From NCBI GenBank assembly GCA_040954595.2, contig CM082582.2:2154303-2218302 (forward strand): 64,000 nucleotides of DNA, read 5' to 3'. The stretch's first letter is position 1; the number at the start of each line of letters is the position of its first letter. This DNA is from Balanoglossus misakiensis (Eukaryota > Animalia > Hemichordata). Both the position numbers and the translations under genes were made by a program. This document shows positions 1 to 64,000 of this stretch, piece after piece. A model generated the notes under the pieces. That model ran no database searches. It was given only the letters and a program-made list of their open reading frames with translations, and had not been told where the DNA came from.

Positions 1-6
1 ACGTGT

Positions 7-47
7 GCATCTGATGAAGGGGACTACATGTCCCCGAAAACTCATGC
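7..47 (+). ncRNA. Minimal type I hammerhead ribozyme-like motif (Penelope-like element terminal repeat)
   Basis: gcat-CTGATGA-a-[ggggac tacat gtcccc]-GAAA-ac-TC-atgc: conserved core boxes, 6-bp stem II, stem I gcat/atgc and a vestigial stem III, as in PLE-associated minimal hammerheads. Confidence 0.6.
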
Positions 48-236
48 TGTATTTTCAACTCGTTGATCACAGAGTGCTATATAACTTTAACTAATATTGT
101 AGTGAAGATCAACATGGCAATATTCTACTATATCTCACACTTCACTTGGTGGTCTAATTATGTGCGGACTTAAATTGACAATGGCTGGGAAGCAACACTG
201 GAGACTTTACCTGGGGATGAACTTCCAACAGTTGAT

Positions 237-703
237 TAGTCTCGGTTACCCAGACGCCTTTGCTTCTTCCGATGCTCTCCAGAAAAGGGTCTGGGGAAAT
301 TGGGGAAATGCTATTGAAAGCTTTGTAAAACAAAATGGCCGATGTCAGGATTTTGATCATCGCCTGATTGGCTGAGCTGTCAGTATGACCCGGGTCACCG
401 CAATAGTTTCGACAATCGTCTACCAAAGATATTTCGTATAATTTCTCCAACAATGCTAACAGAGGACGCCTTTTGCCTTTCGCATCAACCAACAAGTACC
501 GGTCTCTTGATATGAAGAGACGACAAAAAATCACACATTGTTGAGAGTCAGTGACCCGGGTCATACTGACAGCTCAGCCAATCAGGCGATGATCAAAATC
601 CTGACATCGGCCATTTTGTTTTACAAAGCTTTCAATAGCATTTCCCCAGACCCTTTTCTGGAGAGCATCGGAAGAAGCAAAGGCATCTGGGTAACCGAGA
701 CTA
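237..703. mobile_element. Foldback MITE with TAG...CTA termini (Academ-like non-autonomous element?)
   Basis: tagtctcggttacccagacgcc... is mirrored by ...ggcatctgggtaaccgagacta; ~160-bp near-perfect arms; no clear TSD. Confidence 0.8.
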
Positions 704-1859
704 ACATTTGATTTGAGAGGATTTGAGGTCATACTGGAGGTAGATGCTGTAAACATGGTAACTGTTGATGCAGGTTTCAGTGGCTGTGTTGTGGTAGTGG
801 TTGTAGACACTGAAGTGGTTGCTATGGTTGTAGGTTTCACTATGGCAACCTCTTTTGTATCACCACTGGACACCGATTTTTCTGAAACACAAAATTGGAG
901 GATTATACAGTTGATGTGAAATTCTGATGTGGAATCACACAATGTCACTAAACTTGCCTTGAACCTGTACCAGTGTTTCATCCAGGATGTAGCCAAGGAA
1001 ATTGATTGCCCACCTACCAACAATTTTCAGGAGGATGTGTAATTAATTGGCCAGGCATTGACATGATGGGAAATAATAGGCTGGCTTGTGAAAGTACTGC
1101 AACAGAATACACTGCATCACTCGCGACAATAACTTCCATAAGCCTCAGATCGTGTGCAGAGGTCATGAAGTTCTGTCATATTTAGTATTAGCCAACCAGG
1201 AGCGCATAATAATACGTGATGTGTAATAAATATTAATAAATATATTACAACCATTTTATTGAAGTACCAATTTAGAGTAATGAAAATCTTAACAAACCAC
1301 AAAATGATGAATTGGTTGTAAATGACCACGTAAACAAGTCATATATTTGACCAGTGAACTTTAGAATCTAGATCATGGTATGATTGCAAATATTTGCGTA
1401 GCAACAGATACCTACCTGCAAGTTGATAACCTTTGAGAAGTATCATGTGGTGTGGATCAGCCGCATAATCCTTCATTGGTACCATCTGTACTTCACCATA
1501 TGCTTTGAAGTTAAGTTTTTGGAGTTCAGGCAGTTTGCGGGGTGATATGATTGAGAAATGGACTCCTCTCTGTGAAAATACAACATTTGCTAAGAATCGA
1601 AATTTGGCATTCACATGTGAAGTCGTTAATGATGCGACAACTACAATTCAAACTTAAAAACAAAAGAGTTTTTGAGACTTGAGTTGTTGTCATCTTTTTG
1701 AAGACAATCCGAACATTGGGCATTCCTTATCTTTACTGAAAATTTAGTTGCCCCAGCAAATATACAAGTTCAATTTAATAATCACATACATACTAGAAAA
1801 TGTTCCCAAAACGATGCATTTAGATGTAAAACACATTTCAACCCTTACGAAAAAGGTTC

Positions 1860-2987
1860 TATAGAACTCTATAGACCTCTATAGAAACGTGTAGAATTCA
1901 ATAGAAAATCAATAGAATATTATTTTCTATAGAATTATACAGATGATTTCCATTAAACTAGCCGTCAATAGATTTTCTATTGAAAATATTACCTAGCATG
2001 AAATAAGTGAAAAATGATTTTAATAGGTTTTAACATGATTATCATACAATGACAAAGCAATTTGTAAGATTTGCCCCCATTACACATATTTCACTGTGAA
2101 CAAAGTATATTTTAACAGAAATCCACAGACTCTATTGAATTCTATTGATGTCAATAGATTTTCTATTGAAAAATATTGTCAACTTTGAAATGGTTGAAAG
2201 AAATATTTTTCCCTAGTTTTTAGCAAATGTGTGCACATAATCATCACAAAATGACAAAGGAATTTGTCAGGTTTGCCCCAACTACATACATTTCACTGTG
2301 AACAGTGTATTTTAACAAAAATCCACTGTCTCTATTGAATTCTATTGCCGTCAATAGATTTTCTATTGAAAAATATTGCCAACCATGAAATAGGTGAAAG
2401 AAACATTTTCCCCTAGTTTTTAGCAAATGTGTGCACATAATCAACACAAAACGACAAATGAATTTGTCAGGTTTGGCCCAACTACATATATTTCACTGTG
2501 AACAGTGTATTTTAACAAAAATCCACTGACTCTATTGAATTCTATTGCCGTCAATAGATTTTCTATTGAAAAATATTGTCAACCTTGAAATGGTTGAAAG
2601 AAATATTTTTCCCTAGTTTTTAGCAAATGTGTGCACATAATCATCACAAAATGACAAAGGAATTTGTCAGGTTTGCCCCAACTACATACATTTCACTGTG
2701 AACAGTGTATTTTAACAAAAATCCACTGTCTCTATTGAATTCTATTGCCGTCAATAGATTTTCTATTGAAAAATATTGCCAACTATGAAATAGGTGAAAG
2801 AAACATTTTCCCCTAGTTTTTAGCAAATGTGTGCACATAATCAACACAAAACGACAAATGAATTTGTCAGGTTTGGCCCAACTACATATATTTCACTGTG
2901 AACAGTGTATTTTAACAAAAATCCACTGACTCTATTGAATTCTATTGCCGTCAATAGATTTTCTATTGAAAAATATTGCCAACCATG
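1860..2987. repeat. Left subterminal repeats of the EnSpm element: ~200-bp tandem unit x~5 (400-bp higher order), rich in TCTATTGA/TCAATAGA
   Basis: Units recur at ~2243, 2443, 2643 and 2843; ORFs 2244 and 2644 are near identical. Confidence 0.9.
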
Positions 2988-3313
2988 ACCGGACGCTAAG
3001 GATTTTGATTTAGGCGAAGATTGTATCGTTTGGCCATGGAAAGTAACCAGTTCACCCCGAGCAAACAGATACCAGTATACATTCAGCTCAAACACACAGC
3101 TATTCATTCTTAATCATTCTATTTTATATTGTGAATGAATACTTGACAAATATGTCTCTGTAAATAATTCATTTATTACAATTTCAAAATGATATCTGCA
3201 AAACACTGGTACATATACAAATCTGTATATAAATACAAATCAGAAGAAACAGACTCTCAACTACAGTACTGGGGTAAGTGTTTGCTACCTACAGACTTTT
3301 TTTGCAGCCCTTA

Positions 3314-6300
3314 TCAGTCCCTTTCAAAAGGGTTGGGGAGTGGTGAGAGGTAAATTGACTCACCCATTCCAAGAACTACACATTTACGTCTCAAAAACGA
3401 TGGTCGCACAGCAATTCTTTCATGTGAAATCTCACGCAGTGGTTTTACATGTGTACACTGTATGCCAATTTCATTGTCAACAAACATTGACCTCCCACTT
3501 AAACACCTACTGGCTATCAGGAATGATCTTTCATTACAGTGACAATCACCTTGGCATATGCAACCTGGCCTAAGAATTACAAGGTTTCTTATTACATACA
3601 ATTGCTCATCTTGTCCCTGAAAATAATGGTTCGTTCTCTTTGCTGCCCTAGTGTAGCTACTTGTTGTGAACACAGCACCTGATATAGTGAATCTCTTGTA
3701 ATATTTGGCATTCACATTCAAGATAGGGTGGCCCACAGCCTCCTCTACAGCTAACCTGTCTGTCAATCTTATATCTGTTTGTCAGCAGCTCCCATGGCCA
3801 CAACCCCTGAGCAGCTATGAAAGTCCCTCTTTAAATGCACAATTCCTCTAGACAATTTGTCAAATAGTGGCCTCAGATCACTATCCTGCGGTATAATTGT
3901 GGATCTTCTTGATAAATCTCTCCACAGACAGAATGTGTTTGAAATCTGTGAAGGCACACTTTGAGTACCCTGAAATAGCTTCATGATTACACCATTGTGA
4001 CTTTCAAACACAAAGGAAGATGTAGCCCAGAGAGGTGCCCATTCCCTAACACTACTAGACAAATGCAGTAGAATGTGCATATTAAATGACATCACTTCTT
4101 TCCCATAAAGGCATTCAGTTTGAGTCACAAACTTTCTGATTGCCTGCTCTGCCAGATCAACAGAGCGGGCTGTTACTTTTTCCTGAAGTAACGTGTGGAT
4201 TCCAAAAACCAGCAAAAACCAATGGTTCAGAAAAACTGCAGGTAACACACCTCTCAGAACAATTAAAGAATAGAAAAGGAGAAATGCCCTCCACTCCGAA
4301 CCTTTCCAATACTTTCTGTAATCTAACGATCGTGGTGTCCTGGTTATTTCATTTGGAGGAAACTGCTGCACCAAACGGGAATTAATTACACGTTGTTTAG
4401 CAGGGGCTAAGTACCAGGGTTTCTGCTTGTTTTCACTGTCAAGCCAAAGTGAGGTGATTTGCCTGACAACCCCTAATAAAACACAATGCAAATAATCAGG
4501 AACAAACCCTTTCACAATGTCGAAATTGGGAAGCAACATACACACACTGGGTCCCTTCACACCCAATATTGGTCGGTCTCTTTCAACCGCCTGCCTACAA
4601 CAATCCTCATACTGATCGTTATTCCTCAACTCAGGATGAGGAAGATCCTGTACACTATATACACGTGCATGACCATTGCCCTTTGCTATGTATTCCCCTG
4701 GGTGCAGGCACCAGTCACATCCATACTGCCCATTATACTGTTTGCAATTGCGCATCAAAGGCCTGGCAGCTGAATAAGAAGAACACAATAACACATGGAC
4801 ACATGTTGTGATTATCTCACCAGAACTTTGATTTCTCCAGGTAAAACCATCATTACCCAATTTCACACATTCTTCAACAAATGGTGCCAAAAAACAATCC
4901 ATCTGTGGTTTGGATTGACCAAACCATAGGCCAGGCATGAGAATATTTTGTTTTTGACATTTTGGAGTCAGTTCTGTCACTACACACTGAATGGGCCATA
5001 TTGAGAAACCAGAGGACTTAAAGGCAGGGACCCCATCACAATTCCAGAGAAGGGTTAAGTCATTATCTCTTATGATACCATTTTCAAGGAGATCTTGATA
5101 AATGGAGCCATCCAATAAAGTTGAAACTGACAATTCACTATTAATATTCTGATTTTCTAATAAATCTACAAGTTGGTCCTTGATTGGCATTACAATGAAA
5201 AAATTGTTATTTGCTACAGATATTTGCTCACTGAAAGGCTCATTACAGCTACCACAAGTGGTGTCAGTTTGAATTTCGCCCTCGGCACCAAGATATGCCA
5301 TACAACTACAGCAATAGAAGTGCTTCTTACACGACACAGCTGTCTCAGCAAAACAGTTCTTAAAAAAGTATGGTGTTGCTGGTACAGTTTCTGGTGCTAT
5401 CAGGTTAATGACGTGCAACAAGTCTTTGAGAGCATCTTTCGTAAGTCGGTGTCCGAGGACAAAAGCCTGGAGAAGTAGACAAAGCTGTTCTGTTGTGACA
5501 TTCATCTCTCCAGTTCCTTCTTCAGCTCCCTGAGAATTAGAAAAATAGTAGTACATTTAGAAAAATAGGACAACCAGAAATAACATGAACAATGCAATGG
5601 TCACACTCACAGGACTGACACATTTAATTGTGATTTGACATTTGTGAAAACAGGCTCTGATCTCTTATGCATTGATCACCAGATTTTGAAAACAGGGGTC
5701 ATGCTCTAAATAATAGGCCTCCTTGAGAATTAAAATAAATGCATTCACAACCATAGAGACACTAGCTTTCATACTTGTATTTTATAATAACGATGTGTAT
5801 TAAGTTGAATTAACATATAAAACAGATTGATTAGTGGAATACTAAACGATGTTGTAATAGCTAAACAAATAAACAATTTTTAAATTTCCGATGATCAAAA
5901 GTTGGTCACATTGCTAAAAGAATAGAGACATTTTGGTGTGTATCACTGTCATGTTTCTGTCAAGGAATCAATGTGTATATTGCACCATGTCCACTTTTTC
6001 AAGTTGTAAATGCACACCCTTCAGTAAGTACACTTACTTTGAAAGTAAATCATCAAAATAATGTAAAAAGTCATAGATCATAAGTGATTAAGGTAAGTTA
6101 CCGCACAAAATTCAAATTGGCAACCATAAAATTTTTAAAGTCAAAAGCAGAACCTACCAATTCATCACCACTTTCTCCTGTGCCCGTCCCATTAGTGTTT
6201 TCGTTTGATATGCGTGTGTGTATAATTTCTTCACTTTCTTCAATCTCTCCACTTCCGTCACTCAGTAAGTTGACATGTGACGTTTCCTGAGCTGGTACTT

Positions 6301-7208
6301 GGTCATCTATGATGAATGATGTCTGATCATCTGATGTTTCGTCGGCTGATAAATAGTCATCTGTGTCTGGTTCTGTAGTGCTGTATTCATCAATGTCTGT
6401 ATCTCTGTGAGAGAAAGTTAGTCCACTTCGATAACTGTCATGAGAGGCGTTACCATCATATAAATATTCATCATTGCCACTTTCAGATTGGTAGTCACTA
6501 TTTACAGAACAACTGTCAGTGTCGATGGCGATATCATCAGTCTGAAAGATATGAATAGAATGTGGTTAAGATATGTATTTCAGTATAGCGGGACTACATA
6601 ATGCATATTACATCATTTGATTCTAAATCTCAGAGGAAAGTGCTAATGCTTTAATAGTTCTTATAAAGAAAAGTAGGCTGGTGTCAGTAATGACCTGTTT
6701 TTTTTTGTTTTTTTCCCTCAATATTCGTAGTACTAAATTATTTTTCAATTAAAAAAATACTGCAGCGGCATAAATGCTGCTATATTTAGACAAAGAGTTG
6801 GAGATGTACAAGCTAGCCTTTTGGACTTTAATAAAACCAAAAAGAACAGAAATAAAATGCATACACTACCTATGACACCCTATAATTATAACAATCACCG
6901 AGAAATGACAGACAATGCCAGTTTTCGCCCGGCGCTTGCTGCAGTTCCGTAGCCAGCAACTTTCCTCGATGTGTGTGTTACGGAAGGGGCACCTTTCTGT
7001 AACACACACACATCGAGGAATGTTGCAGGCTACGGAACTGCAGCTGCAGCAAGCGCGGCGCATACTTCAGGCCGTGGTAAAAAAGAGCTACACTTACCTC
7101 TAAACCATGTTTATCGCGAATTCGCCATCTAAACAAGGTTCTCTTTGGAATACTGACTTCGGTATCATTTAGGTAACGCTTGTATGGACGGCGCACGACC
7201 CTCGACAT
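3314..7208 (-). pseudogene. EnSpm/CACTA (Tnp2-like) transposase, 3 exons (7208-7098, 6541-6158, 5529-3314), frameshifted
   Basis: Motifs WNCDGVPAFKSSGFSIWP, GCDWC, PDYLHCVLLG, WKGSEWR, NMHILLH, FESHNG; canonical phase-0 GT-AG junctions; frameshift near 3770; expected second catalytic Asp reads Tyr (CSSYSAAR). Confidence 0.88.
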
Positions 7209-7244
7209 GTCTCTTCCGCGACGAACAGCGATCTGATGATCTAG

Positions 7245-7564
7245 TGAATCAGCTGTGCAAGCGTCGGTGACTGCGGTGCATGCTGGGTGATAGATATGGC
7301 ATCATCTCAAGTACAAATTTTAACGTTCCGATCGATCTGTGGTACTACTTTAAGGTGAATTTTGGCGTTTCAAAATAAAGTGAATGATATCTTAACGTGT
7401 TTTTTTTTCAAATAACATCTCAGCTCTAAGAAATGCTGTATTTTAAAATCACATGACCTACTGCATGACCTTTGACTCTTCTCATAAACGCCCGCATTTC
7501 TTACCCAGCATGCATCGAGGTAAATAAATAGTCGGCGAACTCCTGACCTTTTACAGCTGATTCA
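7245..7564. promoter_or_regulatory. Bidirectional promoter with mirrored ACCCAGCATGCA and ACAGCTGATTCA motifs
   Basis: Both 12-mers occur once on each strand, in the same order, ahead of each ATG (7288-7277 and 7256-7245 on minus; 7503-7514 and 7553-7564 on plus). Confidence 0.65.
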
Positions 7565-7647
7565 GTAACCACCGAAGACACACTACGCGTCACTCGCTAC
7601 CAGCTCCGCTTAAGATTTCGCTATTTACGAACGTCGATCTAGTCACC

Positions 7648-10600
7648 ATGAAGTACGCTTTATTTGATTTTTACGAAGAAAAGAGTGTTGAAGTTGGTGA
7701 GACGAATTGGATAGAAGATCTCGATGAAGACGACGTTATGAGTTTTGACTTCAACGAAGATTGTGCTGTCCAGTGGCCATCAAAGAAGGCAGGAAGAGAT
7801 CCGGCGAGATATGTAGCAAGAGTTATCAAGTTTAGCGGTAAGAATTGTTTGGATTTTTTCAAAACTCAAAAAAAACGTGTCAGGTAGAAACATTTCCCAA
7901 TGTTGAAGACGTTCATTGTAGAAAGTTACCTTTATCTCGATCCCAGGGTCTTGGGCTCCCTTGAACCAAACACAGCTTGTTAACTTCCTGTTCATTGTTA
8001 TACTATTTGCATAACAAAACGAGTTGCCAGGAAAGCCAGCAACCCCTTTGTTTTACTTTGTGACACAATTTTTTTACGTGGTTTGTGTTGTGCATTTTTG
8101 ATCGTCAGCAAAAGTTTCTCATTCAGTTGTGTGTGTGTGTGTTTTTCACAACCAGGTCATAATGTTTATCTTTACAGATGACAGGCAGGAGCTGTTGCGA
8201 CTAGCCAACGTCTATGTCAAAAAACGGGTGAACACAAACATTAAGACTCCAGAATATGGACGGGGGAAACGTGAAAAGGCACCAAAGAGAATCTACACCG
8301 ACAGCGAAGATGATGAAGATGATTATGTACCGGTAAGTTGATATTTAACTACCATGTGGCTGATGCAGAATTCAATATGATTTATCTAGGTACAGATGAT
8401 ATTAATTTCTCGTTGTCAATATAAACACCCATTTTCAAAACTCCATGCCAAGTGTTCAGAAGTATCTCACAATAATCATTTCATTTCTTTTTCAGGAAAA
8501 AAATAACTTGAATAAAAAAAAGAAGATCAGCCAAAAGAATTCGTCTTTAAATTTGCTGAGAAAGTTAGAAAGCAAGAAGACATCTGAAGTTCGTAAAAAA
8601 ATGGAGGAGGATGTCCAGTCACTTAAGTCTGTAAGTACTGGCAATGTCATACGCTACAATTTCTGCCCCTGAAGCATATACTTTTACTTCCAAACTTGCA
8701 CAAAAGCTAAAATAATGCTGACGTATAAGAGAGTGTTGTGAGCTTGTGTGGCTTAATTATGAAACAGGGATTGCACTAGTGTTTGCTCAGAATGAGTCCC
8801 TGTCACATGAAATTAAAGACAGGAAATTAAAATTTTTGTATTTATGTGAGAGATGGGACCCCTCTGTGTAAAAAGTAAGAGTCCCCCTGAAAAGTTCGGG
8901 AAGCAAAATATGGGGTTAACGCAACCCCTGCAAAATGTATCTTTAAAATGTGAGCAAAGTTATGCAATTATTGAAACTAATAATATTTCCATCAAAAAGT
9001 GACTGCAGTTCAGTGCTGTTGATGGGTAAATATCACAAGCATGTTGAAATCCATGTATGAACTGTGTTGTTATTGTTGACAACTGTGATTTTTAGTCTAT
9101 TTCATTAATGTTCCTCTGCATTCTAGAGTTCATTCCGTGCTTCAACACCAGTGTCCAGTGGCTCAGAAGGCTATGATGAGGACAAGCTACACCAAGAAAT
9201 AAGGGAATTGAAGGAGGAAAATGCTGCACTATGCTATTCTCTTCGAGTGTTAAAAGGTAAAAGAATATTGATACACGCATTGAATAAAGTCAGTGGATTG
9301 TTTTAGTTCTTGTATATTTTTAATGCAATGAGTAGGTTTTAGCTGAATCAAATTATTTTGTCAGTGTTTTTTTTTGTTTTATTTTTAGAAATATCAAAAG
9401 TCAACAGCCAAAATATGCCACAGAATGATTGTTTTTGAAAATACTCATGAATATCACAAAAGAACATCATTTTCGGCATTTTTTTGACGAGAAATTGAAG
9501 TATCAAGGACTCCATATATGTTTTGAAATACAAAGTAAAATGTTACCATAATTAATTTATAAATGAAAAACATTTAATTTATTCACTTGTACATGATGAC
9601 TAAGCTGGGCAAGCTGTAACTTACCTTTTTCAGCACCAATGAAAGCCTTCATTTGTGACCAGCTTTCTCAAACTATGTGTTTTGTAGTTACTTGACAATA
9701 GTTTGATAATGCTGGTCAGTATGTAAACATCTCAGTTCACCACAATTAAAATAATTTTGTTTATGGATGATGGTCCACTGTCTTATTGGTTAACAATATT
9801 TTTTTGCCAGGATTGTCTCTTTTTTATTCCTTTTCCTATGAACTATTGGAGTTAAATCAATGAACATATGTCCTATACCTCTATTTTCTAATCTTTTTAA
9901 ATGGTATAGAGTTACCTGGCCTGCTTGGACAAATTGCTGATGTAAAAAGAACATTTGGTGTAAAGACTGGTGCACCTGCAGTCTCAAAGACAAATAACTC
10001 CAGTGGAACACATGATGCCCCATTGAACAGTGAAGAGGTAACTGTTGACATCTATTTCAATTTATCATGAATGTGTGATTTCAGGAATCTGCATAGACAT
10101 AGTCATAGTCATTCAAATAATACTTCTGCTTCTTAGGTTCAACCATATGGCCTAAGTAAGAAAATTCTTTGTTCTGCATGTGTATGTTTTGCGAGATTTC
10201 ATGAAAAAAACTTTTCTGCCTGCAAATTTTTGTATACATGCTTTGGGAAATGTGATTGAAACACCTGCATGCTTGCAGAATGTCACATTTGAGTGCAACT
10301 TAACAGGGTGAAAAATTAGTTTCTGCTGAGATTCTTGATAAGGTGCTTGTATTACATGGAAACTATCGAGTAAATATTAAATTTACCTGTTAAAAATTTC
10401 TGTGTTTCTGAACTTGTGCACTTACCTATCAAAATCTGAGTGGATGCAAAACAAAGAATTTAATTATTTTGGTCATAAAGTTTTTGTTTATTTATCTGCA
10501 GACCTGATGATTGCAACTCTGTTTAGAACAGATCATGGCTCTGCAACTTTACTTCCATGGAAAATGTGGTTGTATTGTTAGAGCTGTTGATTTCATAGAA

Positions 10601-11475
10601 AATAGAAAGTATTGTAAGAACTCTGTGATAGAGTTTTTACTGTATTTTCTATTTTATCAGGTTTTCTATGACAGAAATCATATTTATTTTGTGTCTGCCT
10701 CTAGTGTTACCAATTATTTTGGTCTTTTTCAGATTTTGGTCAATGATGAGATGATAGTAACTGCCAAGCAGCTGAACCGCGTTGACAAATCAACAGCGAA
10801 GAAAATGACGTATGATTTGATGGCAGTGGTGTTTGATAGGGAAACACTCAGGACTCATTCGTATAGTGGCAGAGTGTGCAACTCAGTCAAGGGTTCTTTA
10901 CCCAAACCAGCGCTGGATGCCGACAAAATAAGAGCCATTAAAGGTATGTAGGTATTAAGTTACTTATCATCTCCAATTATTAATTTGCTATTTTAGGTCA
11001 TAGGAATACACAAAGATATATTGGCATTTTGTATATTTGGAGTGATCAGTGATGTATACCTCTTTAACATAGTGTAACCTGCTGTAGATAGGGTGCAAAT
11101 TTTGCAGTGCTTTTGCAAAATCTGCTTTGGTCTGCTAATGGAGACCTGTATGTGGAATGAGATAGGCCATCTTTAAAAAGTTGTAAAAGCGTTTAAGGGA
11201 CTGCAAATCAAATATACCATTCTCTCTACCGTAACCGTGATATATTTTCATTTAGTTTGTTCTTTGTTTCTGGCGGTTAGGTTTTAGAAAAAAAAATATA
11301 GTATGGCAAACAAAGACATCTCTAAGGTTTGAGCTTTGGTTCAGTACAATTTCATTCAGCAATTATTTTTCTCTGTTTCCCCACAGATATTGTATGCAGC
11401 AAGTTTGACTGCAAGGTTGCTGAGGTGGAGCAGTACATTAAAATGAAAATTTACTCCGAAGCAAAACACAAGTAG
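7648..11475 (+). CDS. BEN-domain protein with coiled coil, 345 aa, 7 exons (7648-7837, 8178-8332, 8496-8630, 9127-9256, 9910-10037, 10733-10943, 11387-11475)
   Basis: All junctions are GT-AG and phase compatible, giving an open 1038-nt frame; C-terminus KKMTYDLMAVVFDRETLRTHSYSG...KPALDADKIRAIKDIV...IKMKI fits the BEN consensus; coiled coil LHQEIRELKEENAAL; AATAAA at ~11564. Confidence 0.82.
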
Positions 11476-11799
11476 TGTGGTTAACTGTTTCATTTATGTG
11501 TTTTGCTTATCTTTATTTATTTAAACTCTATTTTTCATGTCACCTTTTTTATTGATTTATTGCAATAAAATGTTAAGTTTTAATTTGATGAGTATGTTGG
11601 TTTTTTCTCAAATATTTCACTGAAAGCCAGCAGAAAACTAATTTGACTGAGGCAACACTGTATTTAGCACATTTATGTGTTAATATTAAACAACAGACTG
11701 AAAGAATATGCTGAGTATTCAGTGAAGTATTTTTTTTTATAAATATCAATCTTTTTGCCCCAATCCCACCCCTCTATCTTTGGTAACCAGATAATACAG

Positions 11800-12650
11800 G
11801 ATCAATACACATCTATAACTCTTCTATAGAAGTTCAATAGAAAATCAATTGAAATCTATATCTCTTCTATAGAAAATCAATACACATCTATAACTCTTTT
11901 ATAGAAGTTCAATAGAAAATCAATTGAAATCTATATCTCTTCTATAGAAAATCAATAGCATATCAATGGAAATCTAGATCTCTTCTATAGAAAATCAATA
12001 CACATCGATAACTCTTCTATAGAAAATCAATAGAATATCAATTGAAATCTATATCTCTTCTATAGAAAATCAATACACATCGATAACTCTTCTATAGAAA
12101 ATCAATAGAATATCAATTGAAATGTATATCTCTTCTATAGAAAATCAATACACATCTATAACGCTTTTATAGAAGTTCAATAGAAAATCAATTGAAATCT
12201 AGATCTATTCTATAGAAAATCAATACACATCGATAACTCTTCTATAGAAAATCAATAGAATATCAATTGAAATCTATATCTCTTCTATAGAAAATCAATA
12301 CACATCCATAACTCTTCTATAGAAAATCAATAGAATATCAATTGAAATCTATATCTCTTCTATAGAAAATCAATACACATCGATAACTCTTCTATAGAAA
12401 ATCAATAGAATATCAATTGAAATCTATATCTCTTCTATAGAAAATCAATACACATCTATAACTCTTCTATAGAAGTTCAATAGAAAATCAATTGAAATCT
12501 ATATCTCTTCTATAGAAGTTTAATTGAAAAGTGGCCAAAAGTCCATAGAAGTCAATAGAATTTCCATAGAAATTCCATTGAGTTTCCATGGAATATCCAT
12601 TGATTCTTAATAGAAATTTTTATTGAAAAGCAATAGAAGTTCTATAGAAC
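11800..12650. repeat. Right subterminal repeat array of the EnSpm element (TCTATAGA/TCAATAGA/TCAATTGA units)
   Basis: Dozens of ttctatagaaaatcaata and atcaattgaaatc units, ~62-bp period. Confidence 0.92.
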
Positions 12651-13970
12651 TTTTTCGTAAGGGAATCAATCAAAGTGTATTATAAAACCAGATTCCAAGA
12701 AAATACAGCTGTTCAAAGGGGCTTAGGCTTTTTTCATCTTCCCTTGTCAGGTTGATATGACTATTGTTAGTATGCAGTGTTGTATGAAATGTTTTACATC
12801 GCTTACTTACCTCACCCAACATGGCAGCCAATTGTTCTACAGTAAATCCACTGTAATTAATACTACCTTGACTTGGCAAAGGATATGGAGGAGAGTTCAG
12901 ATCAATATACAATGTTTCTATATTGGTGCGCTGTATACAAAGAGAAGATAAAACAATATTTTGTTATTGGCAGTATTGTCAGTCAGTGTTTTTTTTAACC
13001 CTTCCACCCCAATTTCCTCTTCAGTGCTCCAACCTTAACATAGAAAACAATGCAGTTGGACTGAACCATTGTGGTGATCAGGGTAATGTAACCAGGGTTC
13101 CCCAGTCATTTTGTTAACATTCCTTATGGTACCATAAATGCAGTCATATTAATGGTAAGACAGGTGTTACATGGGGTTTCAAAATCACTTATTGCTCCAC
13201 CCCCCCCCCCCAACAATAGCCAAAATACTGTCAGTGTTATCCAAATTCTTATTTCACACCTGTTACAACTAACAAGGTATCTGTCACAGTCATTTTATGC
13301 TCTTTTAGTATCCAGGATCTATTGTCGATGATATAATCATCTCTGATCAGACTAGATTGCATGTATAGCTCAACAGAATAATATTGAAGGTCAGAATGCT
13401 TTTGATGAGGAAACAAAACACCAACTGCGAGATTATATCTTCTTCAGAAAATACCATCATTTTTATGTTAGTCAAGATACTTTGCAACTGGTGTATTGTT
13501 CTCTCATCAAAAGCATTCTGACCTTCAATATTACTGTAAAACGGATTATTTTCGTGACAGGAAATGTTCGCGATATTAAAAGAGGCAACTGTTATGCGAG
13601 GATTAATTTTCATGTTCTTGTATTTCATTGCATCTTTATCTCCGAAAAACATTTTACGCAACTTTTTCTTTTCACATTTTGTTGGCTCTCGCCTATTTCG
13701 CAAAAATTAATTGCTTGCGAAAATAACCCGTTTTACACACAGGTGCAAGCTTTCTCTTATTGTGAGTATGGCAGAGAAAGTTTTGGCTGCTGTCAAAATT
13801 TTCTGACAAAGACATCCAGAAGGATTATGAAACTGAAAATGTTGATAATACAGTGAAACCTGTCAATTAATACAGACATCTCTCTAATCAGGACACCTCT
13901 CTATTAAGGAAAGATTGTTCAAGACAAGAGTAATGGTTTGAATAGAATATTACATGCACATTTCTGTTAA

Positions 13971-14795
13971 AGGGACAAAGTCTCTCTCTCGCTGCCCTTT
14001 TTAGGTCCCATTGGTATAGGCCTATATACCATGGGACCTTATGGGATTGGTTGCGTCTGTATGTATGTATGTATGGATGGATGTATGGATGTATGTCCGT
14101 CCACATCAAAAACTTGAAAACCACTGTGTGTATCACCTTGATATTTGGTGTGCACATGCAGGCTGGGCTGTAGATGGGAGTTTGTTCAAATGAAGTTGTC
14201 GTTGCCAAAAATATGCAAATTAGCTGGAAAAATGTGAACTTAGTCAAAACTCAGTAACTCAAGAACTACTGGTCAGATTGCTTTGCGAAGTGGTGTGTAT
14301 TTACTTTATTGAGTTGTTTATATACACAGGAAATTCCTGAATGATTACATAACTGGCTAAGTTTTAAAGAGGCCAGCTGTTCTATTTAGTGTGTGTGTCT
14401 GTCAGTATATCGCCATTTACTCCGGTGTAGACTTTTTCTTTTGTATTCCCTCAATGGGACCACTGTGTCCTTGACGCGATTTTTTCCATTATGTTTGATA
14501 CAAGAGACATTTTATATTAATGTACATGTGTATATGTAGTTAATGAACGTTCAACCATACACAATTTCCATCCCACTTGAATGATATGAGCATAAAAACT
14601 CGCATAAAATGAATAAATGATAGAGACCGATTATTGGCGTGTGTTTTTTATCACTCTGGTGGCTACAAGCAGGGTTGAAGTTGTGTGTGGTGAAACATTG
14701 ATTCACTATATATCCACATGTAGAATAACAGAAATGGTGCCCTGTAACAAACCTAATTCATGGAAAAGGGGCAGCGAGGGAGAGAATTTGTCCCT
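13971..14795. mobile_element. TTAA-target (Kolobok-type) MITE, copy 1
   Basis: ttaa|agggacaaagtctctctctcgctgccc ... gggcagcgagggagagaatttgtccct|ttaa; homologous copies at ~49236-49584 and ~58030-58274. Confidence 0.75.
14003..14479 (+). mobile_element. Helentron/DINE-like non-autonomous element (HINE)
   Basis: Inserted in a T-run without TSD; subTIR ggtcccatt...aatgggacc, short 5' inverted repeat, (GTAT)n microsatellite. Confidence 0.6.
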
Positions 14796-16959
14796 TTAAG
14801 GACACCTCTCTATTAAGGACACATTTTGTGGTCCCAGAGGTGTCCTTCCTAGGCAGGTTTCAATGTACTTCACATCTCAGTTGTACTCCACTGTCTGTAT
14901 GGAATCATTTCCTGGTTGACATGGTGAACTTTACAAAAACAGATAAACCACCAAAAAAAGTCAGGGCCATATGTAGAGAATGATCTTGAAACTCAGAATT
15001 TTACCATAATTACCTTGAATATCGTAAACTCTTCATATCGTCAAATAACTGCAATGCAGTACTCAGACCTTCAGAAATCATACCATATTTCTCACCTGCT
15101 CCTGACAACAATCTGAAATACAACAACAATCATTTAACAAAAGGTATATGTAAACAATGTCTACTCTGATTGTAGACAGATTTGATTAAACATTTTATGA
15201 AACATTTAAAGGTAGGAACCTCTAATAAAAGCAAGTGAGTCAAAAGTCAAAAAGAGCGACTTTTTCCCTTTAACCCTTTCACCCCAAGTTCCTTCTATAC
15301 AGGTCAAACCTTTTCATAGAAAACAATGGGTTTTGACCGAACCTTGGTTGTGAAAGGGTTAATGGGCTTCCATAATTAGTGTTCTTTAAAATTAGAGGGT
15401 GGTACTTAGGGGTTATTACACTAAATTTGGTGAGAACAATAGAAAGTGGCAAATTCAGGCTCTGCATGTATGATACTAATGACAATTAGCCTTCTGCTTT
15501 AGAATCATCACCATTAAGCTATATTGATTGTATCCGCATCAGTTTATCATCTTTTGCTAATGCATAACACGACTGTTGTGTACTCTTTGAATGGAGGCTG
15601 ATTAAATCGGTGTGACACCCATTTAAAATAACACTAAATAACACAAAACTACAATGTGTGCGCGCAAATATTTTGTCACAGTTGCGTGACATGCGCACAC
15701 AAAAAATCCATTGAAAGATAACAGCGGGCGAGGCTATCTGGGGCGCCTTGTCAAGGTTGGCCGGTCAGGCGCCCTGTACACATGTACGCGTACGCGCGCT
15801 TGTATGCTGTAGCAGGACGCACAATGATGTACGTGCGGTAACCTAGGCCACAAACATGACACGTGTCGGGCTATAATTTATGCACACAGAAGCCATTAGA
15901 TATAACAAAGCAAGTAGGGCTTCTGGGTCATTTTCCTTGATGATATAACACAAGAATTCCATACCTTGTCTGTACTTAATACGTATCGGGGGGGGGGACC
16001 ACTGTACACAGTCTCTTTCATGATGTTTATGTACTTTATTCGCTACATTCTAAATGATATTTTTTGTGTTGGGCCATCTAGACATGAAGGGAGAACTCAT
16101 TCAAGTATGTTTATCTGAAAGCCTGCTTGTCTATCGCTATTTTGTTGCACGTAATTCAAATACAATTTCACGAAAAAAAAATTGGCTCTTTGCGTGCACT
16201 GCGCGTAAAAAATAAAATATCAAACGCAAGCCCAGTAGAAATTCCAAATTACCTATGATATGATTTCATAATAAGTCTAAAGAAGCCAATCCCATTAACT
16301 TACAACTAAAATTTATAGAAATCAGCCATACAGTGTACACTTTCTGAGAAATATAATTTTTTATCAAAATTGGTAAATATACCCCCAAAATACAAGACAT
16401 TGCCCCCACAAAACATTGACACTTTCATCATAGGTTTTGTAAATCATCATGACAACTCACCATGGAACCTTCAAATCAAATTTCAAAGCAACGGGGTAGA
16501 GGGTTCTGAGAAAGAGTTTTGACCAAAAATGGCAAAAATCACCCCAAAAATATACTATTGAATTCTACAAATTGATTTGACAAACACACATCTCTATGCC
16601 TACCAAATTTCAAAGCAATCTGACAAATGGTTTTACAGAAAAAAATTGATCAAAAAGGCAAAATTTGCACCAAAATTATAAATTTGCAAATTTTGCAGCA
16701 AATTTAAACAAAACTTTGATAACTCACATCACCTATATGAAGCCCCATACTAAATTTCAAAGAAGTCAGGTCATCAATTCCAGAAAAGTAGATTTTTTAC
16801 CAAAAATGTGGAAAAAGACAAAAAAATACATAAATTATAGAAAATTCAAACTATTAGTTCAAAACATACACAACTGTGTGAGGTTAATATAAGGTACATG
16901 CATACCAATTTTCAAATCAATATGACCAGTGGTTGTTGAGTTTCTGAGTTTTGGCCAAA

Positions 16960-17143
16960 TTTACGTTTTTCCCAACAACTTCATTTGAACAAACTCCCAT
17001 CTACAGCCCTGCCTGCATCTGCACACCAAATATCGAGGTTATATGCTCAGCGGTTTTCAAGTTTTTGATGTGAACGGACATACATCCATACAGACGCAAC
17101 CGATCTCATGAGGTACCACCAGTATATACAAATGGGACCTAAA
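16960..17143 (-). mobile_element. Second, truncated copy of the same HINE-like repeat
   Basis: Reverse complement of 14003-14200 (aatgggacctaaa; catttgaacaaactcccatctacagccc). Confidence 0.65.
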
Positions 17144-18348
17144 GATATTTCGGTGCAACTTGTAGACTGCATCATATATATATATATTGTGTTGTCGCCC
17201 AAATTGTGTGTGTGTGTGTGTGTGTGTGTGAGGGGGGGGGGGGGGGTTCCCAATGTGCCCTTCCTATGATATCTGCAATAATTGTAGCCTAGATGGGATG
17301 ATTGATCAAGCCCATAAGCGATCAACCAGCCCACCAAAGCTACAATTATTGCACCTATTCCTATGATAGCTGGATCCATAGGGTAAACTGTACAAAACAA
17401 ATAAGTGTCAGTATAAAATGTGGTAACTTTTGGCGTTTGTTTCTTCCCACTGAATTTCGACATCGCAAAGTGATTTCAGATGTCAGTTTATATTTATAAT
17501 AACATTACTGCCACTAAGAAATATGAATGAAGTTGCACAGTTCATATAAACATTACACCACTGGCAACTGTGCTATATCATGCCACTTTTATGACCCCTT
17601 TTGACCTCTACATCCTGGCTTTTTGTCGGTGTGAGTATACAATTTCGAGTTTACCAACCATGCTATTGAATCAATGCATTTTTTCTCATCCTTGAACAAA
17701 ACTGGTGAACATTGCCTGTTAGAAAAGGTTAGCTGTTCAACATTGAATGATGAATGATGTCAAACCAACAAATCACCAGGATGTAAGGTCACACAGGGGT
17801 CATGAAAGAGGCCTGTAAGATACTCTTGTTCTCTGCCCACTTTCTAACCCTGCTGTCACTACCAGCAGCAGGAATGGGACAGGGGACCAGGCTATATCTA
17901 TAGGACTGTTTGCTAACATTAAGTGTGTTTACTTGAGTAAGTTGGGTACTATAAAAAGAATTGTCACCATTACTGTAGGGGGAGACATGAGTCTACCTGG
18001 TTGATTTATATTTTACATAATGTGCTTAGATTAATAGAAATAATTTATGCATAGTTACTTAGGAACACTTCCATAACTAGTCTGCATTTTGCCTCTGCCA
18101 AATAGTAAAGAAAAAACATCAGAGAATAGGCAGAGTAGAAACTAAACTGCACTCTCCTAAATATAAAATGGTTTACCCCTAAGTCTAATGTGATGCATAG
18201 TGTGATTCAATCTGTGTCAATAAAATTGCAACCACATCAGTGTTCAGTGAAAACAGTATGTGACATACTTTTCCACCTGACCAAATCTATTAGAAACACA
18301 TTTTTTAAAGAAATTGTTTTAAAGGGGCAGCTGCTATGACATTTGGGA

Positions 18349-18810
18349 TTAATAGAATCTCACACTCCCAAGGACCTGGGATCGTATTTCTCACACGAGT
18401 TGGGGATTTTCTGTCACACACGAGCCGCAGGCGAGTGTGGGACAAAATATCCCTGACGAGTGTGAGAAATACGATCCCAGGTCCTTGGTGTGTGAGATTA
18501 TTTTTCTCACACGGTCACAAATTAGCCAAATTCGTTAAAACATTGAATAAATGACTCTGGAACTGTCGTCTGGGGGCACGTTATAGTTCTGTGCCTGTAA
18601 TACACATCACGCCATTGGATAACATTTAGTGCGCGAAGAGAAAGAACTCTTTGTCAACCAATCAGCGCTCGCGTCATATACAGCTTTCGATTCAGTGAGA
18701 GTGTGAGAATAATAGAATCTCACACTCCCAAGGACCTGAGATCGTATTTCTCACACTCGTCGGGGATATCCTATCCCACACTCCCAGCGGCCAGCAGTGT
18801 GAGAAATTAA
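18349..18810. repeat. Palindromic (hairpin) non-autonomous repeat, Crypton-like
   Basis: ~160-bp hairpin centred on cgagccgcaggcgag, with its left arm repeated at 18710-18790. Confidence 0.55.
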
Positions 18811-18813
18811 ATA

Positions 18814-18990
18814 CAGTAAAACCTGTCTGAACCGAACACTGAAGGCACTGAAGAAATTGTTCAGTTTACAGACATTTCCAGTTTGTAAAGGTTCTTTTAA
18901 CATGTGATTCTATGTCGAAGGTACTGAAAAGGTGTTCAGTATAGACAGGTTTCCAGATTAGACAGGGTTTGGTTTTGACAGGTTTTACTG
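18814..18990. mobile_element. Short Tc1/pogo-type MITE
   Basis: ta|cagtaaaacctgtc ... gacaggttttactg. Confidence 0.65.
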
Positions 18991-20065
18991 AAGGTTGAAA
19001 ATTAATTCTATGTGGCCACTGAAGATTCTTGTGCTACTCCCAACAATATGTTGAAACCCACAATTGATGTATAAAATACCATCCACTAAATATTTAAATG
19101 TCACCAAAAACATTTTACTCTAAATAAATAAATATATTCTATAAAAACATATTTTTAGACATGTTGCATATTTACGTAACAGTAGTAAAAAAATGTGAAT
19201 GATAACATTACACATTCACGGGCTATGTTGACAAGTGAAGTATAAATGGGTATATTAGCATGCTGTTTGGAGTAGAACAAGAAATTCCCATTGATACTCA
19301 GAACAAAAATATATGTACATCAATTAAAGCCAAAAGTTACAGCTAATGTCCCGTTAAGTGCATTGTAATTCAGAAAACTTCTGGAGCAGTGAATAAATCC
19401 TACTATTCCTAGTATATCAGAAGTTTTTGTCATTTTAAAAATCAAGCTAGTTGCTTTAAAAAAAAATGAGACACTACTTTGTACAAAAGTTATGACAGCT
19501 TGCATTCACGCAGATTTGAGCCAGACATCTCAAAGCGTTAACAAAAAAACATAGAGCATACTGTTTTTGCGAAGGTAATTTAAATTGCTTGTTACGTGAT
19601 AGTAGTGAAAACAATGGTGACATTGAAGTAACCGAAATGTTCTCCTATATCAAGCTTTCAGAGATAATTAACAGAGAAATGTTTATTTCAAAAAGTGAAT
19701 GTCTTATTTTTTAGCTTATACAGTCACAGTATGTAATAGAGGGACTGTGATATAGTGCACTGGTTTGGCTGTTGTTTCACTACAGATTTTTGTGGTGGGG
19801 GTCACGGGTGGGTCTATGATGGGGGAAACCAGCATAGAACCCCCCCCCCCTCCACCCTCCCCCTAGCTGTGTTTCCATAGAGATAATGTAGTACTAAATG
19901 TGACATTATTATATGACTCAGAAGGTCACATAGCTCTGCGTACAGGTCTGTGTGTTCCCGGCTGTATGCAGAGCTAAAGGTCACACAGAGAAACCACACG
20001 ACAGAGATCTCACCATCTCAAAAAGCTGACTCTGAAAAGCATGTAAAAGAATTAAGACTGGCTTA

Positions 20066-20700
20066 CCTGTAGGAGGACCTGTGTCACACATCTCTGCCCG
20101 CCAAGGTCTTGCCAACGACCCTGGCGATGTCTGTCATCTAGTCTTGCTCCAAGCGATGCTAATCACACTGGCGGCGCGTCATACTCATGTTCCTTTCCTT
20201 TATCTACAGGCACGGCGACTGCCGTAAAGCCAAGTCATCACCGGACTCATCATATCTGATATACTTCCCTGGCCGGTCGGGGCAACACCGACGTCACGAT
20301 AAAACGTCGTAGGTCCCGTGGCAACACCGTAGCTACACCCTAATGAGAGAGAATGTCTAGTGATCTGAGTGACGGCAACTGATCCAGGATCTCAATCACT
20401 CACCCGGCTCTGTCAGTGTCATGGCTCTCTCTCTCAACTACGGTGCGACCTGTGATGACGACCACCTCGCAAAGTTCTGCCAAGCGCCGCCGCGTCCCAT
20501 GTAGAAAGGTTGCGAAACCCTTTGAAAACACTGCCAAGAATGCTCCATTATCCGAAATATGTTCTTTCACTGACGTCTCCACTCATGAGAAATTTAAAAA
20601 AGGGGCGTAACACGCTGTTGTAAAAGATCAGCTGATTCGCGACCAAAACATTCACGATTGACCCTTGACCTAGGATAGTCCTGTACCCTCGATCCAGCGC
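20066..20700 (-). other. CpG-rich probable first exon/promoter of a leftward host transcript
   Basis: Strong donor CAG|GTAAG at 20066 (minus), local CpG enrichment, candidate downstream exons at ~15096-15112 and ~13259-13341; no recognisable product. Confidence 0.3.
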
Positions 20701-21008
20701 CAGCTAAGTTGGCGTTGTTAAAATAATTATTAGGTAAACAGCCATCACTATAAGCTATAGATGTAATTCAGTAAACCAAAATCTTTAAAAATATATGTTG
20801 TCAAGAACAATTTATAGACCAAGGCCATGGCCAGAGGTACATCCGAAAAATACCAACTGTACATGGTTATTCTTGTATAACCTTTGACCCCGATTTGTAA
20901 ACAGTGCTGCATGTTTGAAGTATCGCTCTTAAAAATTGAGATTCACCTGATGCAGTGGTTTTATATGAAAGCCAGTTGGGGACATGTACATACGCAATAA
21001 ATAAAAAA

Positions 21009-21345
21009 TTATCTCGAGATCTCGAGATAATTCCATTCGTTTTCCTGACTTTTTATTTTTTTATCTCGAGATCTCGAGATAATTCCATTCGTTTTCCTGA
21101 CTTTTTATTTTTTTATCTCGAGATCTCGAGATAATGCTATTCGTTTTCCTGACTTTTTATTTTTTTATCTCGAGATCTCGAGATAATTCCAATTCGTTTT
21201 CCCGACTTTTTATTTTTTTATCTCGAGATCTCGAGATAATTCAAGTTCGTTTTCCCGACTTTTTATTTTTTTATCTCGAGATCTCGAGATAATTCCAATT
21301 CGTTTTCCCGACTTTTTATTTTTTTATCTCGAGATCTCGAGATAA
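21009..21345. repeat. Left TIR array: 52-53-bp unit x7 with the 22-bp palindrome TTATCTCGAGATCTCGAGATAA
   Basis: Seen directly; inverted relative to the right array. Confidence 0.95.
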
Positions 21346-22145
21346 ATTTGTCTTAAAGAGGGCGGGTGTATTGGTACGGAGACTGTCCAGAGAGGGCGGT
21401 GTATCGGTACAGAGAATATGGCGTTCTTTTACTAGCTTGACCTAGTACCAGGACTTTTCGTCGGATTCTGCCTTACATGCTGCATCGTATCTTATCAGAC
21501 TGACTGAGTGTTGGTAAGTTGAGATTTTACCTCCTTCTCATAACCGTTAGATTTGTCGTACACGTAACATGACCACACGATGCACAATTTGTACTGGTTT
21601 GTGATGTGGCAATCTATTGAGTCGCCTTGCACGTCAAGCGTCATCATGATCATGCCAAACACGATCGACGCGACGTTGACAATGTGCTGCATGCAATAGG
21701 TTGACTGAGACGTTCTTGTCAGTATCTCGTACTCAACTTAACTTGCTTGATTTTTGATTCATGATGTAACATATGCCATCAATATATATGTATATATATG
21801 CCATCACAACTTGAGGCTAACTCTGGCCTTATGCCGCGCTGTTTGAAACATATATCATACATGATTCAACTTGTGTGTGGGGCGGATAGTTACATCGCCT
21901 AGGATCAAGTTGCCATAACTGGATTCTTCCAATAAATAAATGCACTTTAACTTGATCTTGAATATTAAACAATGCAATGTTAACATCAGTACAGCTGCTG
22001 TGATTTATTTTACTTTGCTTCAGTCTGTGATTATGACACAGACAAATGTGAGTGTGTATGGTGACCTCAGTACATCCAAGGTCAAACGTCAACAACTCTT
22101 CAGTTGATATGAAAGTTTCAAACAAAAAAATTAAAGCAAAATAGG

Positions 22146-22146
<1 letters not shown>

Positions 22147-22210
<64 letters not shown>

Positions 22211-23078
22211 TGAGTGTGTATGTGTCTGTCTGTGTCTGTCTCTATGTATTAATGAGTGTGTGTGTAATGTTTGTGCACATTGATTGACTTGATTTAATAT
22301 TGAAGATTTAAGCACCGATGGCATTTATTACAAAGAGTTATATTATTATCAATAGAGTCCAAGTTGAAGTCTTAATCACTCCCTAAATTATTTTAAATTG
22401 TATGTATGTATGTATGTATGTATGTATGTATGTATGTATGTATGTATGTATGTATGTATGTATGTATGTATGTATGTATGTATGTATGTATGTATGTATG
22501 CATGTATGTATGTATGTATGTATGTATGTATGTATGTATGTTGACAATTGAGAAGTTTCCTCATCAAAAATTCTGAACAAAATTCTTGCTTCACTGTAAT
22601 TTTTGGTGAAATATCAACTTTATTCAAGGTGAGAAAGTAGATAGTTTTTCTTTCTGAGATAATATTCTCAAATTTCCCAAACTGTTCATAAAAATCAAGT
22701 TGATGCATTATTTCATGCTTGTCTTTAGGTACATCAGTTTTGATTTAACTGTTGTTGATTTTCCTTACAGAAAAATATTACTTAAGCAAACAGATCAGAC
22801 AAAATGGCAGAAAAACTATATGAATTTCTTAGACGACGCAGAGTGCCTGAAGAGGAAATTGACAGACTTGAACAGGAAAAGGTAAATTTTTTATTAGTTC
22901 TTGTTGCATATATGTAAATATGGCTAAATGAGCTTTAAGGCTAGTAGGTGGAAAAATATTCATTGACAGTCTTTCCATCTTTGTTTGTTTGTTTGTTTGT
23001 ATGTATGTACCCGTATGTATGTATGTATGTATGTATGTATGTATGTATGTATGTATGTATGTATGTATGTATGTATGT
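22147..23078. repeat. Microsatellites (GT)n 22147-22208, (GTAT)n 22399-22540, (GTTT)n(GTAT)n 22982-23078
   Basis: Seen directly. Confidence 0.95.
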
Positions 23079-25305
23079 AGCGAGACCCCCCGCACCCTCT
23101 GCCCATATGCATGCACTAAGATTCCATGTGCTTTAAATTGATTTTCAGATTGATCCATCGGTGATCCTCTTAATGGATGATGAGATGTTATCTAAGTATT
23201 TGACATCTTATGGGGACAGAGTTGCTGCTGTGGACTTCTCTCGCAGATTATTTTGTACTGTTCCAGACAGAGAGAGCAGGAAGTCAGAACTACTGAAAAA
23301 AATAAGACAAAAATTTAGCCTTCGAAATGGAAAGCAGAATAGTGTATCAGATGACAAGGGAGAATCAAGTAAAGGTAATCGTGGACAAGCCTCAACTAGA
23401 CCAAGACCATTTGGTAATACACATGCAGCAAAAATAAAGCGGAAAATTGAAATAGGATGGCTTGATTTTGATTTCATTGAAAAAGAATACAAGCAAGTTC
23501 GAGCCAGAAAAGGTGGTGGAACAAGGTGTATATCAGTAAGTAAGTCGAGCACGAAAGCTGATCTCCTGACTACAGGAAAAGATTTGTTTTTCCCCAACGG
23601 CGTATCACAGCGAGGAGACATGGACAGTTATCATGTTGACATAAGAGATTCAGGAGAAAGAACAATTGATGAAACAAGCACCGTTGGCGAATTGTATGAA
23701 GTAACTGGATTTAGAATGCTCCGCTTCTACATTATGACAAAGAGAAAAGACTGTGAACAGGTAGTGAAACCTAAAAAGAAGAGCAGACAAACAAGTAAGC
23801 AGTCACAATTAGAATCAGTGTCATTGTCAGATGACAGCAGTGATGCTGATCTACCTGATCCAGGACTTGATAGGCATGTGCCAGTTCCACCGGCAAAGAC
23901 GAGACAAGCAAGCAAGGGACAGTCACAAGCTCTTCCACAGGAATCTATTGATATGTTGTCTGATGAGAGCAATGATGCAGGTGTACCAAGTGCAGGAAAC
24001 CACAATAAGCATATCCTAGATACAGTTCACCATGATCATGGTATGCCCAGTTGTAGCAGATTCCAGTCTGAACCCATCCCTGACGTAGGTTCTGAAGTCA
24101 CATTAGAGACAGTCGATTCTGATGCAGAACCACTGGTGATTAGTGATAATGATTCAAACATTGTTCAGTTTGGATCACGGGGTTCCAATAGTAACTCAGC
24201 AGAAAGCCTTGATTCTACATTGCCGTTCTTTGAAAATGATGAACCTGTTAGCCAATCCCAGCCCCAAGACACTACCAGTCATATCAGTGAAGATCAAGAC
24301 CCAGTGGAGACTAGAACACTTGTAATACACAGGAGTGATGTTTTGAATGACATGATTTCAGAATTCTCAGATCCAAAGATTATGGCATGTCCTATCAATG
24401 TGGCCATGGTTATGCCAGGAGGTAATATTGAGCGTGGTAGTGGTAGTGGAGTTGTGAGAGACTGTTTTACAAGTTTTTGGTCCGAGTTCTATGAATGTTG
24501 CACAGTTGGAAAGAATTGCCGGGTGCCATTCATTAGGCATGATTACCCAAGAGAAAAATGGGAAGCTGTAGCAAGAATAATCATGAAGGGTTGGAAGGAA
24601 ATGGATTACTTCCCTATTGAGTTTGCAAAGCCATTCATGGAAGAAGTAATGTTTGGAGACCAGAAGTGTGAAGAGGCAAGTCTACTTCAAGTGTATTATC
24701 ACTTCCTGTCTGAATCGGACCGTGAAGTATTTGAAGCTGCAATGAAGAACTTCCAAGAAGTAGAAGAAGATGAGTTAATTGAAGTGTTAGACCGACATGA
24801 CTGTAAAAGACTGCCAACCAAAGAAAACATTGGATCCATTCTGCACGAAATAGCGCATAAAGAGATAGTACAAGAGCCAATGTTTGTCATTGATAGTTGG
24901 CGACCAATCTTACAGCCATTAGGCAAACAAATTGGCAAAGAGAACTTGGATAGACTGTATAATGACAAGAAACCAACAACAAAGAAAGTCCTACAACATC
25001 TTCAAATCGCCGAATGCTTGAATAATGATGAGAGGGCTGTTGCTAATCACTTAAAACGATACATCCGTGAACTTGAGCAAAGTACTCTAAAGAAGTTCCT
25101 GAGATATTGCACTGGTTGTGACATAATGACAGCAGAGCCGATTCAAGTGTCATTTGTTAAACTTGATGGTTTACAACGTCGTCCAGTTGCTCACACATGT
25201 GGCAATGTGCTTGAACTGCCATTGTCATATGCCAACTTCGTAGAATTCAGAAGTGAGTTCAATGCAGTTTTGAACAGTGGTTTTTGGGACATGGATATTA
25301 TTTGA
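22804..25305 (+). CDS. SAM-like + HECT E3 ubiquitin ligase (G2E3-like HECT), 744 aa, exons 22804-22881 and 23149-25305
   Basis: Spliced N-terminus LYEFLRRRRVPEEEIDRLEQEK|IDPSVILLMDDEMLSKYLTSYGDR is SAM-like; HECT motifs ERGSGSGVVRDCF, KKFLRYCTG and RRPVAHTCGNVLELP with the catalytic Cys; frame uninterrupted. Confidence 0.85.
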
Positions 25306-26288
25306 GACCATTGATATTGTTTCCATTGGTAGAACAGCAATGGTGAGTTATTACATGAATTAAAGGGACAATATTGTTGTGTTTGGCTTACATTGATAGA
25401 AAGAATACAGGGAATACTTGTGTAAAGTCACTTGGTATGCAAAGTAATGATTATGTCAATGATGAACCTGACGTGTCAGAAGTCACCTCTTTGCTGCATG
25501 GAAGAGGTGAATTTATGTGGATTCATTAAGGGATGCGCCTGTAACTTTGCACTATTTTCAGTGTTTTCTTTAAATGTTCATACAGTTGCCATTTACTGTC
25601 ATATTTCCTACAAATTGTTTTATCATTGATTACGTTAAATGTTTACACATATTATCTAATATATGGAGAAGCTAAATACTTGATGTGTTATTGCAGCCTG
25701 TTGTGGGGAGTTATTCAGTTACTTATTCAGCCTGTTGTGGGGAGTTATTCAGTTACTTATTCAGTTACTATGTGACACAGTGTGTGACATAATGGTTAAA
25801 GCACAGGATGACCAGGCTTGGTTATTGGTGTAGATATAATGTAAACAAACAACTAGGAGTAGTCTCTGTTCCACTCTACCAAAGAAGATCAGTGCTTTAC
25901 TTGTCACTTATCGTCTGTATACTTAGTTTCTTTATTAACATGTTTGTTTGTTTGTTTACATATTTACATCTACAACCAAGCCTGGGCATCATGTGGTTTT
26001 AAGGTGCAAACAGTTGAGCCACAAAGTTGTTGTATTTCAGCTTTTATTTGCGGTGACAGTATTAAACTTTACAGAATTAGATCTAACATTAACACAAAGT
26101 CTGTGCCATAGTTTCATATTACTTCAGTGTTGAAGATGAACAATATTGTCATTATGTTCTGAAAGTTAATAAAACTTTGTTGTGTTGACAAATATCTTGC
26201 TTTAATTCATCCAGTTCCTTGCATGGAAGTGACATTGTTGTTGTTGTTTGGGTGATGTATAATAATTTCCTTTTACAGTAAGGTCTTG

Positions 26289-28256
26289 CTAGTCAGATAA
26301 GGATTCATATTTTATAGAATTTCGGAGATTCACGTACAATTCCACAGCAGAATATGGGTCAGAAGGTAAATGCATATTGTTGTCGACCATGTATGAGACA
26401 CAGTACTCGAATAAATCTTCATCACAGGGGCACGCTCCTTTGAACACACATTCCTCTCGGCATGTGTTAATCTGTTCCTGAGAAACAGTTGATCCGAAAT
26501 CATGACTTCCATACATCTCCGGGACAAAGAACATCATGTGAGGTCGCCCGATGGGAGAGACTGCGTTACGTGAACGACTGATCCTGTGACAATTCCATTC
26601 CATTACAGCATCATCCAGTTCATCCTGAATTATAAAATGACAGGCACAAAATGTATGAGGAAGTTCAATGTTAGCAGTTTAATACATGCATCAGTTAAAC
26701 ATAGTCCCTAGGTACTATAGGATATCTAAAAGATACATACATGGTGACACCTCATCTACATGAACTCTTCAGACGGGAAGGTACACCTAAAATTAATTTA
26801 TTGTAGTGAAATATAACCAAACAAACAGAATAAAATTACAAATATTATAATTATAACAATTTACATATATTAGATTATCAATTGGTGTATAGACGGGTTT
26901 ACCAGCTGGCGTGTAATTTATGATGAGGCTTATCACACCAACAGTATTCGATCCGAGATTAATAGTAAGGTATTTATCGAAGGAGTGGAAAGTCTAAAAT
27001 GTTGTCCAACATATGCATGCAGGATAGAGGTGCATAAAATGGACAATTGGAATAAGTAGACAAGGACAGTCTTAAATCACACACACAATGCATTGCAGGT
27101 TGTGATTTTTGTTCATCATGATACATATCAACACATGTACAGCACATTTTAAGCCTTTTTTACTTTGTATTTGAAGGTTTAAACCAAAATATGTGAGCAG
27201 TCCTTTCTTTTCAATACATAAAAACGTTCTTTTTTATACTCCTCCCATTTGGAAGAGCGTAGGGTTATTGTTAGTCAGTTTATACATGGGACTTCTTATA
27301 TTTTATTGTATTGTTCGTTTTCACTATATAATATCAATCCTAGCAATATTTTCTGTATAAGTATTTAAAGTATATACAGTATAAGTGATAGTGTAACAGA
27401 TTGAGGAAAGACAATTATTTTTTAAGTCCCAAATTCTTCTTCTTACCTGTATCATTTTCAGGAAGCAAAATCTGACCAGATCTTTATCAAGATAATCACC
27501 ACTGAAGACTCCATCATCCTTTAGTTTGTAGAAAAGATCCAACCAAAACTGTCCACAGTGTTGGCGAAATGTACCCCACCATCGTTCTATGCGTTGGTTG
27601 AGTTGACTGCTGCCATAATAAAAGCAGTTGTCATCATTTGTTAGAAACTTCTGGAACTGTTCAACATGTCCATTTTCTGTGCCTCTATCCGCTCGCATGT
27701 TTTGGGGGCAAGATTTCAGACTTTCAACTTCTTTGATGAAGTACCCTGCTATAATCTTCGGATCACTGTTGGTGTGATAAGCTTGAGCCCAAATTACACG
27801 CCTGGAAAACCCGTCTATACACCCATTGATTGCTATTCCGTAAGGGGAAAGTTTGTCATACGAATCTAGGTGCCACATATAGTTCGGCCCAGGAGACCCA
27901 TACTGGCGACGGCGTAGACGACGTCTCTTTCTTAATTCCACACCTATGGGGTCAATGATCTGGAGTAACAACCGCACACTCTCCCTGTCGATAACCAATC
28001 CTCTCTGGACACACTTTAAATGCATCCACCGATAGCCGTGGAGTCTTCCAGATTTGTCAACCTCTTCTCTCAGAAATGTTATTACCTCATTGATGTCTGA
28101 ATGGTACTTCCGTCTGAAAAGTCCGAGTTTCTTCAGTAATCTTTTAAGATGACGCATACTAATGACAACGTTATGATTGACAGCTAAAGTAGCCAGGATT
28201 TCACTGTAGTTGAAGCCCATGTTGAAATAGATACGGATTATATCATCTCTTTCCAT
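26289..28256 (-). CDS. Integrase-core DDE transposase (IS3EU type), 381 aa, exons 28256-27447 and 26624-26289
   Basis: N-terminal HTH, RRRQYGSPGPNYMWHLDSYDKL, GCIDGFSR, RADRGTEN, NQRIERWW, WNCHRI...GRP; phase-0 GT-AG intron; D-D-E intact. Confidence 0.9.
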
Positions 28257-28695
28257 GGTGACGTTATCTGTTCGATAGAGGAGGAATGTTAATTGTCGCA
28301 TTAGATAAAAGGAATTATCGTATAATGATAATGAATAAAGTATAATATTGAAACCAATTGTTTAGTAACTTTACCACTGAGTCAGTTTTCTTGCCAACTT
28401 GGAAAGTAATCTCAGTCCAAGACTTCGGTAATTTGTCCCAGTACGTATAACTAGTAATTATAAATATTACGAAGTTGAAATGTCAACTAATTACCAAGAC
28501 TCATGCACTCAGTCTGATGATACGATGCAGCATGCAGCTCTGAAACCGACGATCACTCCTACCATTGAATACACTGAGTGCTTGCTTGCCAATTCTCCGT
28601 ACCGATATCGATGCATGTCCCTCTCTGGACCGATATTGATGCATGGTCCTCTCTGGACAGTCTCCCTACCAACACACCGCCCTCTTTCGAGAGAA

Positions 28696-29190
28696 TTATC
28701 TCGAGATCTCGAGATAAAAAAATAAAAAGTCGGGAAAACGAATAGCATTATCTCGAGATCTCGAGATAAAAAAATAAAAAGTCAGGAAAACGAACTTGAA
28801 TTATCTCGAGATCTCGAGATAAAAAAATAAAAAGTCGGGAAAACGAATAGCATTATCTCGAGATCTCGAGATAAAAAAATAAAAAGTCAGGAAAACGAAC
28901 TTGAATTATCTCGAGATCTCGAGATAAAAAAATAAAAAGTCGGGAAAACGAATAGCATTATCTCGAGATCTCGAGATAAAAAAATAAAAAGTCAGGAAAA
29001 CGAACTTGAATTATCTCGAGATCTCGAGATAAAAAAATAAAAGTCGGGAAAACGAATGGAATTATCTCGAGATCTCGAGATATAAAAATAAAAAGTCAGG
29101 AAAACGAACTTGAATTATCTCGAGATCTCGAGATAAAAAAATAAAAAGTCAGGAAAACGAATGGAATTATCTCGAGATCTCGAGATAATT
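28696..29190. repeat. Right TIR array: 52-53-bp unit x10 with the same 22-bp palindrome
   Basis: Seen directly; two spacer variants alternate. Confidence 0.95.
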
Positions 29191-31339
29191 TTTTATTTAT
29201 TGCGTATGTACATGTCCCCAACTGGCTTTCATAGTTTTAAACCGATGGTGGCAAAGAAGTTTTCCGCGAACATGAAAACAACACAGCTGCAAAATGAAGG
29301 TATTGTTCTACTGATACATTAAACGCACAACTTAGAATATGTGCCGTTTTAGCCACATGCAGATTGCAGGCACCATGTAGCTCTGCTTGGCATAGTAAAA
29401 CACGTGTCACGTGTTGATCACATGACTTAAATGAAGGCGAACGTCCATGTTTGTATGGGAGGGTCACCAGTTTTACGGCGCTGCATTAACGACGTTTACG
29501 ATTCGGCGACAAACACGTCAAGTAGGTTCTCATTTGTGAAATTTTCGTTCGATCTTTATTTCTGACAACATTATGTACATGTTCATGTAGTTTATTGTTT
29601 GAAAATCGGTGCGTATCATTTTGCTCCGCACCCAACGGATTTTCCTATGGATGGCTCCATAGCTGTGGGGAGGGAGAGCAGCGTTGACCCAAACAGCGTA
29701 TAAGTCCAGAGCTATGCTGGGCAGAGCTGTGTGTCTTTACGACGTCACTCCTGTATATGAGAGAGACGGTGGGCGATCTCTTTTACAGTTATTTTCAAAA
29801 TATTGTTTTTAAAAAAATAATATTTATTATCATCATCATCATCATCATGATTCCAGCTATTAATTTGCAGTACACGTTGTTGTCTTTTGCCAGAAAGGAA
29901 TGCATTTCTCATATCACCTTACAAACTGCCAGAAATCCAAACAACACCTTTATGATAAAGCCTACAATGAAATGGTGGATGGTACAAATCAAAGATTATG
30001 TGACTGCATGATCCTCTCCACATGATACTTCTCAAAGGATATTAATTTGCTTAGAGGGTGAATGTCTGTTGCTAAGCAACCAATGATGTGGGAGTGATGT
30101 AGAAATCTTTGTGATTTCTCAAAATATAACCATTATTCTAAATTAATATTTCCGTCAATTGGTTTTCAAGCATAATATATACACAACACAACAAATTATA
30201 TTGATATACCATGCCTAAAATATGAAATGGAAAAAATGCAATCAAATGAGTGGCCAAGCAATTTTTTTCAAAATTTTCCATTTAATTAACATTTTGTAAT
30301 AGTTTATATATTTGAGGCTGACTGTGGGTTGATTCTGTCTGTCTTAAACATTCAAGAAAAATTTGTTTGTAAAGTCATTTCAATGCCTGTCTATTAAAGC
30401 CTGTATAGCTGCCAAATTTCACATTTTTCAACAATAAAATACTTCAAATATATTCCCTATCCTCTAAATCCTCAACTTAAGCCATATTACTCGCATTTGC
30501 ATCAGTTTGTCATCTTTTGGCGACGCAAACCACGATAGCTGCGTACTGTTTGTATGGAGGCTGATGAAATAGGTGCGGCACCGTTTTAATACAAAAGTGT
30601 TCAAATTGCAACATGCAGTCATAATCGAGCATCGATAAGGTGTTCATGTATACCTAAGTAAGCTTATTTAGATGGACTAATTTAAGTTGGAAATTAATGC
30701 TAAAAAGTGGCAGCTCTAGAGACTTTCAATTCCACATTTTCTAATTCCACAATTGTTGGATGTAAATGTATTTGAAATATGTGCTTTGATTGGATTATAT
30801 GACATAGATTTATTTGAAGGGTGTGTTTGGATTAGATTATGTGACCATTGGATTTTGGATTTGTGTTCAAGAATTGTTTCGAAATATAGAAGGGATCTGA
30901 TGAAAAATGTTCAGGCAATTATTTTACCTTGGTCTAGAGTTTTAAAAAAGGGTGCGTGATTTTCATGTTGTTTGGGTATTGATACTATGTTCACTTCCAG
31001 TTCTATATTTGCAAATTGAGATATGCTTAAATGTCCAGTATCCAGCTTATCAACTCTACCAGTATTTTCATTAATAACAATAAAATTTATGCGTTTATTG
31101 TTTGTGTAATTTGGATTATTAAGTCAAATGAGGGACAGTTCTTAATGTACACCTTGGAATGAATCAATCAACAACATAATAGATAGGTGCATATTTTTCC
31201 TCTATTTTGATGTGAACTTTGCTAAATCCTTTTTATCATTTAAACAATGACCTTTGGCTTTTCAGAGACGCGGTCAAGATGTCTCTCCTAATCCGTTTGA
31301 GCTCGCGCTCTGATTCGATAGTATCATGCAGATGTTGCT

Positions 31340-31506
31340 TCATGTGATTGGCTAACGTCCTTGTCACGTGACGTGGCATACGTGTGGAACATACGTTCGG
31401 AACAACAAACGACACTTGTACGCGTAAATTATGATTACGTATAAAATAATTCGGATAATCTCAATTTTTGGCGATCGATCTATAAAAATGAAATTGTGAA
31501 GTAAGT
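31340..31506 (+). promoter_or_regulatory. Possible host promoter/first exon (reverse CCAAT, GTCACGTGAC E-box, splice donor)
   Basis: gattggct at ~31347, gtcacgtgac at ~31363, AA|GTAAGT at 31500, CpG rich. Confidence 0.3.
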
Positions 31507-32761
31507 AGGCAACCATGGTGATACTTCCGGTGGAACGCCATTCTCCAGATAGTATGTGCGCGCGTCAGAGAGAACCTGCCTTCCTACCATGTGAGCAGAG
31601 CTGTGGTGGATCCCAGGGGACGCAGATCACATTTGCATTCGTAGTCTGCGCGTTCGCACTATTTCATGCAAAATACAGCCTCCAGTTCTTAAAATTACTA
31701 CACGGAAATGTTATTTCGTTGTGTCTAAAGAATTTAAAAACCATTATTTGCGGAAATTTCACAGTTAGTGCAAGAGAGAGTGACAGATAGTCACGTAGTT
31801 CCGCATTCCAACGCATGCACTCTTCTTTCGACGTTCGCACTATGCTAACGTCTTATTTACTGTAACATACGACGTGCAGATGTGAAATTACTTCATGAAA
31901 ATCGATCTGGGTAAATATAGCCTAGATTTCAAAAATATCGTTGTGAATGTGATGCACATTAAACGTCGGAAAAACGCGCGATCTTTCTCAATTTGGGGCA
32001 CCTATGGAGGCATACTGGATCGGGAAATTGACTCGAAATACTATAGTATACTGTATAAAGTAGCATTCAGTTTACTGCGTTCTTTACACGATTTATCATG
32101 ACAAGACAGTTGGTCCATCGTATCAGTGGTATACGATGTCCGAAGTGAGCGAGCGAGCGAGCGAGCGGCGGAGGGAGGGGGGGTAGCATGTGGAGAACGC
32201 CCTCAATGTGAAATGTTAACGTAGTCGTTTCTGTTCATACCCCAACCAACATAATACGATTACGATGTACGATCCTACAACAAAGATACGTAAACCACGA
32301 AATATAGCTGCTATTTGAATTTTAAGCATGAATTTTTTTTTAGATAGTATGTCTCTTTAATCTACAATTAGCAAAAAGACAATTTTAATGAATTACTGTA
32401 CTTTGTAATGCAAAAAAGTCTTGTACAGCTCATATTGTGGCTAAGTTTAACGACATCGAAACACACTTTGTTAACAATCTTTAAATGGTTGATTAAAACT
32501 TTGATGTTTTATTATTTTTGGGTGCTAGCCACTTCATTTGTTTTAGCGCATGTTTTAGGTTAGATTAGACATTTTTACATAAATTACTTGTGATATGGGA
32601 ACGCTCCACAAGTTTTCTTTTATAATTTTGTTTTTACTCTGCTGTGATGAATTTTTAAAAATAAGATGTTCGATTTCGATTTTATTTTGCGGGTAGATAT
32701 TTTCATTGCAGTGTCATTGTATTTACTTTATGTTTTTATCTGTAAACATTTTTGAGGCTTT

Positions 32762-32910
32762 GGTATTATTATTATGATGATGATGATGATCATCATCATC
32801 ATTATTATTACTATTATTGTTGTCGTCGTCGTTGTTGTTTTTGTATTGTTATTATTATTACATTGCATTGCATTGTATTATGTTGTATTGTTGTTGTTGT
32901 TACCATCATC
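32762..32910. repeat. Compound trinucleotide microsatellite (TAT/GAT/CAT/CGT/TGT)
   Basis: Seen directly. Confidence 0.9.
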
Positions 32911-33650
32911 AAAATCACCATGATCGGTCCCTATAGTCTATATACCATGCCATTTCGTCTATGATGGGGAAAATTGATAATAAGTTCTAAAAATGAAGAT
33001 TGTGTCTAGAGTCTACTACAGGTAGAAGTAGGTCTCTAGCAAGTCATTTGATCACAAAATAACTGACCAATCTCTCTAGTTGTCTTATGCCATAGGAGAG
33101 ATCGTGACGAACACCTGATTTGACATCATACAAATTATCATTCAGAAACTAAGGTTTGAGTTTGTTATAGCGTTGAATTTCTAAGTGAAAACATATTGTA
33201 AAATGTTAAATGGTAATGAGTGTCATGTATGTCTTTATTAAATAGTCTAATATTTTATGGTCATAATGTCAAGCTGCAGCCGCTGTTATTCGATAAATCA
33301 ATACCATGTAACTCCCCAGTTAAAATTTGTAAAAGAAAGATGCTGGTAGGTGCCGATATGCCATTATATCGAATAATGGGTGAGAAGTCGATAATACTGT
33401 AGAACTATAAAACTAGTTTGTTATATGTCAAGGGTGATTTCGGAAAATCCAAATGCCGTTTTGTTGGTAACGTCTGCATACAAATGCTTGTTGGTTGCTA
33501 TGCTAAGCAAATTACCAAACCAGCATTGTTGAACTTTCAAATTGTAACTGTTCCGTTCCCATCCTCGAGTTTTTTTATTTATTTAAAACTTCTGATCTTT
33601 CTATCAATTAAAGCCCCGCGAGTTGCAACTTTATCATTGATTTTTATAGG

Positions 33651-34792
33651 AGAAAGTAATCATGGATGAAAATTTCAGAGCGTGGTTTGATGATGACCTA
33701 CCACGTGGGTGGAAAATACTCCTGCCATGTGGGTGGAAGCATGCTCCGATAGAAATTATGGAATGTTTGGTTAAAGTAACTGGATTACAACTTGATATAG
33801 GTAAGTCAACTAATTTGAGTTGATGGCTGGGGAAATTAATCATGGATGACAATTTCAGAGCATGGTTTGATGATGACCTACCACGTGGGTGGAAAATACT
33901 CCTGCCATGTGGGTGGAAGCATGCTCTGATAGAAATTATGAAATGTTTGGTTAAAGTAACTGGATTACAACTTGATATAGGTAAGTAAACTAATTTGAGT
34001 TGATGGCTGGGGAAAGTAATCGTGGATGAAAATTTCAGAGCATGGTTTGATGATGACCTACCACGTGGGTGGAAAATACTCCTGCCATGTGGGTGGAAGC
34101 ATGCTCCGATAGAAATTATGGAATGTTTGGTTAAAGTAACTGGATTACAACTTGATATAGGTAAGTAAACTAATTTGAGTTGATGGCTGGGGAAATTAAT
34201 CATGGATGAAAATTTCAGAGCATGGTTTGATGATGACCTACCACGTGGGTGGAAAATACTCCTGCCATGTGGGTGGAAGCATGCTCCGATAGAAATTATG
34301 GAATGTTTGGTTAAAGTAACTGGATTACAACTTGATATAGGTAAGTAAACTAATTTGAGTTGATGGCTGGGGAAAGTAATCGTGGATGAAAATTTCAGAG
34401 CATGGTTTGATGATGACCTACCACGTCGGTGGAAAATACTCCTGCCATGTGGGTGGAAGCCTGCTCCGATAGAAATTATGGAATGTTTGGTTAAAGTAAC
34501 TGGATTACAACTTGATATAGGTAAGTCAACTAATTTGAGTTGATGGCTGGGGAAAGTAATCGTGGATGAAAATTTCAGAGCATGGTTTGATGATGACCTA
34601 CCACGTGGGTGGAAAATACTCTTGCCATGTGGGTGGAAGCCTGCTCCGATAGAAATTATGGAATGTTTGGTTAAAGTAACTGGATTACAACTTGATATAG
34701 GTAAGTAAACTAATTTGAGTTGATGGATGGGGAAATTAATCATTCCATAATTTCTATCGGAGCATGCTTCCACCCACATGGCAGGAGTATTT
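33651..34792. repeat. 180-bp tandem repeat x6 ending in an inverted partial unit
   Basis: Lines repeat every 180 nt; 34741-34792 and 37611-37676 are reverse-complement fragments of the unit. Confidence 0.95.
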
Positions 34793-35716
34793 TGAAATCC
34801 CCCCCCCCATTTTCTTTCACAGAGCAAAACACATCACCTAGTATCTATCCCATGAAAAGAATTCGAAACTGATGTACCCCTTCACTGAACATTGCTTTTA
34901 TTTTGTAAGTATTTGTACTCTGTGTTGGGAGACATTGTAAACCGAGAATTGAAGGGGATGGGTTTGGGAGGGGGTGTCCCCCTCCCACGTAAGAAAATTT
35001 TATAAAATACAGAGCTCAAAGCTGAATTTTAATGAACCCGGCAAAAGCAAATTAACTCAACTACCGGTATGTTGGGGAGGACAAATTTAACCGTCGCCGC
35101 TCAAAGTTATCATGGGGTTGGGGCAAGTCCCCTGACCTGGGACACTAGATAAACCAATCAATGATTGAAAGGTGTTGATGAAACAGTATAGAAAACATTT
35201 TCCAATTTCCGAAAAACCTCTTTTTTACATTATTACTGCTGAAAAAGTTAGAAATTTATGAAAATATTCCTTATTCTTTGCCAATTTCTAATGAAAAAAT
35301 TACATAATGGTATTCTTAGTCTCTTTCCTGCAGCTGTACAGCAGGAAAAATGCATTTTGTCATATTTTGGCTTTAAACTCAAATTAAAATTTATCTGTGA
35401 AAAAACTGAGTCTCCTTCAAAGCCACGTACATGACAGTCCTTTTGATTTTTTTCTAATGAAATTTTGTCTCCATGTTTATCATGAGTAATATTTCTATTG
35501 AAAATTTGCAAGTGTGTGAATTGTTTGTAAAATTTCGCCAGAAAAAACAATAGCATCAAAAAGTAAATCTGAAACCCAATATTTATTACAAGAATTGTTA
35601 GATTAATATCCGTATCACACAAATCCGTTGGATTTCGTATGAATTTTAGGAAATAAGCACTGCTAATTGACAAATCCATATTTTGCAGCTGAAATACTTG
35701 GAAAAGAGTCAGCGGC

Positions 35717-36377
35717 ATGTGAGAGCTTGGAAATTTCCAAGCACTGACAAGGGTCAGTGGTCGGAAATTTCCAGACACTCAGGGAATGTGAGAGCCTGGA
35801 AATTTCCAAGCACTGACAAGGGTCAGTGGTCGGAAATTTCCAGACACTCAGGGAATGTGAGAGCTTAGAAATTTCCAAGCACTGACAAGGGTCAGTGGTC
35901 GGAAATTTCCAGACACTCAGGGAATGTGAGAGCTTAGAAATTTCCAAGCACTGACAAGGGTCAGTGGTCGGAAATTTCCAGACACTCAGGGAATGTGAGA
36001 GCCTGGAAATTTCCAAGCACTGACAAGGGTCAGTGGTCGGAAATTTCCAGACACTCAGGGAATGTGAGAGCCTGGAAATTTCCAAGCACTGACAAGGGTC
36101 AGTGGTCGGAAATTTCCGGACACTCAGGGAATGTGAGAGCTTGGAAATTTCCAAGCACTGACAAGGGTCAGTGGTCGGAAATTTCCGGACACTCAGGGAA
36201 TGTGAGAGCCTGGAAATTTCCAAGCACTGACAAGGGTCAGTGGTCGGAAATTTCCAGACACTCAGGGAATGTGAGAGCTTAGAAATTTCCAAGCACTGAC
36301 AAGGGTCAGTGGTCGGAAATTTCCAGACACTCAGGGAATGTGAGAGCCTTGAAATTTCCAAGCACTGACAGGGTCGT
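35717..36377 (+). repeat. 69-bp tandem repeat x~9.5, two GGAAATTTCC sites per unit
   Basis: Unit ggaaatttccaagcactgacaagggtcagtggtc-ggaaatttccagacactcagggaatgtgagagcct; 23-aa periodicity in the ORF track. Confidence 0.95.
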
Positions 36378-36442
36378 GGTAGTCCCCCGTACAGGTCTGC
36401 GTTCTCCCGGAGTTTAATACATGACTTCCACCACATCTCTGC

Positions 36443-36836
36443 AAGGCTCCATGGACAAAACTGATTCGTCTGAGATCCGGATCCGGACAGCAGCTTTTCG
36501 GCCGAGATTCGATTTTATCGGGGGGAATCTTTCCCCCGTCTACCCACAAATGACTCCAAATATGATGTAATTAACTTCCGAGCCGCTCGCTTTCTGATTT
36601 TCTCTTGTGTTTACCTGTTGAGATCGCCATATTGAATACAGTGAGGTTATCTCAATGGGTAAACACAAAAGTTTCAGAAAGCGAGCGGTTCGGATGTTAG
36701 AAGAAGTCAATCGTGGAGTCGGTTATAACCGGTTAGTAGACAGGGAAAGGATATTCTCCCGATAAAATCGAATTTCAGCGAAAAGCTCTGGTACGGATCT
36801 GGACCGCAGACGCAACAGGTTTGTCTAAGGAGCCTT
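36443..36836. repeat. ~390-bp imperfect palindrome
   Basis: Collinear inverted blocks aaggctcc/ggagcctt, attcgattttatcggg/cccgataaaatcgaat, ccgctcgctttctga/tcagaaagcgagcgg, ttgtgtttacc/ggtaaacacaa. Confidence 0.8.
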
Positions 36837-37064
36837 AGCGTCACAATGTTCATGACAGGCTTCGCCTACCAACTCCTCTGAGTTAGCCCATACACTAGTT
36901 GTTTATTGGGAATTGGTATTGTTTATCTGACATAATTGTTCTTTCTACTCTGTATACAAAGTCACAACTTCACAACGTAGGGTTGAAGATATAAACACAG
37001 GCGCAGTTCCTCAACAGATCGTTTTCCTAAAGGCCATAATTTGAAACATGATAGAGAAACTCAA

Positions 37065-37514
37065 GATTTCCAAGCACTGACCCTGTCAATGCTTGGAAAT
37101 TTCCAGGCTCTCACATTCCCCGAGTGTCTGGAAATTTCCGACCACTGACCCTGTCAGTGCTTGGAAATTTCTAGGCTCTCACATTCCCTGAGTGTCTGGA
37201 AATTTCCGACCACTGACCCTTGTCAGTGCTTGGAAATTTCTAAGCTCTCACATTCCCTGAGTGTCTGGAAATTTCCGACCACTGACCCTTGTCAGTGCTT
37301 GGAAATTTCCAGGCTCTCACATTCCCTGAGTGTCTGGAAATTTCCGACCACTGACCCTTGTCAGTGCTTGGAAATTTCCAGGCTCTCACATTCCCTGAGT
37401 GTCCGGAAATTTCCGACCACTGACCCTTGTCAGTGCTTGGAAATTTCCAGGCTCTCACATTCCCTGAGTGTCTGGAAATTTCCGACCACTGACCCTTGTC
37501 AGTGCTTGGAAATT
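37065..37514 (-). repeat. Inverted copy of the 69-bp array x~6.5
   Basis: Reverse complement of the 35717-36377 units. Confidence 0.95.
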
Positions 37515-38750
37515 ATTTCAAATCCCCCCCTTACATACCCTCAATTTTTTCAAATCCCCCCCCCCTCAATTCTCCTGCCCCCCCCTCCAGAGGTGTTTGT
37601 GAATGCAGCCTTACCTATATCAAGTTGTAATCCAGTTACTTTAACCAAACATTCCATAATTTCTATCGGAGCATGCCAGACACTCCTGTCACAGTACCGT
37701 AATTGATACAAAGGCAAACTGTTATATTTACTTTCCTGAGTTAATTTTCACGAAGTGTAGTAAAATATCTAATTATATGTGCCTCCCACACCATAACACC
37801 GTACTTTCTCCGTATGTACACTGTAGCTGCACATGCGCTCTCGGTGGATGATAGATGACCTTGGGTCATGTAATCAACACGCGACCTTACGTCAGCTGCC
37901 TCCCCAGGGATAAGCCTCACCACTGCCCACATGGTAGCTGGGCAGGAACTCTTCGACTCGCGCACTTACCCTATCCCATTCTCGTGTCGACGCTGTACAA
38001 ACGCAACGCGCATGCGCGAGTTAACCCGGAAGCGTTTGCAGCGTGATTCGTACAGTTTTCTCTGCTGGAGCCAATTACTTGAGACTTCTGGCCGTAATCA
38101 TGAGGAGGAGAAACCAATAGTACAGAAATAGAGTTAAAGGAGTTGATGAATTGTCGTTTCGGACGGTTTAACTTGGTTAAGTATAAACGAAATGAGTTTT
38201 ACCGTATAATGTCGCGATCAGTAACATGGTCAACTGATCGATTTTGATATGATGGGTGTTCGTCACAACCCTCATATGATCGTGCGTACAATCCCTTTCT
38301 TTTAGTTTTGCATGTGGATAACTGATTTTAACAGTTGGTATGTTTTGGTCTGATTGATAGACAATAACATCCCAATGTATCTCACTTGACCAGCATATAG
38401 ACTATCTTCTTTGCATTCAATTGTTTTACTGTCTATCAGACTATCTTCTTTGCGTTCAATTGTTTTACTGTCTATCAATCAGTTGCCCTACCACCACGAC
38501 AAGGTACATACCATAGGTAGGGAATGTAGGTGTTCTGTGTGTGCATAGTGAGTGTGTGTCAATGTTGACATTTAGCAAATATATCACATTGCATGATCGG
38601 CATTATTATTACTCGTACTGGTATTTTGTTGATGTCCATTTGTATTTTACTGCTTTTAAATCCACATTTTTTGCACAACAAGGATATGACAATGGTAATT
38701 GCAAGCCACAAGAATCACACTGTCTTGTAATTGTGGCATTGATCATGAGC

Positions 38751-41700
38751 TTACCTGTCGGTGAAGGACAGAGGTGTTATACTACCAACAGCATTGCTGA
38801 TATCATTCCCAGTTGTGAGCTGATTGAATTTTGTAAGTAAATGTCTTGGTTCATCCAGTGAAGTTGTTAATAACACTGCACCCAACTGATGTCCACTCAA
38901 GATGTGATAGTGGGAATCAAAGAGAATCAACTGAAAAAAAAGACAATGATAGTTCATCTAACTTTGTGTGTACTTTAATACAAGTATATTTTCATGGTTA
39001 TATCTTATTATTTAGAGTTAGATGTTTTCATATTAAGTGAATCAAGTGCCATGGTGCCCAAAACTCAAGTTGGATAGCAGTATTATAATTATGTTATTAT
39101 TTGACTTAATGAAATGCCAAAAATACACAGCAACTGTTTTGTGATAATCATTACCTTGTTTTGGTGCCTGTAGAAAACCACACTCTGTCCTCGTGAAATG
39201 TATATTGCAGTGTAAATGGTTTCTCGTGAGAACTGTTGTTGTAACTGATATACAAGACTTTCTGTTGTGTCGCTGAAATTGTTGTAAACAGGACCTATCT
39301 CTTGATTGTATTGTGTAGGAAACCTGCAATGTGCAACTGCCTCTTCAACAGTCAAATTAAGTGAAGGGGGAGAGACATGTTGTTCGATATATCTGGAAGT
39401 GAAAGAAAAATAATTTGGTAAGTACTGAATAATAATGTTCCAACTATGAGTAAAGATCCGCCATACATGTAACTTTGACCTCTGTAGAAACATTTTACTG
39501 ACACATTTTTTTTTTAAATTTGGCTGGATGATGACTTTACATATACATATACATGTACATTGTTTTTACATTATTCATGATTGATAAAGTATCATACACA
39601 GGCTTACCTGTCATGGCTTTCATTTCCTGACTTGAGACCTAAATACAGTAGTGAACTAACTGCATGGGGTAGAGATGTGTGTGTGTTTACCTGGGATGGA
39701 ATCTGATCCAGGACTGCTCTATTCAAATGGAACAGTCTAGCTATATACAAAGCGATTATGGTACATGCATTGCTGCTGCCATGTCTTACACCGGCCTGAC
39801 TGAAACTGGGTGGAAATACCCAATATAAACAGTTGTGATATGACTGTGTTTGAGGCATGGATAGAAGCATTGTAAATGATCTACCGGACGAGGATGTAGT
39901 GTTGTTTTGTGACTGGTGCTGTGTCTGGCTTTGTCTTTGTATTGGAGGTTGTTCTCGGTGTGGCTGGTGTTCTTGGTGTCTACTAGTAATAGTATTGTCT
40001 GATGAGTTCTCACTGGTTTGTGCATGTAATAGCAAAGGACATGTTATTTATGACTTTGTTTGTTGTCTTGGTGTGACCATACTGTTTACAATGTGAACAC
40101 CGTCTTCTGCTAGCTGCAAATGGTTGAGAAGATGGTTGTGTATTGGTACACGTCTGTCTGTCTGGTTGATGGTGTGGTCTTTGAATGTGTATATTTTGAA
40201 GTTTTGTGGAGAGGTCAATACCAAACTGGGGTGAAATGTAGTATTGCCTATCTCTTTGTGTGATGACAGGTGTAACATTACAAGTGGATGTTTCTTCATC
40301 TGTGCGCTGTTGTTGTGTTTGCTGTTGTTCATTTGAAACTGTAGGTGATGATTGTGTGGGCTGAAGGAGAGAGTCATTGAGGGATTTGACTAGTTTCTGT
40401 GCCTGATCCTGAATAAGAGGTGTGCATATTGGACAGCTTGAGTCAGTTTCAAGATGTGAGGAATGTATAAGATGACGGCATGGTAGGTGAAGGAGATCTG
40501 TAGTGTCATTATGTGGGTTGGAACAACCAGGATGGTCACATAATTTGTGAGGTGCAGGATCATGTGCTACTACATATGAAAGTGGCATTTGCTTGGGTTG
40601 AATCTGTGTGTGTAAGGTCTTAAGGTGGTAAGTTGGAGGGCCACGTGGCAAACCATCACTATCTGTATCCTGTGTTTTCTTGGACTTTCCAATATTGGCT
40701 GCTATATCTGTAAACAAGGTGGTCATAGCTTCTGCTGCCTTCCCTGCCAAGACGGAGTAATCCCTTTTGCTGATCCCTCTCTGGCCTGGTGGTATGAACA
40801 CGCTGGTTAGCTGTTGTTGGCAACTGTTGCAGCTGAGAGACCGGGCTGTTTTCTGGATGTCAGAAGCTGATATGTTGGTTCGTTGTGTGTGTCTTCTGAG
40901 CTGTGCATGAAACAACTCAACAAGAGCTTCAGTGAAAGCAGTGAGATATGAAGAATAGTGTGATGTTAAAGATGTGAAAGATAGAGAGTGAAATTCTGAA
41001 TCACTCAAGTATGACAGACATGCCCTGTCGTAATGATGTCGTCCCCACTGGATGAAGAAGATGCTGATTCTCTTCATGAGTTGTTGATACAACTTGTAGT
41101 TACCAGATCGGAAGACAGCAGCATACAAGAGGAGACAAGCTGGTAGAATGTCTTCCAGGGCATGGATGACAAAATCAACCTCTGGATCCTTGCAGTGGTG
41201 GAAGGTTTGAAGTACCTGCTCACGGACCAATCTCCAGCCAAGGTAAAATGTACACAGCACCAGTTTTGTCTGCCATGGTCTTGGTTTCAAGGGAAGGTCT
41301 CTCTGGAACACTGCCTTGTACAATGGAGCATAGATTGCCCAACACATCATCACATGGTCTTCATCGATGTTGAGGTTGACATGTAGTGGTCCCTGTCTTG
41401 GAATAATATTTGTATTAATCTTACCCTGTGCTTGTAATTTCTTGCTGAAAAACCACCCAGGCCAATCTGCTATCATAACCACGGCATACTTTGCAGAGTA
41501 TAATCTGAAAGCAGGAATTTTGTCTAAGATGTGTTGATAACATGTTTGGTAATTCTCAAGACAGTGGAGAGGCATTTCAAGGAGATCAACAAGATGTGAG
41601 TGTTTGAGTGAGTGCATCATCCTGAATTGATATTCTTTGTATAACTTGAAATGCTCCAACATTTCATCAAATTTGTCTGGTGTGATGTTTGTGTAGTCTG

Positions 41701-43934
41701 TTGGTAATGAATCCATGATAGTTTGTGTTTGGCTCATGGTCTCTTGTATAGTGTGTGTTATTATGTCAGGATCTACACCACCAATGACACCATTAACTAC
41801 ATTGTGCATTGTTTCATTTATTGGTATGGCAGGGCAACCTGGAATAGATATTAGTATTGTAGCAAAGTGGAGAGCAGAAGATGTTTTCATGTCTGTGGGT
41901 CGTTTGTGTAATTGTATGTGATGATAATCATCTATGTTAAGGGTGATCAACAGTTTCTTCTGTGAGGGAGAAAAAAGATAAAATGTATAATTATTAAGTG
42001 GATTTAGAACTTCCAGAAGATGTACATGTATATGTACACACAACACAAACATGATGTAATACTGATCACTGACATTTCCACTTTCAAGCAGAATACCAAT
42101 TTTAGATGATGGTTATGTAAAAAAATCAATTTGTATAACTAATTTGCTAAGAAAATAGATTTTATTCAAACAAAATTTCTACTTACATTGTATGCATCTA
42201 ACACACGCCTATTTGTTGTTTCAAAGTTTCGGGTGGCAAGATGTTCTCAAAGCGCTTTATTGTGTTTTGGCTAGCAGAATACCCCATCACACGGCCCAGT
42301 ACCAACCCTTCCCAAGAGAGTCCATGTTGACGAAGAAACAAGCCACAGTCCTTTTCCAGTGTGGAACACTTTTGTGATCTGTCTCAAGAAATTTTGCATG
42401 ATTGGTTAATGTGTACTCCCCACAGCAGTTTTATATAAAAACTGAAATAATAACTGAAAATATTTGTAACATACATTTTTAATCTGTCTGAACATGACAA
42501 ATGGACCATAGAAATTACCTGAAGTAGGAGAGAATGTGTAGTAGCGCAACAGTTCTTTTTCTTTGCAGATGATATCTCTCTGTTGATAGCCTATTGTCTC
42601 TTCTGCAGATTGAATTGAAGATGGCCTGATATAATCCTGGACTGTGTTCGTTGCAAAATGTCTCCATGGACTCACTGCTATACAATCTTTTGTGGGGATT
42701 TGTCTCATAATATTTTAAGAGGGCTTGTTGAAACAACTGTACTGATTCCGCAAAGTTAAAACCTACCAAGCAAACATATTAAAGGGTGAAGACAAGTTTT
42801 CAAAATACCAAATATCTAGCTCTTGACATTGTTATTATTTTTTCACATGATTGATACAGTTCAACTCATACCCTGTGTGTAGGGATAATGCAAAAATACT
42901 TTCATGTGTTTATTTCTGGTACTGACCAAAATTATGTATTCACAGTATTTCTGGTGACTTTAATAAAAATTGATGATATTGGTCTGGTAACCAAAACATG
43001 TGTGGTTAACCTAGTTGAATAAAATGGCTATTTACCTTTTGACAACTTTTTGACGTCTCCCATTATTTTGTCCCAAATGTCCCCCTTTACATGGAAATGG
43101 CCATCGGAAAACTGGATGACCCCGTACAGTGTTTGCATAAATGTATCTTCAGTAACCTGCTGAAAAATATTTAATAAAATATACTGAAAAAACCTGAACA
43201 TGGACATAATATGAATAATTTAATTACATGTACTCTCTTGTGATGTAATATGAATGATTGCATTCTTTTATCAATGGTCAAAGTTATTAACCATGTGATA
43301 CTTACATTACAGTTGGTCTCATGCTCGTCACAGGTCGAGTCAGGCAAAGAGTGGTGGAATGGAACTGGAGCTCCTCCCTTTTTGTGCAAATGAAAATGAA
43401 AAGTTATTCTAGATTTCTAGTAACCATGATTTTGTATTGCTGGCCAGTATCCATTCATTTGCCAGTTAAATTTTCATATTTTGAACAGATAAAATTAAAA
43501 ATCGTACTACCTTTGTGTTACGTGATTTAGATTTTCAGCAAACTCTAATCAAACATGATATATAATGGTGATTTTTTTCTCAATGATGTTGAATTTTATC
43601 AGAAAAGTCACATACAAGATTCCCTCACCTGATGTTCAACTCTTTGCAAACAAGTATGGCAGATCATGCTTCCTACAGTGTTCAGACCTTTCTGCCGTAA
43701 TTCAACCAAAACCTGCATTGGGCATGATCTTAATGACCTCGAATGACCAGTTGTTGATGGATATATGCAGGTCTTGATTCGGCGGCTCTTATCATAGTGA
43801 AGTCTGCATAAAAATTCCCCCTCCCCCACTGCAGCAAACAATGCATGTCTACCATAGACTCGACGGCGCTCACCACTACATAAATCTTGGTATTGAGACC
43901 GTGTACGTGGTGACAAAGCGCATATCATCGCCAT
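38751..43934 (-). pseudogene. Multi-exon Academ/DUF6589-like DDE transposase fused to RING-like finger, CCHC knuckle and C-terminal cysteine protease domain
   Basis: Exons ~43934-43629, ~43377-43306, ~43160-43036, ~42763-42518, ~42378-42187, ~41959-39607, ~39392-39154, ~38930-38751; motifs RSQK..G.FL...G.S, NIDDYH, IADWPG, GPLH, TEALVELFH, CDHPGC..PCRHLIH..CPIC, CSHCKQYGH..TCP, GSSNACT..FDSH; 4-bp duplication frameshift at ~40045 and lesions in 5' exons. Confidence 0.7.
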
Positions 43935-43979
43935 CGTCAGGTTTGGCGTAGTACTGACTGGCTTCCTTATGAGTGAATG

Positions 43980-44201
43980 ATTTCAAATTTCCAACTTATA
44001 GCCATCATGTTGCTAAGGACGCCGTCATGGTTAGTTCAAAATTCGCGCCACGCTGTTGTTATGTTAATTACATCAGCAAACGTGTTAATTTCGCATTTCA
44101 AATTTCAAATTTCCAACTTATAGCAATCAAGTTGCTAAGGACGCCGTCATGGTTAGTTCAAAATTCGCGCCCCGCTATGTTAATTACATCAGTAAACGTG
44201 C
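43980..44201. repeat. ~120-bp tandem duplication just upstream of the Academ-like gene
   Basis: atttcaaatttccaacttatagc...gttgctaaggacgccgtcatggttagttcaaaattcgcgcc occurs at ~43980 and ~44102. Confidence 0.85.
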
Positions 44202-47200
44202 GAATTTCGCGGCAAGACTGACTTCCGCATCAAAACACGCTCAAAATCATTCTAGTTCTACGTCCACGGTGTTACAGAAACAACATTTTGTTGTTATTTT
44301 GTATAGCTGTGTAGTAATTTAATATTATTAATAGCATTATCTGCTAATTTCACGTTCAGGTGGTTGCATCATCGGGGACGATGGCCTTGTGCAGTGTCTT
44401 GAATCTCGTCTGTACTAATAACCATGCCAAACTTTCGCTAAAGAAGGCATGACCAACTTCGGAAGCTTGGAAACATACTCGGGCAAGCGAAGTTTTTTCC
44501 GGGCAAAAGTATGGCTTTGAGTCAATTACTAAGCTTCAATTTGGAAAAGTTTTAGAACCAGCAACTTTAATTTGAAACCAGCAACTCCTTAAAACTGAGG
44601 ATACGTCACTGAAAAAATGAAGGCTCCAAAACGGAGGGACAAATGTGCGTGATTTATTCCTTGCAGAAAATGACTCAAAATAAACTATAAAATGCATTTA
44701 GAATGTTGTTGTTCGTGTACATTAATCCCTGTGTAGTTTTTACTTCGGAAAGATCGACGGTTGAGTAACCCAAGCACCTCCATTTTTGTTGATGCGCGCA
44801 GGAATCAAAGTCTCGACCACCCCTCCAGTGATAATCGACGAACTATTGTCAAAGAATGCGCACAACTATGCGCAATGCATTTGTACAGCGTCGAATTCTC
44901 GTGTACGTTAAGGCGTGGGCGCCCTCTATCGACAGACTGAATACGTTAATCGAGCATAATAAACAATTGTAACCACACCAGCCAATCAGTTGATGTAATT
45001 CATGTTCAAGACAAGCAAATAAAATGAGACATTTCCGAGAAAACCTCCAAAACTATTATCATGTGACAAATAGTGGCATTTTGGGGGTCGAAAATGATAT
45101 TCTTAAAAGAAGGCCAAAAATCCACCGCTAGATGCTCACAATCCCATTATTATTTTTTAGTTTCACCTTATGACCCGTCAACTTTCTCTGATAGGACTCA
45201 TACTGTAGTGTATTTCGCTGCCATAATATTTTGACGATGTAGATTATCGACTACCCATTGACCGGCAGCCAAAATTCCAACATTTATAGGGTTATGCTGA
45301 ATCATTAACTACGTTTTCAAACACAGTATCGTAATCTTGAAATGGGCGAACATGTTAACCTTCGATTACGACCAGAGGTGTCAGAAAATAAAGCTGTTTA
45401 GCGGTGGATTTTTCGTATTTTCCGCCTCGTAAATTATCCTTACCCTGGGACGCTCGTCCAGGGGTGCCATTACGTAATGCCTTAGTTGGCGTGATGCATT
45501 GTGGGTAAAATCAGCTGATCGTATACGCGTATCCTAGCAACTGACATGGACGCTACCATTAGCGCCCGCCCGCGTTCAAGATCATTTTAGTGTCGCTACA
45601 GTTCAGAAAATCGGGAACATACATAATTCCCAATCAGTTTGGGATGATTTTTAGCCACAAGTAGTAATTACTGTCACTCATTCACTTATTTAACAAGCCA
45701 TGACAACATTATATGAGGGAAATAAACCTTTATTTCAACTTCAATCTGGTGAGTACATGGTTTTCATTTTACCCCATCAAAATAGTGCGTCTTGAAAGGT
45801 CAAAGTTCAACTTTTCCTTTGTTCATGTAAAATTGGCGCCATATTCAAATTGCAGCAGATGATCCCTTCAGCTGTTATTTGGAGGTATGCACTTGTTCAG
45901 TTGGCATGTTATCATGGCATTTTGTGGTTATTTTATGGCCATAGCTGCAAGAGCAACAAAAGAGCTTTCTAATTCCGAAAGTCTACTCAGGAAAAGGCTG
46001 AAAATACATCAAGATTTATGCCTGTTTACAACATATCCATTGGACAAAGGTATGCCAAATATCAGGATATCATGGCTAACAGCAGAAATATGCAAGTTAC
46101 CAGTTTAAATTTAAACTGCCACGATTTGAGAAAACACTAAGTGCTTCAGTTCAATGGTTGAATTCCAGGAAAAATGTCAGTATTTCTACAGCATTTTTCT
46201 GCAACTAGTTGGCAAAAACTGCCTTTATCAAGGCAAATCCTACACACAGCACTTGACTGTCAAGAGTGCCAAAGTAGCAATGTTGATGTTCTACTTTTGA
46301 ACAAGTACTATCAGAAACATATCAAAAGTCTTCCCTTCTCGACTGTTGAGGTAATTGAAGATGCAATGGGAGAGATGCAACAACTACAAAATCCACATGA
46401 GACAAAGCTGACTGTCCCTCTTAAATCTGCCGTAAGAACTGCCGGACAGCTATATCAGCGAGTAGAGGAGTCATACAATAAAGTGTACTCAACACCTTTC
46501 AGTGAAGCGCTTCTCAAAGTTCCGGGGTTCAAGCTACAGACAAAAATCAGCAAAGAACAGAAAAAGAAAGACAGACGAGCACTTTATACTAATGTCAAGC
46601 AAAGCATCGAAAAATCCCACGCTAAAAATGACGGAGATTTAAAAACAATCCTAGGATCCGGTCAGTCATTTGCTTGCTACGAATCATGTTGACGGTCTGT
46701 TGACTTTGAGTCTACCGATTCTGCCAAGAAGCGAGTAAATCGCCGTCTACAACTAGAATCCCTCAACAAGCTGACACCAAAAGACCATGTTGTAAAAACA
46801 GAGTCTGTTGAATGGGACAAAAGCTCATTTGTAAGTGAACTTTCCAATTATGATGCTGGCAAGGTCAACTGGAGTAGCCTTGCGAGAAAGTACGGGCTAA
46901 CAGCTGCAAATGGTGGCCAAATACTGAAAGTACGCAACCTCAGCTGGCATCGACACTGACAAGTTCAATATCAATAAGAAGGTTCAAGGTCGAGATTTTG
47001 TCAGAAGAGTACACCGTAAAACATTGAAAGGTCTTGGGGGAGGTGTCACTTCCTCAACACCGACCAGCAAGAGCCCTGCAAGAAATATTGAAAACAAAAA
47101 TAAGAAGTGGCGAAATCGACATCGGTGAATTAATAGCACCAAAAGAGTTCCAAAAGATGACCATTGGAAAAGATGGCAAATTAAAAGAAGAAACTTATAC

Positions 47201-49235
47201 AATCTACGCTAGAAAAATAAACTTACAGACAATCCGAAAACGAGAGCTTGACAGACAAATTAAGCTTGGTGTTCTGAGAAGCCATGTTTATGGGTATGAC
47301 GACGGTCATTACCAAAACCTAGAAGAAAAAGAAATAAGGGATGAGCTACAAAGAATACACGAGTTGAAAGAAGGAGAAACCATCGATGAAATGCGCAGTA
47401 AATTAAAAAGACTACATCACTCACGGCACTTCAAAATATGGCATGACCACAGTACTGTAGGCAACCATTCCCACATTGTCTTCATGGTGAGCTGGATATA
47501 CGACGCGGCAACATATCTGACAAATGAGGAGTACTTGGAGAAACACGGAAAAAAAGTAAACGTTGACTCGCTTGTTGAGAAGCCACATCTATATATAATG
47601 GGACGATCCAACTCCAATGACGTTGATCAGCTGTCATATGTTGAAACCAGAGTAGAAGATCTAAAATGTGCAACAGGACCAATAACATCCGACGAAGGTT
47701 CCAGGGAATACACAGATGTCCACCGATTTTTTCATGGCGATGGACCGGCACAGGAGTTTGAGGATTAGCACCAGAAAGGAGGTCACTACCAGTGCATCTG
47801 TGGAATAGAGTCAAGAAGACATGATGATCTGTCTGCATGTTACCATCTGAAATATCTGTCAATAGATGAGAAACGTAACTTGTTAATCAAGGGCAGCCCA
47901 ATATGGAGAGAAAAGTCACGGCAAACTCCCCATCCATTTGCCAACTTAACAGTGGCCGACCTTAGGAGAGAGCTTGATGCTAGGGGTGAAGAAACTGAAG
48001 GATTAAAGAAGCCAGACTTACAATCTAAACTCTCTGAAATTTTACATGGTATGCAGAGAGTACCAGCACTGCTCCATCTCACTCCAGAATATGATCTTGC
48101 TGAAATAAACTGCTCTGCATATGAAATTTTGCCATCAGAGCCACTCCATGACCTGAATGGACACATCCACAATGTGTTAGAAGAAATTCCAGCACAAACC
48201 AAGGATAAAGAAGAAGCAGTAAAGTTACAGAACTTTATTCAGGCAACATATGGTGGTAAAGACGAAATTCGGGGATGCGATGCACGCAAAGCTATCCTTC
48301 TGGTGTCCCAGTATCTTCACGAGAACAACATAAATACTGAGCATGGTCAGCTTATTGACACGCTTGCTGAAATAAGCGAAACTGCTTATAAACATGACAA
48401 TGACAGATGCCCACGACTGATTCTGCGATTGTATAACACTGTATTTTTGCATGGAATATTGTGCAAAAGGGTATTTGAGAAGCCAAAGAAACTTACCAAA
48501 CGAAAGATGTTCGGGCGGTATTTCCATAACATCACCGTCCATCTACCTGATCAACTGAGATTGGTTTCTCTGAGGTCAACAAATGCTGAAAACCAGGAGC
48601 GAGTTTTCAATCGAATACGGAGAGTGACGAAAACAACTTCCTCCAAGCGTCCAGGTGGTATCATAGGTAATGCCATGATACGTCTAGGTGCAGAAGAAGA
48701 GATGACAAAAGAAAGAGATCCATCACAAATTATAGAATCTGAAATTAGCAAAATTGGAAAGCAGCTCCCAAAACGTCAGAATACAGTAATCCCTGAGGAC
48801 GAAATACTGCGACGACCAACACTACTGCAAAGCCACTATGAAAGGATTGCAGATTTCTTGCTGCCAGGAGAAGGTGCATTGTGGCAGAGACATGAGGAAG
48901 CAATAGAGTTTTTAACTCTGATACCCAGGATGATTTCAAGGTATCTGCAGTGCAATTTAGTCCCAAATATTTTAACTCACACTTTTATTTCTTTTCAATA
49001 ACAATTACTGTTGATTATATGCAGACATAATACAACAGATTGCATGGTGTTTTGGGACAGGAAAAACTAATCTAAAATATAGTATCAAAGCATCAAAAAT
49101 TACATCTATACATGCCCTGTCTTTTTCATGGAACTTTTCTGTCAAGCAGGTTCTGTTATTTTTTGTGACGAGCAACCTCCATTTTTACAAATAATAGAAC
49201 TATTCTCGGATATCCCACATGTTTTATGGCTTTCT

Positions 49236-49584
49236 AAAAAGGTCTCTCACTCGCTGCCCTTTTTCTTTTTGTGTTTTGATACAAAACACCATTTATGTTA
49301 ATGTACATGTGTATATGTAGTGAATGAACGTTCAACCACACACATGTTCCACCATGCTTGTATATGAGAGTAAAAACTCGCCCAAAATGAATAAATGGTA
49401 GAGACCGATTGTTCATTTTGGCAAGGTTTTTCACTCTCGTGTCTACAAGCGGGATGGAAGGTGTGTGTGGTTGAATGTTCATTCAGTATATATCCACATG
49501 TACATTAACATAAACAGTGTCTTGAATGAAACATAATATTAATGGGAAAAGGGCAGCGAGAGAGAGAGAGACTTTGTCCCTTTA
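49236..49584. mobile_element. TTAA-type MITE, copy 2 (intronic)
   Basis: Homologous to 13971-14795 minus the nested insert; ends ...actttgtccct|ttaa. Confidence 0.75.
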
Positions 49585-50918
49585 ACAGCATGCAAATCCT
49601 TATTTATTTTGGAAAATTCTATTGTAAAAATTGTCCAAGATTATAGTACTTACATTAGCCATTGGTGTTGTGTGTAAACTGTTATATAAAGAATGTTTGA
49701 TCAATCTCCTTACCTGTTTATTTCTATAGGAACCAGGACCTCATCTGCATCATTTCCGGTCATAATCTCTGCAAAAGGTACAATGTGATATCAACAGGTG
49801 TTGGTAAGATTGTGTGGACAGAGTAAGAAGTGAAGCAATTGCTTTACCAATCCACAAGATAAAGCTCTATGACAGCAATGGTGAAAGAAGTGGTAGCCTC
49901 ACTGTCACAGGCTTTCAAGATGATAGCAGACGTAAGAGCATATTACATCACAGTCAAACCAAATAAGTGACTTCATCTGTATGCATATAATTTTGGGGGA
50001 AACATTACTTTCAAAAATGTGAATTTCTTTCACTTCAGCCTGTCAAAATTAATTGACCTATATATACCCAGCCATGTTCAACTTTCAATACCACATGAAT
50101 TCAATGAAAGTATATCTAATGGGCAAAAGTGTTGCTTCTCGCCTGATTTAGCAAAATTGAGTGACATAAATACTGGCTGGAACGGCTTAGTTAAATGAAC
50201 GTTTGAAATTATTTTTGAATTATGATTAGTCTATAACAGTAATAAATTTTGAAATAACACTATATAATACAAGCACTACAAAAAATGTCAATATTTTATA
50301 CTACCTTATAGAATCCGAGGAAATTCCAGAGCATCCAATTGGTGTAGATGATGATGACCATGACTTGTTGATTGATCCTGGTTCCCATGAACACATCCTC
50401 TCAGTAGAAGATGATAAACTTGCCCCTGATATTACCATGGACATGAATGACATCGAGCCGACAAGTGTACCTGAAAGGAACATAACATTACATGGTAGCA
50501 ATGCTGAGGAGACCCGTTGCAGTATACCAATAGAAGATACAAGACAGACACAGCATAGTACAGGGGAAGACATCAACATGACAGACTGTGATTTGGAAAC
50601 AGAGCACACTGAGGAGACAGTTGAAGCAGAAAGGATGGAAGTCAATGGTATGGAAAATTGCTGCACTCAAGGAGGTAACTATTACTATAGTGAAGTTACC
50701 ATGTATGGGATTGTTCATTTCAAGGTTCCACTCATTCTTATTTCCTCCCCCCCCCCCCACCATCCCCAAATAAATCTGCAAGCCCCCATTCCAAGCACAT
50801 AGTTATGTCACAGTGCAGGAGATAGTCATTTCAATTTTATTTTATTTTAGAAAGGAAAGATAAATGTGTGTGAGCGGGAAAAGATATGAAACATGACACA
50901 CCCACATATATGTACATT

Positions 50919-51356
50919 TATAATATACCTCATGCTAATACTGTGCCGTGATTCGCCAGAATCCGTCACGTGATAGGAAAATAGAATCGACTATGAACCG
51001 CTAGGGAAATAGCAGAAAAAATATAAACCGGTCACGTGACCCGCGTGAGTGCGCAGACTCGGTCACGTCAATCAGCGTCGCGTCGTCTGACACAATGGCC
51101 AACACTGAAGATGTCGTCTGCCAGCCTCAAGAAAAAATTGCAAGATTTTCCCAGCTGTTAGCATGAGGTTTATTATAAAACACCTATAGCCTGGCCTATA
51201 TTCGGGCCATAGCAGCCGTTTTTACCCCCTCGTGACTGTGAGTTACCAGAATCATATGCTATTTCCCTCGGCCGCATATGATTCTGGTAACTCACAGCCC
51301 CTCGGGTGTAATAAACGGCCGCTATGGCCCTCATGGCCAGGCAATAGGTGTTCAAT
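50919..51356. repeat. Palindromic Crypton-like non-autonomous repeat (intronic)
   Basis: acctcatgctaa/ttagcatgaggt and acacctatagcctggcc/ggccaggcaataggtgt inverted pairs. Confidence 0.5.
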
Positions 51357-53182
51357 ATTTCATGTTGACCTTGTGGAACCCCAGGTCAGTTTAAGTGGCC
51401 CAAAAGGAAATCACTTTAAGAAAAACTCATTATTATTGCTGTTAAACCTTAATGTTGTTTTCTTGTTTGCATTCAGGCAAGTCAAGTATCAAAGAAGTTG
51501 CCAAATCAACAGCAAAGATAACAGCCACACATGAAGAGTCATCAATCTCAGAGTAAAGTTAGTGATACTTCTTCAACCACGATGGACAGTCTGATATTTG
51601 TCCTTGGAGAGACAAAAGAAGTCGAATAATTTGATAAATCACGAAATTCTTTGAAGGCCCTTCCCAATGATAAGAAGTTAATAAATGAATATATAGAAGC
51701 TAAGGTGAAAGTAGGAACAAAGCTGATGAAATCATACAGCATAGCCAAGCTGTCAATCAAAGAGTGGGAACAAGAATATTGCATAAATCATTGGGGTTGT
51801 GCACCAAATTTGGAAGATTACAAGAGAAATAAACGTATATTGAAATTGTACAAACAAACAAAAATGGCGACACATTTTTTGAAACGCTGGAATATTGATT
51901 ATAACTGAGAGGTGAAGTATTTCCAGCTGTATGTGCATGCAATTTGATTACTCAGTGAGGACATATTTTGTACACTACACGTACATTCAGAAATATGGCA
52001 TATTTTTCTAATGACATGGAGATTTTTGTGACTTCTGATGCAGAGTAAATATACAAGATATTGTTAACTTTGGTGAATTTAAGTTCATTTTGTTGTGGTT
52101 TAATTTACTGTAAATAATTTTTCCAAATGTTTGCATTGTATAATTTACTTCCAAATCAGATGTTCTTTCCTTGTCATTTGCTACCAAAATTTAGTACCAA
52201 ATGCATGGCATTTGTATGTCTGTGTTCAGGCTGTGGCCACAACCAATCTTGTAGCTGTGGCTGAGACTTTCAATTTTCTGCTTGATGTTAATAAACAAAA
52301 ACTTTGTAGTTTTGAATTTTGATGGAAAGGCAATCATCTATATTTGTCACTCATAAAAATGCACATTTCTTGACAATGTTGTTGAACCACTTCTCCCAAA
52401 ATAATGGGACCCTTTGGTTTCAACCCCCAACCTGGCAGTGTTCAAATCTCACATTGTAAACACCACCTGCACCTGCACTTTGTTAATACAAGGAGACTGG
52501 AAACAGTGTGCTACACAATAAATTGAGACAAAGGAGTGTTACAAGACTTAACAAACAAGTAATTAACATATAGCCTAGTTGCACAGGAAAATGCTACAAA
52601 CAAGTTTTTCCCGCCCAAGTCAGACTGTGCGTGGCGTGGGTCCATAGCTGCAGCTGTGGTGTTTTCTGGCTAATTGTACTTTTCCTTTTTACGGGCTCTT
52701 TTTCCGTGTCGATCAGAAAATTGCCCGCAAAATGTCAGACAAAAATTGCCAGAAAACACCACTGCTATGACCCAGAATGAGATTATACTTAGGCCGTCCT
52801 CTGCATGCCATACTATCGATCGCACGTACCGAACGAAACTCGCATCACATGCAATCCGAAAATAGCTGATAAGAACTTACCTTCATTGTACAGTTTACCG
52901 TAAAAAGCAGTCTTACACCGACGATTACGTTGGCAGGAAATGAAGGCATTGACTAAAACAACATGAATCGGATGTACCGCGTACCGCCCACATGATGCAC
53001 ATGTCTGTCGCGATACAATACCATAGACTATTTTACTTCTGTCCATTCGCTCGCAAACGTCGTTTTCTGAATGTGTTATGAGCTTTGGGCACATTTAAGG
53101 ACCGAAACGGGGAGATTTTTGACATTTTTTTGCCGAATTTTCGTCAAAACCTCGCCATTTCGGTCCACGCCCGCCCACACAT

Positions 53183-54619
53183 CATATAGGGCGTTCTCAC
53201 TGGCACGTTTACACCGGTGCTACAGCGGTGTAGATTTGACACCGACGGAAAAAAACAAGTGAGAACGCTTTACACCGGTGTTGGGCCGGTGTTGATTTGC
53301 GACGGCGATGGGTGGCGGGTCAGGGCCAGTGCTGGGCCAGCGCTCCGACGCAAATAGTCAGTGAGAACGCAAAGATAAACAAACACCGTTCAAAAGCGCC
53401 ACCCTGCAGTGACTTTTGGGTATGTTTATTAGGTATAGCCCATTGTCTTTGGTCAGTTTCCATTGTTAAGTCAATCACACTGGACGTGAGTGGTTTTCAA
53501 ACCATTCGCAGTTTGCATGGTCTGCAACACTTCTGTCTGCTACCAACTTTCGGAAGGTTCTCTCGATCACCGAAAAGCTGAGGCATTTTCCATTTATGGA
53601 TTAACATTCATTTACTTCTAAACATTATCAAAACTGTCACAAAGTCGTCTAGAACGCATATGCAGGTATAGAAACTGCAACATGTTGCTGTAATGTCCTC
53701 GACGTCCTCAATTTTGTTAGTTGCCGTGTTGCTAAACATGGCCATTTAGACGATGTTTATTTCAAAACAGTGGCCAAAAGTTTAGTGTGTGGACGCACGG
53801 AGATTCTGTGGACTAATCCCCTGTGTTTGCAGAGAGTAAACACTGGCATTACACCGGTGTCAAAACTTTTAGTGAGAACAAGACTATGGAGGTACTAGAT
53901 AGAAGGAGCGAGGACGCTATTGTTTCCTATAAACCCCATGTGCGTCTTAATCTGTTTGCAGATATCATTAGGATCTCATCCTTTTATCACCTGATAGGCC
54001 TTCATAAAAGCTGTGCGCTTGCGTAGATAAACAAATTATAGCTGGCGGCGTGTCTCCATGATTTACATTTAGCATATTCAACCAGACCAAACTGCTGTGC
54101 CGAAAGTCTCTGCACTAGCAATTACAATGGTGACTGTCGGGCATCCCACACCATCCAACGCGAACAAAAATACTTGCATCGGGAAGATTGGTTTTCAAAG
54201 AAAACCTAAGAACTTATTTTTTTTTGCGGAAGTTTGCGAAAAACTCAAAATATACATTTCAAAATCATGCTTTTTGGTTGTACAAAGAAGAAAAATAACG
54301 CCACAAGTCTTCCAAGACGTCCGCCTGACACGTTTCCGGTAGTGGTGATGCGTAAACTTCACCCCTAGATGTAAATAAAAGTCACCACGCATATGTAGTA
54401 CGCTCGTCCGCGATGTGCGCATTGTGTTTTTAATATCATAGAAATATTACCCCGTAGATCTTGCAAACCTAACTGTAAAATCGGCGGTAACGCACAGTGG
54501 GTTCAAAGGACGCTTTCAACACAGAAACACAAAGACTTAAGAAGCTTATCACACTTCAGAAGAAAGGGAGTTAATCCGCTTAAAATCCGTCCTCGCTCCT
54601 TCTCTCTAGTACCTCCATG
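53183..54619. mobile_element. P-superfamily-like MITE (CATGG termini, 7-bp TSD cacacat) with its left TIR split by a second insert
   Basis: Removing 53186-53887 restores catggaggtactagatagaaggagcgaggacg, matching cgtcctcgctccttctctctagtacctccatg; cacacat at 53176-53182 and 54620-54626. Confidence 0.75.
53186..53887. mobile_element. ~700-bp MITE with gttctcact/agtgagaac inverted termini and acaccggtg repeats
   Basis: Precisely interrupts the TIR of the previous element. Confidence 0.65.
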
Positions 54620-56236
54620 CACACATGAAACCACGCAACCACGAGGCTGAAGCCTTGGAAACCACCTAAGCTCGGCAATGCGTGTGTGCTCATGAATATG
54701 TAATATCTAATTCGCATATTCATGAAAATAACCAAAAAAACAGGAAAACATTTTTAAAATACCAATAAAAAATTAAAAAAACTAAACATTTGCAGTTTTT
54801 CTTTATTTACAATTTGATATATTTTTAGATTTTCAGTCAACATTTTTTTTAATTTTTCGAGTTTTTTTTAAACATGCCGGGTTCAGAGATTTGTCCTTCC
54901 ATGACTAGGGAAGCAATCAGGGATCGTCACATACGTCGGGTGCGGGATAACACTGTCCGCGGAAATGTTGATTTTGTTGCCCCAACTACTGAAGATAAGA
55001 CAGCAATTCAACGTAAAATTTCAAAGCTTCGAACTCTGATGAAGGAGGGTAGGGCAACAAATTTTGACGTGTTATCAACGGTACTTGATTTCTTCCTGAC
55101 GAGTCACGAAACGAACGGCAATGGTGGTATGCGTGACGAACCAGAAGAAGGTGCTTTCCACGAACCAGTGTACCAGAGGTGTCCAATAGAACGGACCAGA
55201 TGTATTTGACAACGACCCTCTCTGTCCAGAACCTCGTAAAAACTGTCGAATCACACTCCGGAGCATGTCGAGGAACTCTTGCCTCAAAGCGCACGACTAT
55301 GATGGGCCACGCGGGGAGGGTCAGTTTCAAGTGCGAGGAAGATCACGGATTCAATTGGAATTCTTCGCCGTATTTACCGAACGGGAGACTACTCGTCAAC
55401 TACAGGTAAGTGTAAATACAGTGACATTGTATGATACGGACTTATATTGTTTTGTCATCTTTTATTTACCAAGAATACGTCAATGTATTATGCTCTCGCG
55501 TCGTAACTTTGAAATGCTATGAACATTATCCAACAGATTGTTACACGGGTTGTTGTCAGCTGGCGTACGGACGCGGACTTATGACACTGTAACCAGCAGT
55601 GCAAATATGGGGTCGTTGAAGGACAAGTATAGAACGAAATGTAAGCTTACACTTTCTTATAGCTGAAACTATCTAGTTTTATATTTATTTGTGATCAGTC
55701 CTACTTTTAGTGTGGTCAACTTACATTGATTCTCAGACTGTTTCAATATATTGTATGACCATGGAGTTACAGACATGACTGCAGCATATAAAGACATGTC
55801 AAGACAATTTTTTTTCCAAATGTATTAACTGTCGACCATCATCACAGTCACCCCATGACTGTGCTGGCATATAAAGTAGGCAAATCATCACTAATATTTG
55901 GGTCGCCGCAAGGGAAAAGGGCCCTTATGCAAGTGTACGTCATTTTTAGTAATTTGCATTTGAATAGGTGACGTTCTATGTGTGCTTTTCACATGCAAAT
56001 ATTCGCCTGCACGCTGGAGGAAAATGGATTTGTTCAGTATATTGCCCAACTTTTTCGAGAAAATGACAAAAGATATTCAAAGTATATCACGAAACACAGA
56101 ACATTTATGTCATTTCTTCACTGAATTCGATTTCTATAGCTCAAAAAACACTTCTCACGTAGAGCGTTTACATTGTATCTAATTTTATTCCCGCCATTTT
56201 GCTCTCGACCCGCAATTAAATGCCGAGCTGCGGACT

Positions 56237-59200
56237 TTGCTCGAAGAACGCCACGACGAGTTGGTCGAAACATTTAGTCCGCCGCAATCTAGGGAGAATT
56301 CCCAGTGTTCTGTTTCAGCCGATAGTGTACGCGATCACTGCCACCAGGGAGACGACGACGATAGCGATGAAGACGAGCCAGTACCTGAAGCAGAGCCAGT
56401 CGAATTGGCGAGACTGTACTCTCAGTTACACCCAGAGATGGGTCAAGAAGATCGCGAAGAAGGAAATGACTGTGACGCCTTGGATAAGCCATCGGTGGAG
56501 GCCGTAATGCGGACTGGGTGTGTTTGTAAACACCAGTGCTACTCGAACTTTGCTGTGGACAGGGTGTGGGAATACCGTTTGAACATGTCAGAATTCCAGA
56601 AAGACCATCTTGATGTTCTCATCCTTGCAAAGTTAGAACAGTGTGAGGTTCATGGAGAACCTGTCCGTGGTGGTAAACGTGCGCGACAGTCCTTTGATTT
56701 ACGTCTTTGATGGTCAACGCGTGTGTGAAAAAGTTTGGCGTTACATTCACAACTTGGGTGAGTGGCAGGGTATTTTTACGTTGGCACCAATGATTTATTT
56801 ACACGTCGTGATATCCTCATCACACCCTGTGCGAGCATGAGTACTCGAAATGTGGATTGTTAGGTGAATTATTGCATCCGATTGTTGATTTTTAATAGAT
56901 TCCCCACATCACGTAGTTTACCGTAGTGCAGCAGTGACAGTCAATAAAGGATGATGATGTCATCTTTTTCCTCCCTCACATGACCTTTGTTTACTTGGGG
57001 ATTTTTCTCAAAGAGTTTTCTAAGTGTCCTGGCCCCCACAATCTTGATGTTGATTTTTTAAGAGAAGACACAACTTTACAGTAATTTCTTTTTAAATGTG
57101 TATCAAACGATTTTGAGAAGATTTAAACTACAGAGAAGTCATTGTTTTGACATAATCTTGGGATAGTATTAGTTAGTATTATCATCCTATAACTCTAATT
57201 ATAGGGGAGAAAAGGTTCAAGAATTTAAAGGCCCACTACAAAATCCATGGTGTGGTACCCAGATCTCATGGTCGTCGAGGAAAACGACCAGCCAATGCCT
57301 ATTCATTTGAAGTAAGTATTACATTTCTGCATGCCATAACAAATATCTTTAAGAAGTATATTCTTATACCATGTAAATGTGTATAAGAGTGTACTTATAC
57401 TTGGTAATAAATTTCATATTTATGGTTTATTATTATCACGCAAACATGTGCTTTTATGTCAAAGGGACAGGAATAGGTGCTCAGTACAGACAGGTTTCCA
57501 GATTAGACAGGGTTCGGTTTATTGTTGCCTTGAGTCGTAACAAAGGCGTCAGGATTTATTATAACACACCATGCAGCGAACACTCGATCGTGATTCGTCA
57601 ATACGCCGTCACGTGACCTTAGTCATTTCGAACTGTTCCCTAGGGCATGATTTCGATCGGTTTCTGCCTGGTACTGTTGCCTGGATGTTGTGTGTGTCAT
57701 GTTTGGTGTGTTATAAAACACATGATGACTGACATATTCGGGCAACGGTGTATTTTTGATGACCTCGGGACTGCTAGTCACAACTAAAACAGTCTTGTTT
57801 TCCCTATGCCCTCAGTCCCAAGGTCATCAAAAATACACTGTTGCCCTCATTGTCACAGTCAGTCATCATGTGTATACAGTAATACTGTATCTGGGCCCCT
57901 CAATATCTTGTCTCCTCCTCCTGACAGCTGCTTCATATGCTGGCCATCTTGAAGTAGTATTTTTCACCCACAGTTTGGAGCATGCCCAATTGACACTGAG
58001 ACTTTCACATGGACCCTCCGACATTGAATCAGTGCTCGACCACACACAACATCCACTTTGCAGGATGAGAATAAAAATCTTGTCAAAATGAATAAATGGT
58101 AGAGACCGATTATTCATTTCGGCCAGTTTTTCACTCTCGCATCTTCAAGTGGGATGGAAGTTGTGTTTGGTCAACAATGATTCCCTATATCCACACGTAG
58201 AATAACAAATGGTGTCTTGTATCAAACATAATTAATGGAAAAAAGGGCAGTGAGAGAGAGACTTTGTCCCTTTAGGTGGTTTGCTATCTAACCTGTATAT
58301 GTGTTCTCAGTGTTCACTAATTTATTTTGAGTGACTTAACTATTCTTTTTTCCAAACAGACAGTGCAAGATGCTGTTCAGTTCCTGGTCAGATATGCAGA
58401 TGACAATGGTCTGCCTATGCCAGCTGCTCCTTGTGGTAGAGATGGAAGGCCTCCGATTTATCTTCCATCCTGTGACACCAAGGCTGATATGTATAAGAAG
58501 TATATGGAGGCCTGTAATGTTTGTCAGCCAACCAAGCAGCCTGTGGGGGAGACAACTTTCCGAAATATCTGGAAATTGTGTGTACCACACATTCAGCGAA
58601 TGGAACCTCGTACAGATGTGTGTGCCAAATGTGAACACTTCCGGAATGAAATTCAGTTTGCCTCAACAGAAGAAGACAAACTGAACTCTAGTATTGCATT
58701 CTCAGGACACATTTTGAAATCACAAAATGAAAGAGAATTTCTGAACTTGTGCATTAGAAAGGCACAGGATGAACTCAGAGACATTGAAGTTCAGCCCCCA
58801 TGTAGTCCTTGCTCTTATGATTTACATAATGTTCATTATACACTTGATTTTGAGTTTTCTGCTGCCCCATCAGTCTCGTCAAGTTAGTCCACTGTATTTT
58901 CTGAATCCACTACGTGTAAATTGCTTTGGTATATGTAATGATAGTCAACAATCTCAAATGAATTATCTGTTTGATGAGTCTGAGACCATTGGCATTGATA
59001 ACAGAAAGTGCCATGGTGCCAATAATGTAGTTAGCATGCTTCACAATTATTTTGAGGAGCATGGATTGGGTGAAAAGAGTTGTCATTGCCATGCTGACAA
59101 CTGTGGAGGTCAGAATAAAAACAAAACTGTCATTCATTATTTTTGTTACCGTACCAGTACTGGTTAACATGACGAAATTAATTATCATTTCTTGGAACCA

Positions 59201-59668
59201 GGTCATACAAAGTGCATTTGTGATGCTTGTTTCGGTAAGATTCGGCAAGTGTATCGTAGAAGTGATGTTGACACAGTTCAGCAGCTGGCAGACATTGTGT
59301 CAAAAAGTTCACGAATAAACAATTTGAAATGTTATGGCAGTCGGAATTCTGATCCCAACTTTCAATGGTTTGAGTGGGATTCATTTTTTTCTTCATTTCT
59401 CAAACCATTGAAGGGAATTCGTGTTTATCATCATTTTAGATTCACCAAGAATGATCCTGGTGCTGTATATGTTAGAAAATTAGTCACAGATGATGAAATC
59501 CGTATAGATCTGCTCAAAAGAAATGCTACTTGGCCTCCATCACCACATATAAAACCCTCTGTATTGCCTGCTGGAGGAATGAGTTTAGCCAGATGGAGAG
59601 AGTTACAGAAGGAAATTGTTCCATTTGTCAGACAGCCATTTAGACATGCATTTTGCCCTGAAGAGTAA
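56237..59668 (+). pseudogene. Sola1 DDD transposase, 3 exons (~56190-56757, ~57204-57311, 58360-59668), degenerate
   Basis: GCVCKHQC, TDVCAKCE, HYTLDF..LLPHQSRQVSPLYF, HADNCGGQNKN, GHTKCICDACFG, YHHFRF; frameshifts ~56700 and ~58850, stop at 59165. Confidence 0.85.
57461..58274. repeat. Intronic MITE cluster in Sola1: TTAA-type MITE copy 3 plus a palindromic Crypton-like repeat
   Basis: 58080-58274 matches 14600-14795 and 49380-49584; ttataacacacc/ggtgtgttataa inverted pair at 57559/57704. Confidence 0.55.
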
Positions 59669-62600
59669 ATCCAAAAACCCACTGAATACTCTTGCATGTA
59701 TGTAGTACTGAAAATAAATGCAAACTTGTAAATATTTAAATGTTATCTGAAAAAAATGATAGTTAGAATTGTATGTAGCAATATCAGTGATGTAATGGTT
59801 GGAGTTCTGACACTACAGGTAGCCATGGCAACAGTTTAGATGGAGACTGCTGGTAGCCATGGCAACAGTTATGTCAATAATGTCATGTAAATATTCATAT
59901 TTTCGGAGGATGTGATGTGTAGAGTTTTGGCACTTGTGGTGTCTAATAAAATGTATTTTTAAATAGAACTAGCATCATCTTGTGCGCTTTCAACCCCTAT
60001 GATATAATGGAATGACAGACACCCCCTCTCCCCCTAAAAAGTTGATTTAGTCAGTACCTACGGTATAAATGGATACAGATCTTCCATGTAGTTGGGAAAA
60101 GATGTTTGGTTTTTAAACCTCTTTATTGTGAAACAAAAACAGTGAATTTTATTTGTGGGCTGAGGTCAAAGGTCATATGTCACATTCAATGGGCCACAAA
60201 TGCCATTTCCAGGTGTAAGTTCATAGTGAGCGGCACACATATGAAAAGAGGAGCACAGGTACTATCAAAAAACGACAAAAAATAAAAATCGAAAAATCCA
60301 TGCATAAGGGCCCTTTTCCCTTGCGGCGGCCCATTTCTCGTCTGTCTTTTTTTTATTCAGTTTTTGAGAAGTACCGACAAACTGTCCACAATGAAGCGGT
60401 CAAATCCATGGATGATGCATTAAACGAGGTATGACATTTCACCACCCAAAAACAACTAAATAAATGTTATTTGATATTTTTATCATGCCACATTTTATCC
60501 GTGTGTTCATATAGGCCTAATACATTTTGTTTTTGAATCCAATTTCAGGAAATCGCATCGGAAGACCGCACCATTAAGCTGGGGATTGAAAATATGAGCG
60601 ATGCATGACACGGTACATGAAAGAATGCACAAAACTCTGACATAGTTGTACTTGGTGACATGTATGTAACAACTTTTCGTTAGAAATAACATTTTTCATC
60701 TCTATGGCAATGATGGTTATATGTATGGTAATGTGTTACCCTTACACGCACTCAATCGCATCGCTATTTCTGTCGACAGTGAGTATTGTATTTGGCATCA
60801 ACACACTTCTCCGAACTGACATGCCACATGCTTTGACGTATACTGTTATTGTAATATATGGCAATTTTGGATTAAATTCGAATAACTTTATTTGTAACTA
60901 TTTTTCTTTGTTTTAGAACCCATAAGTGCATCCATAAGAAGTTGGTCAGGAAGCACGATGACCCGTGTTCCCAAAGACACGAGATGGTTGGGATCAGGCG
61001 ATTTTATAACTGGGCTGATGAAAAAGGTAAAACATAGTATTAACACGGTGCTTTCCCATCAGTATCAGTAAAATCCTTGCTAAATGTTTTTACAAAACTT
61101 GAGGCATGTACATGGACCACATATAAAACGATAATTATAATTCTATGCAAGAAAATATGTCACACTGACAACCGGCTATTGCAAATGATTACATTTACAG
61201 GGGTTCCAATTTTAGTTCATGGCCACGACAACAACGCGTCTGTAAACAAATTCCTGCGAGAGGAAAGGCCAGATACCATCAGCAGCAACGACACATGGCA
61301 TGGTAAGGCTTCATTCTTACTTGACAGGGGAAGGTGTAGCAGCAAAAACACTTTTGATCATCTGTAAACTTATAATTTGAAAGTGAATATGTGTATTCAG
61401 GTTTGTTTTCAAGGCAGAGTTGCACCAATCCAGGCACCATTAATTGATTCTGTTTCATCGTGTACACGTAGGCGAGGAGCTGTAACATCAATGCTTGTTT
61501 TTATTTTACAGTTACCAAGGCAATAGGCCGAGAGATGAAACGAGTAACCACGGGGACACAACGAAACATGAACGTAACCTGGCACCCTGAACTTGCAGAT
61601 AAAGGTAAAATCACACACATTTTATGTTTTCTCAATCGCAATGTTAAGTTTTCACTTTTGGTCAGGTATCTGTGGTTACGAGTTTCTGTTTCATGTTCAG
61701 TTTTATGCGTTGAATATTTTTTTTTCTCTTATGCAGCTTTGAAAATGGAGATATTAAACGTAAAGCCATTTCGTTTGTGATAACAATTATTACAAATTCA
61801 ACTATGTGTTCACCTCTCCACAGGGGCCAATGTAAAGACACATTGCTACTGGGCCATGACACGGGCAAAACAACACCTTCTGGACAATGGCAACACAACC
61901 CGGGCACGAACCGAAGCAGCGGCGCTAATCCGAAAAAAATTAGACAATATTGTCGCTCATTATCAGGTAATTACCTTTGAATGAAACAAAAATAACTTTT
62001 TTGATTAAATAAAATAGTTGAAAATGTAACCATCGCCATCACACATTCTTTTAAAGTTATCTGTGGATGCCAACATCAGGACAAAACCGTGACTGTGCTT
62101 CTTAAATTCCATCAAATAGACGGTACATGTTATCTTTTCGATCTGTAGGATAATCACGCTGGGTGTGACCCAAAATCGAGGTGTCGGAATAGCGCGAATT
62201 ACGAAGCATCGTTCCGCCCAATCAGGCAATCGAAAGCAGCTGACCTCCTGAGGCATGCAGTTAGAAAGACGCAGCTGTACAAGAAGCCAGAGAATTATGT
62301 TGATGTGAGTTTTTTTAAGTATTACATAGCATGAGGTAAATGTAGGTGTGCTTAGCTATGTGTATTGAATGACAATGTTTAGCTTGAAACACGATTTCAG
62401 AATACAGGTACATGTAGTTACAATGTGCAGTGTTTGAACACCACCATGCAGCAGATAGAGCATAGCAGTATTTCTCTCAGGCTTTCTTGTACCGAGATTA
62501 TGCTGTAGTTTTTGTCAGCTATATGCAGACACGATTATGGAAAACCAAAGTCTCTACTCTTTGTAAAGATTTTATTTTATTTTCCATTCTAGTGTAAAGA

Positions 62601-64000
62601 CACACACTATGTTGAGAGCTTCAACAATGTTGCGCATCCCATTAAAAAAAAACTCCTATAAATTCAGGAGTGATCTCACCTGTCTGGACTGGGTAAGTTT
62701 TATTTTATTTCCGAGTGTGTTCATGTTTTCCCCATGATAATTTACAATGTTTCTGTGCAAGCTTATCACTGACAAAACAATAAAATATGACGCAGAAGCG
62801 AAAGTGGTGTCAACCAATACCAGGAAGAGTCGGCGAGGAAGGCAGTACAGGAGGAGGTCTGAGCGCAGGGTATTGACGGAAAAAACAAGTCGTTGGAGGA
62901 CCAATGTGTGGAGGCGTTTTGTCGAAGAAGTTTTTAGTGCCTCTCTGTAGAAACCCAGAGACGTATGCTCTAGTGCATACACATACCAAACGGCCCTTAT
63001 CAGGGCCACCACATCCTTCAAAAAGAGAACTACCGTAATCACCAAAACACTTCGTAATAAAAAATTAAAAAGAAATGCACAAATCATTACACAGGCACAC
63101 ATACTCACATATAAAAGTGAATAAAGAAGTACACTACACACCCGAGGATATGACTTTGGTGTTATTTTAATGTACCATTCATTTTTGTCAAAAACAATCA
63201 CCACTCAAAGAAAACTGCCAAAAATAAAGATGTATCGCATTAAAATATGTACAATAATGTCGTCTCTTAAAAAACCTTAAACGGACTCTTGACTTCAGTG
63301 ATGCCCGGATTTGATGAAATATCGAAACGTACGGAAACGCAGAAAGTCAGTCAAAGAATTGTTTTGCTATCAATCACGTGATCTGGCGTTGTCATTTCCA
63401 AGTGACGGGCAAGCAATATTTCGCCATTCAGTAAAAGATTTTTCCAAGTATGTTTTTATTTTAAAAACCGCCAGACACGTACCATGTATCAGGTATAATG
63501 CCTCCACGCTATTGAAGTTGCCCGTCATCTGGATATTTGAATGCTAACGTAACTGTGCCTGAGCGTGCGTGCTGCTGTACACGGGCGCGACAGCTTCACG
63601 AGTGCATATAGCCGCGCCTATAGGCCCATGTCGCAATAGCAATAGATAGGACTTTCTACCTGCAAATCATGACGCACCAAGTATCAAGACATGCTGCCAA
63701 TCATTTATAGTTTTGGTAATTCGACTTGTATTCCTTTCATGTGGAATTTTCGACAAGCATCTGAGCTCCCTTCAAAAATTACCGACGCCACGATCGCGAT
63801 TGTCAGCAATTAAAACAATGCGGACATTTTCGCATCGTTCATTTCCGGGGATCAGTCTAGCTTGAACTGGGTTTGTATCGATGTCGATCTATAAACTTGA
63901 TGATCGCGAATTCAGACATTTCAACGCCTATTTTGAGTAGCGATCCGCTCTCAAGTTGATAGGAAAATTATAGACAGGCCTGTGCCGAGCCGCCCCAGCC

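Follow-up and report, generated by a model that had tools for sequence, protein, structure and literature searches.

Positions 37987–44894 of the window (the whole 64,000-nucleotide stretch of Balanoglossus misakiensis DNA analysed here) carry a cut-and-paste DDE transposon, with terminal inverted repeats (TIRs), a target site duplication (TSD), and a predicted RNase H fold with D-D-E. We consider it probable that a single gene of this now broken element encodes a DDE transposase that continues into a RING finger, then a zinc knuckle, and finally a VTD cysteine protease that likely removes ubiquitin. The initial annotation had placed a DDE core, a RING-H2 finger, a zinc knuckle and a C76-type protease on the same protein, and splice phases, read contigs, predicted folds and fused homologues support it.

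Element ends

The element is 6,908 bp long and is bounded by 27-bp TIRs and an exact 9-bp TSD, as follows.

37978–37986, unstranded: left copy of the TSD, same letters as 44895–44903
37987–38013, plus strand: TIR at the 3' end of the gene, 27 bp, 24/27 matching
44868–44894, minus strand: TIR at the 5' end of the gene, with TGCGCA at position 21
44895–44903, unstranded: right copy of the TSD, same letters as 37978–37986

Among TSD lengths from 3 to 13, 9 is the sole matching length, and this is the unique pair in the whole 64-kb window that combines a 12-bp perfect inverted repeat with a 9-bp flanking direct repeat no more than 20 kb apart. The initial annotation was silent on the element ends, and the observation is larger than first described. 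A read contig of run X1 departs from the window at exactly 37987 and continues into a different flank, as expected of a copy at another site. The ends of a neighbouring host element were also searched for, and none was found. Inside the element but outside the gene are 764 and 960 bp, with longest stop-free frames of 78 and 82 aa, and there is no room inside the TIRs for a helicase, Rep, or XPG/second nuclease gene.

Gene organization

The gene is predicted to be transcribed leftwards (43934–38751, minus strand) in eight GT-AG exons, with 1,233 stop-free codons once two breaks are skipped; that these form one gene with a single product is a prediction from splice signals, phases and homology. 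Codon coordinates in exon 6 are computed from residue numbers of the spliced model.

43629–43934, minus strand: exon 1; ATG at 43934; Cys/His-rich N-terminal region, putatively zinc-binding; match to homologue P0001, E 5e-6 (within a 150-protein set)
43306–43377, minus strand: exon 2, a prediction based on splice signals and phase; weak AAG acceptor
43036–43156, minus strand: exon 3, a prediction on the same basis of splice signals and phase
42519–42762, minus strand: exon 4; helical N-terminal region; homologue match, E 6e-14 (same set)
42187–42378, minus strand: exon 5; one-base gap near 42245 in the window copy; homologue match, E 1e-11 (same set)
39608–41959, minus strand: exon 6; DDE core, RING-H2-type finger, low-complexity linker, zinc knuckle, linker, N-terminal part of the VTD
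41930–41932 or the next D, 41465–41467, 41381–41383 and 40916–40918, minus strand: core residues D, D, H and E in exon 6
40424–40540, minus strand: RING-H2-type finger in exon 6
40039–40099, minus strand: zinc knuckle in exon 6, flanked by low-complexity linkers
40044–40047, unstranded: frame-breaking 4-base tandem duplication, absent from the X2 contig across the site
39763–39765, minus strand: Cys of the VTD triad (C1043), in exon 6
39155–39392, minus strand: exon 7; middle part of the VTD; AG/GT, phase 2 to 0; aligns with homologue P0007
38751–38930, minus strand: exon 8; C-terminal part of the VTD with Asp-Ser-His and the stop codon; AG acceptor, phase 0
38916–38918 and 38910–38912, minus strand: Asp and His of the triad (D1179 and H1181), in exon 8

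Both frame breaks are absent from the read contigs. The tandem duplication of ATAA, placed by the initial annotation at about 40045, sits at 40040–40047; an X2 contig covering 39890–40408 is shorter than the window by exactly 4 letters at 40044, and the X1 contigs break at 40047/40048, where one ends and the next starts, leaving the site unbridged in X1. Skipping the duplication joins the two open reading frames in the spliced model, as had been suggested, and completes the zinc knuckle, but with the spacing C-x2-C-x4-H-x9-C rather than the x8 first given; the x9 spacing is also present in the Branchiostoma belcheri homologue P0001. The second break is a missing base near 42245 in exon 5, and the extra base is present in two X1 and two X2 contigs. 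The copy in the window is thus broken now, and the full-length protein would not be made from it.

The two additional phase-compatible GT-AG exons of the initial annotation were recovered at 39392–39155 and 38930–38751, with AG acceptors and preceding GT donors in phase 2 and then 0, the former beginning about 15 codons ahead of the VEEA from which it had been read. Position 41959, where the annotated range had stopped, marks no more than the exon 6 acceptor, and five more exons reach the ATG at 43934. Sixteen exonic read variants were examined, of which nine are changing and seven silent, too few to show selection; the DDE residues and the protease triad are untouched by all of them.

The DDE transposase core

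In its predicted model (553 residues, pLDDT 91.5), the window core folds like DDE transposases. Structural ranks 1–36 are all occupied by transposases, integrases and RAG1-type recombinases, the best matches being Hermes (Z 10.6, rmsd 7.0, 273 aligned) and the P element (Z 10.3, rmsd 5.8, 276 aligned), although a Z near 10 is no more than a moderate score for a helical model of this length; Foldseek with the same model gave nothing at E 0.001 or better. In the family alignment the core residues are conserved at D322 (44/47), D477 (59/62), H505 (61/63) and E660 (56/59). The core resembles DUF6589 (Atlas 0.96; Pfam E 2.8e-6 in 2/84 family members, under the DUF6589 cut-off), and DUF6589 is, we presume, the Academ transposase. 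A Pfam scan of the window's own frames gave no transposase family and no protease family. In the search with the core, the word index gave 0 of 4,598 candidates and the full HMMER scan 550.

The C-terminal protease

The last domain is likely a VTD/C76-type deubiquitinase that removes ubiquitin, as judged from profiles and a modelled homologue. A profile made without the window sequence scores the window tail at E 1.9e-16, and 8ADB/8ADC are the sole PDB matches of profile A2 (E 4.4e-5), with the Cys and D-x-H aligned; the window DSH aligns with that of 5/5 seed homologues and, via A2, with Wc-VTD1. The fold itself is that modelled for homologue P0007, which is 28% identical to the window domain over 205 columns and to which the latter is tied by profile. 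As the initial annotation had led one to expect of a papain-like protease, the P0007 domain model is M48-like, with its best matches to 8ADD (Z 16.5, rmsd 3.0, 183 aligned) and M48 2J7Q (Z 14.2, rmsd 3.6, 182 aligned), and Foldseek returns 8ADC at E 2e-7. Single-sequence PDB searches with P0009 or P0005 gave no match.

The triad of the window domain spans three exons, and the context of its Cys is G-S-S-N-A-C (S/T-N-A/S-C in homologues), not the G-x-N/Q-C originally reported. Cys and D-S-H are kept in 7/7 complete homologue domains checked, with pairwise identities of 17–40% among those compared; the L001 family has E-x-H in place of D-x-H, and P0025 lacks the Cys motif. Fold, Cys and D-x-H are all as in the VTDs of Helitrons and Helentrons, zebrafish DrT1-VTD2 (PDB 8ADD), and herpesvirus M48/UL36/BPLF1 (C76, PF04843). 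Searches for longer VTD carriers gave one and three proteins, all from the same transposase family as the window and thus uninformative on the nearest VTDs of other elements, and of 39 pattern matches in viral contigs none was confirmed.

The non-deubiquitinase AvrPphB (a YopT-type protease) is level with Wc-VTD1 against the P0007 model at Z 12.4, and the substrate is therefore not fixed by fold alone. A target other than ubiquitin, such as NEDD8 on cullins, SUMO, or the transposase polyprotein, would agree with the long low-complexity linkers on either side of the knuckle and with the deneddylase activity that herpesvirus VTDs also have (PMC9741609, in the part available), but we regard it as improbable, as tested deubiquitinases are the best structural and the sole sequence-profile matches, and the flipped D-x-H triad is given as the VTD signature in the same source.

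Relatives with and without the protease

Core, RING and VTD are found in one protein in relatives with about 30% core identity, and the design thus recurs in distantly related marine invertebrate elements. Four of these loci (L001–L004) form one family with 99.7% identity, in which all parts lie in a single unbroken 1,089-codon frame within its own TIR element; intact copies might have stopped before the protease, but these encode core, RING and VTD together. L002 and L004 have no TSD, and L002, which joins the left flank of L003 to the right flank of L001, is probably an assembly chimera; neither is counted. TIR-bounded relatives differ in size (L003 6.4 kb, L006 3.7 kb, L005 14.5 kb), and TGCGCA is present at positions 20–21 in the TIRs of L001, L003, L005 and L006. 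The TSDs are 9 bp in the window and L005, 10 in L003 (8 in another register), and 9 or 10 in L001, with none exact in L006.

It has become very hard to maintain that the protease exons are a passenger, left by a captured gene fragment or by a Helentron, and stay out of the translated transposase. Helentrons commonly carry VTDs (available part of PMC9741609), but with the insertion specific to this copy skipped, the catalytic Cys and the core share an exon, L001–L004 hold all parts in one stop-free frame, the triad is retained across 17–40% identity, and a Rep or helicase has no room inside the TIRs; this reading is largely refuted.

Relatives of glomeromycotan, sponge and nucleariid origin stop 65–125 aa past the RING, and the tail-less L006 has an intact frame and perfect TIRs, so the protease is not required in every lineage. 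The Lingula protein P0005 and L005 have a different tail in common (E 1.3e-8); MAFFT misplaced the short L005 exons, and only the long-frame tail was used. A putative USP-like identity of this tail, suggested by its motifs, is without Pfam or PDB support. The tree of the relatives is a quick tree that does not resolve single from repeated gain of the VTD.

Zinc-binding regions

The eight C3H2C3 zinc-ligand columns of the RING are near invariant in the family, from C786 (37/40) through C824 (37/37); the window departs with a His at the sixth ligand (C in 32/33 others) and a first spacing of C-x4-C. RING families match up to 13/84 members, all below curated cut-offs. A conserved Trp in the central helix and a linchpin Arg are E2-binding hallmarks of RING ligases, and some active RINGs are without them; neither is conserved in the family alignment, where the position following the last Cys varies, with L in 8, E in 8 and K in 4 of 37 sequences. 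In piggyBac a RING-like zinc finger likewise stands directly behind the DDE core (PMC5861402, PMC8086355, parts available), and this cysteine-rich cross-brace finger binds DNA (PMC5861402); the piggyBac core is unrelated, and in the window element a protease follows the finger.

Near-invariant ligands, the sub-threshold RING matches, and a RING and VTD on one chain would suit a writer–eraser pair, with the RING acting as an E3 ligase and joining the VTD in editing the ubiquitin chains of chromatin or of silencing factors where the element inserts. This is doubtful given the unconserved hallmarks and the DNA-binding piggyBac finger, and the RING is retained in lineages without any protease and is thus independent of the deubiquitinase. 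Rather than a partner ligase, the RING would more probably be a component of the ancestral transposase with a structural role or a role in binding DNA or chromatin. The Cys/His-rich region of exon 1, in which C5, C19, C43 and H46 are kept in 12–13 homologues, is likely a DNA-binding zinc region.

Relationship to Academ and other transposons

The available part of PMC10045372 describes AcademH with a helicase and a 9–10-bp TSD and AcademX with a nuclease and a 3–4-bp TSD. The description Academ-like stands as a likeness: the element has a DUF6589-like core and a TSD of AcademH length, but it has neither of the partner genes, helicase or XPG, by which the described lineages are defined, the second nuclease and short TSD of AcademX do not agree with a 9-bp TSD and no room for a nuclease gene, and the window family differs further in its fused RING, knuckle and protease and its short 27–30-bp TIRs. 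As no helicase or XPG gene fits, we call the element Academ-like, not AcademH or AcademX. TSD length and core would fit an AcademH that was internally deleted, lost its helicase gene, and moved in trans. We find this improbable too: DUF6589 is matched by just 2/84 members, below cut-off, and no helicase was seen among the frames scanned in the differently sized L003, L006 and L005 (the many short frames of L005 being partly scanned); independent loss in each is unlikely.

The element is not a Helitron or Helentron. Their VTDs also lie within a transposon polyprotein, but the carrier there is a rolling-circle RepHel (HUH endonuclease and helicase), whereas here the core is predicted to fold as a DDE cut-and-paste transposase, TIRs and a TSD are present, and the VTD is C-terminal, behind the RING and knuckle. 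The VTD carriers named in the available part of Erven et al. 2022 (PMC9741609) are Helitrons, insect inactive copies, bacteria, fungi, protists, nematodes and flies, with no DDE transposon among them. Carriage of a VTD, published on Helitrons and herpesviruses, by a cut-and-paste transposase is a new extension relative to these accounts as available. We did not find the core–RING–VTD design in print, and an Academ family with these domains could stand in Kojima 2020 (AcademH) or Repbase. The DDE transposases of Ginger1 and Mutator end in OTU or Ulp1 proteases, for which a part in transposition has been proposed (Bao et al. 2010, PMC2836005, in part); an exchangeable ubiquitin/SUMO protease on a DDE transposase is common to these and the window family, but the transposase family and protease class are different, and here a RING lies between.

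More speculatively, and as an unlikely reading, the family may be an unnamed DDE lineage, sister to Academ and spanning mycorrhizal fungi, nucleariids, sponges, cnidarians, brachiopods and deuterostomes, with 9–10-bp TSDs made without a helicase; in animals the transposase would bear both a ubiquitin writer, the RING, and an eraser, a VTD or a USP-like swap, with which to edit ubiquitin at the transposition site, and herpesviruses would have a further possible donor, a second one, for their tegument deubiquitinase.

Proposed function

In the preferred reading, of a transposase with a tethered deubiquitinase, the N-terminal zinc region would bind the TGCGCA-bearing ends, and D322/323, D477 and E660 would cut and join DNA, giving 9–10-bp duplications without an element helicase. 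By analogy with Helitron and herpesvirus VTDs, the tethered domain may cleave K48/K63-type chains, the likeliest substrates being the transposase itself or else chromatin and repair proteins at the transposition site, and ubiquitin removal would allow the transposase to escape degradation; a protective role is suggested for Helitron VTDs (PMC9741609, available part). The protease would be a later, exchangeable tail gained in animal lineages.

A cut-and-paste transposase would thereby join herpesviruses and rolling-circle Helitrons as a carrier of VTD deubiquitinases, and Helitrons would no longer be the sole candidates for the origin of the tegument deubiquitinase of herpesviruses. Together with the OTU and Ulp1 tails of Ginger and Mutator, the VTD points to repeated selection for ubiquitin removal in transposition. 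Academ TSD length is suggested to follow the helicase or nuclease partner (PMC10045372, available part), and AcademH-length duplications without a helicase are a test of that suggestion. We also note that L001–L004 provide a natural element of 6.4 kb whose 1,089-codon frame is intact, in which the role of a transposon deubiquitinase is directly testable with one point mutant.

Gene and element organization

A single gene of this Balanoglossus misakiensis element joins a DDE transposase core, a RING finger, a zinc knuckle and a putative deubiquitinase domain of the herpesvirus-tegument type (VTD; peptidase C76). It is bracketed by 27-bp inverted repeats (24/27 matching) at 37987 and 44894, with a perfect 9-bp duplication on their outer sides; no other such pair occurs in the window, and one contig of public DNA run X1 has a different flank from 37987 outward; the element has moved, leaving a 9-bp duplication. 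The non-gene remainder is 764 + 960 bases and contains no stop-free frame longer than 82 codons.

The copy in the window is broken twice, as seen by comparing the region with contigs of three public DNA runs (X1–X3, one sample from one study). The initial annotation had an ATAA tandem duplication splitting two minus-strand frames, and this is borne out by an X2 contig (520 bases, covering 39890-40408) in which four letters are missing at 40044; X1 contigs stop and start at the duplication site without a bridging contig, and X3 hardly covers the element. That annotation missed a second break near 42245, behind which two X1 and two X2 contigs carry one extra base. With X inserted at both breaks, the gene was read through them as eight exons with seven GT-AG introns (140-273 bases), giving 1,233 codons and no internal stops. 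The two GT-AG exons predicted earlier to follow the core (exons 7 and 8) fit this model.

Reading frames and exons of the gene
40010-42112, minus strand: stop-free frame upstream of the ATAA tandem duplication
39604-40047, minus strand: stop-free frame beyond that duplication
43934-43629, minus strand: exon 1, matches homologues
43377-43306, minus strand: exon 2, predicted from signals alone
43156-43036, minus strand: exon 3, predicted from signals alone
42762-42519, minus strand: exon 4, matches homologues
42378-42187, minus strand: exon 5, matches homologues
41959-39608, minus strand: exon 6, GT-AG model
39392-39155, minus strand: exon 7, GT-AG model
38930-38751, minus strand: exon 8, GT-AG model

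The zinc knuckle of the initial annotation is present, but with a last interval of x9 rather than x8 (C-x2-C-x4-H-x9-C); P0001, a homologue from amphioxus, shows this spacing too.

The DDE core

Pfam names no family in the window's frames for this gene and a word-index search with the core found no relatives; a full HMMER scan gave 550 at E ≤0.001, and the 150 best of them were taken further. The model was aligned with the 71 among these that reach 300 aa or more; D322 (44/47), D323 (43/47), D477 (59/62), G502 (63/63), H505 (61/63) and E660 (56/59) are conserved. The core, folded together with 83 relatives (pLDDT 91.5), gave Hermes, the P element and RAG1 as top Foldseek rows, none reaching E 0.001, and VIA-align ranks 1-36 are without exception DDE transposases, integrases and RAG1-type recombinases, including Hermes (Z 10.6, rmsd 7.0, 273 aligned), P element (Z 10.3, rmsd 5.8, 276 aligned) and Tn5 (Z 9.7, rmsd 3.8, 179 aligned). 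This ranking and the conserved D-D-E uphold the DDE assignment made earlier. DUF6589 clusters are nearest in the ESM Atlas (0.96), with a recognition value under the trusted level, and Pfam DUF6589 matches 3/40 long relatives and 2/84 aligned members, every one below cut-off. Four proteins from metagenome records (P0116, P0132, P0143 and P0145) form a long-branch outgroup; they share the catalytic motifs and score highest for DUF6589.

The VTD protease

The defining features of VTDs are a catalytic Cys and the motif Asp-x-His (Erven et al., PMC9741609), and the model carries C1043 and D1179-S-H1181. A profile made of the model plus five homologues matches 10 of the best 150 relatives (its five seeds, P0019 with a complete match and four others with partial ones), and one built without the model scores its tail at E 1.9e-16. 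Searched against the PDB, a 12-row VTD alignment matched a single sequence, Wc-VTD1 (8ADB/8ADC; E 4.4e-5), in which the Cys and D-x-H line up with those of the family; 2/12 rows match Herpes_teg_N below cut-off, and in the Atlas the window's Cys exon is close to a cluster in which Herpes_teg_N accounts for 32% of the members (0.95). The domain of the Ptychodera flava homologue P0007, 28% identical to the window's, served as stand-in for the fold (pLDDT 77). All five of its Foldseek matches at E ≤0.001 are chains of VTDs or of the herpesvirus DUB M48, and VIA-align places 8ADD (DrT1-VTD2; Z 16.5) above M48 (14.2), followed by Wc-VTD1 and AvrPphB (both 12.4). With Cys and D-x-H kept and the predicted P0007 structure fitting 8ADD and M48 best, the herpes-tegument-type tail proposed at the outset is supported.

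Distribution of the fusion

Most of the best 150 relatives are fragments ending upstream of the RING, and the fusion was counted among the 58 with at least 250 core columns covered. The last Cys pair of the RING is seen in 26 of these (four are outgroup and uncertain), and nine of the 26 extend at least 150 aa beyond it: seven match the VTD (five complete, two partial), one stops at its start and one, P0005 of Lingula, has another domain. VTD parts occur in P. flava, where the cluster is spread over four separate large contigs, B. belcheri, Nematostella vectensis and Acropora muricata (via a P0107 cluster mate); the Gigaspora, Diversispora, Oscarella and Pompholyxophrys proteins stop 65-125 aa past the RING. 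Of the three large groups in a quick tree, two include VTD carriers; the fungal/protist group has none.

Nine of 27 metagenome loci match the VTD. Intact copies at four of them (L001-L004) encode core, RING and VTD within one stop-free frame of 1,089 codons, in agreement with the one-protein architecture first suggested; being 99.7-99.8% identical, they are counted as one family. This element is 6.4 kb long with a duplication of 10-bp in L003 and 9/10-bp in L001; that of L005 is 14.5 kb with a 9-bp duplication, and that of L006 is 3.7 kb with a 799-codon frame lacking the tail, perfect 30-bp TIRs and no exact target duplication. The TIRs of all these elements have TGCGCA at position 20-21 of at least one end. 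Exceptions to the protease motifs are the L001 family, with E-x-H instead of D-x-H, and P0025, without the Cys motif.

P0005 (Lingula anatina) and L005 (3985-9288) have a common tail (E 1.3e-8), unrelated to the VTD, in the slot where other members have it. It is reminiscent of a USP-type deubiquitinase, its N-x-C-P-x-D start resembling the Cys box and the words G-A-H-Y and Y-Y-D-G in a downstream L005 frame the His box; the libraries gave no support for a USP-like reading. The N-terminal exon of an intact relative (L003:1539-1961) matches Pfam FAM60A over cut-off (E 2e-8), a hint of a relationship between the zinc region of FAM60A/SINHCAF and the transposase's N-terminal one.

RING finger and proposed mechanism

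The eight RING ligand columns are near invariant in the family, the sixth being His in the window, and Pfam RING families match up to 13/84 members, below cut-off. The residue behind the last Cys is variable and Trp is conserved nowhere; that residue and a conserved Trp are hallmarks of E2 binding. A writer-eraser pair of RING and VTD is the less likely arrangement; the RING is more probably a long-standing component of the transposase, because it is kept in lineages without the protease.

In the proposed mechanism the N-terminal zinc region would bind the element ends, the D-D-E residues would cut and join DNA, and the transposase would carry along its own deubiquitinase. Helitron and herpesvirus VTDs cleave K48, K63 and K11 chains and were proposed to rescue transposition proteins from the proteasome (PMC9741609); by analogy, the likely substrate here is the transposase itself or proteins present where transposition occurs.

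Duplications are 9-10-bp in AcademH and 3-4-bp in AcademX, a difference tied to helicase and nuclease, respectively (PMC10045372). Duplications of the present family match AcademH in length, but a partner gene is lacking, so the family is taken to work like an Academ-type element and is filed as neither. OTU or Ulp1 tails are known on DDE transposases (PMC2836005), whereas the C-terminal tail here is a VTD. The observation is real, and no VTD on a DDE transposase is described in the literature searched, mostly titles and abstract starts, with Repbase and subscription journals outside its scope, nor in the accessible parts of PMC10799480, PMC4455052, PMC5751038, PMC12210899 and two preprints.

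Insertion site and other repeats

The element appears to have inserted within the 5' portion of a second transposon, which has higher depth:

44904-49350: second DNA transposon with SAP domain; gene pieces 46162-49001 on the plus strand, broken by stops and shifts

X1 contigs show this transposon at ~16-fold greater depth. It contains the motifs WHDHS, GDGPA..C-x-C, EPLHDL and ENQE, which are reminiscent of RAG1/Transib-type cores; a PDB sequence search gave no match, and a search for its ends found none. Within the studied element, a direct duplication of roughly 115 bp in the 5' region (43985-44215) may be specific to the window copy, since an X1 contig skips 112 bases there. Towards the 3' end, an X1 contig likewise skips a short duplication in tandem (38363-38469).

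A 69-bp tandem array (35714-37514) continues inverted after a 771-bp spacer, with 368-bp arms of 99% complementarity, and a 180-bp array (33634-34848) is stop-free on the minus strand over 399 codons. A short repeat of very high depth, with copies at 14586-14757, 49364-49537 and 58065-58131, is probably a non-autonomous element.
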